Shown: positions 1-55,351 of the stretch, piece after piece
Layout: each line of letters begins with the position of its first letter
How positions within the stretch are numbered: position 1 is the stretch's first letter
From: Deltaproteobacteria bacterium
GTDB taxonomy: Bacteria > JAEEML01
Length of the DNA: 55,351 bases
Reading direction: 5' to 3'
Assembly: GCA_016283195.1 (NCBI GenBank)
Contig: JAEEML010000025.1
Coordinates: 1-55,351, forward strand
Translations under genes and position numbers: made by a program
The notes under the pieces: generated by a model
Told to the model about the DNA's origin: nothing
Database searches by the model: none
Seen by the model: the letters and a program-made list of their open reading frames with translations, nothing else

Positions 1-221
1 ATAATACCGTTGAGCTCCGCTTCTTTAGCTGTCGCCGCTTCCTGAGTAGCAGTTAAGTTGTTATTCAGCTCATTAATGGATTCATCGCGCTCAGCGATAA
101 TGCCATTGAGCTCCGCTTCTTTAGCTGTTGCCGCTTCCTGAGTAGCAGTTAAGTTGTTATTCAGCTCATTGATAGATTCATCGCGCTCAGCGATAATACC
201 GTTGAGCTCCGCTTCTTTAGC
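1..221. repeat. 96-bp coding tandem repeat, about 2.3 copies visible
   Basis: Units start at 1, 97 and 193 (ataat[a/g]cc[g/a]ttgagctccgcttctttagc...). They are near-identical. Confidence 0.95.
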
Positions 222-1043
222 GGCAGCGGCAGATTCGGTATCGCTCAGAATAGTTTTGGTATCATTTAACTCGGTAGTTAAATTGGCAATTTTATCATCG
301 CGGGTAGCAATTTCGCTGGTGGCTTGATTACGCAACTGGTTAAAAGCCTGTTCAGCCATCTCCATCTTTTTGATGGTGTCTTGCTCTTTTTCGGCCAGAG
401 TATTTTGTAATTCGGCAATTTCGTTGTCTTTGGTCTCGCGCAAACTGGCTATATCGGCTTCAAGTTGCTCAATAGTGGCTTGGCGACTTTCCAAATCAGC
501 GGTAGTTTCTTGTCTATACGCGCTATAAGCAGTGCGCACCTGATTCAAATCATTTTCAATCGAGGCTATACGCGCATCTCTTGAAGAGAGCATTTGATCG
601 GCATTATCAAATTCGCGCTGTTTTACTTGCCAGATTTGCGCAATAATAGCCAGATCGCGTTCGCGCTCATGGAGTTTTTCACGCAGTTGTTGGATTTTGG
701 CATCCGGGCCATCAAGGTGAGTTTTGGCCGGACGCGGCGGCGGCGCACTGGTGTTCACTCCGCGCACTGAAGTAAAAACACGTTGCAAGAAGGCCAAATC
801 TTCGGCTGTTACTTCTGATTTTATAACAGAATCTTCGCCACCTTGGCGCCGCGGCGGTGGTTTGGGACCACTGCTGATAGGCGGCGGCACAGCCGGCCCG
901 GCGGGAATGGCTTCAATAGCCTCAATTTCTTCTATCTCTTCCAACTCTTCCGTGCCAGGCCGTGAGGGCTCCTCCTCTAAGTTATCAAGAGCGGAAAAAT
1001 CATCACCGGATAGTGCATCAAGTTCATTGTCAATGTCACTCAT
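1..1043 (-). CDS. Large coiled-coil protein with acidic/Pro-rich N-terminus and 32-aa tandem repeats (3' end runs off the window)
   Basis: Translated by hand: ATG at 1043 preceded by GAGGTGG, then MSDIDNELDALSGDDF...KIQQLREKLHERERDL...AKEAELNGIIAERDESINELNNNLTATQEA. The frame is open to position 1. It is missing from the ORF track because there is no stop codon. Confidence 0.85.
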   Translation of the reverse strand, partial: MSDIDNELDALSGDDFSALDNLEEEPSRPGTEELEEIEEIEAIEAIPAGPAVPPPISSGPKPPPRRQGGEDSVIKSEVTAEDLAFLQRVFTSVRGVNTSAPPPRPAKTHLDGPDAKIQQLREKLHERERDLAIIAQIWQVKQREFDNADQMLSSRDARIASIENDLNQVRTAYSAYRQETTADLESRQATIEQLEADIASLRETKDNEIAELQNTLAEKEQDTIKKMEMAEQAFNQLRNQATSEIATRDDKIANLTTELNDTKTILSDTESAAAAKEAELNGIIAERDESINELNNNLTATQEAATAKEAELNGIIAERDESINELNNNLTATQEAATAKEAELNGI

Positions 1044-1083
1044 AAAACCACCTCTATTCTAGTTACTAATATCTTAGTGTTTC

Positions 1084-1512
1084 TTAATATTTATCTTCTG
1101 TCGGCTTAATAGCCAGAGCCTCAATAGCTATCTGGGCTTCGGCCGGCAGGGCAGCTACTCCGATGATGGATATAGCCGGAAAAGAGCCGGGAGCAAAATA
1201 TTTGTGCATAATTGGATATAGTGCTTTTTCGTTTTTAATATCAGTAAGATATACTCTGACTTGTGCTAGTTCGGTTGGGGCAAAACCGCCATCTTTTACC
1301 AGGTTAATAAGGTTATTGAGCACTGTTTCGGCCTGTTTGTTAAAATCCGGGCCGACAAGTCTCCCGGCTGTTACAAATGGCAGTTGCTGGCTGATAAAAA
1401 GCATTTTATCGGGGAGATCTGCCAATAAGGCCTGCGGGCCGACTCCCAAAGAAGGGGGAGTGCGCCGTGATTGTATTGCCTGATGTGTTTTGCTCTTGGG
1501 ACCTACTGCCAT
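1084..1512 (-). CDS. Rid/YjgF/YER057c/UK114 family protein, atypical
   Basis: Motifs LFISQQL, QAETVLNNL, VRVYLTD, FPAIS.IGVAALP..AQIAIEALA. Start moved to ATG 1512, which follows GGAGG. Confidence 0.85.
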   Translation of the reverse strand: MAVGPKSKTHQAIQSRRTPPSLGVGPQALLADLPDKMLFISQQLPFVTAGRLVGPDFNKQAETVLNNLINLVKDGGFAPTELAQVRVYLTDIKNEKALYPIMHKYFAPGSFPAISIIGVAALPAEAQIAIEALAIKPTEDKY

Positions 1513-1658
1513 CTTATCCTCCATGCAGTAAAAAACCGTGCGCATTATATTTTAAGAAATTGCGCTTGTCGATAGTCAGTAACGAGCTTTTTTGCTAAAT
1601 TGTGAGCCTCTTTTATGGCTGTTTTGAATTGTTTTTGCGAAAAACAATTAATCAGTGC

Positions 1659-1687
1659 TTGACATTTAACAGCACCGCTACTACTAT
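1659..1687 (+). promoter_or_regulatory. sigma70-type promoter for yceD-rpmF
   Basis: TTGACA (1659-1664), 17-bp spacer, TACTAT (1682-1687), about 30 bp before the yceD ATG. Confidence 0.75.
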
Positions 1688-1716
1688 TCCTGGCCGCAAA
1701 GGAGTGGAAAATAGCT

Positions 1717-2262
1717 ATGTTTTCCATATATGCACATGAAATCGGTGAAGAAGGCCTGGAGCACGAGGAAGAGCTCTCTTCTGAAGACCTCGCTGTTATT
1801 GCCGAAAATGACGTTGTTTATAAGCCTTTAGGCGGGTGGCTTAAAGTAAAATTAAGCCGCGTGGATGACTATATTCGGGTGAATGGCACTATAGAAGCTC
1901 AGGTTGAAGCTACTTGTGTGAGTTGCCTGGACACCTTTAAAGTAGAGCAAAAATTGCCTCTTGAGCTTTTTCTCTCTCCCGGCGAAGATATTGATGAAGC
2001 TTCAGCCGATGAAGAAGAAATTTTGGTTGAGGATGAAAAGAGCGGCATTGACCACTATAATCCTGAAGAACCGATAGAAATAGGGCGGATGGCTATTGAA
2101 CTTTTGTGTATCGCTTTGCCGATGCATCCGCGTTGTAAAGAAGATTGCAAAGGCCTTTGTCAGGAATGTGGGGCCAATTTGAATCACGAAACATGTAACT
2201 GTCGCCATATTGCCGACCCACGTTGGCATGCATTGGCGAATATTAAATTAGATAATAAATAA
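1717..2262 (+). CDS. yceD: YceD/DUF177 family 23S rRNA accumulation protein
   Basis: CVSCL and ALPMHPRCKEDCKGLCQECGANLN...DPRWHAL motifs; lies upstream of rpmF. Confidence 0.9.
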   Translation: MFSIYAHEIGEEGLEHEEELSSEDLAVIAENDVVYKPLGGWLKVKLSRVDDYIRVNGTIEAQVEATCVSCLDTFKVEQKLPLELFLSPGEDIDEASADEEEILVEDEKSGIDHYNPEEPIEIGRMAIELLCIALPMHPRCKEDCKGLCQECGANLNHETCNCRHIADPRWHALANIKLDNK

Positions 2263-2290
2263 GCGTCATTAACGCATCTAGGAGGAGAAA

Positions 2291-2473
2291 ATGCCAGTAC
2301 CAAGAAGACGTAAATCACATGCTCGTAGCCGCACCCGCAAGGCGCATGACTTTTTAACCGCTGGCCGGGCGGTGACTTGTCCGCAATGTCAGAGCCCCAT
2401 GCGTCTGCACCGTGTTTGCATGGAATGTGGCTACTATATGCACAAACCGGTTATTGAAGTCCAAGAAAAGTAA
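2291..2473 (+). CDS. rpmF: 50S ribosomal protein L32
   Basis: MPVPRRRKSHAR...CPQC...HRVCMECGYY; strong AGGAG RBS. Confidence 0.97.
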   Translation: MPVPRRRKSHARSRTRKAHDFLTAGRAVTCPQCQSPMRLHRVCMECGYYMHKPVIEVQEK

Positions 2474-2494
2474 TTATCTGATTTCATTAACAAA

Positions 2495-3028
2495 ATGAGC
2501 CATCCTGAAGCAGCCCCAGTTTTGGCAAAATTGCTCTTTGCTGTACTTTATAGCGATGAGAGTGAGTGCCAAAAAGCCAGGGAGCTGCTTGAGGAGGCTT
2601 ATGGCTCCATAGACTCCCGGAGCGCCCCCTATCCATTTGCCGATACTGATTATTATGCCGCGGAAATGGGTGAGGGGCTTAAGCGTATCTTTTTTGCCGT
2701 GGAAAAACTGTTTCCCCCGGAAAATCTGCCGTCTGTCAAGCATAATTGTGCAAAAATAGAACAGGAACTCAGCAATTCCGGTTGCCGCGTGGTGAATATC
2801 GACCCCGGTTATTTGGACCTTGGAAAATACGTGCTGGCCTCTTACAAACCGGCACCCACCAAACTTTACCTTGGTGCCGGTGTTTATGCCGATGTGACAC
2901 TCCTTTTTCAAAATCGCACATTTTCGCCGCTGCCCTGGTCTTTCCCGGATTTTAGAAGCGGCATTTATAATGAATATTTGCTAAAATTACGCTATGAATA
3001 TCGTCGCCAAAGAAGAGAATATTTGTGA
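2495..3028 (+). CDS. DUF4416 family protein
   Basis: TDYYAAEMG, RVVNIDPGYL, VLASYK, YLGAGVYAD, PWSFPDF motifs. Confidence 0.85.
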   Translation: MSHPEAAPVLAKLLFAVLYSDESECQKARELLEEAYGSIDSRSAPYPFADTDYYAAEMGEGLKRIFFAVEKLFPPENLPSVKHNCAKIEQELSNSGCRVVNIDPGYLDLGKYVLASYKPAPTKLYLGAGVYADVTLLFQNRTFSPLPWSFPDFRSGIYNEYLLKLRYEYRRQRREYL

Positions 3029-3056
3029 TTAATTACCGCTAAATATTGGAGTAATT

Positions 3057-4529
3057 ATGAATTATCATCCTCTTGTTTACGAGGTGCAGACCAGGTGTTG
3101 GCTACGTGAGCTTTCTCCTAAAAGTGAGCTTATCAGTTTGGCTAATGTGCCGGATGAAGCGCTTTCAGCTATAAAAGCCCAAGGTGCCGATTATCTCTGG
3201 CTCATGGGCGTCTGGCAAACCGGGAAAGCCGGGCGCCTTGAAGCGCTTAATCATCCTGATTTGCAGCAATCCTACCGTGAGGCACTGGCGGATTTTGTAC
3301 CGGCTGATGTGGTCGGCTCGCCTTATGCTGTGGCGGCTTACCGTGTCTCGCGTGATTTTGGTGGTGATAAGGCGCTTAAAAAATTTAGAGAACGCCTTAA
3401 AGTTCATGGACTTAAACTTATTCTTGATTTTGTTCCCAATCATGTGGCACTTGATAATGAATGGGTTGGTGAGCATCCGAATTATTTTATTGAAGGCATA
3501 GCCGATGATGCTGCAAATGGTCTGGGGCGCAAAGTGGCCACCAGGGAGGGCGAAAAGGTTTTTCTCCATGGCCGCGATCCGTACTTCCCACCCTGGACCG
3601 ATACTTTTGAGCTGAACTGGAGCGAGCCGGAGCTCATAAAAGAGCTCACTAAATTGCTTTTGCGCTTGGCTACCATGTGTGACGGTTTGCGCTGCGATAT
3701 GGCTATGCTGCTCCTTAAAAAAGTTTTTGCCAAGACTTGGGGGAGAGAAATTACCGGCACCGAAGAGCCGTGGCATAAACTCATAAGCGCAGTAAAAAAA
3801 GAGTTTCCTTCGTTTCTCTTTTTGGCCGAGGCCTATTGGAATATGGAGTGGGATCTCACAGAACAAGGCTTTGACTACGTTTACGATAAACGCCTTTATG
3901 ACCGCCTTTTGCACGGCGATGCCGCTTCTTTACGAGCGCATCTTTCTATGACGAGCGATTTTCATCGCAAACAGCTCCGTTTTTTGGAAAATCACGATGA
4001 ACCGCGGGCCGCCGGTGCTTTTTCTCTTGAGCGCCACAAAGCAGCTCTGGTTATCCTTTCCGGACTTCCGGGAATGTGGCTTTTGCATCATCATGAGGCC
4101 GATGGGGCGCAGATTAAATTGCCAGTGCAACTGGCGCGTTATCCTCATGAAGAAGTAAATCAAGAACTACATGAATTTTATCAAAAAATACTTACTATAA
4201 CCGCTAATATATCAAAAGGCTGCCGCTGGGTATTATTACCTGTGCGCAGGGCGTGGGAGGAAAATTACACCGCTTACCAATTTATTGCTTATGCTTTGAT
4301 TGCTGACGGCCAAATAAAAAATATTGTTGCCGTTAATTTTGCGGAGCGGGGCGGAGAGTGCTATCTTGATTTGGGAGAGTTTGAACTTTTGGAGAAAAAA
4401 TATAAATTATTCGATATGTTAGCTGGAGTAGAATATGAACGCGACGGTGACGAATTGCGCCAGAAAGGTCTTTATATTTCCTTGCCACCTTGCGGTTTCC
4501 ATTATTTTGCTGTTGTCTATGGGGATTAA
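3057..4529 (+). CDS. GH13 alpha-amylase family glycosidase
   Basis: GH13 conserved regions: LDFVPNH, GLRCDMA (nucleophile), LAEAYW (acid/base), FLENHDE. Confidence 0.92.
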   Translation: MNYHPLVYEVQTRCWLRELSPKSELISLANVPDEALSAIKAQGADYLWLMGVWQTGKAGRLEALNHPDLQQSYREALADFVPADVVGSPYAVAAYRVSRDFGGDKALKKFRERLKVHGLKLILDFVPNHVALDNEWVGEHPNYFIEGIADDAANGLGRKVATREGEKVFLHGRDPYFPPWTDTFELNWSEPELIKELTKLLLRLATMCDGLRCDMAMLLLKKVFAKTWGREITGTEEPWHKLISAVKKEFPSFLFLAEAYWNMEWDLTEQGFDYVYDKRLYDRLLHGDAASLRAHLSMTSDFHRKQLRFLENHDEPRAAGAFSLERHKAALVILSGLPGMWLLHHHEADGAQIKLPVQLARYPHEEVNQELHEFYQKILTITANISKGCRWVLLPVRRAWEENYTAYQFIAYALIADGQIKNIVAVNFAERGGECYLDLGEFELLEKKYKLFDMLAGVEYERDGDELRQKGLYISLPPCGFHYFAVVYGD

Positions 4530-4639
4530 ACTGTGCTAGAAGGTACCGTTGACTCTTGGTTTTGAGACTCTCATAAGAGTTCAAACATTGAGTAGCAATA
4601 GAGGCCTTGTTGGTGACGGTGCCTCGTTTGGGGTTATAC

Positions 4640-5503
4640 ATGAATTTAAGATTAACCGGTTTTTTCTGTGTGGCGGTACTTATTTCCATGCAGTTAGCTC
4701 TGCCTGCCCATGCCCAGACAGAGGAAGAGCTCTTAGGCGGTCTTCCTACTGAGGAACCTGCCGAAAATCCTGCTCCCAGAGCTTCCAAGGCCTCAGCTAA
4801 AGAAGATGAAAAAGCTGAAGCGGCGGAAGTGAAAGACGACAAAGCTGCCAACGATAAGGCCGAAGCCGCCGAGAAGCAGGAAAAGAAGAAAAAAGAAGAG
4901 CTTGAATCGCGCAAAGATATCATCAAAAGTGTGCAGCGCCGGCCTGTTTTGAAGAAACATCGCTTGGAGCTTAATGTCTTCGGCGCTATGACTATTAACG
5001 ATCCGCTCTATTTGACGTTTGCTTTACAAGGCAGCGCCCACTTCTTCTTGGCTGAATCGCTTTCAATCGGTGTTGGTATTGCTTACCTTTTTGATGCTGT
5101 TACTCTTGGCGGCGTGGCTGATGTGCGGCGTAGCGAACGCGCTGTTCCTTCGGTCTTTGAACGCCCGAATATGGCTGGCACCATCGAGATGACTTTTAAC
5201 CCGCTTTATGGCAAAGTGTCATTCCATAATGCTGCTATCGGTCATGTTGATACTTACCTTATCGGCGGCTTCGGCGGTGTTTTTAATTTTCACAAAACCG
5301 GGCGCCCTGCCGGTGTTATCGGCATTGGCCAGCGCTTTAATTTACTCAGCTGGCTCAATATTAAATGGGAACTACGCGATTATATTTTCAATGATACCAT
5401 CGAGAGTAATTATGGCACCAATTCTGATATTCAAAACTACTTCATGCTGAATATCGGGGTTGGCTTCTTTATCCCTCCAACTTTTTCTTATAAAATAAGG
5501 TGA
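4640..5503 (+). CDS. Outer-membrane beta-barrel protein, myxobacterial gliding GltA/GltB-like (GltB by synteny)
   Basis: Signal peptide (AHA-Q), IKSVQRRPVLKKHRLEL, TINDP, PLYGK motifs and C-terminal GFFIPPTFSY. It is paralogous to the next gene and lies upstream of gltC. Confidence 0.8.
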   Translation: MNLRLTGFFCVAVLISMQLALPAHAQTEEELLGGLPTEEPAENPAPRASKASAKEDEKAEAAEVKDDKAANDKAEAAEKQEKKKKEELESRKDIIKSVQRRPVLKKHRLELNVFGAMTINDPLYLTFALQGSAHFFLAESLSIGVGIAYLFDAVTLGGVADVRRSERAVPSVFERPNMAGTIEMTFNPLYGKVSFHNAAIGHVDTYLIGGFGGVFNFHKTGRPAGVIGIGQRFNLLSWLNIKWELRDYIFNDTIESNYGTNSDIQNYFMLNIGVGFFIPPTFSYKIR

Positions 5504-5514
5504 GGTGCAATAGT

Positions 5515-6396
5515 ATGAACCGTACACACCGTATTTATAATATAATTTCTTTGGCTACCTGTGCACTATTTTTGCTGGCAAGCCAAAATGCCGAAGCTCG
5601 CAGACGTACTCCCACAGCCAAACCGGCCGCCGCGGCAACAGTAGAAAGCCGTTCCGGTTTGGAAGGTGAAGAAGAACAGCAGGGCGAAGCAAAAGATCCA
5701 GCTGCCAGGGCTGAATCTGCCAGAGCCGATGAAGAAGCTGCTGCCGAAGTTGCCGAGAAAAAAGCCAAGACTTCTGTCGGTGTTCCGCTTTCTCAGCGCA
5801 TTAAGGCGGTTACCAGTCAATCGTTTATTCACAAAAAACGCTTTTTAATCGGGCCGGTTATCGGCACAACCATCAATGACCCGTTTTATGCCAGCTTGGC
5901 ACTTGGGCTGAATGCCGGTTTTTATGTTACCGAGCATTTGCTTATTGGTCTTAGCGGTGAATTTTTGCCGGTCAATGGGCCAACTAATCTGGTTAAAGTT
6001 GTGGGGCGTGCCGAAGGTAAAGAGGCCGCTCATTACTATGCCCCGATGTATTTTGCTTATGTGGATGTTAACTGGGTGCCTTTCTACGGCAAAATGTCCA
6101 TAATGGCCGAAGGCGTTTTGCATTATGATTTTTATCTTGTGGGCGGTCTTGGTATCGCCGGTATGCGCTCGACTGATGAAAATGTTGATTACCCGCCACT
6201 TAGTATGTCTGGTAAGTTGGGTATCGGCGCTCATCTTTTTGTTAATAAATGGATTGGTATTCGCGTTGAATTAACCGATCGTATCTCTTACGGCGCGCGC
6301 TACATAGGTGATGTACCTGGTAAAGAAGAGGCCAGTATACAAAATATTATTGGGCTCACTGTCGGCGCTGATTTTCTATTTCCCAGAAGCTGGTAA
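5515..6396 (+). CDS. Outer-membrane beta-barrel protein, GltA/GltB-like (GltA by synteny)
   Basis: Signal peptide; RIKAVTSQSFIHKKRF, TINDPFY, WVPFYGKMS, YDFYLVGGLG motifs. ATG 5515 follows GAGGTG. Confidence 0.8.
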   Translation: MNRTHRIYNIISLATCALFLLASQNAEARRRTPTAKPAAAATVESRSGLEGEEEQQGEAKDPAARAESARADEEAAAEVAEKKAKTSVGVPLSQRIKAVTSQSFIHKKRFLIGPVIGTTINDPFYASLALGLNAGFYVTEHLLIGLSGEFLPVNGPTNLVKVVGRAEGKEAAHYYAPMYFAYVDVNWVPFYGKMSIMAEGVLHYDFYLVGGLGIAGMRSTDENVDYPPLSMSGKLGIGAHLFVNKWIGIRVELTDRISYGARYIGDVPGKEEASIQNIIGLTVGADFLFPRSW

Positions 6397-6408
6397 GTGA
6401 GGTTGGAT

Positions 6409-8523
6409 ATGTATATGAATAAAGCGGCATATTTCCAATTTCTGCGTATTGTGACTGTATCAGGGCTCGTAATGATCCCCTCTTTGGCTAAGGCTCAGGA
6501 TATGAGCGGCGATATGGGTTTTTCTCTTGACCTAAATGCCCCGGCCGGTGATAGCGGCGGCTTTGCTATTGATCTTGGCAGCGCCCCAAGTTCCGATGCC
6601 GGCAATAGCGGTGGTATCAGTATAGACCTTGGTAGCGGTACTATGGATGCCGGTAGTGATGGCGGCTTTGTTATCGACCTTGGTGATAGCGGCGATTTTT
6701 CCATCGGCGAAATAGATCTTGACTTTGGTTCCGGTGAAGAGGGCGATGGTCTTGATTTTGGCAGTATTGATATGTCTTCCATTTCCGAGATTAAGTCGGT
6801 GGAGCGGGAACAATACGAAGAAGCCTTGAAGCTTATGCGTAACGAGCGCTGGGAACTCGCTGCCGCCAAGTTCTTCCATATTTTAAATGATGATGCCTAT
6901 AAAGAGTTTTATTTTGAATCAGAATATCAATTGGCTAAAGCGCTCTATAAGATGAATCTCTTCCATCCCTCTTTGGAACGCTTTAAAGTGATTCTCAATA
7001 AAGGCCCTGAGCACCCGCGTTATAAAACATCCATTGAATGGGTTTTCTTTATTAGCCGTAAAATTGCCGATCAAAGCGAAGTTCTCAGAGAACTGGCTAA
7101 ATTCCGCAAAGTTACCTGGCCAAAGCAATATCGCAATGAGTATCGTTTCCTTTTGGCTAAGTATCTGTTTTCCCAAGCGCAAATTTTTGAAATTCAGCGC
7201 ATAAAAGACGAAGAAGCGGCAAAACGCAATAAAAAACGCCAAAAATCATTTGATTTCAAAGAGTTTGAAGAGCAACAGTCAGAAGATGACTGGGGCGAGA
7301 CCTTTGTTATTTCCACTGATGACGATGATGAAGATAATTCCTTTGATTTTGGTGAGATAGATCTCAGTGACGGTATGGTTTTTGATATAGAAACCGAAGG
7401 GCAAATGCGTGCCGAGACAGCTCCGTTGCCCACAACAGCTAAAGAAGCTATTGATTTAGCTTTGGAATTGCTTTCAAAAATTTCCGACAAGAGTCAGTTT
7501 AATGCCCAAGCACGTTATTTGGAAGGTCTTCTTCATTACCTGAGCGGCTCGCGCATGGATATTGAAACCAGTGTTAAATCTTTTGTGCAGGTTGTGCGTA
7601 TTTTAGATCCGCGTAAAGCTAAAAAGACTGACCCGGTTCTGCGGGAAGCCGCATTTTTGACACTAGCCAGAATTCACTATGAATTCCGCCAGTTTGACCG
7701 CAGTGTTTTCTATTATGATCGTATTAACCGCGATAGCGATGCCTGGCTCACCTCGCTTTTGGAATCCAGCTGGGCCTATTACCAACGCGGTGATTTTGAA
7801 AAGGCTTTAGGTAATCTTGTTACTCTGCATTCTCCGTTCTTTAATGATGAATATTTCCCGGAGTCCCAAATTTTGAGAGCTGTTATTTATTATGAAAATT
7901 GTCGTTTCCCGGAAACGCGTGAAATTGTTGAAAACTTTATGAAAGATGCCCGCCCGGTTTTGAAGTATTTGCAATCTTATGTAAAAGATAAACCGGATCC
8001 GGAAAAGCTCTATGAGCAAATTGATATGATGCTTAAATCAAAGCGCCGCCGCACTACCGATGAGCTGGCCAATAAAGTTATGCGTCTGGTGACTATGGAT
8101 CAAGATGTGGTTACCGCGCGTGAAAAGGTGGCGGAAATTGATAAGCAAATTGCTATATTAGATAAAAAATCCGATGATTTTAAGAGCACCAATATGTATG
8201 CTCAATTGATTGAGGAGCTGACATCTTTGCGTAAAGTGAGAATGCGTGAAGGCGGCCAGCTCTTAACAGAGCGTTTCAATAAAGAAATCAATGCCTTAAA
8301 GTCGCTTCTTTCTCAGGCTCTGAGTATTCGTATTGAAGTAAATAAACGTGAGCGCGAAATCATTCGTCAAAAAATGCTTGGTGAGGATGCTGGTGTTACT
8401 CAGCGTGCTTATGAGGCCTCTGTAGTAGTTGATGATGAACACCTTTATTGGCCTTATGATGAAGAATATTGGCGCGATGAACTTGGTACTTATGAATATA
8501 CTTTAAGCTGGGGTTGTAAGTAG
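6409..8523 (+). CDS. gltC: Adventurous gliding motility protein GltC (TPR)
   Basis: Signal peptide, TPR helices, ALGNLVTLHSPFF..EYFPES, IYYENCR and the characteristic C-terminus YWPYDEEYWRDELGTYEYTL..GC. Follows two OM barrels. Confidence 0.85.
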   Translation: MYMNKAAYFQFLRIVTVSGLVMIPSLAKAQDMSGDMGFSLDLNAPAGDSGGFAIDLGSAPSSDAGNSGGISIDLGSGTMDAGSDGGFVIDLGDSGDFSIGEIDLDFGSGEEGDGLDFGSIDMSSISEIKSVEREQYEEALKLMRNERWELAAAKFFHILNDDAYKEFYFESEYQLAKALYKMNLFHPSLERFKVILNKGPEHPRYKTSIEWVFFISRKIADQSEVLRELAKFRKVTWPKQYRNEYRFLLAKYLFSQAQIFEIQRIKDEEAAKRNKKRQKSFDFKEFEEQQSEDDWGETFVISTDDDDEDNSFDFGEIDLSDGMVFDIETEGQMRAETAPLPTTAKEAIDLALELLSKISDKSQFNAQARYLEGLLHYLSGSRMDIETSVKSFVQVVRILDPRKAKKTDPVLREAAFLTLARIHYEFRQFDRSVFYYDRINRDSDAWLTSLLESSWAYYQRGDFEKALGNLVTLHSPFFNDEYFPESQILRAVIYYENCRFPETREIVENFMKDARPVLKYLQSYVKDKPDPEKLYEQIDMMLKSKRRRTTDELANKVMRLVTMDQDVVTAREKVAEIDKQIAILDKKSDDFKSTNMYAQLIEELTSLRKVRMREGGQLLTERFNKEINALKSLLSQALSIRIEVNKREREIIRQKMLGEDAGVTQRAYEASVVVDDEHLYWPYDEEYWRDELGTYEYTLSWGCK

Positions 8524-8537
8524 TTTAGAGGTTTTTA

Positions 8538-10370
8538 ATGTCCAGTTCCCTGCTTTTTGGGAATTATGTTCTGCTTGGTCGAACTCATCAAAGTGCGGTG
8601 GTTGATACTTATATCGCCCACTCAATCAATGAGCTTGAGGCACCTGTTTTTTATCAACTTGAGCGCCTTAGAAGTGCCGCTCGTAAAAATCTCACCGATG
8701 CCCAAAATGTTTTTCAGGAAGCTACCGCTCGCCTGGCGCAAATTGATTCCCCGGAAGTGCCAAGAGTTATTTCTTCCGGCTCTCTCGAAGGGGAAATATA
8801 TTGGGCACGCCACTATATAGATGCGCGACCTCTGGCGCAGGTCCTTAAAAAGTTAGCCCACTTAAAGGTTTCTCTTAGTGATGCTATGGTGGCGCATATT
8901 GTTGGAAAATTGGCCGGGACATTGCCTGATGTTTTAAAACTTGATGGCACATTCCCTTTGATAGCCCCTTATCCGCGCCATGTTTTAGTTGGCTTTGACG
9001 GCCGCATATATAATGCCGATATCGGTCTTTCTTTTTGGCTTTCTGCTCAGCCTAAGAGTGAGCTTACCGAAGAGCGCTGGCGTCTGCCTTATATTGCTCC
9101 GGAAGAATTAAATGGCGGTAAAGTTGAGCAAAAGACGGCTGTTTATGTTTTAGGAACGCTCATGTTTGAGCTTTTGGCTGGGAGGCGTCTTTTTGCCAAA
9201 GGTAGCGATAAGGAGATTGTTAAGCGCATAGCGGCCGGTGAATATACGCAAATTAGCGCTTTAAAGTCGGCTATAAGTAGCGAATTAGCTGATTTACTTA
9301 AATCTATGTTGGAACTTCTTCCGGAAAATCGCCCTTCAGGTGGCGAAATTATAGCTGCTCTGGCTCCGTTGGCAGAAAATGGCGAGAAAGATTGGAATGA
9401 GCTTATTGCTAAGCATTTCCAGGAAGAAAAGGCGGCCGATGAAGCTAATATGGCTACTCTTAAGGATAAAGTAGCTAAATTCAAAGCAGAGCAGGAAGGT
9501 AGCGGTAGCGCAAAAGCAGAAGCTAAGTCTAGGCGCCAAGAAGTTGTTACCGAAGAGATAGGTGCAGATGAGCCTGCAGAAGAGCAGGAAGCAAAGCCGG
9601 TGCGCCGAGACGAAAGCGCTATTCCCACTGCCGAATTGGCAGTTCCGCCGGAAGCAGTAGATGCCAAAAAGGAATTTGAAGCCTTAGGCGCTCAATCTGA
9701 TAATGTAGCTGATGCTGCTACATCAATTATTGCTGCTAATTCTATCGCTCTTGGTAATGATGATCCATTTGGTGAGACTTTGCAAAATGCCGATGAATTG
9801 CAAGCCAAAATAATAGCTGCCAAAGAATCAAACGCTGAGCCGCAAGAAGAAAAGTCTCAAGATAAAGGCGAGAAAAAAACAAAAGAGAAAAGCAAAAAAG
9901 ATAAAAAGAAAAAAGCCGCAAAAGAGGTAACTCCTGCTCCGGCCCAAGTGCCTGCCGCAGCTGTGGGGCCAATGGCACAGCAACAGCAGTTAATGCAACC
10001 GTTGCAGCAGTTTCCTGAAGCCCAGCCGCTTATACCTCCGGGATATCAACCAAATGCATATATGGATAATTTTAACATGATGCAGCCAATGTATCCGCAA
10101 AGCACTATGGGAATGATGCCTCCGCAAACACCGCCTGAATCTAAAGGAATTGGGGCTGTCGGCTGGGTGCTTATAGTGCTTTCAATTGTAATTTCAATGA
10201 GTTTGGTGCTTGGAGCGCTCCTTTATTCCAAGGGCCGTTTGCCGCAACTAGAGCGTTTTGGCTTGCCTCATGTAGAAGCTCCGGCAGTAAATACTGGGCC
10301 GGCTATAGTACCTAGCGGGGTTATTGTTGAACAGCCCAGTAACAAGTCGGACAATAATCAAAATAAATAA
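8538..10370 (+). CDS. Membrane-anchored Ser/Thr kinase-like protein (probable pseudokinase)
   Basis: Kinase-fold landmarks FGNYVLL, VLVGFDGRI, DIG, YIAPE, LFAK, RP, followed by a long low-complexity linker and a TM helix. Catalytic motifs are degenerate. Confidence 0.8.
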   Translation: MSSSLLFGNYVLLGRTHQSAVVDTYIAHSINELEAPVFYQLERLRSAARKNLTDAQNVFQEATARLAQIDSPEVPRVISSGSLEGEIYWARHYIDARPLAQVLKKLAHLKVSLSDAMVAHIVGKLAGTLPDVLKLDGTFPLIAPYPRHVLVGFDGRIYNADIGLSFWLSAQPKSELTEERWRLPYIAPEELNGGKVEQKTAVYVLGTLMFELLAGRRLFAKGSDKEIVKRIAAGEYTQISALKSAISSELADLLKSMLELLPENRPSGGEIIAALAPLAENGEKDWNELIAKHFQEEKAADEANMATLKDKVAKFKAEQEGSGSAKAEAKSRRQEVVTEEIGADEPAEEQEAKPVRRDESAIPTAELAVPPEAVDAKKEFEALGAQSDNVADAATSIIAANSIALGNDDPFGETLQNADELQAKIIAAKESNAEPQEEKSQDKGEKKTKEKSKKDKKKKAAKEVTPAPAQVPAAAVGPMAQQQQLMQPLQQFPEAQPLIPPGYQPNAYMDNFNMMQPMYPQSTMGMMPPQTPPESKGIGAVGWVLIVLSIVISMSLVLGALLYSKGRLPQLERFGLPHVEAPAVNTGPAIVPSGVIVEQPSNKSDNNQNK

Positions 10371-13348
10371 CCATATAAAATATAAAAGTTATTAGTCCAT
10401 TCAGGACCAATTCCCCGTGCAAAGCCGATGCTTAGGGTGCCGGCTTCATAGTAGGCGATTTTTATATCGAGGCGTAATTCCGCTCCGGGGCCGATGGCTA
10501 GGCGCCCATTTTGCATATCTTTCAGCGAATCAACCAAATAGGCGGCATCGCAGAAAAAGGCCAGGTGCAATTGGTCAAAGTATATAGGCAGGGTGGAAAT
10601 GCCGCGCTGGATGCGCCAAAGCAAAAGGCGCCATTCAAGTGTGCCCTTGATATAGCTATTGCCGGAAAGTGCAGCCATATTAAAACCGCGCAGATAATTT
10701 AAAGTATAAGAGCCCAAAGAAGAAATGGCACCGGCTATATTGCTGATTTCCGGCCCGCCGAGCGAGTAAAGGTAGTTTGGCGAATCCGGGCTAAAGCCAA
10801 AGGCCCCCTGAATGCGCCAGGCTAAAGTGGAACGTAGTGTTGGAATATTTTGATATTGTTGATAATTATAGCTTAGATGGTAACTCTCCTGAGTTGAACC
10901 GAAGGCCTTATGTTCACACTCCAAGCCTAAAGAGAAAGAGAGCCCTCTGGCATTGTGCAGACTTTGGTAATACGAACGCACGGTGGAAAAGTTAAAATAA
11001 AAACCCAGCCGGCCAAAATGGTTGTCCGGCAATTCGATTTTTTCCTTACTCTCCGGAAAATAGCGCTCTCTAAAGAATGGGCGGTAAAAACTAAAGCGGT
11101 AACTTAGAGAAAAACTCATGCTATAGCGCCAGCGGCTTATCGGATAGCTTAAACTGAGTGAGGCACTGGTGATTTTATGGGCCAGGCGCCTTTCCCAGGG
11201 GCGGGAAATGGAGGCGCGGCCCATGCCAAGGTAGTGAGAAAAGCCTAAGCCGATGTTGATAGGCCAGAAGCCTGTGGAATAGCTAAGGCTTACTCCTGGA
11301 TAGTAACTGGCTAGGCCATAATCTAAGGAAAATGAATAATTATGGTGATTTAATATGTCACTTCCCGATGTGGTAAAACCAAGACTATAGCCGTAAGGAT
11401 CCTGCGTAAGTGTGGGCAGCCATAGGCGCGGCAGTAAGGTATACCAAGGAGAATATTTCTTTTTAGACCAGTTTTGCTGCTCTGCACTTTGGGTAAGGCT
11501 ATTATTGGTATTTGTGGCAGTTTTAAGCGGCTCATTAAGTGAATTATGGTCAGCTATATTGGCTGCTATTGGCGAAAAGAGGGCCTGGGCCGGGCAAGGT
11601 ACTGTAGCGCGTTCAAGCCACGCTTCGCGATTTTGTGGTAACATGGCTACATTATAGCCATTCTCACCAAGTTTAAGAAAATAGAGGGCCTTGCCGGCTT
11701 CCAATGGATAAAATGCCCCGGCTATTTCATCGCTAATTTGATAAAGATGGCAAATATCATTGCCAGCCGGGGTTAAAGCAAAGATATTAAAGGTTTCATC
11801 GTCCAAATCGCCATGAAAATAAAGAATATCACCATTTGCAGAAAAGTGCTGCCCACTGAGCAAATGGCCACCTGGAGAAAAGCGGGTTTTATGGCGATAG
11901 CTATTGCCAGCGCGACGAAAAATATCAAAATAGCGCTTGCCGCCCTCTGTCCAGGTGGCAGTGATGATGAGATTATCGTCAGGTGAAAATTGCGGATAAT
12001 AAAATACCTCGGAATTATTGGCTTTTTTTATTAACTTCTTTTGGCTGAAATCGCTGCTGGCAAGCCATAGAGAGGAAGTGTTGCCTTCGTTTATTACATA
12101 AGCTAGCCATTTCCCATCATGTGAGAAAACCGGCTGAAAAATGCGCTCCGGTGCTTTTTTAGCGCGGTGCGAAACATGGCGTCCTTTGGATAACTCCATG
12201 AGCTCATTATAAAAAGTAAAAGTATTCTGCCATTCGGTGATAGTGAAAAGCAGGTGGCCATCTTCAGGTGAAATGGCTGGGTGACTGCTGCTTTGGGCTC
12301 TGGATACTTTGCGCACCTTGTTGGTATTTAGATCCAGACGGTATAAGCGGCTGTCATCATTGCCGTTGCCGCTGACAAAATAGATATTATTCTCATAAAG
12401 CAAAAGCGGGCTCTTGCTGTGGCCGTTTTGGGTGAGAAGCGTACTTTTAGGCAGAGCACGAGCCGCTATGGCCTCTCCTTTGGCCTTAGCTGCACTGTTT
12501 AAATTGCTTATAAGCAATTTGTAAACGTCATTTATTTTAAGATTACCGGCACTAAAAGCCTTGGTTTGGATAAAGTAGGGAATAACAGAAGTGCCATATA
12601 GATGTGAATAGGCCGCCGGCCATCTATTGCCGCTTAATTCTCCGAAAAGATTGATCATATGGCCGCCGAAAAGGTAAGGAATAGTGCCATAAGGCCACTT
12701 GGCGGCGGCATTAGTTATTTGGTCTAATTTTGGCAGCTCGCCGGCGGCGGCCAGGGCGCGCAGGTAGCCGGTCATCAGCGGCGAATTCAAGCGGCCCGGT
12801 GTGCCGTTCAAAGATTCGGCATAGACAGCATAGCCTTCAATAAGCCATTGTGGCTGAATAGAATTAGGGCTCCACCAGGGGCCAAAGATGGTGTTAAAAG
12901 CTTTGGGCAGGCCGTGCACGGTATCCAGTTGCAAAATATGCATATATTCATGAGTGAGCAGGCTGTCGGTGCGGTCGGCCATATCCATGAGCTCGCTCAA
13001 ATCGGTGGGCGGCGTAACATAATATTTTATTATGGGCATGGGGCTGGTTTGGGCGCTGCCGTTGGCGCTATCAGTGTGGTCGGTGATAAGCAAAACCACT
13101 TTTGAGGTGGGATAATGGCGCATAAGCGGGCCGAGATCCAAATAGCGCTGCTCCAGGATAAGAGCGCTTTTTTCGGCCAGGAGTTCCAGCTTTTCTGGGT
13201 AATAAATAATAAAGTGCTTAGTTGAGAGCTGCTGCCAGTTTAGTGCTGGATCATAGCCGGCTCTAAGGGGCGCAGCGCTCAAAAAGCATAGCAAAAAAGC
13301 TAATATTCCTGCCTTGATAGCGCCGCTTATAAGCCGGGTTTCAGCCAT
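10358..13348 (-). CDS. Omp85/BamA-TamA family protein with N-terminal gluzincin-like domain and PD40/beta-propeller
   Basis: Signal peptide, THEYMH plus WLIEGYA, repeated P.FS.DG propeller motifs, C-terminal barrel with YLRGF and terminal Phe. Confidence 0.8.
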   Translation of the reverse strand: MAETRLISGAIKAGILAFLLCFLSAAPLRAGYDPALNWQQLSTKHFIIYYPEKLELLAEKSALILEQRYLDLGPLMRHYPTSKVVLLITDHTDSANGSAQTSPMPIIKYYVTPPTDLSELMDMADRTDSLLTHEYMHILQLDTVHGLPKAFNTIFGPWWSPNSIQPQWLIEGYAVYAESLNGTPGRLNSPLMTGYLRALAAAGELPKLDQITNAAAKWPYGTIPYLFGGHMINLFGELSGNRWPAAYSHLYGTSVIPYFIQTKAFSAGNLKINDVYKLLISNLNSAAKAKGEAIAARALPKSTLLTQNGHSKSPLLLYENNIYFVSGNGNDDSRLYRLDLNTNKVRKVSRAQSSSHPAISPEDGHLLFTITEWQNTFTFYNELMELSKGRHVSHRAKKAPERIFQPVFSHDGKWLAYVINEGNTSSLWLASSDFSQKKLIKKANNSEVFYYPQFSPDDNLIITATWTEGGKRYFDIFRRAGNSYRHKTRFSPGGHLLSGQHFSANGDILYFHGDLDDETFNIFALTPAGNDICHLYQISDEIAGAFYPLEAGKALYFLKLGENGYNVAMLPQNREAWLERATVPCPAQALFSPIAANIADHNSLNEPLKTATNTNNSLTQSAEQQNWSKKKYSPWYTLLPRLWLPTLTQDPYGYSLGFTTSGSDILNHHNYSFSLDYGLASYYPGVSLSYSTGFWPINIGLGFSHYLGMGRASISRPWERRLAHKITSASLSLSYPISRWRYSMSFSLSYRFSFYRPFFRERYFPESKEKIELPDNHFGRLGFYFNFSTVRSYYQSLHNARGLSFSLGLECEHKAFGSTQESYHLSYNYQQYQNIPTLRSTLAWRIQGAFGFSPDSPNYLYSLGGPEISNIAGAISSLGSYTLNYLRGFNMAALSGNSYIKGTLEWRLLLWRIQRGISTLPIYFDQLHLAFFCDAAYLVDSLKDMQNGRLAIGPGAELRLDIKIAYYEAGTLSIGFARGIGPEWTNNFYILYGYLF

Positions 13349-13353
13349 GAAAT

Positions 13354-14118
13354 TTAGCTTTCGTTATTAACAGCCATTTGCACATATACCAGGGAGAGCA
13401 GGGTAAAGACAGTGGCCTGGATAAAACTCGTCATCATGCCCAAAAGGACAATGGGAATCGGCACAAGCGGAGCGCAGAGGCCAACAAAAACGCCAACTAT
13501 TTTGTGATCGCCCATCATGTTGGCCATAAGACGCACGCTTAAAGAAAAGGGGCGGGCGATGTGGCTTACCATTTCAATTACCAGGAAAAAGGGAGCCATA
13601 AACCACCCCCACCAGGTGCCGGCGGGGTTCACTGTGTGGGCAATGTAATGTAAACCTTGCACTCTAAAGGCCCAAAAATTGTAATAAATAAAGACAAATA
13701 TAGCGGCTGCTACCGTGGTGTTCCAATTTTCGGTTGGCGGAATAAACCCCGGCAAAAGGCCCAGTAAATTAGAAAAAAGCACAAACATACCGAGAGCGGC
13801 AATAACCGGAAAATGTTTGGCGGCATTGGCAGGCCCTAAAAGCTCGCGGCACTGTTTGTAAACCATCTCCAGAAGCACTTCTATAGCGCCCATAAAAGAA
13901 GGATTGGGAGCAGGTAAAATGCGCTCCTTATCGCTATAAGAAAGGCGGTAGTGCAGGCCGATAGTCAGCATGATAATAAAGACTAAAATAGCGCCGATAA
14001 CATGTTGTAAAACAATAGGCGCGCCTTCCACCAGAGAGGCCGGGAGGCGGGAAGCTATATTCTCTTGTAAATCCATAAAACCCGGCACTATATCGAGCCA
14101 GGTAGCGGGATGTTCCAT
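13354..14118 (-). CDS. atpB: F0F1 ATP synthase subunit a
   Basis: FSNLLGLLPGF.PPT, IEMVSHIARPFSLSVRLMANM (essential Arg present), IQATVFTLLSLVY. Confidence 0.95.
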   Translation of the reverse strand: MEHPATWLDIVPGFMDLQENIASRLPASLVEGAPIVLQHVIGAILVFIIMLTIGLHYRLSYSDKERILPAPNPSFMGAIEVLLEMVYKQCRELLGPANAAKHFPVIAALGMFVLFSNLLGLLPGFIPPTENWNTTVAAAIFVFIYYNFWAFRVQGLHYIAHTVNPAGTWWGWFMAPFFLVIEMVSHIARPFSLSVRLMANMMGDHKIVGVFVGLCAPLVPIPIVLLGMMTSFIQATVFTLLSLVYVQMAVNNES

Positions 14119-14162
14119 CTGCTTGCTCCAACGGAGGCTAAATATTAAGCGCTCCGGTAGAT

Positions 14163-15545
14163 CTATTTACTACATAAATTGCGGCGCAGGAAGTGGCCGG
14201 CGCCAAATTTTCCTAAAAATTTGCCATCTTGGGCAATAATTTGCCCATGGCTTATGGTGCAAACAGGCCAGCCGCTTAAATGCATGCCTTCATAAGGTGA
14301 GCAATCGCTCATGGTGGCCATATTTTCGCCGCTTTTTAGTGTGATCTCTTTATGTGGATCAAAGATAACTACATCGGCATCTTTGCCAATATTTAGCGCG
14401 CCTTTTTGCGGCAGACCATGAATTTTAGCCGGATTAGTGGCGATGAGGTCAACCCAGCGCTCCAGTGAATAAAACTTTAGATCGGCGGCCATGTGGTAAC
14501 TAAGTGGCAAAAGCAGGTCCACACCGGGCAGGCCAAAAGCCATTTTGTGATAATCGCCGCCCCAGCTCTCTTTTTGCTGGCGATTAAAGGCGCAGGTGTC
14601 GGTGCCCAAAAGGTCAACAGCACCGGCCTTTATGGCTTCTTGCATGGTTCTTACCTCATCTTTGTGGCGCACCGGCGGGCAACTGGCGTAGAGATAGCCA
14701 TCGGGCCTTTTGTAGAGCTCGTCATTTAAGAGAAAATATTGCGGGCAGCTCTCTCCAATGACATCTATGCCACATTCTCTCGCCGCTTTGACCATCATTG
14801 CCGACCTGGCTGTTGACATGTGCACTACATAAAGATGGCCGCCGGTGGCCTCAGCCCAGGTAATGGCTCTTTGCACTGCTTCCCATTCGGTAATGGGCGG
14901 GCGGCTCATAATGTGAGCGTAGGCGCCATATTTTTCTTTATGCGCCGGGTCGCTATCTACCTCTTTTTGCAAAAGCGAGATGAGAAAGTCGTTTTCGCAG
15001 TGCACTTCAATTCTAAGGCCTGTCTCTTTGGATATAGTGAGCAGTTGCCATAAAACATCATCGCCGGCCATCCAACCTCTATCTTTATAATTCATATAAA
15101 GCTTTATGGAGCTCACGCCGAGAGCCGGCATAGCGCGGATTTGCTCTTCATTTACGGCATTGCCAAGTACCGACATGTGAATGCCGAAATCAATGCAGGA
15201 GTGGCCACTAGCCTCATTATAGCGCTCTTTGAAGGAATCTTCTAAAGACTGGCCATCGTTTGGTGTGGCAAAGTCAATAATGGTGGTGACACCGCCCAAG
15301 GCCGCCGCTCTGGTGCCGCTCTCCATGTTGTCCACTGTATCGCCAACAGGCAGGTGTAGGCCCAAGTGCACATGGCCATCTATGGCGCCGGGGATAACCA
15401 GCTTATCTTTGGCCGAAAGCTCTTTTTCACCATGTAAATCTTCCCCGATGGCCGCTATTTTGCCGTTTCGTATGGCCACATCGGCGGCAAAAATGGCGCC
15501 GCCACTAATACAGGTGCCTTCGCGAATAACAAGATCATAGCTCAT
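14163..15545 (-). CDS. hydA: Dihydropyrimidinase / D-hydantoinase family amidohydrolase
   Basis: PGAIDGHVH, GTRAAALGGVTTIIDF, SIKLYM, VHCEN, YVVHMS, ESCPQY, NPAKIHGL motifs. Confidence 0.85.
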   Translation of the reverse strand: MSYDLVIREGTCISGGAIFAADVAIRNGKIAAIGEDLHGEKELSAKDKLVIPGAIDGHVHLGLHLPVGDTVDNMESGTRAAALGGVTTIIDFATPNDGQSLEDSFKERYNEASGHSCIDFGIHMSVLGNAVNEEQIRAMPALGVSSIKLYMNYKDRGWMAGDDVLWQLLTISKETGLRIEVHCENDFLISLLQKEVDSDPAHKEKYGAYAHIMSRPPITEWEAVQRAITWAEATGGHLYVVHMSTARSAMMVKAARECGIDVIGESCPQYFLLNDELYKRPDGYLYASCPPVRHKDEVRTMQEAIKAGAVDLLGTDTCAFNRQQKESWGGDYHKMAFGLPGVDLLLPLSYHMAADLKFYSLERWVDLIATNPAKIHGLPQKGALNIGKDADVVIFDPHKEITLKSGENMATMSDCSPYEGMHLSGWPVCTISHGQIIAQDGKFLGKFGAGHFLRRNLCSK

Positions 15546-15569
15546 GAAAAACTCCGTATATTCAGCAGG

Positions 15570-17054
15570 TTAAATTGGTAAAGCCAGGCGCAAGGAAAGG
15601 CCGGCGGTAAAGTGGTTGGCCTTATAAGTACCGGCGGCAATCTCTTCTTGCATGATTAATGAGCCGTCTTTCATTTGGATATCAATGGCTGGTATAATGC
15701 GCGCATTAGAATGCTCAACAGTGGTGGTAAAGCTGTGAATGTAAGCAAATGAGAGATCGATGGTAAATATTTTTGCAATGGTTATGCCGAGACCGGTAGC
15801 CACCCCGATTTTTGGCAAATCCATGCGTGATGTATCCAAATATTCATTAGGAATGGCTCCGCGTTCCCAAAAAAAGCCGCCGCGCAGGGCCAGCATATCG
15901 CCAAGAGGATAATAAGCACCACCAAGGCTGAGCAGCACGCTGGTGCGCCAATGACGTGGCAGAATAATAGTGCCAAAGGTTTTAACACCGTCTATGAGCC
16001 CCAAAGCTTCCAGAGTTTTGTTGTAGAGCTTTATGTTCTTGGTATCGACATAAATATTATCGAGAGTGCTCCAGTCTTCGATTACCGCCGAAAGTTCTAA
16101 ATCCCACTTGGGATAGGCCAGTTGAACAGAAAGACGATAAATATCTGGAATATAAAATGAAATAAGAATAGAATCTTTTTGATCATGGCCGCTTAGCTGC
16201 ATTCCGCCGGTGCTTTTAGTCAGATCTTCAACCGTTTCACCAAAGGTAATATCCAAGCTGCCGTCTGCCCTGGCTTCGATGCCTTTGCTGAAAGAGGCCG
16301 CAAAGCGTACTGGGCCGAAGGGGCCGACTCTAAGGCCCAAAGCAAATGAGCCGGTAAAAGGATCGCGGCCGTCAACTAGAATGGCATTGTCAAAACCGGG
16401 ATCTTCGGAGCCCAGCATATCCGCGCCCATGACCATTGATTGGTGGAATTGCATGTGGATGCCTTGCAAAATAAAGCCGATATCTACTTTAGGATGCAGA
16501 CTAAAGCCCACCCCCAGCTGGAAGTTAATCTGCACCGGACTGCTGACGATGACCGAATAGCGCTGCGCGCCGTCGGCCGGATAATATTCATTGCTGCCAA
16601 GCGGCCCCTGAACGGCAAAGGCTAAAGTAAGCAAGTCTTTGATATTATAACTTAAAGCTGCGGCCGCCGGGCCGATGGAAGTGCCGGTGTTCTCACCAAC
16701 ATCTATGCCGAAAGCCGGCAAAGTCATAAAGGGACCGCCCTGGTTTTTAACAGTTTTAAAATTTGCCAAATCTTCATTGCCGGGAACACCGGCTCGTTTA
16801 AAAGATGATGATTGGTAACCAATATTAGTATCTATTTGAAATTGTAAGCCTTTTAAATCAACTAGTGCAGCCGGGTTCATCCATAGCGCTTCCAAAACGC
16901 CGCCTGGACGCACAATATTGGCACCGCCCCTGGCCATGGTGGCGGCGCCGCGTGTCGGTAAATAATAGCCGCTGGCCAGAGCAGCATCAGCGCTAAAAAA
17001 AGTAGTTGCAAATAAGGTAACTGCCAGAGGCAGTGTCAAATGGTTATACTTCAT
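15570..17054 (-). CDS. FadL/TodX family outer-membrane hydrophobic-compound transporter
   Basis: Signal peptide, ASGYY...MARGGA, NPAAL hatch motif, ALRGGFFWERGAIP. Confidence 0.85.
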   Translation of the reverse strand: MKYNHLTLPLAVTLFATTFFSADAALASGYYLPTRGAATMARGGANIVRPGGVLEALWMNPAALVDLKGLQFQIDTNIGYQSSSFKRAGVPGNEDLANFKTVKNQGGPFMTLPAFGIDVGENTGTSIGPAAAALSYNIKDLLTLAFAVQGPLGSNEYYPADGAQRYSVIVSSPVQINFQLGVGFSLHPKVDIGFILQGIHMQFHQSMVMGADMLGSEDPGFDNAILVDGRDPFTGSFALGLRVGPFGPVRFAASFSKGIEARADGSLDITFGETVEDLTKSTGGMQLSGHDQKDSILISFYIPDIYRLSVQLAYPKWDLELSAVIEDWSTLDNIYVDTKNIKLYNKTLEALGLIDGVKTFGTIILPRHWRTSVLLSLGGAYYPLGDMLALRGGFFWERGAIPNEYLDTSRMDLPKIGVATGLGITIAKIFTIDLSFAYIHSFTTTVEHSNARIIPAIDIQMKDGSLIMQEEIAAGTYKANHFTAGLSLRLALPI

Positions 17055-17120
17055 AAGAACCTCCAACGAGCGTGCATAATAGTCTTATTTGTTGTCAGTG
17101 GCAAGCCTCCAAAGTTTTCT

Positions 17121-19430
17121 TTAGAGCTTCATGCCTTTAAGTGCGGCAAAAGGATTGATTTTTGGCTCGCGGCCGGCAGCTGTGCTTTGCCGGGACTTGT
17201 TGCTAAAATTCTTTTTTGATTGCGCATTGTTAGAAACGCTACTATGCTGGGCGGGAGAGATATTATTTTGTGTATCGTGGCGGGCGCTCAGTGAAATGCG
17301 CTTTCTTACAACATCCACATCAAGCACCGTGACTTTGAGTTTATCTCCCAGCGATACTTCGGCTGCCGGGTCGCTGACAAAATGATCGGCCAACTGGCTC
17401 ACATGGATGAGGCCGTCTTGATGGACGCCGATATCCACAAAGGCACCAAAATTAGTGATATTGGTGACAATGCCTTCGAGCTCCATGCCGGGCACTAAAT
17501 CTTCTATAGTGCTCACATCTTCGCGGAATTTGGGCGGCGCAAAATCTTCTCGCGGGTCCAGGCCCGGTTTTAAAAGCTCGGTTACAATGTCGTTCAAAGT
17601 AGCCATGCCAACGTCTGCACTAACATAATTATTTAATTTTATTCGCTTTACTTCTTCACTTGAGCCAATGAGTGCAGTTAAATTTACTCCCAGATCGCGG
17701 GCCATTTGTTCTACCAGCGCATAGCGCTCCGGGTGCACGGCACTGGCATCAAGCGGGTTTTTTGCACCGCGAATACGCAAAAAACCCGCGGCCTGTTCAA
17801 AAGTTTTCGGGCCAATACCCGGCACTTTTAAGAGCTCTTTGCGGCTTTTGAAGCTGCCGCTCTCCTGGCGGTATTTGGTGATGCGCCCGGCGGCCACCGC
17901 GCCAATGCCGGCCACATAAGAGAGCAGGGCGGAGCTGGCGGTATTTAGTTCCACACCTACATAATTGACGCAGCTTTCCACCACATCATCGAGTTTTTTC
18001 TTTAATAGCTGCTGGGAAACATCATGTTGATATTGGCCTACGCCGATGGATTTGGGATCGATTTTTACCAGTTCGGCCAAGGGATCCTGCAACCTTCTGG
18101 CAATGGAGATGGCGCCGCGCACTGTGAGGTCTAAATTGGGAAATTCCTCTCTGGCTATGTCCGAGGCACTATAGACCGAGGCGCCTGATTCGCTGACCAT
18201 GACCACAATAATTTTGTCTTGCAGAGCTTTGTTTTTCAAAAGTGTGCGCACAAAGCTCTCTGTCTCACGGCCGGCTGTACCGTTACCGATAGCTATGGCA
18301 TAGGGCGCGTGCCTGGTGATAAATTCTCCAAGGACTTTAGTGGCTTCGGCTTCACCGCCAGTATGTGGATAAATAGTGATATTTTCAAGATAATTTCCAT
18401 TGTTATCAAGTGCTGCACATTTGCAACCGGTGCGAATTCCCGGGTCGATACCGATAACGCTTTTGCTGCCCATGGGCGCCGCCAGCAGGAGTTGGCGCAA
18501 ATTCTTGGCAAATACTTCCACGGCGCTTTTGTCGGCTTCAAGTTTATAAGTTGTGCGCAAATCGTTTTCGATGCTTGGGGCCAAAAGGCGGTTTAAACTG
18601 TCCTCTATAGCTTCATTTAGCAGGCAGTACCAAGGACTTTTGGGTTTCCCGGCCATAATGTTGATAATTGCCGGCAAAAGCGCCTTTTCATCCACTTCAA
18701 GGCTGGTGCGCAAAACACCCTCATTTTCGCCGCGCCGGACAGCTAGAAAGCGGTGAGAAGGCATCTCTGCCAGTTTTTCGCTATAATCATAATATTGTTC
18801 AAATTTTGTGGGCTCTTTGCTGGCTTTTGGCACCGCTTCGGCATGTAATACCGCATATTTGGCAAAATAATTGCGTACTAGGCTGCGTACTTCGACATTT
18901 TCGCTAATTAATTCGGCTACAATATCCTTAGCTCCGGAAAGAGCAGCGCTAGCACTTTCTATCCCCATGTCTTTATTGATATATTTTTCAACTTCTGCTT
19001 CTGGTGTGCTGGCGGTTCCCTGGGCCAAAATGAGCTCAGCCAAAGGCAAAAGGCCCTTTTCTCTGGCTATAGTGGCTCGCGTGCGTCTTTTGGGGCGATA
19101 TGGTAGATATAAATCTTCGAGCTCTGTTTTGGCTGTGCAGTTATAGAGAGCCTCTTTAAGTTCCTGGGTCATTTTCCCTTGCTCATTTATGGAATCTATG
19201 ATAGCTAGGCGCCGTTCGTGGAGCTCTTTTAGGTAGGTAAGACGCTCTTCAATGGTGCGGATTTGCACTTCATCTAAACTGCCTGTGCGCTCTTTGCGAT
19301 AGCGGGCGATAAAAGGAACTGTATTACCTTCTTGTAAAAGAGATATCGTAGCGGCGATTTTGGCGGTTGGCAGTTGCAATTCCGCACTTAATAAGTTTAC
19401 GGGATCAAAGGAAATGTTGATTTCTGACAT
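17121..19430 (-). CDS. tex: Tex/YhgF RNA-binding transcriptional accessory protein
   Basis: GNTVPFIARYRKERTG, LEDLYLPY, GIDPGIRTGCK, SIARRLQDPLAELVKIDPKSIGVGQYQHD, C-terminal S1 domain. Confidence 0.96.
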   Translation of the reverse strand: MSEINISFDPVNLLSAELQLPTAKIAATISLLQEGNTVPFIARYRKERTGSLDEVQIRTIEERLTYLKELHERRLAIIDSINEQGKMTQELKEALYNCTAKTELEDLYLPYRPKRRTRATIAREKGLLPLAELILAQGTASTPEAEVEKYINKDMGIESASAALSGAKDIVAELISENVEVRSLVRNYFAKYAVLHAEAVPKASKEPTKFEQYYDYSEKLAEMPSHRFLAVRRGENEGVLRTSLEVDEKALLPAIINIMAGKPKSPWYCLLNEAIEDSLNRLLAPSIENDLRTTYKLEADKSAVEVFAKNLRQLLLAAPMGSKSVIGIDPGIRTGCKCAALDNNGNYLENITIYPHTGGEAEATKVLGEFITRHAPYAIAIGNGTAGRETESFVRTLLKNKALQDKIIVVMVSESGASVYSASDIAREEFPNLDLTVRGAISIARRLQDPLAELVKIDPKSIGVGQYQHDVSQQLLKKKLDDVVESCVNYVGVELNTASSALLSYVAGIGAVAAGRITKYRQESGSFKSRKELLKVPGIGPKTFEQAAGFLRIRGAKNPLDASAVHPERYALVEQMARDLGVNLTALIGSSEEVKRIKLNNYVSADVGMATLNDIVTELLKPGLDPREDFAPPKFREDVSTIEDLVPGMELEGIVTNITNFGAFVDIGVHQDGLIHVSQLADHFVSDPAAEVSLGDKLKVTVLDVDVVRKRISLSARHDTQNNISPAQHSSVSNNAQSKKNFSNKSRQSTAAGREPKINPFAALKGMKL

Positions 19431-19549
19431 AATAACTCCATGTACGAAAGACTATTCTTCCGTCTTTGCCGGTTTTTAGTGAAAGTCTCCTAATACTGCA
19501 AGCAAATTAACTTTAACCATGGCTATTGTTGCTGTTTGGGGAACATCAG

Positions 19550-21682
19550 ATGATGGCACTTTGGAAAAATTTTTTTAAACGTAATGCGCTTACCTTAATT
19601 ATGGCTATTGCCGGAGCGCTTTTGGCCTATTTGGCCCTCATTACTTTGCGCTTTGAGCTACTTAATGAGCTTAATCTCACCTGGCAGCAGGCCTTGCAAG
19701 GTGAAATTAACTACGGAACCCAATATGATATGGCGATTTTGCTTAGCGGCTGGACCGTTTGTCTCGCGCTATATGTCCTTTTCGGCCTTGCGCCAAAGGT
19801 GCCGGTAATAATTATTAACTGGGTGATATATATACCAAATTTGTCTAATTTACTCTTTTTTAAATACTTTGGCATGCGTCTTGAGTGGGACCTCGTAAAA
19901 GAGCATATTGTGGATTTACCCAGTGTGGCTGATAGCGCTGTTGCTTTATCACTTAATGTTGCTACCATATTGTCAATAATCACCATGCTGGCCTCCAGCG
20001 TGCTCATTGCTTTATGCCCAAAATGGCATTCCTGGCCACCGCACCATTTTACCAAAAGGTGGCAGGATATTTTGCTCTTCTCCAGGCTGCCGATGCTTTT
20101 TATAACTGTTTTATCTCTTTTGACATCTTTGGGACTTTGGAATTTTTGGGTAGATACTCAAAGAACAGGCCTGCTTTCCTCGCAAATTATCAAAATTTGG
20201 GTGGATCAAATATGTGGTTACCAGGTTTTTGCCAATAAGAGTGCCGCGACCTTTGTGCTGGCTAAAAATACCAAGCCGCCACTTGAAAAACCAGCGGAAA
20301 TTCTTGCTGACTACCGGAAATTATTAGAAAAAAGCCCATATAAAAGCAGCGAAAATTATGCTGATGGTTTTAGTGATTATCCGCTGGAGCCGGAACTTAT
20401 TAGCGCAGGAGATCCGGCTTGGCCGCTTTTAAGCACTTTGGAAAAAGATGATAATTTTAGCCAAAAGATGCGGGAAAATCTGGGCCTTCCTGCTACGGGA
20501 AAACCCAATGTAATCATGCTGTTTGTGGAATCATTCCGGGCTTATGAGTTTTTGCATCCGGAATTTGGCCCCTTTACATTTCCCCAGACCAAGGAGCTTC
20601 TGGCAAAGCATGGAATTTTCTTTCCAAAAACTTATAGCAGTTCCTGGGCCTCCGGCCAAACAGCCCGCGGCCAGTTTTCTACCGAGTGCTCAATAATGCC
20701 CAATAACCAAGGGCAGCCGACCTATGTCGCTTATACTGCCCTTAGTATTTTGTGTTTGCCGGAGTTTTTGCGGCAAAATGGCTATGAAACTGTGTGGACG
20801 GCTACTATCAGCAGCTCTTTTCACACTATGGGCCTCTGGGCCAGCTTGCATGGCTACAATAAATTTTATGATGGCGATTATTTTGAAGGCAAAGTTCCTC
20901 CTATAGAGCCGGGGTGGGGCAAAGAGGATTATGGCTATTTGGAAGAGAGTGTAAAATTGCTGGAAAGTATCGCCAAAGAGGGCAAGCCTATCTATGCTAA
21001 TTTGCAAACATTATCTACCCATCACCCGCATAGTATTATGCCTGGTTATGAAATACCAGATTATCTTAAAGAAAAATATAAAATGAATGATGAATACGAA
21101 AAATTCTTCTCCCGCTGGCGCTACGAAGACGCGGCATTGGGGAATTTTTTTAATAAGCTCTTTGCTTCCGAGCTAGGCGACAATACCATAGTTATTATGG
21201 TTGGCGACCATGCCTCCCCGGGGCGTAGCGGTGACAAAGTGCCGATTTTGGCTTTGCAGGAGCGCCATAGCCGCATTGTTTTGGCCTTAGTTACTAAAAA
21301 TATGAAAAAACCGGCGGAAATTCCCTGGCCGGTGCACCAAATAGATATTGCGCCGACAGTTGCTCATATAATTGGCCTTAGCGGTAAAGTGAGCTGGCTT
21401 GGGCGCGGCCTTTTTGCCCGGCCCGGTTCGCCTTGGATTTATTCTTTTGGTGGTGGGCGCCAGCAATTTGTTCTAGGCGAACGGCACTGCTATAAACTTC
21501 CCGGCCGCGAAAACTGTTTTGATGTAAAAGAGGGCGATCCGCTCTTTGCGAAAAAACCAACGCCCCAGAGTTTTAATGAAAAAGATGAGAAAATGTTAGA
21601 TTATGTCGATACCTTTTACCGCGCCAACCTGGAAGCTATAGCCGGGAATAAGATATATCCCTATCAAGCTAGACAGTATTAA
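19550..21682 (+). CDS. LTA synthase / phosphoglycerol transferase-like membrane sulfatase
   Basis: Several N-terminal TM segments; PNVIMLFVES, TLSTHHP, MVGDH, HQIDIAPT motifs. Confidence 0.88.
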   Translation: MMALWKNFFKRNALTLIMAIAGALLAYLALITLRFELLNELNLTWQQALQGEINYGTQYDMAILLSGWTVCLALYVLFGLAPKVPVIIINWVIYIPNLSNLLFFKYFGMRLEWDLVKEHIVDLPSVADSAVALSLNVATILSIITMLASSVLIALCPKWHSWPPHHFTKRWQDILLFSRLPMLFITVLSLLTSLGLWNFWVDTQRTGLLSSQIIKIWVDQICGYQVFANKSAATFVLAKNTKPPLEKPAEILADYRKLLEKSPYKSSENYADGFSDYPLEPELISAGDPAWPLLSTLEKDDNFSQKMRENLGLPATGKPNVIMLFVESFRAYEFLHPEFGPFTFPQTKELLAKHGIFFPKTYSSSWASGQTARGQFSTECSIMPNNQGQPTYVAYTALSILCLPEFLRQNGYETVWTATISSSFHTMGLWASLHGYNKFYDGDYFEGKVPPIEPGWGKEDYGYLEESVKLLESIAKEGKPIYANLQTLSTHHPHSIMPGYEIPDYLKEKYKMNDEYEKFFSRWRYEDAALGNFFNKLFASELGDNTIVIMVGDHASPGRSGDKVPILALQERHSRIVLALVTKNMKKPAEIPWPVHQIDIAPTVAHIIGLSGKVSWLGRGLFARPGSPWIYSFGGGRQQFVLGERHCYKLPGRENCFDVKEGDPLFAKKPTPQSFNEKDEKMLDYVDTFYRANLEAIAGNKIYPYQARQY

Positions 21683-22505
21683 TAACAGGATTTTCGCCAA
21701 TATCTTGAATAATTTCGCCAACTTCTTGCACTTCGATATATGAGCCGGAAAGCGGATTTTTGATGCTTGTCACCGGGCTTTTAATAGTGGCGGTGACTAG
21801 AGAGCGCTCAAAAGCCAGGTCACAGGACGGTTCCATGACGCAATCAATGAGGCAGAGATTTTTGGCATAGCAGAGCGGCTGGGTGCCGCCGATACGGCAA
21901 CGAATGAGGGTGAGATTTTGCGCATACCAACCTAAATATTCTCCCATTAGAGTGCTGTCGATAACTGTGGTATTTTGGCTGTGCCAAAAGGCATCTTTGG
22001 TGTCTAACTTAGAATTATAAATAGTGGCGTTTTCTACATATTGAAAAGAATATTTGCCATGCATTTTTAAATCACTGATGGTTAAATCAGTGCTTTTTAA
22101 AAGGGCATATTCCGCCGTAAGCTCACTTTCTTCTATGGCGATATTATGGCAAAACCAGCCGAATTCCGCAGAATTTATGGTGCAGTTTTGTATTTTAATC
22201 CGGGAACATTCTCTGAGAGTTTTTATGCCGTTTAATTTGCAATTTTCAAGAGATATGTCTTTGTCATACCATAGCGGAGCGCGGCAGGTTGTGCTCATGT
22301 CGGCAGCGATTACTCGCCCGTGCTCCACATGCCAGAGGGGATAGCGGAGGTTAAAAACACAATCATTTACTGTGACGTTGCGGCACTCTTTAAGGGCCGA
22401 TTCGCCGTCCTTAGGGCCGGCAAAAGTGCATTTTTCAATGCGGGCACCATTAAGGCCATAGAGGGCGCGCTCTTCATCGAGTGTTAGATTTTTGTATTCT
22501 TTCAT
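21669..22505 (-). CDS. DUF3737 family beta-helix protein
   Basis: ERALY, DGESALKE, RYPLWH, GKYSFQY, TKDAFWH, GEYLGW, GTQPLCY, DLAFE motifs. Confidence 0.92.
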   Translation of the reverse strand: MKEYKNLTLDEERALYGLNGARIEKCTFAGPKDGESALKECRNVTVNDCVFNLRYPLWHVEHGRVIAADMSTTCRAPLWYDKDISLENCKLNGIKTLRECSRIKIQNCTINSAEFGWFCHNIAIEESELTAEYALLKSTDLTISDLKMHGKYSFQYVENATIYNSKLDTKDAFWHSQNTTVIDSTLMGEYLGWYAQNLTLIRCRIGGTQPLCYAKNLCLIDCVMEPSCDLAFERSLVTATIKSPVTSIKNPLSGSYIEVQEVGEIIQDIGENPVINTV

Positions 22506-22523
22506 GGATAACCTCGCCAGATA

Positions 22524-24437
22524 TTAAAGCATTTTTATACTTTCAAGAGAACCATCAAGTATTTCCACTACAGCTTTAATGCGGGCATCACCGGCAGCTT
22601 TTTGGTGCATCTCGCGCAGGCGATTTTTGGCTTTGGCCGAAGCCTGCTCACATAGCGGTGGCTCGGCATTTTGGCTAAGCTCGTTAACAATTTCTATTTT
22701 TATGGGGTGTTTAAAATATTTTTCGGCAAAGTCACGCGCTTTTTTCATGTGCTCAGGCGCGGCTAAATAGCTGCGATAAAAGTCATTTCCCTTAAAACAG
22801 AGTTGAATTACATCAGGTGTAAAAGCATTAAGATAAGCATGCTCCAAAACCGGTGCCAGAGCTGGGTCGTAATTGTTGAGCTGTTTTACAAAATCCGCCC
22901 AACTCGGCCCCTCTTGGCCGGGATTCAGAGCCGGGGCTTGCGGCATAGGGGCAAATTGCTCTTTTGCTGTTTCCTTTTGCGGCACCTCTACCGGCGACGC
23001 GGGCGGGGCAACGCTTTCCCGGGCTAAAATGTAACTATCGGCTGGGTGTGGTGGCTCTTCCTCCGGCGGCATGGAAGCCGGCGCCGATAGTTCAGGAGCA
23101 GCCGGTGGCGGCGGAGAAGGCGGAGAAGGTGGCAATGGCGGCTGAACAGCTACCGCTATTTCTGCCGGTTTGGTTTTAGGTAGCTCCGGTTTAGCTATAA
23201 CTTTCGGCGGCTCCTGCTCCATGCTTTTTTCCGCCGGCATGGGGGCAATCGGCGGGGCCTTTATTGTATAATCATCAGGCACGGACGGCTTAACCGGGGC
23301 ACCGGCGTAAATACTACGCAATTCGTTTAAAATAGCGCTTAAATTATTGGTATGCTCCACGGCGCTACAGCGCAAAATGGCCATATCCAGGATTAATTTT
23401 GGGATAGGGGCATTTCTCAGCTCACGTATTGTGGCAGAAATAAAAGAGAAAAAGCGCTGTAAATCAATTGGCCCGGCTGCCTGAGCCAAGCGGCGCATAG
23501 TAGCCAGTTCACTTTCGGAGCGTTCTAATTGATCCATCGGCAAACCGGCGGAAATAACTGCCAAATCGCGCAATTGCTCGGCTAAAAGCGATGTAAAATC
23601 AACCAGATCATGCCCGGCGCCATAAACATAATTTATAGCGGCTATAGCTCTTTCCGGCTTACGTTCCACAATGCCGATGAGGGCCTCTTCCACATAGTGG
23701 CGATCTACAGCGCCAATGGCTTCGATGACCCGCTCTTCGCTCAAATCATCGCCGCAAAAGGCAATAGCCTGCTCCAAAAGAGACTGGGCATCGCGCATAC
23801 TGCCTTGTGATTCGCGGATAATGACCCTGAGGGCATCGCTACCGATATTTATTTTTTCGGCTTGCATCATCTCCGTAAGGCGGGCCAGCATTTCACTACC
23901 TGGCACGCGGCGAAAATCAAAGCGCTGGCAGCGTGAGAGAATGGTGATGGGAATCTTTTGCGGCTCGGTGGTGGCAAAAATGAATTTTACATGGGGCGGC
24001 GGCTCTTCCAGCGTTTTTAAAAGCGCATTAAAAGCGCTGGTGGAGAGCATGTGCACTTCATCGATGATGTAAATCTTAAAGCGGCTTTTGGCCGGCAGAT
24101 AGCGCACGCTTTCTCTAAGTTCGCGGATATTATCAACGCTGGTATTGGAAGCGCCGTCTATTTCATAAACATCAGGTGAGCTGCCTTCGCTGATTTCTAT
24201 ACAATTTGTGCACTTGCCGCAGGGGTTGACACTGAGCCCCTCTTCGCAATTCAGGGCTTTGGCTAAAATGCGGGCTGCCGAAGTTTTGCCCACGCCGCGG
24301 CAACCGGTAAAAAGAAAAGCATGATGCACTCTGCCGGTGGCAATGGCGTTGCTGAGCGTTTGCACAACGTGCTGTTGGCCGACAAGTTCTTTAAAATTGG
24401 TTGGGCGCCATTTACGGGCCAGAACAAGGTAACTCAT
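22524..24437 (-). CDS. dnaX: DNA polymerase III subunit gamma/tau
   Basis: LARKWRP..F..LVGQ, GCRGVGKT, zinc Cys cluster, DEVHML, SRCQRF, Pro-rich linker. Confidence 0.97.
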   Translation of the reverse strand: MSYLVLARKWRPTNFKELVGQQHVVQTLSNAIATGRVHHAFLFTGCRGVGKTSAARILAKALNCEEGLSVNPCGKCTNCIEISEGSSPDVYEIDGASNTSVDNIRELRESVRYLPAKSRFKIYIIDEVHMLSTSAFNALLKTLEEPPPHVKFIFATTEPQKIPITILSRCQRFDFRRVPGSEMLARLTEMMQAEKINIGSDALRVIIRESQGSMRDAQSLLEQAIAFCGDDLSEERVIEAIGAVDRHYVEEALIGIVERKPERAIAAINYVYGAGHDLVDFTSLLAEQLRDLAVISAGLPMDQLERSESELATMRRLAQAAGPIDLQRFFSFISATIRELRNAPIPKLILDMAILRCSAVEHTNNLSAILNELRSIYAGAPVKPSVPDDYTIKAPPIAPMPAEKSMEQEPPKVIAKPELPKTKPAEIAVAVQPPLPPSPPSPPPPAAPELSAPASMPPEEEPPHPADSYILARESVAPPASPVEVPQKETAKEQFAPMPQAPALNPGQEGPSWADFVKQLNNYDPALAPVLEHAYLNAFTPDVIQLCFKGNDFYRSYLAAPEHMKKARDFAEKYFKHPIKIEIVNELSQNAEPPLCEQASAKAKNRLREMHQKAAGDARIKAVVEILDGSLESIKML

Positions 24438-24562
24438 TTTTCACCAAATTACTTAATAGAGCGGCTCCCCGAAAGCCGCTTTTCTTTCTACTACTCAAAG
24501 CGGGCCAAAAGCAAGAGTTTAGAGAGCAGGGCATAATGCGGAGCGGCGGCAATAGTACACCT

Positions 24563-25204
24563 TTACTCCACTCCCACCACCTTATGCAACTGAATACTAA
24601 GACGCCACTCGGGATGCTCTTCACAGTAGGCGACAGCTGAGGCTAAGTTGCTTTTATATTTAATATTATCGCATGGTTGCAGAAAAAAGTATTTAAAAGA
24701 AAGCGTGGCTAATTTTTCTAAATCCAGCCCCTCTTGCGGATAGACGGCTTTTAACTCGCTGCCGCTCGTTTGCTTTAGCTTGGCTCCGGCTTTGGGGCTC
24801 ACGGTCAGCCAGTCGATGGGCAGGGTAGTGGCAATGGTGCCGTTGGTTTCGCAGGCAACGGTGGCTCCGGCTGCATGGCAGGCTTGGCAGAGAGCTTCAT
24901 CGAGTTGCAAGAGCGGTTCACCGCCGGTAAAAATAATATATGGCTTTGTTCCGGCCGATTGGGGCCAAAGTTTCAGGGCTTTTTGCGCCAGTTCGCCGGC
25001 ATCAGCAAAAATGCCGCCGCTTTCTTTGGCCGGAGCTCTCAAATCAGTATCGCAAAAATGGCAAATAGTACCACTAGTTAGGCGATCTTCTTCGCGCCCG
25101 CTCCAGAGATTGCACCCCATAAAGCGGATAAATATTGCCGGCCGGCCGGCCTCGCGGCCTTCGCCTTGGAGAGAGTAAAAAATCTCTTTTACGGCATAGC
25201 TCAT
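24563..25204 (-). CDS. queE: 7-carboxy-7-deazaguanine synthase (radical SAM)
   Basis: EIFYSLQGEG, RF.GCNLWSGRE...C.FCDTD, TGGEPLLQ, ETNGT, TVSPK, WRLSIQLHK. Confidence 0.92.
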   Translation of the reverse strand: MSYAVKEIFYSLQGEGREAGRPAIFIRFMGCNLWSGREEDRLTSGTICHFCDTDLRAPAKESGGIFADAGELAQKALKLWPQSAGTKPYIIFTGGEPLLQLDEALCQACHAAGATVACETNGTIATTLPIDWLTVSPKAGAKLKQTSGSELKAVYPQEGLDLEKLATLSFKYFFLQPCDNIKYKSNLASAVAYCEEHPEWRLSIQLHKVVGVE

Positions 25205-25225
25205 ATAAACCTCATAACATGCTGA

Positions 25226-26632
25226 TTATACAATATTTTCGCAGGCATCATGCAGGGCTTCGGCCAGGGTAGGGTGGGCATGGCAGGTATATTTTACCTC
25301 ATGGGCAGTCATTTTTTTATCTACCAGAATAGTGGCTTCGGCAATGAGCTCGCTGGCATGGGGGCCAAAAATTTGTACGCCGATAATTTCTTTTGTCTCG
25401 GCTTTGGTCACCACTTTAACCAGGCCATCGGCAGCTAACGGCTGGCCATTTTGTAAACCCATCATGGATTGCGCGCGGCCATTGGCCGCAAAGTAGCTTT
25501 TGCCGCAAACTGTCTTAAGCCCCAGCTTTTTAGCTTTAGCCTCGCTTAGCCCAACAGTGGCAAGTTCCGGTTCTGTATAAATAACAGCCGGAATATTAGA
25601 AACCTGTACCTTTGCATTTTTATTGATTAATTTTGCAATGAGTACTCTGGCTTCTGTTTCGGCTTTGTGGGCCAGCATCGGGCCCTTAATGGCATCGCCG
25701 ATGGCATAAATACCGGCTTTTGTGGTGGCGTAATTTTCATCAACAACAATATATCCGCGCTCATCCAATTGCACGCCGGCCTCAATCAATCCCATATCGG
25801 TGGTATTGGGGCGGCGACCGACAGCCACCAGCACTTTGTCGGCCAAAAATTCAGTTACCTCTCCGCTAAGTTCGCATTGCACAAAAGCGGCTTCATATCC
25901 TTCGCCCATTGCTGTGGTTTCGCGGCGAACAGCGATTTTTAGCACTTTGGCGCCGGTATAAATATCAAGGCCACGTTTTTTGAGCGCTCTTTCAAATAAA
26001 ACAGCTATTTGCTTATCATCAAGGCCAGCTATTTGGGGCAGCATTTCCAAAATAGTGACCTGGCTGCCAAAAAATTGCCACACTCTGCCGAGCTCCAAAC
26101 CGATGGCTCCGCCGCCGATAATTACCAACTTATGAGGAGCTTTACCAAAGGAGAGCGCATCAGTTGAGGAGACAATATACCGGTGATCAAAAGGAGCAAA
26201 GGGCAGTTCTGCCTCTTTTGAACCAGGTGCCAAAATGATTTTATCGGCCGAAATTTGTTCTGTGTTATCGCCATTTTTGCAGAGCAGAGAGCCATCTTTT
26301 TGCAAAAAAGCCCGGCCGGTGAAAATAGTAATGCCCCTGGAGAGCATTAGCTGATTGATACCTTCTGCCAGCTTGGCAATTATAGCTTCCTTGCGAGACA
26401 TTTGCCAGGCAAGAGTAGATTCTTCATAAAATGCAGGCCTCATAAAATCTCTAGCTTCAAGCAGCACTTTTGAAGGAATGCATCCTCTATTCAGGCAGGT
26501 GCCGCCGAGATTTTTATCCTGCTCGATAAGAGCAACCTTTAGGCCGGCTTTGCCCGCCTCGGCTGCCGCCACATAGCCGGCCGGCCCGCCGCCCACAATA
26601 GCCAAATCAAAATTAGTTACCGGTTCCATCAT
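25226..26632 (-). CDS. lpdA: Dihydrolipoyl dehydrogenase
   Basis: GGGPAGY, GGTCLNRGCIPSK redox disulfide, GGGAIGLE, GPMLAHKA, HAHPTLAE. Confidence 0.93.
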   Translation of the reverse strand: MMEPVTNFDLAIVGGGPAGYVAAAEAGKAGLKVALIEQDKNLGGTCLNRGCIPSKVLLEARDFMRPAFYEESTLAWQMSRKEAIIAKLAEGINQLMLSRGITIFTGRAFLQKDGSLLCKNGDNTEQISADKIILAPGSKEAELPFAPFDHRYIVSSTDALSFGKAPHKLVIIGGGAIGLELGRVWQFFGSQVTILEMLPQIAGLDDKQIAVLFERALKKRGLDIYTGAKVLKIAVRRETTAMGEGYEAAFVQCELSGEVTEFLADKVLVAVGRRPNTTDMGLIEAGVQLDERGYIVVDENYATTKAGIYAIGDAIKGPMLAHKAETEARVLIAKLINKNAKVQVSNIPAVIYTEPELATVGLSEAKAKKLGLKTVCGKSYFAANGRAQSMMGLQNGQPLAADGLVKVVTKAETKEIIGVQIFGPHASELIAEATILVDKKMTAHEVKYTCHAHPTLAEALHDACENIV

Positions 26633-27212
26633 CGTTTTGCCCCCCCTTTCCCGGCAATTTAACCAGAGCGGTTTGCAGAATATTCCACACTTGCTGGCTG
26701 TTTAAAAAACGGGTGGTAAATTGGCCAAAACTGATGGTATCGCCAAAAAAGAGCTCATACTCTTTGCGCGGCTCCAAGGGAAATGAATTTATAGTAGTAC
26801 CGTTGGTCGAGCCTAAGTCGCTGATAGTAAAACGCTTTTTTTGCTCGTCATATATAAAACAGGCATGGCGCTTGGAAATACGGCTATCGGGAATAACAAT
26901 ATCAGAAAGATTAGTGCGCCCTAAGCTGATGCGCTCTTTAAAAGGATTTATGGCTTTTTTGGTGATGGGCACCAAAGCATAATCTATGAGTTTATGGTGC
27001 AGCCGCCAGCCTCGCTCTTCCAGGCGATTTAGCTCTTCCAGGCGGTTTAATAAATCCGGCGCCATGGCCGCCACCTGGGTGGAGACGGTAAAACGTTTTT
27101 GATCCGGGGGAGTTGCCGATTCAATGAGCAAAAACGGGTAGTTGTGCTTGGCAACAAATGTTTCGCAATCCAGCATGCGTTCTTCAACATACTTATCCAA
27201 AGATTCCATCAT
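26613..27212 (-). CDS. FHA domain protein
   Basis: ISLGRT..SD...ISKRHA...DLGSTNGT FHA signature. Confidence 0.9.
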   Translation of the reverse strand: MMESLDKYVEERMLDCETFVAKHNYPFLLIESATPPDQKRFTVSTQVAAMAPDLLNRLEELNRLEERGWRLHHKLIDYALVPITKKAINPFKERISLGRTNLSDIVIPDSRISKRHACFIYDEQKKRFTISDLGSTNGTTINSFPLEPRKEYELFFGDTISFGQFTTRFLNSQQVWNILQTALVKLPGKGGQNDDGTGN

Positions 27213-27291
27213 AATTGTGGTACTCCCCCGCTATTTTAGCCGCATAAGCACAAAATAAGCACCTGCAAACTAGTGATAAATGTTTTGGACG

Positions 27292-27963
27292 TCAAGAACT
27301 ATGCGCAAAGAGAGCGGCATATTTAAAAAAGCGGCTGGCTTTGCCGGGAGCCGTTTTAACGGGGAAGCCGAGCTCATCTAATTTGGCTGCAAAGTAAGCT
27401 GATAATTCTTCTTTATAGAGAGCCGGTATTTCAATTTCCAGCTCAAAGGCCAGATTGTCACCGGGAAAAGTCACGCAGTCGTATTCCAGACGGAGGTTTA
27501 AATTTGCTCCGGCTGTCAGAGTTACTGATTTTTCCCAGATGTTTCTGCGATTAGTAAAGCTGCCGGCGTGGTAAAAATCTGCGCTTTGGTAATCATCACC
27601 CACTATTTTTGCCCAGGCCGGCGTAGCGAGCTCCGGAATTTTTTGCCGCAAGACAGCAAGCGGCGATTTTTGCCCATGCAGAATAGCGCTTCCCGTTTCC
27701 CGATCAATTTCTGTTTCGGCTTCCAGGCGCTCAGCCAAGGCACCTATTACCTTTCCGCCGCTCTTGGCCGTTAAAATAAAGCGCCCGTTTTCTTGCCGCA
27801 AACGCACTATATAGGAGCGCGGGCGGCCGTCTTTAGGCAAAAAAAAGTGATTTACTTGCCAAAGCGTGCCTATTTCTTTATCTCCGAGCGCTTTTGCCAG
27901 GTTAGCTAAATCTTTTTCACTATCAAGCAGATATTTTAATTCCAATTCGGTATGAGGCGTCAT
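27292..27963 (-). CDS. CYTH (triphosphate tunnel metalloenzyme) domain protein
   Basis: N-terminal ELELKY (ExExK), VRLR, LTAK, FELEIE motifs. Confidence 0.88.
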   Translation of the reverse strand: MTPHTELELKYLLDSEKDLANLAKALGDKEIGTLWQVNHFFLPKDGRPRSYIVRLRQENGRFILTAKSGGKVIGALAERLEAETEIDRETGSAILHGQKSPLAVLRQKIPELATPAWAKIVGDDYQSADFYHAGSFTNRRNIWEKSVTLTAGANLNLRLEYDCVTFPGDNLAFELEIEIPALYKEELSAYFAAKLDELGFPVKTAPGKASRFFKYAALFAHSS

Positions 27964-28070
27964 TCTTTCCTCCACGCGCCGATATTCTACACAAATACTA
28001 AAGAATCTGGTGGCCCAAAAAGCAAGTTGGTGTATAGTGGGCGGGGCCTTTTGTAAAAAGAGGAGGGCTT

Positions 28071-28649
28071 ATGGCAAATCTCATAGACTATGTACAAAAT
28101 AGCGATCTCGAATATGCCTGCGCCGGGCGGCCGGTATTAATCAAATCCGCTCTTAGCGAGGAGGTGGTTATTGCCGAGACTTCGGCCAAAGCACCTGCCG
28201 GTTTTGGCGGCGGGACTAATGGTTTTCCGGAGCCGACAGCTGTTTTTCACCATGAGACAATAGCTATGATGATGGCCGGTAAACATGATAAAGTTGAAGA
28301 ACTGGCCAAGCTGGTAAAGCCCGATTCTTTGGTTTTGCCGCTGGTTTCCAAAGGCGGTGTTTGGGCTAATGTTACCTTGGGACGAAGCGCTGCGGCCGAT
28401 TTACACCTTGATGATCCCACCGCATCGGTTATTCATGCCACCTTTGAAATAGGTGCTCACGATTATCCTTTTGTGATGAAGGATATGGATTCTTCCAACG
28501 GCACCTATGTAAATTGCGAGCGCATTCAGCCTTATGTGCCGGTTAATCTGGCCAGCGGTGATTGTGTGCGCTTCGGTCACTCCATTTTTTATTTTCTTAA
28601 TGATAGCCATTTTACCGATTTACTTGAACTTTTTAGAGAAAAACAGTGA
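28071..28649 (+). CDS. FHA domain protein
   Basis: VTLGRS...S..HA...DMDSSNGTYVN; AGGAGG RBS. Confidence 0.9.
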   Translation: MANLIDYVQNSDLEYACAGRPVLIKSALSEEVVIAETSAKAPAGFGGGTNGFPEPTAVFHHETIAMMMAGKHDKVEELAKLVKPDSLVLPLVSKGGVWANVTLGRSAAADLHLDDPTASVIHATFEIGAHDYPFVMKDMDSSNGTYVNCERIQPYVPVNLASGDCVRFGHSIFYFLNDSHFTDLLELFREKQ

Positions 28650-29584
28650 ATGCTACTTTAGATTGGTTGGCAACGACCTACCATACATTTTTTTCCGTTT
28701 TCTTTTTTTGCTTCGGAGCCATCATCGGCTCTTTCTTAAATGTGGTTATTTACCGTTTGCCAAACGGTCTTTCCATCGCTTGGCCCGGATCGCATTGTCC
28801 AAAGTGCAACCACCACATTTCCTGGTACGACAATGTGCCGATTTTTAGCTGGCTTATTTTGCGCGGAAAATGCCGCCACTGCCATGAGCCGATAGCTATT
28901 CGCTATCCACTAGTGGAGCTTACAGGCGCCATTTTGCTCTGGTCACTCTTTATGCATTTTGGCCTCACACCTTATTTCGTGGCTAGCGCTGTTTTGGCCC
29001 TTATGCTGCTAGCTATCTCTTTTATCGATCTGGATAATTTTTATATACCTGATGTCTTGTCTCTGCCGGGCATTGTTTTGGGCATTCTCTTTGCCCTCTG
29101 GACCGGGCAGCCAACTTGGCAGGAAGCGCTTTTGGGGGCGGTAATCGGTGCCGGAATTTTGGCTCTGGTGCTGGTTTTGTTCCAAAAAATCACCGGCCGC
29201 GAAGGCATGGGCTGGGGTGATGTAAAACTAATGGGGATGCTTGGCGCTTTTTGCGGTGTTTGGGCGCTGCCCGCCATTTTATTTATCGGATCTCTGGTGG
29301 GTATTATAGCGGCCGCCATTTGGTTGGCCGGCAATCACCGGCCTGAAGAAGCCAAAGAAAAAGAAGAAATCAAAAAAGAACAAGAGAACACGAAAAAAGC
29401 CCAAGAGGCGAAAAAGAACAAAAAAGCCAAAGAGTCTAAGCTTGTGGAAGAAGATGACGATTTTGAAATCCCGGCCGGCGCGATACCTTTTGGCCCGTTC
29501 CTTTCTATCGGGGCTCTTTCCTGGGTTTTTGCTGATAGGCTGATTATGGAGCTTTTTCAGCGCTTTCAGGAGCTCTTTATATGA
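28646..29584 (+). CDS. pilD: Prepilin peptidase / N-methyltransferase
   Basis: GSFLNVVIYRLP, CPKC...CRHC, YPLVE, FIDLD, GMGWGDVKL, IPFGPFL. Confidence 0.95.
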   Translation: MNATLDWLATTYHTFFSVFFFCFGAIIGSFLNVVIYRLPNGLSIAWPGSHCPKCNHHISWYDNVPIFSWLILRGKCRHCHEPIAIRYPLVELTGAILLWSLFMHFGLTPYFVASAVLALMLLAISFIDLDNFYIPDVLSLPGIVLGILFALWTGQPTWQEALLGAVIGAGILALVLVLFQKITGREGMGWGDVKLMGMLGAFCGVWALPAILFIGSLVGIIAAAIWLAGNHRPEEAKEKEEIKKEQENTKKAQEAKKNKKAKESKLVEEDDDFEIPAGAIPFGPFLSIGALSWVFADRLIMELFQRFQELFI

Positions 29585-31008
29585 GGCGCCATTTAGTGGC
29601 TCTTTTGAGCACGGCTTTCGGTACCGCGCTTTTTATTATTACTATACTGGCCATGAGCGCGCTATTTACCAATCTGCGCGAGGAGCGGGCCTACAGCGCT
29701 TTGCAAAAAGCCTCACTGGTAGCCACGCTGGCCGGCGCCAGCAATATGCCGGCAGAAGCGCTTATAAGCGAGATGCAAAAGCACCTTGCTCTTTTGGGGC
29801 AAGAAGTAGCCATTACCGACCAAAACGGCCAAATAATTGCTGGTAGTGATGAGGCGCTTACAGGGCAAAATATTGCCGGTTTTAGTTTGCCTCTTTTCCG
29901 CGATGCCTCTCTGCCGCCTATTGATGTGCGGGCGGCTTATTACAGTGCGCCAATTTTGCGCAACAACAAATTTAACGGTTATGTACTGGTAAAGCAGAAT
30001 TTTTCGGCCACCGCCGCCGGTGTTTCCAAACGCAGCCACCTTTTAATCGGTACGGCTCTCATACTCTTTATTTTACTGGTCATAGCCAGTGATTTAATGG
30101 TGCGGCGCATTATTTTCAGGCCGGTTAATCGCCTGGAAAAAATTGTGGCTTCTTGCGGATTTTCCGACTTGCTGAGTGCCGATAAAGAGAGCCACGAACT
30201 ATCGACTCTTGGCCACACTATTGCTCAAATGAATATTAAACTCCAGGAAGATCGCGATTTTCAAAAAGAGCAACTGGAAAAATTAAAAGAAGCCCACCAT
30301 GAACTTGAGATTACAAAAACGGCTCTTACTTCGGCCGAGCGCGTAGCTTTTGCCGGGCGCCTGGCCTCTTCAATAGCGCATGATGTGGGCAATCCGCTGG
30401 GAGTGGTGCAGGGCTATTTAACTATGCTGGAAGCTCTTAATAGCAGCGAACAGCACCTGGTTATTCAAAAAATGCAACGCGAGTTGGATCGCATTACCTC
30501 GGCTATCCACTCTTTGCTGGATGTCAGCAGACCGATAACTTTGGAACGCGCACCGCTGGAAATAGCACCGTGGCTGGCAGCATTATGCGAAAATTTAACT
30601 AAAATGGCCCGGCTCACCGGCGTATCTCTCAGCCTGGAAAATTCCCTGCCGGCCGGTTTTACTTTTTCTCTGGATAAAGAGCGCCTGACAGCTGTTTTAG
30701 AAAATTTAATTATAAACGCGGCCGATGCCATGAATAGTAATAGTGCGGATAAAGAGCGCAAAATAAGAATAACGGCGGCTTTAAATGATAAAAATTTGAA
30801 AATTAATATAATAGATAACGGCCCGGGTATAAGCCAGGAAAACCGCGAAAAAGTTTTTGAGCCTTTCTTCTCTACCAAACCGGCCAACAGGGGTAGCGGG
30901 CTCGGTTTATATACGGCCAAACAAATAATTGAGCTGCATGGCGGAAAAATAAGTTTGACGAATGAAATAGATGGTGGCCTTAATGTTGCAGTTCTGCTCG
31001 CGGCGTGA
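29581..31008 (+). CDS. Membrane sensor histidine kinase (PilS2-like by position)
   Basis: Two TMs; H-box IAHDVGNPL, N-box NLIINA, DNGPGI, FEPFFSTK, GSGLGL. Overlaps the pilD stop. Confidence 0.9.
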   Translation: MRRHLVALLSTAFGTALFIITILAMSALFTNLREERAYSALQKASLVATLAGASNMPAEALISEMQKHLALLGQEVAITDQNGQIIAGSDEALTGQNIAGFSLPLFRDASLPPIDVRAAYYSAPILRNNKFNGYVLVKQNFSATAAGVSKRSHLLIGTALILFILLVIASDLMVRRIIFRPVNRLEKIVASCGFSDLLSADKESHELSTLGHTIAQMNIKLQEDRDFQKEQLEKLKEAHHELEITKTALTSAERVAFAGRLASSIAHDVGNPLGVVQGYLTMLEALNSSEQHLVIQKMQRELDRITSAIHSLLDVSRPITLERAPLEIAPWLAALCENLTKMARLTGVSLSLENSLPAGFTFSLDKERLTAVLENLIINAADAMNSNSADKERKIRITAALNDKNLKINIIDNGPGISQENREKVFEPFFSTKPANRGSGLGLYTAKQIIELHGGKISLTNEIDGGLNVAVLLAA

Positions 31009-31105
31009 TATGTTAATCTCGTTCGCATGTGAGACGCATCCTGCAGACTCTCTGGAGCTTGCGGCGCGTTAGAATTGTAAACCCTAGCAAAGGAAGCGTA
31101 AGTAC

Positions 31106-31624
31106 ATGAAAATTTACCGCAAATTAATCCCAAGCATTGCTAAGGAAATTGTTCGTAACCTTTTAAATGAGAAACTGATTGAGGTCATTGATGGTCACCG
31201 CGATGATGCCGAATTGGATATTTGCGGCGTTCTGGTGAATTTTCTGAATGAAGAAGAGCGCCTGAACAGTGATGCTCGTGATCTCATCAAGCACCGCGGT
31301 TTGCCAATTGAAAAGCTGGGTATTGTTAAGAAGAACCTGGCTGAAAGCCGCAATTTCGCTGTTGGTGATGAGGCTGCCGATTGGATTCTCGAAAAAATGG
31401 TCGATGCTCTTTTTGCCTCAAATCACATTGGCGAAGTATATGCCGAAGATCACGATTTGAAACGCGTTATCAATGCTGTGCTTCGGCGTTATCAGGGTGT
31501 TGATGAACAAATCGATAAAGATGTGCGGGCGCGTCTCCGCCATGTGCGTGAAGGAACGCCCGAATGGGAAGTAGAATACGAGCGCATTATCGGTCAAATG
31601 CGTCGCACCCATGGAGTTGCCTAA
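31106..31624 (+). CDS. DUF507 family protein
   Basis: Resembles the deltaproteobacterial DUF507 family (MKIY..., IDKDVRARLRHVREGTPEWEVEY). Confidence 0.75.
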   Translation: MKIYRKLIPSIAKEIVRNLLNEKLIEVIDGHRDDAELDICGVLVNFLNEEERLNSDARDLIKHRGLPIEKLGIVKKNLAESRNFAVGDEAADWILEKMVDALFASNHIGEVYAEDHDLKRVINAVLRRYQGVDEQIDKDVRARLRHVREGTPEWEVEYERIIGQMRRTHGVA

Positions 31625-31630
31625 GCGAAC

Positions 31631-32338
31631 ATGCCATCGGTATTTTTACTGCTGGATTCATCAACAGCAAACAGTGCGTGGGCTTTTGTGCGTGCAGGTG
31701 AGCTGGTAGCCGGAGGAAACGAAATAGCTCCTCCATCGGCCAGTGTTACTTTGGCGGCCCACCTTGAAGCTATCTTTCGCGAGCATAAAGAGCTACTTAG
31801 CGAGCTTGCTGGCGTTTATGTGGGCACGGGGCCCGGTAGTTTTACCGGTCTTAGAGTGGCTTTGGCTCTGGGGAAGGGCATTGCTTATGCCTCACATGTG
31901 CCGCTTAGAGGCTTTTCATCTCTCCTTGCTATAGCTTATAGCGCTTGGTCACAAAAACCAAATGCGCCTTATGTGGCAGCCATTATTGATGCCAAAAAAA
32001 GTGAGATTTACGGCGCGCTCTATCAGGTAAAAGATGGGGAATTACAAGAAGTAATAGCTCCTAAAGCTTATAACCCGGCCGCTTTTTCCAGTGAAGTGGC
32101 TAATAAGCTTAATGGTGATAAAGTGCTGCTTTGCGGTACCGGGCTTTCTTTGGTGCAAATTGATAATTGCCAAAAGCTGGATATTGCCGCTACTGCTGAT
32201 GGACTAGCCAAGTTGCTGAATATTTTACCGAAACAAAAAATGGACGAAGGAGAACTTTACAATTCTTGGAATTTGCGTCCATTTTACGCTAGACTGTCGG
32301 AGGCGGAAATCGGCCTCCTGGAGCGGGAGAAAAAATGA
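31631..32338 (+). CDS. tsaB: tRNA threonylcarbamoyladenosine biosynthesis protein TsaB
   Basis: LLDSST, GPGSFTGLRV, IDAKKSEIY, P.YARLSEAE. Confidence 0.93.
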   Translation: MPSVFLLLDSSTANSAWAFVRAGELVAGGNEIAPPSASVTLAAHLEAIFREHKELLSELAGVYVGTGPGSFTGLRVALALGKGIAYASHVPLRGFSSLLAIAYSAWSQKPNAPYVAAIIDAKKSEIYGALYQVKDGELQEVIAPKAYNPAAFSSEVANKLNGDKVLLCGTGLSLVQIDNCQKLDIAATADGLAKLLNILPKQKMDEGELYNSWNLRPFYARLSEAEIGLLEREKK

Positions 32339-32919
32339 AAAAGAATTTGTGGCTTTTAAGTATTGCGCTAATGGCAATGAGTTTTTCCGCTTGCTCAAAG
32401 CCGGGTACTGCGGCTCTTGGTAAGCCGCGAGCTGTTTTAGCAACAAATATGGGTGATATCACCCTGGAACTCGCCCCGGAACATGCGCCGCTCTCGGTTA
32501 AAAATTTCCAGCAATATTGCAAAGATGGCCACTATGATGGCACTATTTTTCACCGCGTTATTTCCACTTTTATGATTCAGGGCGGCGGTTTTACTGCCGA
32601 CATGGTGCAAAAACCCACCAGAGAGCCCATAAAAAATGAAGCACAAAATGGCCTTTCCAATGTGCGCGGCAGTGTGGCTATGGCCAGGACCGCTATTGTT
32701 GATAGTGCCACCGCTCAGTTTTATATCAATGTCGTGGATAATAAATTCCTCGATTTTAGAGCACCGGATCCCAGAAATTTTGGCTATGCAGTATTCGGAT
32801 CGGTAGTACAAGGAATGGAAGTAGTCGATAAAATTAAGGAAGTCCAGGTGGCAACCAAAAATGGAATGGAGAATGTTCCCGTTTCACCGATAATTATTAA
32901 TAGTTGCCAGCTTAAGTAG
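32335..32919 (+). CDS. ppiA: Cyclophilin-type peptidyl-prolyl isomerase, lipoprotein
   Basis: Lipobox FSAC; YDGTIFHRVI..FMIQGGG, VAMART, SATAQFYIN, GYAVFG. Confidence 0.93.
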   Translation: MKKNLWLLSIALMAMSFSACSKPGTAALGKPRAVLATNMGDITLELAPEHAPLSVKNFQQYCKDGHYDGTIFHRVISTFMIQGGGFTADMVQKPTREPIKNEAQNGLSNVRGSVAMARTAIVDSATAQFYINVVDNKFLDFRAPDPRNFGYAVFGSVVQGMEVVDKIKEVQVATKNGMENVPVSPIIINSCQLK

Positions 32920-32952
32920 TAAATAAGGTTTCTTCTTTTAGGAGCTGATACC

Positions 32953-35901
32953 GTGGCGATCAATAAAGAAAAAGTATTACAAAATGCCCAAAAGTATTTC
33001 TTGAAAGGCGCAATTGATAAAGCTGTAAAAGAGTATCAGAAAATTATCGAAGAAGATCCCAATGATGTGCGTGTTTTGCTGAAAATCGGCGATTTACACA
33101 CCAAGTTGGGCGAGACTTCCGAGGCGACAAAAGCCTATTTGCAAGTGGCTGATTTTTATTCTAATCAGGGCTTTTATTTAAAAGCTGTTGCCGTTTATAA
33201 GCAAGTGCTCAAAATAGATGATACCCTGGTTGAGGTAAATGCGAAATTAGCTGAGCTATATCAGCAACTTGGGCTTATTGGCGATGCCATTACCCAATAT
33301 CAGCAAGTGGCGGTGCAGGCCGAGCGGGCAGGTAATAATCAGGAAGCGCTGGAAATACTGCGCAAGATGATTGACTTGGAGCCGGAAAATGTGCCCTGCC
33401 GCATTAAGCTGGGCGAGCTTTTGGCCAAAGAGGGTATGCGCAAAGAGGCTATTCGCGAGTTTGCTTTGGCCTCAGAAACCATCAAAAAGCAAGGGCGTAT
33501 AGATGACTATATGCGCGTTGCCGAGCGCCTCTCACACCTCTTACCGGAAAATGTGCAACTAATTCAGCAACTTGCAAATTATTATGTGCAAAAGGGCGAT
33601 GTAAAAAGAGCGCTTTCCAAGCTGCAAATTTGTTTCCGCTATGCTCCGCAAGATGTAATGACTCTGGGGCTTTTGAGCGAAGCTTTTGTGCGCCTTGGGC
33701 AAAATGATAAAGCTGTTTCCGTTTACCGTGAGCTTATTAAGATTCATAAAGCGCGGGGCGATATTGCTCCGGCTTTTGCTTATGCCGATAAACTCTTGGC
33801 TTTAAAGCCCGATGACCCGGAGTGCTTGGAGTTAACCGGCCGAAAGGCTCCGGAAAGTCAAGTGCCGGCCCCCGAAGAGACATTTACCGATATTAGCGGC
33901 AGCGCTCTTGATTTTACTTTGCCGCCTCCGCCCACAGATATGGACGGCATGATGATGCCCTTGGACGAGATGGAAGTTTCGGTAAAACCTGTAGGCGCAG
34001 GGAATGAGTCTCCGCAAGTGCTGGGGCGCATTGTCGCCAACAAGAAGAGTGTCAGCGAATTGACTAATATAACTATCCCCGGTGGCGGTGCGTCTTTTAT
34101 GCCTCCTCCTACTGAGGAAGATAATAGCGAATTTGAGCGACTCTTTGGCGAAGTAAAAGTCTTTTTGCAATATGGCCTTAAAAGCAAAGCCTTTGAGCAG
34201 CTGAAGACTTTGATGCGCCGTTTTCCCAGGCAGGCCGGCGGTTGGAAAGAATACCGCGAATTAGCCATTGCTCTAGGCAATGATTTTGAACGGCAAAAGG
34301 CCGAATCGGCTTTGGCTTCTCTTGGTATTACCTCATTTGATAGTGAGGTTGAAGAGCCGGCGGCGGCTCAGGCACCGGAGGTAGCAACACCAGTGGTGGT
34401 AGCTCCGGTAACCGAGCCTAAGCCCCAAGAAGAAGAGGATGGCGAAGAGTCCATTGATGTGGATATTTCTTCCGGCGATGAAATAGAAATCGATCTTGAC
34501 GGCGAAGAAGAGCCGGAAGAAGAAGTGGCCGAAGAGCCGGCGGCAGAAATGCCTATTATGCCGGTGGCGCCCATTAGCTTGGCTGAGAAACCGGTGGCAG
34601 AAATGCCTATTATGCCGGTGGCGCCCATTAGCTTGGCTGAGGAACCGGTGGCAGAAATGCCTATTATGCCGGTGGCGCCCATTAGTTTGGCTGAAGAGCC
34701 GGCGGCAGAAATGCCTATTATGCCGGTAGCGCCGATTATGCCGCTAGAACCGCTGCAACTTGCCGATATATCACCGGATATAGCCGAAACACCAACACCG
34801 GCTCCCTCTGCTCCGGCAGTAGATGATGGCGATTTCAACCTTGGCGCCGAACTTGATGATATAGTTCTTGAACTCAATGAAAGTGCCCCCGCAACTAATG
34901 AGCCGGATAACGATGACCAAATTTCCATGCACGAAGTGCTGGAAGAGTTTAAGCGCGGTGTAGCGGCTACCGTTTCCGATGAGGATTATACCACTCACTA
35001 TGATTTGGGCCAGGCTTACAAGGAGATGGGCCTTATTGACGAAGCTATCTTCGAATTTGAAAAAGCCGCCCAGTTTACTGCCAAAGAAGTTGACGCCTTA
35101 ACCATGATCGGCCTTTGTTATGCCGATAGCGGCAGAGCGGAAAAAGCGGTCGAAGTATTTAAAAAAGCTCTTAATTCCGATAAAATACAGGCTAATCAGA
35201 GAATTGGCCTGCGCTATGAACTTGCCAATGCTTTGGAGCTCGAGGGCAATAAAAAAGAAGCTTTGCAACTGTTTCAGAATGTTCATGAAGCCAATCCTGA
35301 CTACCGCGATGTAACGGCGCGCTGCGAAGCTTTGAAAAAACAAATGCATCCCCAGGAAACACCGCTAAATGTGGTAGCTACCGATGAGCCGACTTTTGAC
35401 CCATCACAACTGCTCTTTGATGATGATGACCTAGGGAAAGAAGTTGAAACAGCGCCTGCACCGGCTCCTGTTGCGGTTCCGGCTCCCGCTCCGGCTCCCA
35501 AGCCGCAGGCTACTCCAGCCCAGGAGCCGGTTATTTCGGTTATGCGCACCGCTACGCGCGATATTCACGAAGAAGCTACTATTCCCGGGCTCAGAGTGCC
35601 ACAGGATTTGCTTAATGAGATTGCTGCCGATGAAGCTAAAAAAGCTCAAGTAGCGCCGGCACCCGCGCCGGCACCAACGCCAGCGCCGGCTCCCAAACAG
35701 CCGGTTAAACAGCCGGTGGCACCGGCTACTAAGCCCACTGCTAAAGACCACGATAGCCGCCTTAATGCCTTACTTGGTGATTTGGATCTTGGGCTCATTA
35801 CCAAAAAAACTTCTTCCACTTCCAAAGCTGCAGGCTCTGGTGGCGAACAACGGAAAAGCGGCACACCCTCCGAAGTAAAGCACAAAATCGGATTTTTATA
35901 A
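32953..35901 (+). CDS. SgmX-like TPR protein (type IV pilus polarity/activation)
   Basis: N-terminal TPR array (NKEKVLQNAQKY...GFYLKAVAVYKQVLK), acidic linker and C-terminal TPRs (EEFKRGV...THYDLGQAYKEMGLIDEAI), matching the myxobacterial SgmX architecture. Confidence 0.75.
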   Translation: MAINKEKVLQNAQKYFLKGAIDKAVKEYQKIIEEDPNDVRVLLKIGDLHTKLGETSEATKAYLQVADFYSNQGFYLKAVAVYKQVLKIDDTLVEVNAKLAELYQQLGLIGDAITQYQQVAVQAERAGNNQEALEILRKMIDLEPENVPCRIKLGELLAKEGMRKEAIREFALASETIKKQGRIDDYMRVAERLSHLLPENVQLIQQLANYYVQKGDVKRALSKLQICFRYAPQDVMTLGLLSEAFVRLGQNDKAVSVYRELIKIHKARGDIAPAFAYADKLLALKPDDPECLELTGRKAPESQVPAPEETFTDISGSALDFTLPPPPTDMDGMMMPLDEMEVSVKPVGAGNESPQVLGRIVANKKSVSELTNITIPGGGASFMPPPTEEDNSEFERLFGEVKVFLQYGLKSKAFEQLKTLMRRFPRQAGGWKEYRELAIALGNDFERQKAESALASLGITSFDSEVEEPAAAQAPEVATPVVVAPVTEPKPQEEEDGEESIDVDISSGDEIEIDLDGEEEPEEEVAEEPAAEMPIMPVAPISLAEKPVAEMPIMPVAPISLAEEPVAEMPIMPVAPISLAEEPAAEMPIMPVAPIMPLEPLQLADISPDIAETPTPAPSAPAVDDGDFNLGAELDDIVLELNESAPATNEPDNDDQISMHEVLEEFKRGVAATVSDEDYTTHYDLGQAYKEMGLIDEAIFEFEKAAQFTAKEVDALTMIGLCYADSGRAEKAVEVFKKALNSDKIQANQRIGLRYELANALELEGNKKEALQLFQNVHEANPDYRDVTARCEALKKQMHPQETPLNVVATDEPTFDPSQLLFDDDDLGKEVETAPAPAPVAVPAPAPAPKPQATPAQEPVISVMRTATRDIHEEATIPGLRVPQDLLNEIAADEAKKAQVAPAPAPAPTPAPAPKQPVKQPVAPATKPTAKDHDSRLNALLGDLDLGLITKKTSSTSKAAGSGGEQRKSGTPSEVKHKIGFL
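34531..34737 (+). repeat. 54-bp coding tandem repeat, about 3.8 copies (E[E/K]P[A/V]AEMPIMPVAPISLA)
   Basis: Units start at 34531, 34585, 34639 and 34693 and are near-identical at DNA level. Confidence 0.95.
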
Positions 35902-35947
35902 GCACTATATGAATTCTGTTACCTATTTGTATTTTGGATAATTTAAG

Positions 35948-37843
35948 ATGAGTGATGTGATAAGCCAAGATGAGATTTTAGTGGCCGCTGCCGAAGCGGA
36001 CGCTACTGCCACTAAAGTCGCTTATGATGAAAATGCCATTAAGACGCTGGATCCTTTGGCCCATATCCGCTTGCGCACCGGTATGTATATCGGCCGCATC
36101 GGCGACGGCTCCACGCCAAACGATGGTATTTATGTGCTTTTAAAGGAAGTTATCGATAATTCCATAGACGAATTTATTATGGGGCAGGGTAAGCGCGTGG
36201 TGATAAGGCGTGATAATCGCACCATCTCCGTGCGCGATTATGGGCGCGGTATTCCGCTCGGCAAATTGGTGGAATGTGTCAGCATAATCAATACCGGCGG
36301 CAAATATAATGATGATGTTTTTCAGTTTTCGGTGGGTTTAAACGGCGTCGGCACCAAAGCAGTAAATGCTCTTTCCGAATCTTTTGAAGTTATAAGCTAT
36401 CGCGATAAAGAATTTCGCCGCGCCCTCTTTTCTCGCGGAAAACTACTGGAGGAAACTTCCGGCACCACCACAGAAATGAACGGCACTTTTGTGAGATTTA
36501 CGCCTGATGCGGAAATTTTTGGCGAATATGCTTTTAACGATGCCTTCATCGCCCGCCGCCTGCGTTATTATGCTTACCTGAATACCGGCCTCAAGCTGGT
36601 TTATTACAGCAGCACCGGCAACAAAGAGACTTTTTCTTCCGAAGACGGCCTCATTGATTTATTAAAAGAAGAAATCGGTGAAACCGAGCTGATTTACGAT
36701 ATTGTGCATATAAAAGCCGACCACCTGGAAGCCGCTTTTACCCACTTGCAGAGCGGCTACGGCGAAAAGTATTTCAGCTTTGTCAACGGGCAATACACCA
36801 GCGACGGCGGCACCCATCAGGCCGCTTTCCGCGAAGGCCTTTTAAAGGGCGTCAACGAATATGCGCAAAAGAATTATGCCGGTGAGGATGTGCGCGAATG
36901 TATTGTCGGCGCTATTTCCATCAAAATAAAGGACCCGGTTTTTGAAAGCCAAACCAAAAACAAATTGGGCTCCACTGAGGTAAAAGGTTGGATTATAAAG
37001 ACAATTAAGGATGAGGTTGACCTCTGGTTGCACAAAAACGAAGAGGTGGCCAAGGCTCTTATTTCCAAAATCGAGCGCAACGAAAAGCTGCGTAAAGAGC
37101 TCTCGGCGGTGCGTAGCAAAGCCAAGGAGCTGACCCGCAAAACAGCCATCCATATTCCTAAGCTCACCGACTCTAAATTTCACTTTAACGACCAGAGCGG
37201 CGACCGGCGCGAAGATACCATGATCTTCCTCACCGAAGGTGATTCCGCCGGTGGTGCCATGGTGCAATCCCGCGATGTGATGACCCAGGCCATATTTCGC
37301 CTTAGAGGCAAAGTAAAAAATACCTATGGCGAAAAGCGCGATGTTATTTATAAAGTTGAAGAATTATATAACATTATGAAGGCGCTTGGCGTGGAGGATT
37401 CCACCGAAAATCTGCGCTACAATAAGGTGGTAATCGCCACCGATGCCGATGATGACGGTATGCACATACGCCTGCTTTTGCTCACTTATTTTCTGCTCTT
37501 TTTTGAAGATTTAGTAATAACTGGGCATATTTATATTTTAGAGACGCCACTTTTCCGCGTGCGCAACAAAAAAGAAACTCTCTATTGTTACACCGAAGCG
37601 GAGCGCGATGCCGCTATCAAAAAACTTAAGGGTACGCCGGAAGTGACGCGCTTTAAAGGTTTGGGTGAAATCAGCCCCGATGAGTTTAAGCCGTTTTTAG
37701 GTGAAAAAATGCGCCTTATTCAGGTAAACTCCGGTTCTTTGGGGCAAATGGGCGACACACTCAAATTCCTTATGGGCGATAATACGCCCAAACGCCGTGA
37801 TTTTATTATGCAAAATCTTATTTCCGATATTGCCATAGGCTGA
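35948..37843 (+). CDS. parE: Type IIA topoisomerase B subunit (Topo IV ParE-like)
   Basis: GMYIG, EVIDNSIDE, DYGRGIP, GLNGVG, TEGDSA, DADDDG TOPRIM, RFKGLGE; short form. Confidence 0.88.
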   Translation: MSDVISQDEILVAAAEADATATKVAYDENAIKTLDPLAHIRLRTGMYIGRIGDGSTPNDGIYVLLKEVIDNSIDEFIMGQGKRVVIRRDNRTISVRDYGRGIPLGKLVECVSIINTGGKYNDDVFQFSVGLNGVGTKAVNALSESFEVISYRDKEFRRALFSRGKLLEETSGTTTEMNGTFVRFTPDAEIFGEYAFNDAFIARRLRYYAYLNTGLKLVYYSSTGNKETFSSEDGLIDLLKEEIGETELIYDIVHIKADHLEAAFTHLQSGYGEKYFSFVNGQYTSDGGTHQAAFREGLLKGVNEYAQKNYAGEDVRECIVGAISIKIKDPVFESQTKNKLGSTEVKGWIIKTIKDEVDLWLHKNEEVAKALISKIERNEKLRKELSAVRSKAKELTRKTAIHIPKLTDSKFHFNDQSGDRREDTMIFLTEGDSAGGAMVQSRDVMTQAIFRLRGKVKNTYGEKRDVIYKVEELYNIMKALGVEDSTENLRYNKVVIATDADDDGMHIRLLLLTYFLLFFEDLVITGHIYILETPLFRVRNKKETLYCYTEAERDAAIKKLKGTPEVTRFKGLGEISPDEFKPFLGEKMRLIQVNSGSLGQMGDTLKFLMGDNTPKRRDFIMQNLISDIAIG

Positions 37844-37859
37844 CCGGTGGAGGTGGTAT

Positions 37860-40013
37860 ATGTCTAATCTTACCGGAATTATGGAACAATATTTCTTGCA
37901 ATATGCCAGCTACGTCATTCTGGACCGGGCTATTCCCGATATTCGCGATGGCCTAAAACCGGTGCAGCGGCGTATTTTGGCCACTCTTTTTGATACAGAT
38001 GACGGCAAGTTCACCAAAGTGGCCAATGTTGTTGGTGAAACAATGAAGCTCCACCCCCACGGCGATGCCAGTATTGGCGATGCCCTGGTGACTCTGGCCA
38101 ATAAAAATCTATTCATTGATAAGCAGGGAAATTTTGGTAACCCGATCACCGGCGACAATGCCGCCGCCCCTCGTTATATTGAATGTCGCCTGAATGATCT
38201 GGCTAAAAAAACTCTTTTTAATAAAGAACTTACCGAGTTTGTGCCCAGCTATGACGGCCGTAAACAGGAGCCGGTTTATCTGCCGGCCAAGTTGCCGCTG
38301 GTTTTGCTGCTGGGCGTAGATGGCATTGCGGTTGGTATGGCCACCCATATTTTACCGCACAATCTTATTGAGCTCTTAAAAGCGCAAATAGCCTATTTGC
38401 AAGGCGAATCTTTTAAACTGGCTCCCGATTTCTTTACCGGCGGGCTGGTCGATGTCAGCGAATATAACGATGGTCTGGGCAGTGTGCGCGTGCGGGCGCG
38501 CATCAATAAAAAAGACGATAAAACTATTGTAATTACAGAGATTCCTTATAGTACAACCACCGAGAGTCTCATTGAGTCTATCGAAAAACAGGCGCAAAGC
38601 GGCAAAATAAAAATATCTTCCATCGATGATTTTACCGCCAAACATGTGAATATTGAAATTTCATTGCCGCGCGGTGTGCATGGCGACGAAGTGATTCAGC
38701 AGCTATATGCCTATACTGATTGCGAAAAGACCCTCCCATCGAGTATCACCGTTATCAAAGACGCTCAGCCGGTAGTGCTCTCCATAAAAGAGGTTATCAG
38801 TTATCTAACCGAACAGCTACGCGAGCAGATTAGAAAAGAGCTGGAAATTGAAAAAGGCCATTTGCTGGATAAGCAACACTGGCTGACACTAGAGCAAATT
38901 TTCATTGAAAATCGCGTATATAAACGCATAGAAGAAGCTAAGACCGAGGCCGAAGTGCGCCGCCAGGTAGAGACCGGCATGAATGAATTTGCGCATCTCT
39001 TTATCCGCCCGCTTAGGGCCGAAGATGTGGATAAGCTGCTGGAATTACAAATTCGCCGCATTTCCCGCTATGACATGGAGAAAAACCGCCGCGATTTGGA
39101 AAATATTGTTCGCGCTCTTAAAGATGTTGAACGCAAATTAGCTAATCTCACCGGCACAACCATTCAATATATCGAAGATCTTATAAAGACTTATAAGTCT
39201 GCTTTCCCGCGTAAAACCGAAGTGGCGGCCTTTACCAAGGTTGACCCGCGTAAGGTTGCCAGAGCCACTTTAAAAGTGAGCTACGACCCGGATAAGGGCC
39301 TCTTTGGCAGCTCAGTCAAAGGGCCGCTCTTTAACATGACTTTGAGTGAGTACGATAAAGTAATAATTATTCACAAAAATGGCGTATATACCATTAGTGC
39401 GCCGACGGATAAGGCTTTTATCGGTACCGACATTTTCCAAATTGAGCGCTTTGAACCAGAAGGTGGGCTCTATTATACGGTAGTTTATAAAGATCTCAAC
39501 AAGATGTACTATGCCAAGCGCATCCGCATCAAGAGCTTTGTCACCGCCAAAGAATACAATCTAATCAAAGATCAGCTTGGCACTATCGAATTGATTCTGC
39601 CAGGTAATGCCCGCGGTACTTTGCACATGAAGCTTGTTTTACAGAGTAAGCGGCAGCGCATAACTCGCCTCGTCACCGATTTACTCACCATTCCCGAAGT
39701 TAGCCCGGCCGCCCGCGGAGCGCGGCTTTGTGCCAAGCCGCTCAGCAAAATTACCTATGAGCCGCTTAAAGATGGCAAGGTAGCGGCGGCTAATAATACG
39801 CCGCCAGCGGATAATACGCTACCACAGGCTGATTCACCGTCACCAACGGAAAATTCTCAGCCAGCACAGGAATCTGAGACAAAAGAGGAATTACCAAGTG
39901 AAGAATCTGAGCCGGAAGAGGTGGTTCTACCTGAAATTGTTCCGGAATATTCGCAAACATCACTTTTTGACGATGAAGAAGAAGTGCAGAATGAAGAGCA
40001 AGATAAGGTTTGA
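37860..40013 (+). CDS. parC: Type IIA topoisomerase A subunit (Topo IV ParC-like)
   Basis: DRAIPDIRDGLKPVQRR, HPHGDAS, AAPRYIE (catalytic Tyr); short CTD with no recognisable GyrA-box. Confidence 0.88.
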   Translation: MSNLTGIMEQYFLQYASYVILDRAIPDIRDGLKPVQRRILATLFDTDDGKFTKVANVVGETMKLHPHGDASIGDALVTLANKNLFIDKQGNFGNPITGDNAAAPRYIECRLNDLAKKTLFNKELTEFVPSYDGRKQEPVYLPAKLPLVLLLGVDGIAVGMATHILPHNLIELLKAQIAYLQGESFKLAPDFFTGGLVDVSEYNDGLGSVRVRARINKKDDKTIVITEIPYSTTTESLIESIEKQAQSGKIKISSIDDFTAKHVNIEISLPRGVHGDEVIQQLYAYTDCEKTLPSSITVIKDAQPVVLSIKEVISYLTEQLREQIRKELEIEKGHLLDKQHWLTLEQIFIENRVYKRIEEAKTEAEVRRQVETGMNEFAHLFIRPLRAEDVDKLLELQIRRISRYDMEKNRRDLENIVRALKDVERKLANLTGTTIQYIEDLIKTYKSAFPRKTEVAAFTKVDPRKVARATLKVSYDPDKGLFGSSVKGPLFNMTLSEYDKVIIIHKNGVYTISAPTDKAFIGTDIFQIERFEPEGGLYYTVVYKDLNKMYYAKRIRIKSFVTAKEYNLIKDQLGTIELILPGNARGTLHMKLVLQSKRQRITRLVTDLLTIPEVSPAARGARLCAKPLSKITYEPLKDGKVAAANNTPPADNTLPQADSPSPTENSQPAQESETKEELPSEESEPEEVVLPEIVPEYSQTSLFDDEEEVQNEEQDKV

Positions 40014-40038
40014 CATGGCTTTAAGCAGCTGCTATGTA
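40010..40038 (+). promoter_or_regulatory. Probable sigma70 promoter for crp-folC
   Basis: TTGACA (40010-40015), 17-bp spacer, TATGTA with an upstream TG. Confidence 0.5.
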
Positions 40039-40067
40039 AAAGTCAATTTTACTCCTTAGCGGAGATT

Positions 40068-40742
40068 ATGGAGAAGCACATGGGCGCAGAACAAGAAGTT
40101 GAAAATCGGATGATTAAAGAATTTGCCAAGGGGTCAGTCATTTTTAATGATGGCGATGCCGGCGACGTTATGTATGCCATTCAGCAAGGCAAAGTGCGTA
40201 TAAATAAAACTGTTCGCGGTGTAGATAAGACCTTAGTGGTTTTAGGCCCTGGCCAGTTCTTTGGCGAAATGGCTATTTTAAACAGCAAACCCCGCTCGGC
40301 AACAGCTATTGTTGAAGAAGATGCTAAGCTGCTGGAAATAAACAGTAAAGCATTTGAGGCCATGCTTAGGGCCGGTAATGCGGTGAGTGCCAATATCGCT
40401 ATTACTTTGCTCAAAATTTTGGCCAGTCGTTTGCAAGAATCCGATGACCAAATCGAGAATCTTCTCTTGCGTGACCCCAATAGCCGCGTGGTTGACGGCC
40501 TCTTAAAGCTGGCCAAAAAAGGCGTTCCCGAAGCTACAGGCGGTGTGCGCATTGATGTAACTTTGAAAGAATTGGCTGCCAAGCTGGGCCTTGATTTAGA
40601 ACAAGTGAACGAAGTCCTGAATAAGCTCATTAAAGCCAAATTGGTGCGCATTTTGGAAGAGGGTATGCTGCTCAATGATGTTGACAGCATGAAGGATTTC
40701 CTGGCCTATCTTGAGATGAAAGAAAAATTTGGCGATATCTAA
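40068..40742 (+). CDS. Crp/Fnr family cyclic-nucleotide-binding regulator
   Basis: GQFFGEMA...PRSATA cNMP-binding motif and a C-terminal HTH-like region. Confidence 0.92.
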   Translation: MEKHMGAEQEVENRMIKEFAKGSVIFNDGDAGDVMYAIQQGKVRINKTVRGVDKTLVVLGPGQFFGEMAILNSKPRSATAIVEEDAKLLEINSKAFEAMLRAGNAVSANIAITLLKILASRLQESDDQIENLLLRDPNSRVVDGLLKLAKKGVPEATGGVRIDVTLKELAAKLGLDLEQVNEVLNKLIKAKLVRILEEGMLLNDVDSMKDFLAYLEMKEKFGDI

Positions 40743-40781
40743 TCTCTTCTTAAAAATAATCCTTATATTTTCGGTAATTAG

Positions 40782-42077
40782 ATGACTGACACTGCCAGTG
40801 AGTTAGAGGCTCTTGTGGCTGCCTTGGGTGCGCCGCAGGAGTATCTGCGGATGCGTCCCGGGCTGGCGCGGATGCAGGAACTTTGTGCCAAACTTGGCCA
40901 CCCGGAACAAAAGGTGCCGGTGATCCAAATAGTTGGCACCAACGGCAAAGGTTCCACGGCCTTTTATTTGAGCCAGATGCTAATGAGCACTTTGGGAGGT
41001 CCTATAGGCTCCTATTTTTCGCCACATTACCAAAGAGTTAATGAGCGAATTCGTTTAAATTCCAAGGAAATAGGCGATGCTGAACTTTTAGCAGCGCTTA
41101 AAGAAGTGCAGAAAGCCGCCCAAACTATGGTGGAAAAGCCCTCATTTTTTGAAGTGCTGACCATGGCGGCCTTTCTTATTTTTGCCAAAAAAAAGGTTAG
41201 GGTGGCTGTGATGGAAGCCGGTCTTGGCGGGCGCTACGATGCCACTTCCGTTGCCGCAGCCGAGATGGGTATCATTACTGAGGTCGGTTTAGACCACTGC
41301 CACATTCTCGGCAACACTATTCCCTTAATATTGCAGGAAAAAATAGCAGCCTTTGGCCAAGCGAAAATTATTATTGCCGGCCCGCAGAGTATTGAAGCCA
41401 GGCAAGAGCTGGATCAATATAGCGGCCCGGCGCGCCTATTGCTGGCGGGGCGCGATTTTGATATCCAGGAAGACGACAGGCTCAAAGTTTTGGTAAAAAG
41501 CGGGCAGGGTGAATGGCTTTTGCCTCGGGAAGTTCCCGGGTATTATCGCCGCCGGGCCTTGGGACTTGCGCTTTTGGCTGCTGCCATTTGGGCAAAAAAT
41601 TTAAATCACTGTTTAGAACTTGCCAAAATTACAGCTGAATTGGAGATTTCTTTCCCCGGGCGGCTGCAAATTATTTCTAAAGATCCGCTTATTATTGCCG
41701 ATATTGCCCATAATCCGCCGGCCGTAAAAAGCCTGCTTAATGCCCTAAAAGAAATAAAGCCGGCCGCTACTCAAAAAAAATGGCTCCTTATTTTTGCCAC
41801 CATGAAAGACAAAGATTATGCGGAAAATATTAAACTCTTAGCTCCTCTGGCTACCCATTTTATCTTGCCGGATTTAGCTTTGCCTCGAGCAGCCAGCCCT
41901 GATTTACTAGCCGAAATTATAAAAAATTTTTCTAATACTTCTGCCGAAATTGTAGCGGATATTTCTGCTGCCTGCCAAAAAGCAACCACTCTTCTGGCCA
42001 CAGGAAAATATGCCGGGCTTTTGATTACCGGCTCCAATTTTTTGGCTGGGCCGGCTAGTAGAATTTTAAAAAATTAG
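40782..42077 (+). CDS. folC: Folylpolyglutamate synthase / dihydrofolate synthase
   Basis: VGTNGKGST, SPH...NERI, EAGLGGRYDAT, LDH..ILG, PGRLQ, DIAHNP. Confidence 0.93.
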   Translation: MTDTASELEALVAALGAPQEYLRMRPGLARMQELCAKLGHPEQKVPVIQIVGTNGKGSTAFYLSQMLMSTLGGPIGSYFSPHYQRVNERIRLNSKEIGDAELLAALKEVQKAAQTMVEKPSFFEVLTMAAFLIFAKKKVRVAVMEAGLGGRYDATSVAAAEMGIITEVGLDHCHILGNTIPLILQEKIAAFGQAKIIIAGPQSIEARQELDQYSGPARLLLAGRDFDIQEDDRLKVLVKSGQGEWLLPREVPGYYRRRALGLALLAAAIWAKNLNHCLELAKITAELEISFPGRLQIISKDPLIIADIAHNPPAVKSLLNALKEIKPAATQKKWLLIFATMKDKDYAENIKLLAPLATHFILPDLALPRAASPDLLAEIIKNFSNTSAEIVADISAACQKATTLLATGKYAGLLITGSNFLAGPASRILKN

Positions 42078-42135
42078 CCATTTTTTTGCTGCCCGGCTCT
42101 CTTTTTGTCATATTGGCTATTTGGAGGGCTTTCGT

Positions 42136-43746
42136 ATGCAAAAACATCTCCTTTGTTTGTGCGCTTTTTTTATTATATTTCCCTGTGCCGCGCTTCATGC
42201 CGAAGAGCCTGAAGAAGATGATATAATTATTAAGACAATTAGAGCTCACCTGCAAGCCAGAGAGGCTGAAGAACAAAGGCAATTTGATAACTGGAAAGAC
42301 GAAAGTGTGATTATTAATAATACCATAAACGAAGAATTACAGCGCATTATAAGGCGCCATTTAAATGGTATTCCCGCTTGGTTTCATGTCGAGGATTATG
42401 ATTTACCGGCCACTTACACTAAAGAGGTTGAGGCCACCATTCGCTATTTTTCCGGCGCCGGACGCGGTTTTTTTAATAAATGGTTAAAGCGCTCTATAGA
42501 GTTTCGGCCGATTATTGAGCCCATTTTGGAAAAAAACGGCGTGCCCAAAGATTTATTTTTTCTATCCATGATCGAAAGCGGCCTTTCTATGAAAGCCTAT
42601 TCACATGTTGGTGCCGCCGGTCCCTGGCAATTTATGCCGAATACCGGCCGGCATTATAAATTGCGTGTCGATAACGATGTTGATGAGCGTATGGATCTCA
42701 TTAAATCGACGGAAGCTGCTGCTAAGTACCTGAAAAATCTCTATAAAATGTTTGGAGACTGGAACTTGGCCATGGCCTCATACAATGCCGGCGAAGGGCG
42801 AGTGGCCGGTGCTATAAAACGCTGTGGCACCAATGATTATTGGGAACTTATTGCCAGTGATAAATGCCTGCCGGTCGAAACCATGAATTATGTACCCAAA
42901 GTTCTGGCAGCAGCTATTATTTACAAAAATGCCGATAAATACGGTTTTGAAATCCCGAAGCCCATATATGTTGAGCCACTCAAATTCGTGATTATGCCTC
43001 ATGATTTAACTTTTTCGCAGATTGCTGCCCAAACTGGTGTGCCACTGACGGAAGTTGTGCGCTATAATTACGCTTTGCGCCAGCTTAAAACACCTAATAC
43101 CGGTACTTTTAAATTTTATGTAAAGAGTAGTTTAGCGCCTAAAATAGAACGGGCGCAGCAAAAACTGGTTAAACTTTCGGCGCAGAATAAAGTAAAGGCA
43201 CAGGCCCTCATAGCAGCCAAAAACGCTCCAAAAGTTCACACTGTTAAAAGTGGAGACACTCTGTGGGCCATTGCCGTGAAATACGGTTGCAAAACTGCTG
43301 AAATAATTAAGCTAAATGGCATAAAAAACAACAGCATCAGGGTTGGAATGAAGCTAAAATTGCCGTCCTCCGCCAAAGTATCCGGCGGAAAAGCTGTGGC
43401 GGTAGCCGATAATAAAACGGGGGCTAAAGCCAAAAATACGCCAGCTCCGGCGGCTCCAAAAGCGACAGTAGCTTCTGCAAAAGCCGCCAATAAGGCCACT
43501 AAAACAGCTACTCCGGCTAAAAAGACCGCAGCTCCGGCTAAAAAAGCAGTTGCCAGCAGAAATAATCGCAAGACAAAAAGCGGAAAAAATATTACTATGG
43601 TCAAAGTGCAGGCCGGAGACAGCCTGTGGAAAGTGGCCAATAAGTACGGAATGACCGTTAGTGAGCTGGTTTCAATGAATAAAAATATAGATACCAAAAA
43701 AGCTCTGAAAGCGGGGACACTATTGGCTGTAGTTGACGACAATTAG
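42136..43746 (+). CDS. mltD: MltD-like lytic transglycosylase with LysM domains
   Basis: SMIESG, AAGPWQFM, ASYNAGEGRV, ETMNYVPK; two clear LysM repeats (VKSGDTLWAIA, VQAGDSLWKVA). Confidence 0.88.
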   Translation: MQKHLLCLCAFFIIFPCAALHAEEPEEDDIIIKTIRAHLQAREAEEQRQFDNWKDESVIINNTINEELQRIIRRHLNGIPAWFHVEDYDLPATYTKEVEATIRYFSGAGRGFFNKWLKRSIEFRPIIEPILEKNGVPKDLFFLSMIESGLSMKAYSHVGAAGPWQFMPNTGRHYKLRVDNDVDERMDLIKSTEAAAKYLKNLYKMFGDWNLAMASYNAGEGRVAGAIKRCGTNDYWELIASDKCLPVETMNYVPKVLAAAIIYKNADKYGFEIPKPIYVEPLKFVIMPHDLTFSQIAAQTGVPLTEVVRYNYALRQLKTPNTGTFKFYVKSSLAPKIERAQQKLVKLSAQNKVKAQALIAAKNAPKVHTVKSGDTLWAIAVKYGCKTAEIIKLNGIKNNSIRVGMKLKLPSSAKVSGGKAVAVADNKTGAKAKNTPAPAAPKATVASAKAANKATKTATPAKKTAAPAKKAVASRNNRKTKSGKNITMVKVQAGDSLWKVANKYGMTVSELVSMNKNIDTKKALKAGTLLAVVDDN

Positions 43747-43766
43747 TAATTCTTTTGGAGTTAATT

Positions 43767-45839
43767 GTGCTAAAACACAAAGTATTTTTGCTCTTTTGCG
43801 TGCTTTTTTCCCTTTCTTCGACAGCATACGCAGAGCAAATAACCGGCAGCTTGATGAGTCGGCAGCGCTTTATTGAAAAGCAATTAAAAGAGGGTGTTTA
43901 TACAAGCGAAGAAGCTCTTCTTTACAACTATTTAGCCATAAAAAAGCCGGAAAAATTACCTGGCGAGCTGGCTTTTTTGCCTAACGAAAAGCGCCTGAGC
44001 GCTACAGAAATTTTTTTGCAGGTTTTTCAAGGACTTAAGCAAAAACGTTTTTCGCCGCAGTTGGAGGCATTTTTTCTGGAAGATGTTGATGAGCGGCCTA
44101 ATAGCGCTGGCTATGTTGATTCCGATAAATACCCGCTACGTGTGCACTGGACAAATGAAGCTTATAAAAATTTAGCTGTATCTGCCTTGGATTTTGCTGA
44201 ATATGCCTGGGAAACCGAGACTAACATGGGCTTTAATGCGCCGCTCACCGATGACGGAGCCGGCGGTAATAACAGTATTGACATATATATAGGCACCGAT
44301 GCGGCCGGAGCTGCCGGTTATACAAGGCCGGTTGCCTGGAATCTTGATACTGATATATCTGATTGTTATACCTATATTGTCATTGCCGCCGACAGCTCAA
44401 ATGCTCTTAAAACAACCGTGGCCCATGAGCTTAACCATGCCATGCAAGCTGCCCATGATTGCCTTGAACCGTCGTCGATTTGGGAAAATACTGCAACTTA
44501 TGTAATGGATAAAGTTTATCCGGATATAGGCGATTATATTTATTATTTTCCATATTACCAATCTTATCCGCATTATCCTTATGACTATTTTGAGGAAGGT
44601 AGTTTGTATCAATACGGCGGTATGCTGGAGGTGGCTTTTTTAGAAGAATATTACGGTAATAACGATGGCAAACTTATCGCGGCGGTTTGGCGTGGGCTAG
44701 AACAAACTATACATGATTATGCTGACAATCATCCTAATTATATAGAATCTATTACCTCTGCCATTGCCAAAAAAAAGCCTGGCAGCACCTTTGAAGACTT
44801 TTTAACCGGCTTCACGGAATGGCGCTATTTTATTGGAGAAAATGATGATGGCAAACATTTCTCGCGGGCCGGCAAGTGGCTTTATTGTAATTATTCGCGA
44901 GGCTCATGCGAAGTTGAAATAGATAATTATGTTACTTTAAGCCAAGCTAACCCCAATATTAGTGGCAGCAATCTTGAGGCTATGGGGAGAATGAGCTCAT
45001 CCTATGTGGAAATAGACCTACCCAAAAATATCGCGGCCGATATGTTTGTTAAACTTGAAGCCGGCGAGAGCCGCTGGGGAGCAAAACTATTTTGCAATAA
45101 CAATAGTAAAACCAAGCCAGCAATAGTGCCTTTGACAATGGATGAAGCCTTACAAAGCGGCGAGGCAATTGTGCATTTGGGTGAATACGACCAATGTGTG
45201 CTGGCGGTAACGAATTTAGGGCCGGCCAATTATTCACCAAGTGGGGCTAATGCCGGATTAAAGTATAAATATGCATATCAAATTGGCTTGCTCAGTAATG
45301 ATTTACCGGATCCGGAGCCGTTTTCGCTTTCCGCTAATTTGTTTGAATGCAGCGGCGGGCAAACTTTGACTATTAGCGGGATTAATTTTTTCCTGGGTAT
45401 GCAGGTGACAATAAATGGCGCAGCTGCCACAATAAAAAATAGCTCTAGTGTGGAAGTAACTGTAATTACACCAAATATTTCCACATCAGGTTTTTACGAA
45501 GTGGCTCTCTCAACAGCCGATGGCGACAAAGTGGTGTTTAAAGACAAAGTGCTTTATAACGGCGATACTTGCTCTTGTGAGTGTAATATAAGTAATACTT
45601 GCGATGAAAATTGCTCTTGTGACCCGGAATGTTTGCTCTGTACTTGCGATGTTGATACCGCCTGCAGCGCAAATTGTCTATGCGATCCTGAATGTATCAC
45701 AGTAGATAAGGAACCTAGCCAAGGTTGCAATTGCAGTGCTACTTCTCAAGAGCATAATCTTATTGAATTTATAGTATTTTTGGCGCTTTCAATGCTTGTG
45801 TGCGCCTATTTTAAATTACGTAGTCGCCATATTGATTAA
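43767..45839 (+). CDS. Secreted zinc metalloprotease-like protein with IPT/TIG-like domain, Cys-rich repeats and MYXO-CTERM-like anchor
   Basis: Signal peptide; TTVAHELNHAMQ plus WENTAT; C-terminal CxCDPEC repeats, GCNCS, hydrophobic helix and basic tail. Confidence 0.75.
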   Translation: MLKHKVFLLFCVLFSLSSTAYAEQITGSLMSRQRFIEKQLKEGVYTSEEALLYNYLAIKKPEKLPGELAFLPNEKRLSATEIFLQVFQGLKQKRFSPQLEAFFLEDVDERPNSAGYVDSDKYPLRVHWTNEAYKNLAVSALDFAEYAWETETNMGFNAPLTDDGAGGNNSIDIYIGTDAAGAAGYTRPVAWNLDTDISDCYTYIVIAADSSNALKTTVAHELNHAMQAAHDCLEPSSIWENTATYVMDKVYPDIGDYIYYFPYYQSYPHYPYDYFEEGSLYQYGGMLEVAFLEEYYGNNDGKLIAAVWRGLEQTIHDYADNHPNYIESITSAIAKKKPGSTFEDFLTGFTEWRYFIGENDDGKHFSRAGKWLYCNYSRGSCEVEIDNYVTLSQANPNISGSNLEAMGRMSSSYVEIDLPKNIAADMFVKLEAGESRWGAKLFCNNNSKTKPAIVPLTMDEALQSGEAIVHLGEYDQCVLAVTNLGPANYSPSGANAGLKYKYAYQIGLLSNDLPDPEPFSLSANLFECSGGQTLTISGINFFLGMQVTINGAAATIKNSSSVEVTVITPNISTSGFYEVALSTADGDKVVFKDKVLYNGDTCSCECNISNTCDENCSCDPECLLCTCDVDTACSANCLCDPECITVDKEPSQGCNCSATSQEHNLIEFIVFLALSMLVCAYFKLRSRHID

Positions 45840-46776
45840 TAGATTTTGTGCCGCTGGCATTTAACTGGACAATAGTTGTAAAGGGCGGCACCGATTTGGT
45901 GAGCCAAACATTACCCCCGATAATCGCGCCTTTGCCGATAGTAACCCGGCCAAGAATAGTAGCTCCGGCATAGATAATAACGTCATCTTCAACGATAGGA
46001 TGGCGTTTAACTCCTTTAATCGGCTGCCCGTTGGCATCGAGGGCAAAATTCTTAGCTCCAAGCGTAACTCCTTGATATAAGCGCACATTGTTGCCAATTT
46101 CCGCTGTCTCGCCAATAACTACGCCAGTGCCGTGATCAATGAAAAAACTATGGCCGATTGTGGCTCCCGGGTGAATATCGATGCCAGTTACACTATGAGC
46201 ATATTCTGTAATAATTCTAGGGAGTAACGGCACTTTTAATGTGTGCAAAACATGGGCGATGCGGTAGTATGTAATGGCCAGCATACCTGGGTAAGAAAAG
46301 ATAATCTCATCGGTGCTGGGAGCTGCCGGATCGCCAATAAAGGCGGCTTCTACATCGGAATTTAGCACTTTTTGCAACTCAGGAAGGGCTAAAATGAACT
46401 CATCTGTGAGCTTTAAGGCCAGAATTTCGCATTCTCGGCATGGTCCGTCATCACTACAGGTGAAACAGAGGCCACGCTTAATTTGCTCAGAGAGGAGCCT
46501 TCTGGCGCGATCTACGGCTGTTCCTACATAATAAGTGGCACTGGCCGCGGAAATATCATTTATGCCAACATAGCCGGGAAAAAGGGCTGCGCGAATAACT
46601 TCCACCGTCTCAATAATGACATCGCGTGAGGGAAGACTTATTTCACAAACCTTGCGGCGATGCTGGACATGGCGGCGAATGGGCATACTATCGGCGCTGG
46701 TGAGTTTTTTTACTGTTTTACTGATAATGGCGTTTTCGCCTTCGTTACAAACCTGACAATGTTCTTTGTTATTCAT
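45811..46776 (-). CDS. cysE: Serine O-acetyltransferase (EpsC/CysE type)
   Basis: GDPAA, SYPG, GIDIHPGATIG..FFIDHGTGVVIGETA, KRHP. Confidence 0.93.
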   Translation of the reverse strand: MNNKEHCQVCNEGENAIISKTVKKLTSADSMPIRRHVQHRRKVCEISLPSRDVIIETVEVIRAALFPGYVGINDISAASATYYVGTAVDRARRLLSEQIKRGLCFTCSDDGPCRECEILALKLTDEFILALPELQKVLNSDVEAAFIGDPAAPSTDEIIFSYPGMLAITYYRIAHVLHTLKVPLLPRIITEYAHSVTGIDIHPGATIGHSFFIDHGTGVVIGETAEIGNNVRLYQGVTLGAKNFALDANGQPIKGVKRHPIVEDDVIIYAGATILGRVTIGKGAIIGGNVWLTKSVPPFTTIVQLNASGTKSINQYGDYVI

Positions 46777-47215
46777 AACCAAACCTCGGGCCCAAGGCGG
46801 GCAAAAGGGTTCTATAGTAAAATTCTGGAATTTTCCAGTACTAGTTACGTGAAGGACAAAAATCTCTCAAAAACAACAATTTAAATTACCTGGCAAAAAT
46901 CAGTGTATATAAATTTATAAAAACATGATTGTTTTCAATCTATTAAGGGAAAACACTAGAGAAGGTTTTAATTAAAGCCATGTATTAACTTTTGCAGTTA
47001 ACTTATTGAATAATAAACGATATATGCAAATATAGATAAATAAGCTAGCTTTTTTAAGTAACTTATTGTATTTCAAGATAAATTATCTGAATAATGCAAA
47101 AAATCAGACTTTTGAGACGCAAAAGGCTATTAATTAGCTATAAGATTTGTTAGTTTGCAGGCGAAATTATGCCAGTTTTAAAAGTGCTTTAGTTTCGTGA
47201 AGTTATGAACCACAG

Positions 47216-47243
47216 ATTTTACATAAGTTACATTATGTAAACT
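47216..47243 (+). other. dif: XerC/XerD dif recombination site (chromosome dimer resolution)
   Basis: ATTTTACATAA-GTTACA-TTATGTAAACT has the 11-6-11 layout with the conserved CATAA/TTATG inner palindrome. It lies in the only long intergenic gap, and KOPS-like octamers converge on it. Confidence 0.85.
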
Positions 47244-47515
47244 TTTTATATGGGGTGCCCTGCTCCGCTGACTGGGTAAAAATAAAGCATAAAAAACACC
47301 TAAAATTGCTTCGAAGCTAAAATTTGCCGCCGATGGCTGGCCGGCTATTTTGCTCATAGCCAAACTCTCGCGGTTACCCAGGTGCGGTTTTGGAGATTAG
47401 TGTCACTCTTTTTCTGATTTGTCTATTTTTGGCGATTTTCGCGGCTCTTTGTATTACGATTACAATTTTTGCAAAAATCGGCTATTTAGTTTTTGGTTAA
47501 CACAAGGCAGACGAC

Positions 47516-48718
47516 TTAAATGGCAGCGTAAGCGTAAATCAACCCTTTGGCGGTCATGAAATAGAGAAATTCGCCGCCGAGAGCCATTTCCGGAGTAAAT
47601 TCCCCGCCCACATCTATGGCATGAAGCGGCCGCCCACTATTTAAATCAATAGTTAAAATGCCGTCATGGGTGGTTGGCAACAGAATGGTTTTTTCGTTTG
47701 GCATAAAAAGCAATTCACCTGTTTGCCCGCTCTTAAAAGCAGTTTCCCAGATGGTAAAGCCTTGATAATCCAAGGCATTTACAATGCCGCTTGGCTGAGC
47801 TATTACCAGTCCGCTTCCGGTATTGACAATGGAAGAAACCATATATTCATCGTGATTCCAGAGAACCACTCCGTTATTGGCATCAATGGCAAAGAGGCCA
47901 CCATTATATGAAGCGGCATAAATAATGTGCCGCCCAACCTCTCCGCCAAAAACTGGTGTGGCATCAACATCGGTAAAGCGCATTTTATTGGTATCTTTTT
48001 TAGCCAGCATGGCTTTAAAAGCAACGAGGCCATTTTTCTTGGAAAGAGCCAGAAGATAACCGTCGGCCAGCCCAACATATATAGATGGCAAATCCGGCAA
48101 TGAAACAACCGGCGTATGGCCGCGAACAGTCATTTCCTGTACGGCGCCTCTGTGGGTATAAGACCAGATTTTCTCACCGGTAAGTGCCGATAATTTAAAG
48201 AAATTGCCCTTTTCAGTGGCAAAATAAATCGCCGCGCCGCCGGCTTCGTTTTCAAAATAAGGCTTCGCCAGCACAGCTCCGCCTTGTGAATCGGTGCGCC
48301 ATAGCTCTTGGCCGTTTTCCAAGTTATATGCCAAGAAAATACCATCCAGGGTGCCAACAAAAAAAGCTGTTATTTTTTTGCCCTTTAACTCAATATCGGC
48401 AAGTAGGCCCGGAGCACCTATGGGCGGGGCTTTATCTTTTTTCCATTCTATGTGGCCATCTTGATCCAAACAGCGCAGGTGGCCGCCATCGGTACCGATA
48501 ACCACCCTGCTGCCGTCTTTTGTGGTAACAGGTGAACCATGGTTGCCGATAGTAGAATCTATGCGAGCATTCCAATAATGGCGAAAAATGCGTTCTTTTA
48601 TGGTAACGTAATTATATTTTGTGGCAGATTCCTCAGCCAGTACAGCCGGTGTGGCAATTAAAGATGTAAGGCAAAATGAAGAGATAAGCGGTCTAAAAGA
48701 GCGACTTAATTGCGGCAT
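47516..48718 (-). CDS. PQQ-like beta-propeller protein, BamB-like
   Basis: Repeated Trp-docking blades (G..LW, TGEKIWSY, NGVVLWN), RFTDVDATP; downstream of a YfgM-like gene. Confidence 0.8.
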   Translation of the reverse strand: MPQLSRSFRPLISSFCLTSLIATPAVLAEESATKYNYVTIKERIFRHYWNARIDSTIGNHGSPVTTKDGSRVVIGTDGGHLRCLDQDGHIEWKKDKAPPIGAPGLLADIELKGKKITAFFVGTLDGIFLAYNLENGQELWRTDSQGGAVLAKPYFENEAGGAAIYFATEKGNFFKLSALTGEKIWSYTHRGAVQEMTVRGHTPVVSLPDLPSIYVGLADGYLLALSKKNGLVAFKAMLAKKDTNKMRFTDVDATPVFGGEVGRHIIYAASYNGGLFAIDANNGVVLWNHDEYMVSSIVNTGSGLVIAQPSGIVNALDYQGFTIWETAFKSGQTGELLFMPNEKTILLPTTHDGILTIDLNSGRPLHAIDVGGEFTPEMALGGEFLYFMTAKGLIYAYAAI

Positions 48719-48736
48719 AATAAATTCACAGAAATT

Positions 48737-49504
48737 TTAAATAGAAGCTAATTGAGTTTCGGCCAAGGCGGCAAAAGCAGAAGTACCATCGCTATTTTTG
48801 GCGGCCTCAATGACCTTTTTAAAGAGCTCTTTAGCTTTTTCTGCATTGTTCTTTTGCATATAAATGCGGCCTTGGTGATAATCAGCGGCTTCCACCATGC
48901 TCTTGTCGGCAGATTCGCTCAAGCTGGCAAATTGTTTGAGAGCATTATCTAAATCACCGGCCGATTCATAAGAGTAGCCCAAAAGCTCAACGGCTCTAAA
49001 ATGGAAGGTATCTGTTTTGCTGGATTTTGTTAAATATTCCTTTAAAACCTGCACTGCTTCTTGTGGTTTATAATTATTGTAAAGAGCAATGGCTTTGCGG
49101 AGTCTGGCAATCTGCCCGACACCGTTTCCGTTTTGTGAGGCAATGGTGTCATCAAGAGCGCGAATAAGAGCTTTGGTTTTGTCTTCTTCGCTACCGAAAT
49201 GTTGTCTTTGGGCTTTCTTTTCTTCATCGGAAAGACCGGAAACAGAAGGAACTTCTTCATTTACAGAAGCGTCAAGTACGCGCTGAACAGCAAAGAAAGA
49301 ATCGGAAGCGAGAGCTTTGGAATGCTCGATTAGCATCATTGAGCCCCAAATTCCCAAAACAGCGGCCGAAGCCAAGCCAATTGTAAGAAAAACCTGTTTT
49401 TTGTGGCTATTATACCACTCAGCTGCCTCATTGGCGGCACCGATAAAAGCATCTGGTTGTTTTAATTTCTCTTTTCTGGTGATTTTCTTTTTAATAACAG
49501 TCAT
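48737..49504 (-). CDS. YfgM-like membrane-anchored TPR protein
   Basis: KKITRKEKLKQPDAF, a single TM, TPR helices; synteny with the BamB-like gene. Confidence 0.8.
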   Translation of the reverse strand: MTVIKKKITRKEKLKQPDAFIGAANEAAEWYNSHKKQVFLTIGLASAAVLGIWGSMMLIEHSKALASDSFFAVQRVLDASVNEEVPSVSGLSDEEKKAQRQHFGSEEDKTKALIRALDDTIASQNGNGVGQIARLRKAIALYNNYKPQEAVQVLKEYLTKSSKTDTFHFRAVELLGYSYESAGDLDNALKQFASLSESADKSMVEAADYHQGRIYMQKNNAEKAKELFKKVIEAAKNSDGTSAFAALAETQLASI

Positions 49505-49642
49505 CTCATTGGCTCCGGCTTTTTGTCCAATACCTTGACAAAAAGCGCAAAATGGTATTCATAAGCTCCGCCGTTACTCGGCCTCAAGGAGCGTACCAAG
49601 TCTCCTTATATGCAGTTGGCCGAGTTGTCAAGAAGGTTTAAA

Positions 49643-51115
49643 ATGAAAGATATATTAATAAATGTCTCTGAACCGGCTTTGCGTCGCGGTGCAGTGCTGG
49701 AAGATGGCAAACTGAGTGAATTACTTATAGAAAAAAGTGATGAACCGGCTTACCGCGGTTGCGTTTACCTGGGACGCATTGTAAATTATGAAAAATCCCT
49801 AAAAGCGGCTTTTGTTGATATAGGGCGTCAGCGTCACGCTTTTTTGCCTTTAAATGAAATTATGCCGACATATCTTGGTGGCAAAAACGAAAATCCCAAG
49901 AAAAACCAAGAAGTTCTGGTGCAGGTCACCAGAGAAGAAAATATGCAAAAAGGCGCTATGATCACTACTTATATCTCACTTGCCGGCCGGTATTTGGTTT
50001 ATATGCCCCAAGTGGCCGGTCATAATGGTATATCGCGAAAAATTAACGATGAGGCTGAGCGACAGCGCTTAAAAGGTATTCAGGAAATAATTACTCCCAA
50101 GGGCTCCTCAACTATTATGCGCACTGCCTGCCTTGATTGCTCAAAGAGTAAGTTGGCGGAAGATTTAGCTTTTTTGAAGCGTCTTTGGGCAAAGATGCAG
50201 CAGCGGATAAAAAAAACCGCCGCTCCGGCAATCATTTATGCCGAGGAAGATTTTGTTTCCAAAATTCTGCGCGAATATTTTAGCCCCGATGTAGAGGAAA
50301 TTCTCATAGACGATGAGGCCTCATTTAAAACGGGCCTGGAATATTTTCGCTGTATTTCTCCGCGGATAGCCCAAAAGAAATTGAAGCTTTATAATGATAA
50401 AGAGCCCTTATTCTTCCGCTACAAATTGGAAGAGCAAATTAAAGAAGTTTTTAAGCCCAAAGTGTACCTCAAAAGCGGTGGCAGCATAGTTATAGAACAA
50501 ACCGAAGCCCTCGTTTCTATTGATGTAAACTCCGGAAAAACAAGAGAAAAAAATCCGCCTGACACATCTTTAAAAACTAATATCGAAGCGGCTTACGAAA
50601 TTGCCCGCCAACTCAGGCTACGCGATTTGGGCGGCATTATTGTCATTGATTTTATTGATATGGAGAGCAAAGGCCATGAGCAAAAAGTGCTTGAGGCTTT
50701 GCATGAAGCGCTGAAGCTGGACCGCGCCCGCGTTAAAGTCGGCCCCTTTTCGGCCAATGGCACGGTTGAACTGAATAGGCAGAGAAGAAACTCCAAAATA
50801 TCAAGCAGTTTAATGCAAGTATGCCCATGCTGTAACGGCACCGGCCACCTTTTGCCACCGCTTTTACAAACCATAGCCATTATGGAGCGCCTGAAAGCTG
50901 GTCTAAGCCGGGCCAGAGAAGTAGGCGATTTTAGTGGCCAGAATTTTTTCCTGGAATCTTCACAAGTTAACGCTTTTATGCTCTTAAATGAACATCGTGC
51001 CGAGCTATATACTTTGGAGCAGGAATTCGCTTGCTCTATTGCCATTACCCCTGCTGCCCCGCTTTTTGACGCTTCCGAAGGTGGCCTTTCTATTTCCGTC
51101 ACTTATAAAAGATAG
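49643..51115 (+). CDS. Ribonuclease E/G family endoribonuclease
   Basis: S1 domain (AAFVDIG), SLAGRYLV, LKSGGSIVIEQTEALVSIDVNSG, RQLRLRDLGGIIVIDFIDM, CPCCNG. ATG 49643 follows AGAAGG. Confidence 0.95.
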   Translation: MKDILINVSEPALRRGAVLEDGKLSELLIEKSDEPAYRGCVYLGRIVNYEKSLKAAFVDIGRQRHAFLPLNEIMPTYLGGKNENPKKNQEVLVQVTREENMQKGAMITTYISLAGRYLVYMPQVAGHNGISRKINDEAERQRLKGIQEIITPKGSSTIMRTACLDCSKSKLAEDLAFLKRLWAKMQQRIKKTAAPAIIYAEEDFVSKILREYFSPDVEEILIDDEASFKTGLEYFRCISPRIAQKKLKLYNDKEPLFFRYKLEEQIKEVFKPKVYLKSGGSIVIEQTEALVSIDVNSGKTREKNPPDTSLKTNIEAAYEIARQLRLRDLGGIIVIDFIDMESKGHEQKVLEALHEALKLDRARVKVGPFSANGTVELNRQRRNSKISSSLMQVCPCCNGTGHLLPPLLQTIAIMERLKAGLSRAREVGDFSGQNFFLESSQVNAFMLLNEHRAELYTLEQEFACSIAITPAAPLFDASEGGLSISVTYKR

Positions 51116-51218
51116 TGGCTTGAAATTATAGCCCGGATTTGGCAAAAGGTATGTGGCAATTGCGCCGTGCAGGAATATAAAAACTGTGCTGTACTGTTTA
51201 TTTTCAAAGGAGTTTTAA

Positions 51219-51707
51219 ATGGATAAAAAGATTATGCTCGCTTATTTTTCCGCAGCGGGACATACAAGACGCATCGCCCAGGCTCTGGCTGATAAATTAG
51301 CAATAGATTGCATTGAAATTAAACCGGTAATTCCCTATAGCCCAAGCGATCTCGACTGGTATGATCCCAATAGTCGCACTTTCAGAGAAATGCAAAATGA
51401 GAAAATCAAACCGGCTATGCAGCCTATAAGAGCTGATCTTAGTAGCTTTGATATATTGTTTTTGGGCTTTCCTGTTTGGTGGTACACATACCCGCGTATT
51501 GTCGGTGTTTTTTTGGATTTGCTTAATTTAAAAGGAAAAATTATTGTGCCTTTTGCTACTTCCGATGGTAGCGATATAACTTCTTGCGCCCGTAATTTGG
51601 AAAAGAATTACCATGAAGCAATTATTCATCCGGGCCGTATTTTGTCCGGCAATCTGAATAGAGAATTGCTCAATGAATGGCTCTCCGACTTGGGACTTTC
51701 CTTTTGA
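51219..51707 (+). CDS. Flavodoxin
   Basis: YFSAAGHT FMN loop, PY...DLDW...NSR, LGFPVWWY, PFATSDGS. Confidence 0.92.
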   Translation: MDKKIMLAYFSAAGHTRRIAQALADKLAIDCIEIKPVIPYSPSDLDWYDPNSRTFREMQNEKIKPAMQPIRADLSSFDILFLGFPVWWYTYPRIVGVFLDLLNLKGKIIVPFATSDGSDITSCARNLEKNYHEAIIHPGRILSGNLNRELLNEWLSDLGLSF

Positions 51708-52411
51708 AACAAGCTATTTACCTATTAATATTGTCTTTTTTTGCTGCCTTGCCGTCTGCCTCCGCTGCCGCAGGCAATGGCCATGGCGAGGCCGGTCTTG
51801 TGCTGCAAAGCGGGCGCAATTATATAAAAGGTGCTTATGGTGAAGCAGCGCTGCGCGGTAGCTATGAATGGCGCGGTTTGGAAGCGGCTTTGACCTTGGG
51901 TCTGCGCGGCACAAAGGCGCAAAATAATGCTTTTTTCTCCGGCCTCACCGCTGAGGTGGCCTACACTGTGCCCATTCCGCATTTTCCTTTTGAATTTCGC
52001 TTGGTTTATAACTTTTCACCCCACTTTGAATCCACCATTATGGAGCACGATTTAGTGCTTATGGGCAGTTATCAAGGGCGCCATTTAGCCACAGGACTCG
52101 GTTACCAGGTGCGTTTTAACCGCTCACTTGATGGCCTCACCAAATATGTGGAATATTCCAACTATTTATATTTATTTGAAATTTATATTTGGCCCCAAGG
52201 GCATAAATATAATATCTATGGCGGAGTGAAAAACTACGACATCTTAAATTATGGTTTGGATCCGCTATTTTATCTGGCTACCTATTACACTCTGCCCGGC
52301 GGTGGGCCGCGCCTCTTCTTGGCCTGGCTCTATCAAGGAGCCGGTGTGGGGCCCATTCTCTTTAACCATTTTGATTGGAAAGTGCGGGTGGCTTTATTAT
52401 GGCAATTCTAA
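51704..52411 (+). CDS. Hypothetical secreted protein, probable outer-membrane beta-barrel
   Basis: Signal peptide, alternating Tyr/Gly-rich beta-strand pattern, C-terminal WQF. Start is uncertain (TTG 51704 or ATG 51677). Confidence 0.65.
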   Translation: MKQAIYLLILSFFAALPSASAAAGNGHGEAGLVLQSGRNYIKGAYGEAALRGSYEWRGLEAALTLGLRGTKAQNNAFFSGLTAEVAYTVPIPHFPFEFRLVYNFSPHFESTIMEHDLVLMGSYQGRHLATGLGYQVRFNRSLDGLTKYVEYSNYLYLFEIYIWPQGHKYNIYGGVKNYDILNYGLDPLFYLATYYTLPGGGPRLFLAWLYQGAGVGPILFNHFDWKVRVALLWQF

Positions 52412-53217
52412 AAATAATGCTGCCGGCCTTGGGTTTAATTTGGCTAACTGGCTGTAATTTCAATCTTTTAAAATTTGCTTATACCGATTACGATGTAAAC
52501 GCCCGCTTTCATGATTCCATGGCACTAAATGAAGCCGATCCGCCCAAAGATCTTACTCTAACCACTGAGAATTATACTCTTTTAGTGGCCAGTGATTTGC
52601 ACCTTTCAGACAACGAAAAGGCCATGGACGGCTTTTTTGCTCAGGTGGCGGCGCAAAAACCAGCAGCTGTCATCTATAATGGCGATCTTTACAACGGCCG
52701 CGAAGAATTTGCTAATATGGCGCAGCGCCTTTTGGAAGAAAAGACAGGAGCTCCGCACTACTATGTGGCCGGCAATCATGATCAATATTTTGGCTGGCCG
52801 GTTTTTATGGAGCGCTTCGGTAGCTCCACTTACACTTTTGTAATTAATGCCGGCGCGGCACAAGACCTCGTAATTATATTGGAAAGCGGCAGCAGCACTT
52901 TGGGTAAAGAGCAACTGGCCTGGCTAAAAGAACAGCTTAAAAAGCGCGAAAATTACCGCCATTGTCTCATTTTTACCCATAGCAATCTGGTAATTCACAG
53001 CTTTAATTTTGGCACCTATCCCGAAGATGAATTGCACGAACTTTATGCTCTCTTTCATGAATATAAGGTGAGCGCTGTTATTAGCGGCCATTCACATGTG
53101 AGCGATAGCAAAGAGATTTTGGACGTGCACTATTTCAATACCGCTGCCGCCAAAAATAAGCATTATGGCATATTGACGGTAAATAACGAACTTGACTTTA
53201 AACCTGCTGATTTTTAA
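52399..53217 (+). CDS. Calcineurin-like metallophosphoesterase lipoprotein
   Basis: Lipobox LTGC; SDLH, NGDL, AGNHD, FTH, SGHSH motifs. Confidence 0.9.
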   Translation: MAILKIMLPALGLIWLTGCNFNLLKFAYTDYDVNARFHDSMALNEADPPKDLTLTTENYTLLVASDLHLSDNEKAMDGFFAQVAAQKPAAVIYNGDLYNGREEFANMAQRLLEEKTGAPHYYVAGNHDQYFGWPVFMERFGSSTYTFVINAGAAQDLVIILESGSSTLGKEQLAWLKEQLKKRENYRHCLIFTHSNLVIHSFNFGTYPEDELHELYALFHEYKVSAVISGHSHVSDSKEILDVHYFNTAAAKNKHYGILTVNNELDFKPADF

Positions 53218-53228
53218 GAGGTTTTTTT

Positions 53229-54506
53229 ATGCCCAGCTATTTGGAACGCCGCAATATTCTTATTGCCGGCAAGATGAATGCCGGTAAAAGCACCCTCTTT
53301 AACCTGCTCACCCAGGCGGAAAATTCCATTGTTGATGCCACCCCGGGGACAACTGCCGATACCAAAATAGCCGTTATGGAAATCCACGGTTTGGGGCCGG
53401 TAAAGCTTTTTGACAGCGCCGGCATTGATGAAACCGGCGAACTGGGCGAAAAAAAGCGTGCCAAGGTCTATGCCAATTTAAAAAGCGCCGATTTGCTGCT
53501 TTTGGTTATTGGCAGCAAAGGCACTGTTTTTACATGGGAAATTGAGCTTTTGGAAAAGGCGGTGCTTTGGGGCAAAAAAGTGGCTATTTGCCTAAATTGC
53601 TTTAACGGCGCGCCCGGCCGTTTGCCGGTTGAACTTAATAAATGGGCTGCCATGCCATGCCTTGCCATAGATGCCACGCAGAGTGCTGATAGAGGTAAGC
53701 TTCTTGAATTTATTAAGGAAAACTGTGAGCGAGAAGTAGAGTCCCTGCCCCTTTTGCCCTTTGTTACAGCTGGTGAGCACTATATTTTAGTTATTCCCAT
53801 GGATGATGAGACGCCCGAGGGCCGCCTTTTGCGCCCGCAAACTTTGGCGCTGGAATTTATAACCCGGCGCTTTGCCTGGCCCACCTGCTATCGCCTCGAT
53901 TTAAAAAAAGCGCGCTCGGCCGATGAAAAGTTAAAAGCAGCGGAAAAGCAGCGCTGGCTTGATTTTTTGGCCTCTTTTACGCCAAAACCGGCAGCTATAA
54001 TTACCGACAGCCAGGCTATAGACGTTGTGGACTCTTGGACTCCGGCGGAAATAGAGCTCACCACTTTCTCTATTATGATGATAGAGCAGCAATCGCGCGG
54101 GCGCCTGGCTCGTTTTGTTGCCGGGCAAAAGCAAATTTCCGCCCTAAAAGCCGGCGATAAAGTGCTAATTTATGAAGCTTGCAACCATTCGCGCATCGGT
54201 GAGGACATCGGCACGGTGCAAATTCCTGCTATTTTGCAAAAAATTGCGCCCGGAGTTGTAATAGACCACGCTTTTGGCCGTGCTCTTGGTGAAATAGAAA
54301 ATCTTAAGCAATATAAAGTGGTTATCCATTGCGGCGGCTGTATGCTGAGCCAGCAGGTTTTGGCTGCCAGATTAAAAGAGCTGGACGAAAAAGGTGTATT
54401 TTACACTAATTATGGGCTTTTTTTGGCCGGAAGACTGGGTGAAGCGGCGCTAAAGCGCGTGGTTAGGCCATTTATTGGCAGCTTATTGTTTTTGTTTGGC
54501 TTTTAA
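53229..54506 (+). CDS. hydF: [FeFe]-hydrogenase H-cluster maturation GTPase HydF
   Basis: GKMNAGKS, PGTT, DSAG, PEGRLLRPQ, ITDSQA, LTTFSI, EACNH...HCGGCM Fe-S ligands, TNYG. Confidence 0.93.
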   Translation: MPSYLERRNILIAGKMNAGKSTLFNLLTQAENSIVDATPGTTADTKIAVMEIHGLGPVKLFDSAGIDETGELGEKKRAKVYANLKSADLLLLVIGSKGTVFTWEIELLEKAVLWGKKVAICLNCFNGAPGRLPVELNKWAAMPCLAIDATQSADRGKLLEFIKENCEREVESLPLLPFVTAGEHYILVIPMDDETPEGRLLRPQTLALEFITRRFAWPTCYRLDLKKARSADEKLKAAEKQRWLDFLASFTPKPAAIITDSQAIDVVDSWTPAEIELTTFSIMMIEQQSRGRLARFVAGQKQISALKAGDKVLIYEACNHSRIGEDIGTVQIPAILQKIAPGVVIDHAFGRALGEIENLKQYKVVIHCGGCMLSQQVLAARLKELDEKGVFYTNYGLFLAGRLGEAALKRVVRPFIGSLLFLFGF

Positions 54507-54622
54507 GGGTAGGTACATGAAGTTCAGTTCAGTCGCTTTATTTAATATTAGCACATATTCAACAAATCATCAATGCACAGTTTACAATTTTCCAATAATC
54601 TTGCTCACATAGAAGGTATATC

Positions 54623-55351
54623 ATGAATAATAAAGATGCAGATTATGAAACCGAGCGGAAAAAGGCTTTTCTATATATCGAAGACGGCGAATATGATACG
54701 GCCAGTGAAATATTAGATGAAATTTGGGAGGTGGATCCGGAAAATGCCTGGGTTTATATAGGGCGCTATTTAATAGAAAATAAGTTGGAATCGCTGGAAG
54801 ACTTAGAATACGATGAATCGTATGATGTACTAGAGAATTCCGACCACACAACTTGGCTTGAATATAATGAAGAAAGTCGCTATTGAGGTTAAAGATCAAG
54901 GCTTTTTCGGTTCAATATTTGGTTCAACACACACAGAATATAAAACAGTTACTGAAAGATTAATCATTTACCAGATAATAATGCGGCTAAAGTAACCCAA
55001 TATGGCTATTTATATACATGGAAAGAGGCCCAAAGAGCCTGTCCTCCTGGTTGGCGCTTGCCAAGCAAAGCAGATTTTGAAGAATTACTAGATTATGTCG
55101 GCAAGGATAACCAAACACGGGCGAAAAACTTAAGAGCCACCACCTGTGATGATGGTCTTGACACTTATGGCTTTGGGGCGCTTCCCGCCGGCCGCTACGA
55201 GGGTGGCGCTTACTACCTTTTCGGTTACTGCGCCTACTTCTGGTCGGCCACGGAGGGCGGTACCTACCGCGCCTACAGCCTGTACTTAGGTAATGGCGGT
55301 GCGTATCTGGACAACGACTACAAGGTTTACGCCTTCTCCGTGCGTTGCCTC
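54623..55351 (+). pseudogene. Frame-disrupted TPR-like + FISUMP (Fibrobacter succinogenes major paralogous domain) gene, truncated by the window end
   Basis: Three pieces: 54623-54886 (TPR-like, KKAFLYIEDGEY...DPENAW), 54867-54995 in another frame (GFFGSIFG), and 54956-55351 (YGYLYTW...ACPPGWRLPSKADF...GFGALPAG...FWSATE...AFSVRCL), the last with no start of its own and in-frame stops upstream. Confidence 0.8.
55187..55351 (+). other. Putative DGR variable repeat (VR) in the FISUMP C-terminus
   Basis: Abrupt codon shift: 1 of 55 codons ends in A, and Tyr is TAC 10 times versus TAT once, while the upstream part of the same frame has TAT 5 times and no TAC. It ends in the conserved AFSVRCL. Confidence 0.6.

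Follow-up and report, generated by a model that had tools for sequence, protein, structure and literature searches.

Does the 3' end of a FISUMP gene in an uncultured bacterium carry a variable region (VR) written by a DGR and, if so, where is the machinery that wrote it? The question is raised by the last nucleotides of the window, i.e. the whole stretch of 55,351 nucleotides analysed here, which is the entire contig C18. The bin to which it belongs comprises 190 contigs and 3.22 Mb; its completeness is rated at 100% from marker genes and its contamination at 4.18%. Sequencing runs in which parts of the window occur come from animal-gut metagenomes; they contain no more than 17% of the sampled words and leave 55200-55351 uncovered. 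A sequence-only reading had noticed that the composition of the FISUMP frame changes sharply at position 55187, had ascribed the segment from there to the last base to a DGR, and had placed the corresponding cassette downstream or in trans.

A composition break in a decayed FISUMP gene

A direct in-frame recount of the segment 55187-55351 returned the figures of that reading, all of which are correct and far from chance. A single codon out of 55 ends in A (TTA), and tyrosine is encoded by TAC 10 times and by TAT once, as against five TAT and no TAC in 54956-55186 (Fisher's test for TAC/TAT, segment versus upstream, p = 0.0014). As a reference for the genome we used 930 long ORFs, in which TAC makes up 28% of the Tyr codons and A-ending codons 18.8% of all codons. 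Against this usage, the probability of finding at most one A-ending codon in 55 is 1.4e-4, and that of finding at least 10 TAC among 11 Tyr codons is 2.5e-5. GC is 0.60 in the segment versus 0.44 upstream, and GC3 0.78 versus 0.35. When 80 tails of the genome were compared with their upstream 240 nt, only 8 showed a GC rise of more than 0.10, the window tail having the largest shift of all (+0.19); the composition shift is thus not a general property of FISUMP tails. The starting point given for the segment was also about right: DNA similarity to paralogs sets in at 55164-55171 and continues through the contig end, and the first hypervariable codon, a CGC, lies at 55193.

Could chance, or the ordinary compositional bias of a segment rich in Tyr, Gly and Ala, account for this break? 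The segment is indeed short (55 codons) and rich in few amino acids. However, it is the synonymous choice that is skewed (TAC in 10 of 11 cases against a genome share of 0.28, with the probabilities given above), the same scaffold is found in 10 other tails, and the control pairs of tails described below do not display the pattern. We consider this explanation highly improbable.

The frame in which the break occurs was assigned to the FISUMP domain. It is matched by PF09603 with 78-80 bits (cut-off 33.9), a partial match, and by TIGR02145 with 89.9 bits (cut-off 41.65); PF07603 (Lcl_C, which we take to be the former DUF1566) matches the same frame more weakly than PF09603. The domain named in the sequence-only reading therefore stands, both profiles scoring above their cut-offs, but the state of the gene had been overlooked. 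The frame opens behind a TGA (54953-54955) and lacks a start codon, the earliest in-frame one being a TTG at 55058. No signal peptide is found in the window copy. When aligned with 23 paralog domains, it turned out to lack their conserved "IG.Q.WMAEN" block, and its frame is shifted near 54953 compared to intact paralogs. Without start codon, signal peptide and WMAEN block, and with its frame shifted, the window FISUMP gene is thus beheaded, frameshifted and decayed. Despite the broken gene, its tail still reads through 132 codons without a stop. The intact paralog on C187 has an N-terminus that is signal-peptide-like by eye, and 2-4 codons separate the tail from the stop in intact paralogs. 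Directly 5' of the decayed gene is an acidic ORF of 87 residues (54623-54886, plus strand). It matches TPR weakly, at 19 bits and below threshold, and runs into the first part of the 42-codon remnant ORF listed in Table 1.

The window stops inside the block of similarity, which the contig end cuts about 9-20 nt 5' of the position of the stop in the closest paralogs. That the contig ends in sequence common to other tails, as had been suspected, is confirmed by its last 15 nt, which recur identically in three other tails (Table 1) and which probably caused the contig break.

Table 1 Coordinates of the features described in the window
Feature	Position	Strand	Evidence
42-codon ORF in a different frame, remnant of the first strand of the domain (..EYKTVT..)	54867..54995	+	three-frame translation, paralog alignment
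FISUMP (Fib_succ_major) reading frame	54956..55351	+	open at contig end; profile positions 36/40 to 186
DNA-similarity block shared with paralog tails, VR-like segment	55165..55351	+	identity to paralogs
Span of the 26 hypervariable NNY codon columns	55193..55333	+	first CGC at 55193, last TAC at 55331-55333
Scaffold 18-mer encoding FWSATE	55238..55255	+	recurs in bin tails
Last 15 nt of the contig (..SVRCL)	55337..55351	+	identical in the C96, C136 and C187 tails

Codon pattern and predicted fold of the paralog tails

The bin contains 114 matches to PF09603. Using BLAST and nhmmer, the scaffold of the window tail was recovered in seven other tails of the bin, on C187, C136, C126, C96, C31, C46 and C106. 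A scan of the metagenome with the scaffold pattern yielded eight loci, five of which are on contigs with the lengths of bin contigs while three are unbinned (L087, L091 and L092). All eight are FISUMP gene ends, i.e. target genes. The family therefore numbers at least 11 tails, and the proposal that dispersed FISUMP paralogs have this scaffold in common holds for 8 of the 114 bin matches, the window tail included, and for the 3 unbinned contigs. The FWSATE 18-mer is identical in 5 bin tails, and is found at 10 sites when one mismatch is allowed and at 16 sites when two are allowed. None of 40 other genomes contained a tail match, all of them being kin at the level of the same domain only. A scan of genome contigs with the 18-mer gave 61 loci, only three of which (L074, L030 and L063) are FISUMP tails, with no RT or TR within their 2-kb flanks; the remaining loci were rejected as chance matches in GC-rich genomes.

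The bin also contains short, beheaded remnants of FISUMP tails, at L010:1493-1584 (corresponding to C108:3218-3309, plus strand), C110:248-396 (plus strand) and L004:465-518 (corresponding to C126:20196-20249, minus strand). The intact tail and the remnant on C126 are separated by some 500 nt of antisense sequence, by its look a candidate toxin-antitoxin pair.

Among the eight bin copies, the tail block is 63-83% identical in DNA, compared to 46-69% for the 5' halves of these domains, which were aligned via their proteins. Over the 28 pairs, identity at codon positions 1/2/3 is 0.59/0.61/0.43 upstream of the tail, which is the normal pattern, and 0.68/0.71/0.79 within the tail, where the pattern is inverted. 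In length, four classes of tails can be told apart: 171, 174, 177 and 189 nt. Among the six closest ones (C18, C187, C136, C126, L087 and L091), 2.4-8.1% of the scaffold sites differ, as against 42-66% of positions 1-2 of the hypervariable codons. Tails also differ at sites that are not adenine in any copy. The scaffold drift may be overestimated by these figures, since some of the columns with 2-3 amino acids may be template-adenine sites too.

Codons were then compared across 10 of the 11 tails (L092 was left out), a column being defined as hypervariable when it contained at least four amino acids. This applies to 26 of the 59 columns scored, and these 26 columns are interleaved with fixed scaffold codons. 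On average, they contain 3.15, 2.92 and 1.65 distinct bases at positions 1, 2 and 3, respectively, and 13 of them have the same third base throughout. NNY accounts for 93% of the 254 codons in hypervariable columns versus 67% of the 326 codons elsewhere. The residues encoded are Y, N, D, G, S, R, L, V, I and others; K, M and W never occur, E occurs once and Q three times. A small number of exceptions to NNY exist in these columns, such as GAG in the window copy and CAA in C31 and C46. Thus, when VR is compared with VR, hypervariability is confined to what would be the adenine positions of AAY template codons. As judged from this comparison, the pattern of the tails is that predicted for the AAY-template signature of a DGR, and it fits randomised adenines of AAC/AAT codons, not point mutation plus selection. 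Adenine specificity, by which DGRs are defined, would show directly only against a TR, and none was found (see below); it is the signature that is read from the VR-to-VR comparison. The DGR-type variable-region signature claimed for the segment is hence seen independently across 10 paralog tails. Like the VR of a DGR target, the tails lie at the 3' end of the gene (in the intact paralogs) and within a domain modelled as a C-type-lectin fold.

For a control, 75 of 102 nhmmer tails were kept, all with near-full profile coverage, the end motif and no stop. Third positions are the best-conserved ones in 24 of the 28 family pairs, versus 38 of the 2,202 pairs formed by the other 67 tails. When only pairs with an overall identity of at least 0.62 are considered, the numbers are 23 of 26 for the family versus 3 of 63 for the others; these 63 pairs average 0.77/0.77/0.56 at positions 1/2/3, i.e. 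the normal pattern.

These results bear on an explanation in which no DGR was ever involved, the tails being the product of gene conversion among paralogs followed by strong diversifying selection at binding-site codons. In its favour, scaffold variants are shared in a mosaic manner: C187 has GCG CTT at its 5' end in common with C18 (the window), and GCT TTT plus TTG near its 3' end in common with L091. Possible donors are also at hand in the truncated tail copies on C18, C108, C110 and C126. However, selection on point mutations would be expected to yield NNR codons as well (those for K, E, Q, W, M) and to leave synonymous changes at third positions. What is observed instead is a large excess of NNY, no K, M or W, a third base fixed in half of the hypervariable columns and near saturation at positions 1-2. 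Furthermore, the other recently duplicated FISUMP tails of the genome, i.e. the control pairs above, are normal. We regard an origin by conversion and selection alone as improbable.

The fold of the domain was examined with a model of the intact C187 member of the family (202 residues), built on 24 aligned paralog domains (pLDDT 89.4). In an exhaustive VIA-align search, the top match of this model is TvpA of the Treponema denticola DGR (2y3c; Z 10.6, rmsd 3.7 over 155 residues), to which it is 12% identical in sequence. TvpA is presumably an FGE-type domain, not a FISUMP domain. Further matches are the Lcl C-terminal domain (Z 9.2), TaqVP (5vf4; Z 8.5) and Mtd (1yu0; Z 8.2). Best Z values of 7-8 are common in VIA-align for models that have no real match, and therefore only the top rows carry weight. 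Foldseek returned no match at E <= 0.001 in the PDB, its best one being a weak C-type-lectin match, the C-terminal domain of Legionella Lcl (E 5.9e-3). The domain of the FISUMP family is thereby predicted to be a lectin fold of the DGR-target type, in agreement with the sequence-only reading.

Search for the RT, the template and Avd

Three RTs are matched by PF00078 in the bin, on C156, C108 and C172. The C156 RT (407 residues; L021:1114-2334, minus strand) belongs to the UG26 class (PADLOC, 1e-150 over its full length), and an RT-5 RNA (RF03026) is located 5' of it (L021:2393-2511, minus strand; 49.8 bits versus a gathering score of 45.7). The C108 RT (L023:3-572, minus strand) is a contig-cut paralog of the C156 RT, with 82% DNA identity over 1.4 kb. 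The C172 RT (462 residues) displays a weak UG26 match (6e-30). Motif 4 of DGR RTs contains SQ, [LIV]GxxxSQ, while that of the bin RTs reads GSPLSP and GSPVAN. Neither the PF00078 search nor PADLOC found an RT of the DGR clade in the 190-contig bin, and no A-biased repeat was found near any of the bin RTs. The UG26-class pair looks like a defence-type RT that is no part of a DGR. We also considered the UG26 RTs as a non-canonical DGR RT; this is unsupported, as they come with an RT-5 RNA of their own and with no A-biased repeat nearby. One UG26 RT copy is located 2.6 kb from the FISUMP remnant on C108, on the opposite strand.

Avd (PF05635) has 0 matches in the bin, while a control genome, that of Bacteroides thetaiotaomicron, does match; Avd is not known to be universal among DGRs. 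As for the template, none of the tails or repeats behaves like one, the highest share of mismatches falling on template adenines being 25 of 41 (0.61). When the 102 tails were compared with the whole bin, the best such share was 0.59, and again no template was found. Two sets of candidates were rejected. Firstly, the C126 tail contains 11 AAY codons, yet it is an in-frame FISUMP gene end, and only 13-25 of its 26-48 mismatches are on its adenines. Secondly, the matches on C110 and C108 that lie outside annotated FISUMP domains are short remnants of gene ends in which AAY codons are lacking. The eight metagenome contigs with the scaffold yielded no RT, TR or Avd, and the scaffold has 0 matches in viral contigs, phage records and plasmid records. 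The bin assembly does not contain a complete DGR, its RT, TR and Avd all being absent. The cassette that had been postulated downstream or in trans was thus found neither in the 190-contig bin nor on the eight scaffold-bearing metagenome contigs, and the search that the sequence-only reading had called for, i.e. for a TR differing almost only at adenines next to a DGR-type RT, returned neither of the two.

Downstream of the tails, no consistent hairpin or IMH-like element was seen. A strong hairpin (CCCGCC-loop-GGCGGG) is located 3' of the C126 and C28 tails and of the C108 remnant. In C187, C136 and L087, the closest to the window tail, the hairpins are other, weaker ones, and the window itself stops 5' of this region. 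An Rfam search of the GC-rich regions 3' of the tails gave nothing relevant. Separately, the bin contains a dispersed, hairpin-rich repeat of about 280 nt, in at least 15 copies that are 75-88% identical: at L002:1040-1316 (corresponding to C187, minus strand), at C46:6168-6419 and on at least 13 other contigs. The copies on C187 and C46 are just 3' of FISUMP tails. In an alignment, at least one hairpin of the repeat shows compensatory changes, and there is no Rfam match at E <= 1. The repeat may be a family of small RNA genes or a MITE; it probably contributes to assembly breaks.

Origin of the tail and comparison with known systems

The account that we favour, and hold to be probable though well short of certain, is that the window tail was written by a DGR and is now an orphan, probably frozen in a dead gene. 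According to this model, a TR with AAC/AAT codons, randomised at its adenines, would have been copied as cDNA by mutagenic retrohoming, and the DGR would thereby have written the VR of a FISUMP target gene of C-type-lectin fold. The family of at least 11 tails on dispersed paralogs would represent a multi-target arrangement. The cassette (TR, DGR-clade RT and Avd) would since have gone from everything searched here, the tails would have drifted slightly and come to differ by small indels, and the window copy, in its beheaded and frameshifted gene, would no longer be rewritten. As the cassette was not found, the tails have drifted and the window gene is broken, the most likely status of the VR is that of an orphan whose rewriting has ceased. 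The signature, the family, the fold, the lack of a cassette in the assembly and the decay of the gene are shown here; we infer the DGR authorship of the tails and the present freezing of the window copy.

Alternatively, the window tail may be an active remote target, still rewritten in trans, together with the other tails, by a cassette that is unassembled, unbinned or carried by a mobile element. The bin is in 190 contigs, the break is inside the VR, and DGR repeats assemble and bin poorly; absence from the assembly is therefore not absence from the cell. Binning did miss members of the family, three of whose tails are on unbinned contigs. The low scaffold divergence among the six closest tails and the tail frame that remains open although the gene is broken also point in this direction, and trans-acting DGRs with remote targets are documented (PMC5758913, PMC10907252). 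On the other hand, the TR of such a cassette must fit the scaffold pattern that was searched, yet all eight metagenome matches proved to be target genes, and a bin rated as complete contains no DGR-type RT or Avd. Moreover, given the four length classes and the scaffold differences at sites other than adenine, one present-day TR cannot have written all tails. In PMC5758913, the criterion for remote targets is that differences be A-to-N only, with minor exceptions. We judge continued rewriting in trans to be unlikely, with a chance that is nevertheless worth reckoning with.

A variant of the orphan account was also considered, in which the genome keeps DGR-written tails without a resident DGR and uses beheaded in-frame copies as silent cassettes that are recombined into expressed FISUMP proteins. 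The candidates would be the window copy and the remnants on C108, C110 and C126, and the mosaic scaffold variants would be the trace of such recombination. This is a long shot. If true, it would be a hybrid of retroelement-made diversity and antigenic variation of the gene-conversion type.

How does the frozen orphan tail that we favour compare with systems already in print? In a survey by Wu et al. (2018; PMC5758913), Fib_succ_major is grouped with DUF1566 and DUF823 in category "d" (CLec2) of DGR targets, which makes up 14% of DGRs and whose VRs are exemplified by Legionella LdtA. A 2024 survey of MAGs lists 43 Fib_succ_major DGR targets (PMC11661182). Such targets resemble the window family in having PF09603, a C-terminal VR in a short protein and NNY-type hypervariable codons; unlike them, the window VR has no paired RT, TR or Avd, and the window gene is broken. 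The Treponema denticola DGR, described in PMC5758913 as having TvpA and seven non-adjacent targets, resembles the window family in its many dispersed targets of one scaffold, and TvpA is our best structural match. According to that same text, its RT and TR are present and its targets differ from the TR only at adenines, whereas in the window family both tail length and scaffold sites are variable, and a TR was not found.

Remote targets, RT-less paralogs with remnant TR-VR homology and incomplete loci diversified in trans have also been reported (PMC7517822, PMC10907252). Published kinase-partnered DGR targets are paralogous and dispersed through the genome like the window family, and the same idea has been put forward for them, namely that the diversification components are removed once a variant is fixed. 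As described there, the genomes in question still carry DGRs elsewhere, while the window bin has none, and the lectin subclass and the partners differ. In Thiohalocapsa PB-PSB1 (PMC10907252), DGR loci are incomplete and targets are diversified in trans, some of them with TIR domains; remote or incomplete loci and a TIR-bearing member (unbinned L091, TIR-TM-FISUMP) are likenesses to the window family. For PB-PSB1, RTs, TRs and diversification at read level were shown, whereas the window family was compared as assembled tails. Both the kind of system and the target class (FISUMP targets, RT-less paralogs) are already described, and the value of the present locus is therefore that of a well-documented case, not of a new mechanism. 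About a tenth of the 114-member FISUMP repertoire of an uncultured bacterium would owe its binding tips to targeted hypermutation, by a machinery that was not found. If the cassette is truly lost, the family would be a clear example of a DGR that generated paralog diversity which was then frozen; if it has only escaped assembly, the bacterium possesses a DGR that serves 11 targets or more.

The TIR-bearing member is encoded on unbinned L091 (1899-3269, minus strand). Its 457 residues comprise a TIR domain at the N-terminus (TIR_2, 49.1 bits), a hydrophobic segment resembling, to the eye, a membrane span, and a FISUMP domain at the C-terminus whose tail belongs to the hypervariable family. Like the TIR-bearing DGR targets of PMC10907252, the protein may be a diversified sensor to which a TIR effector is coupled.
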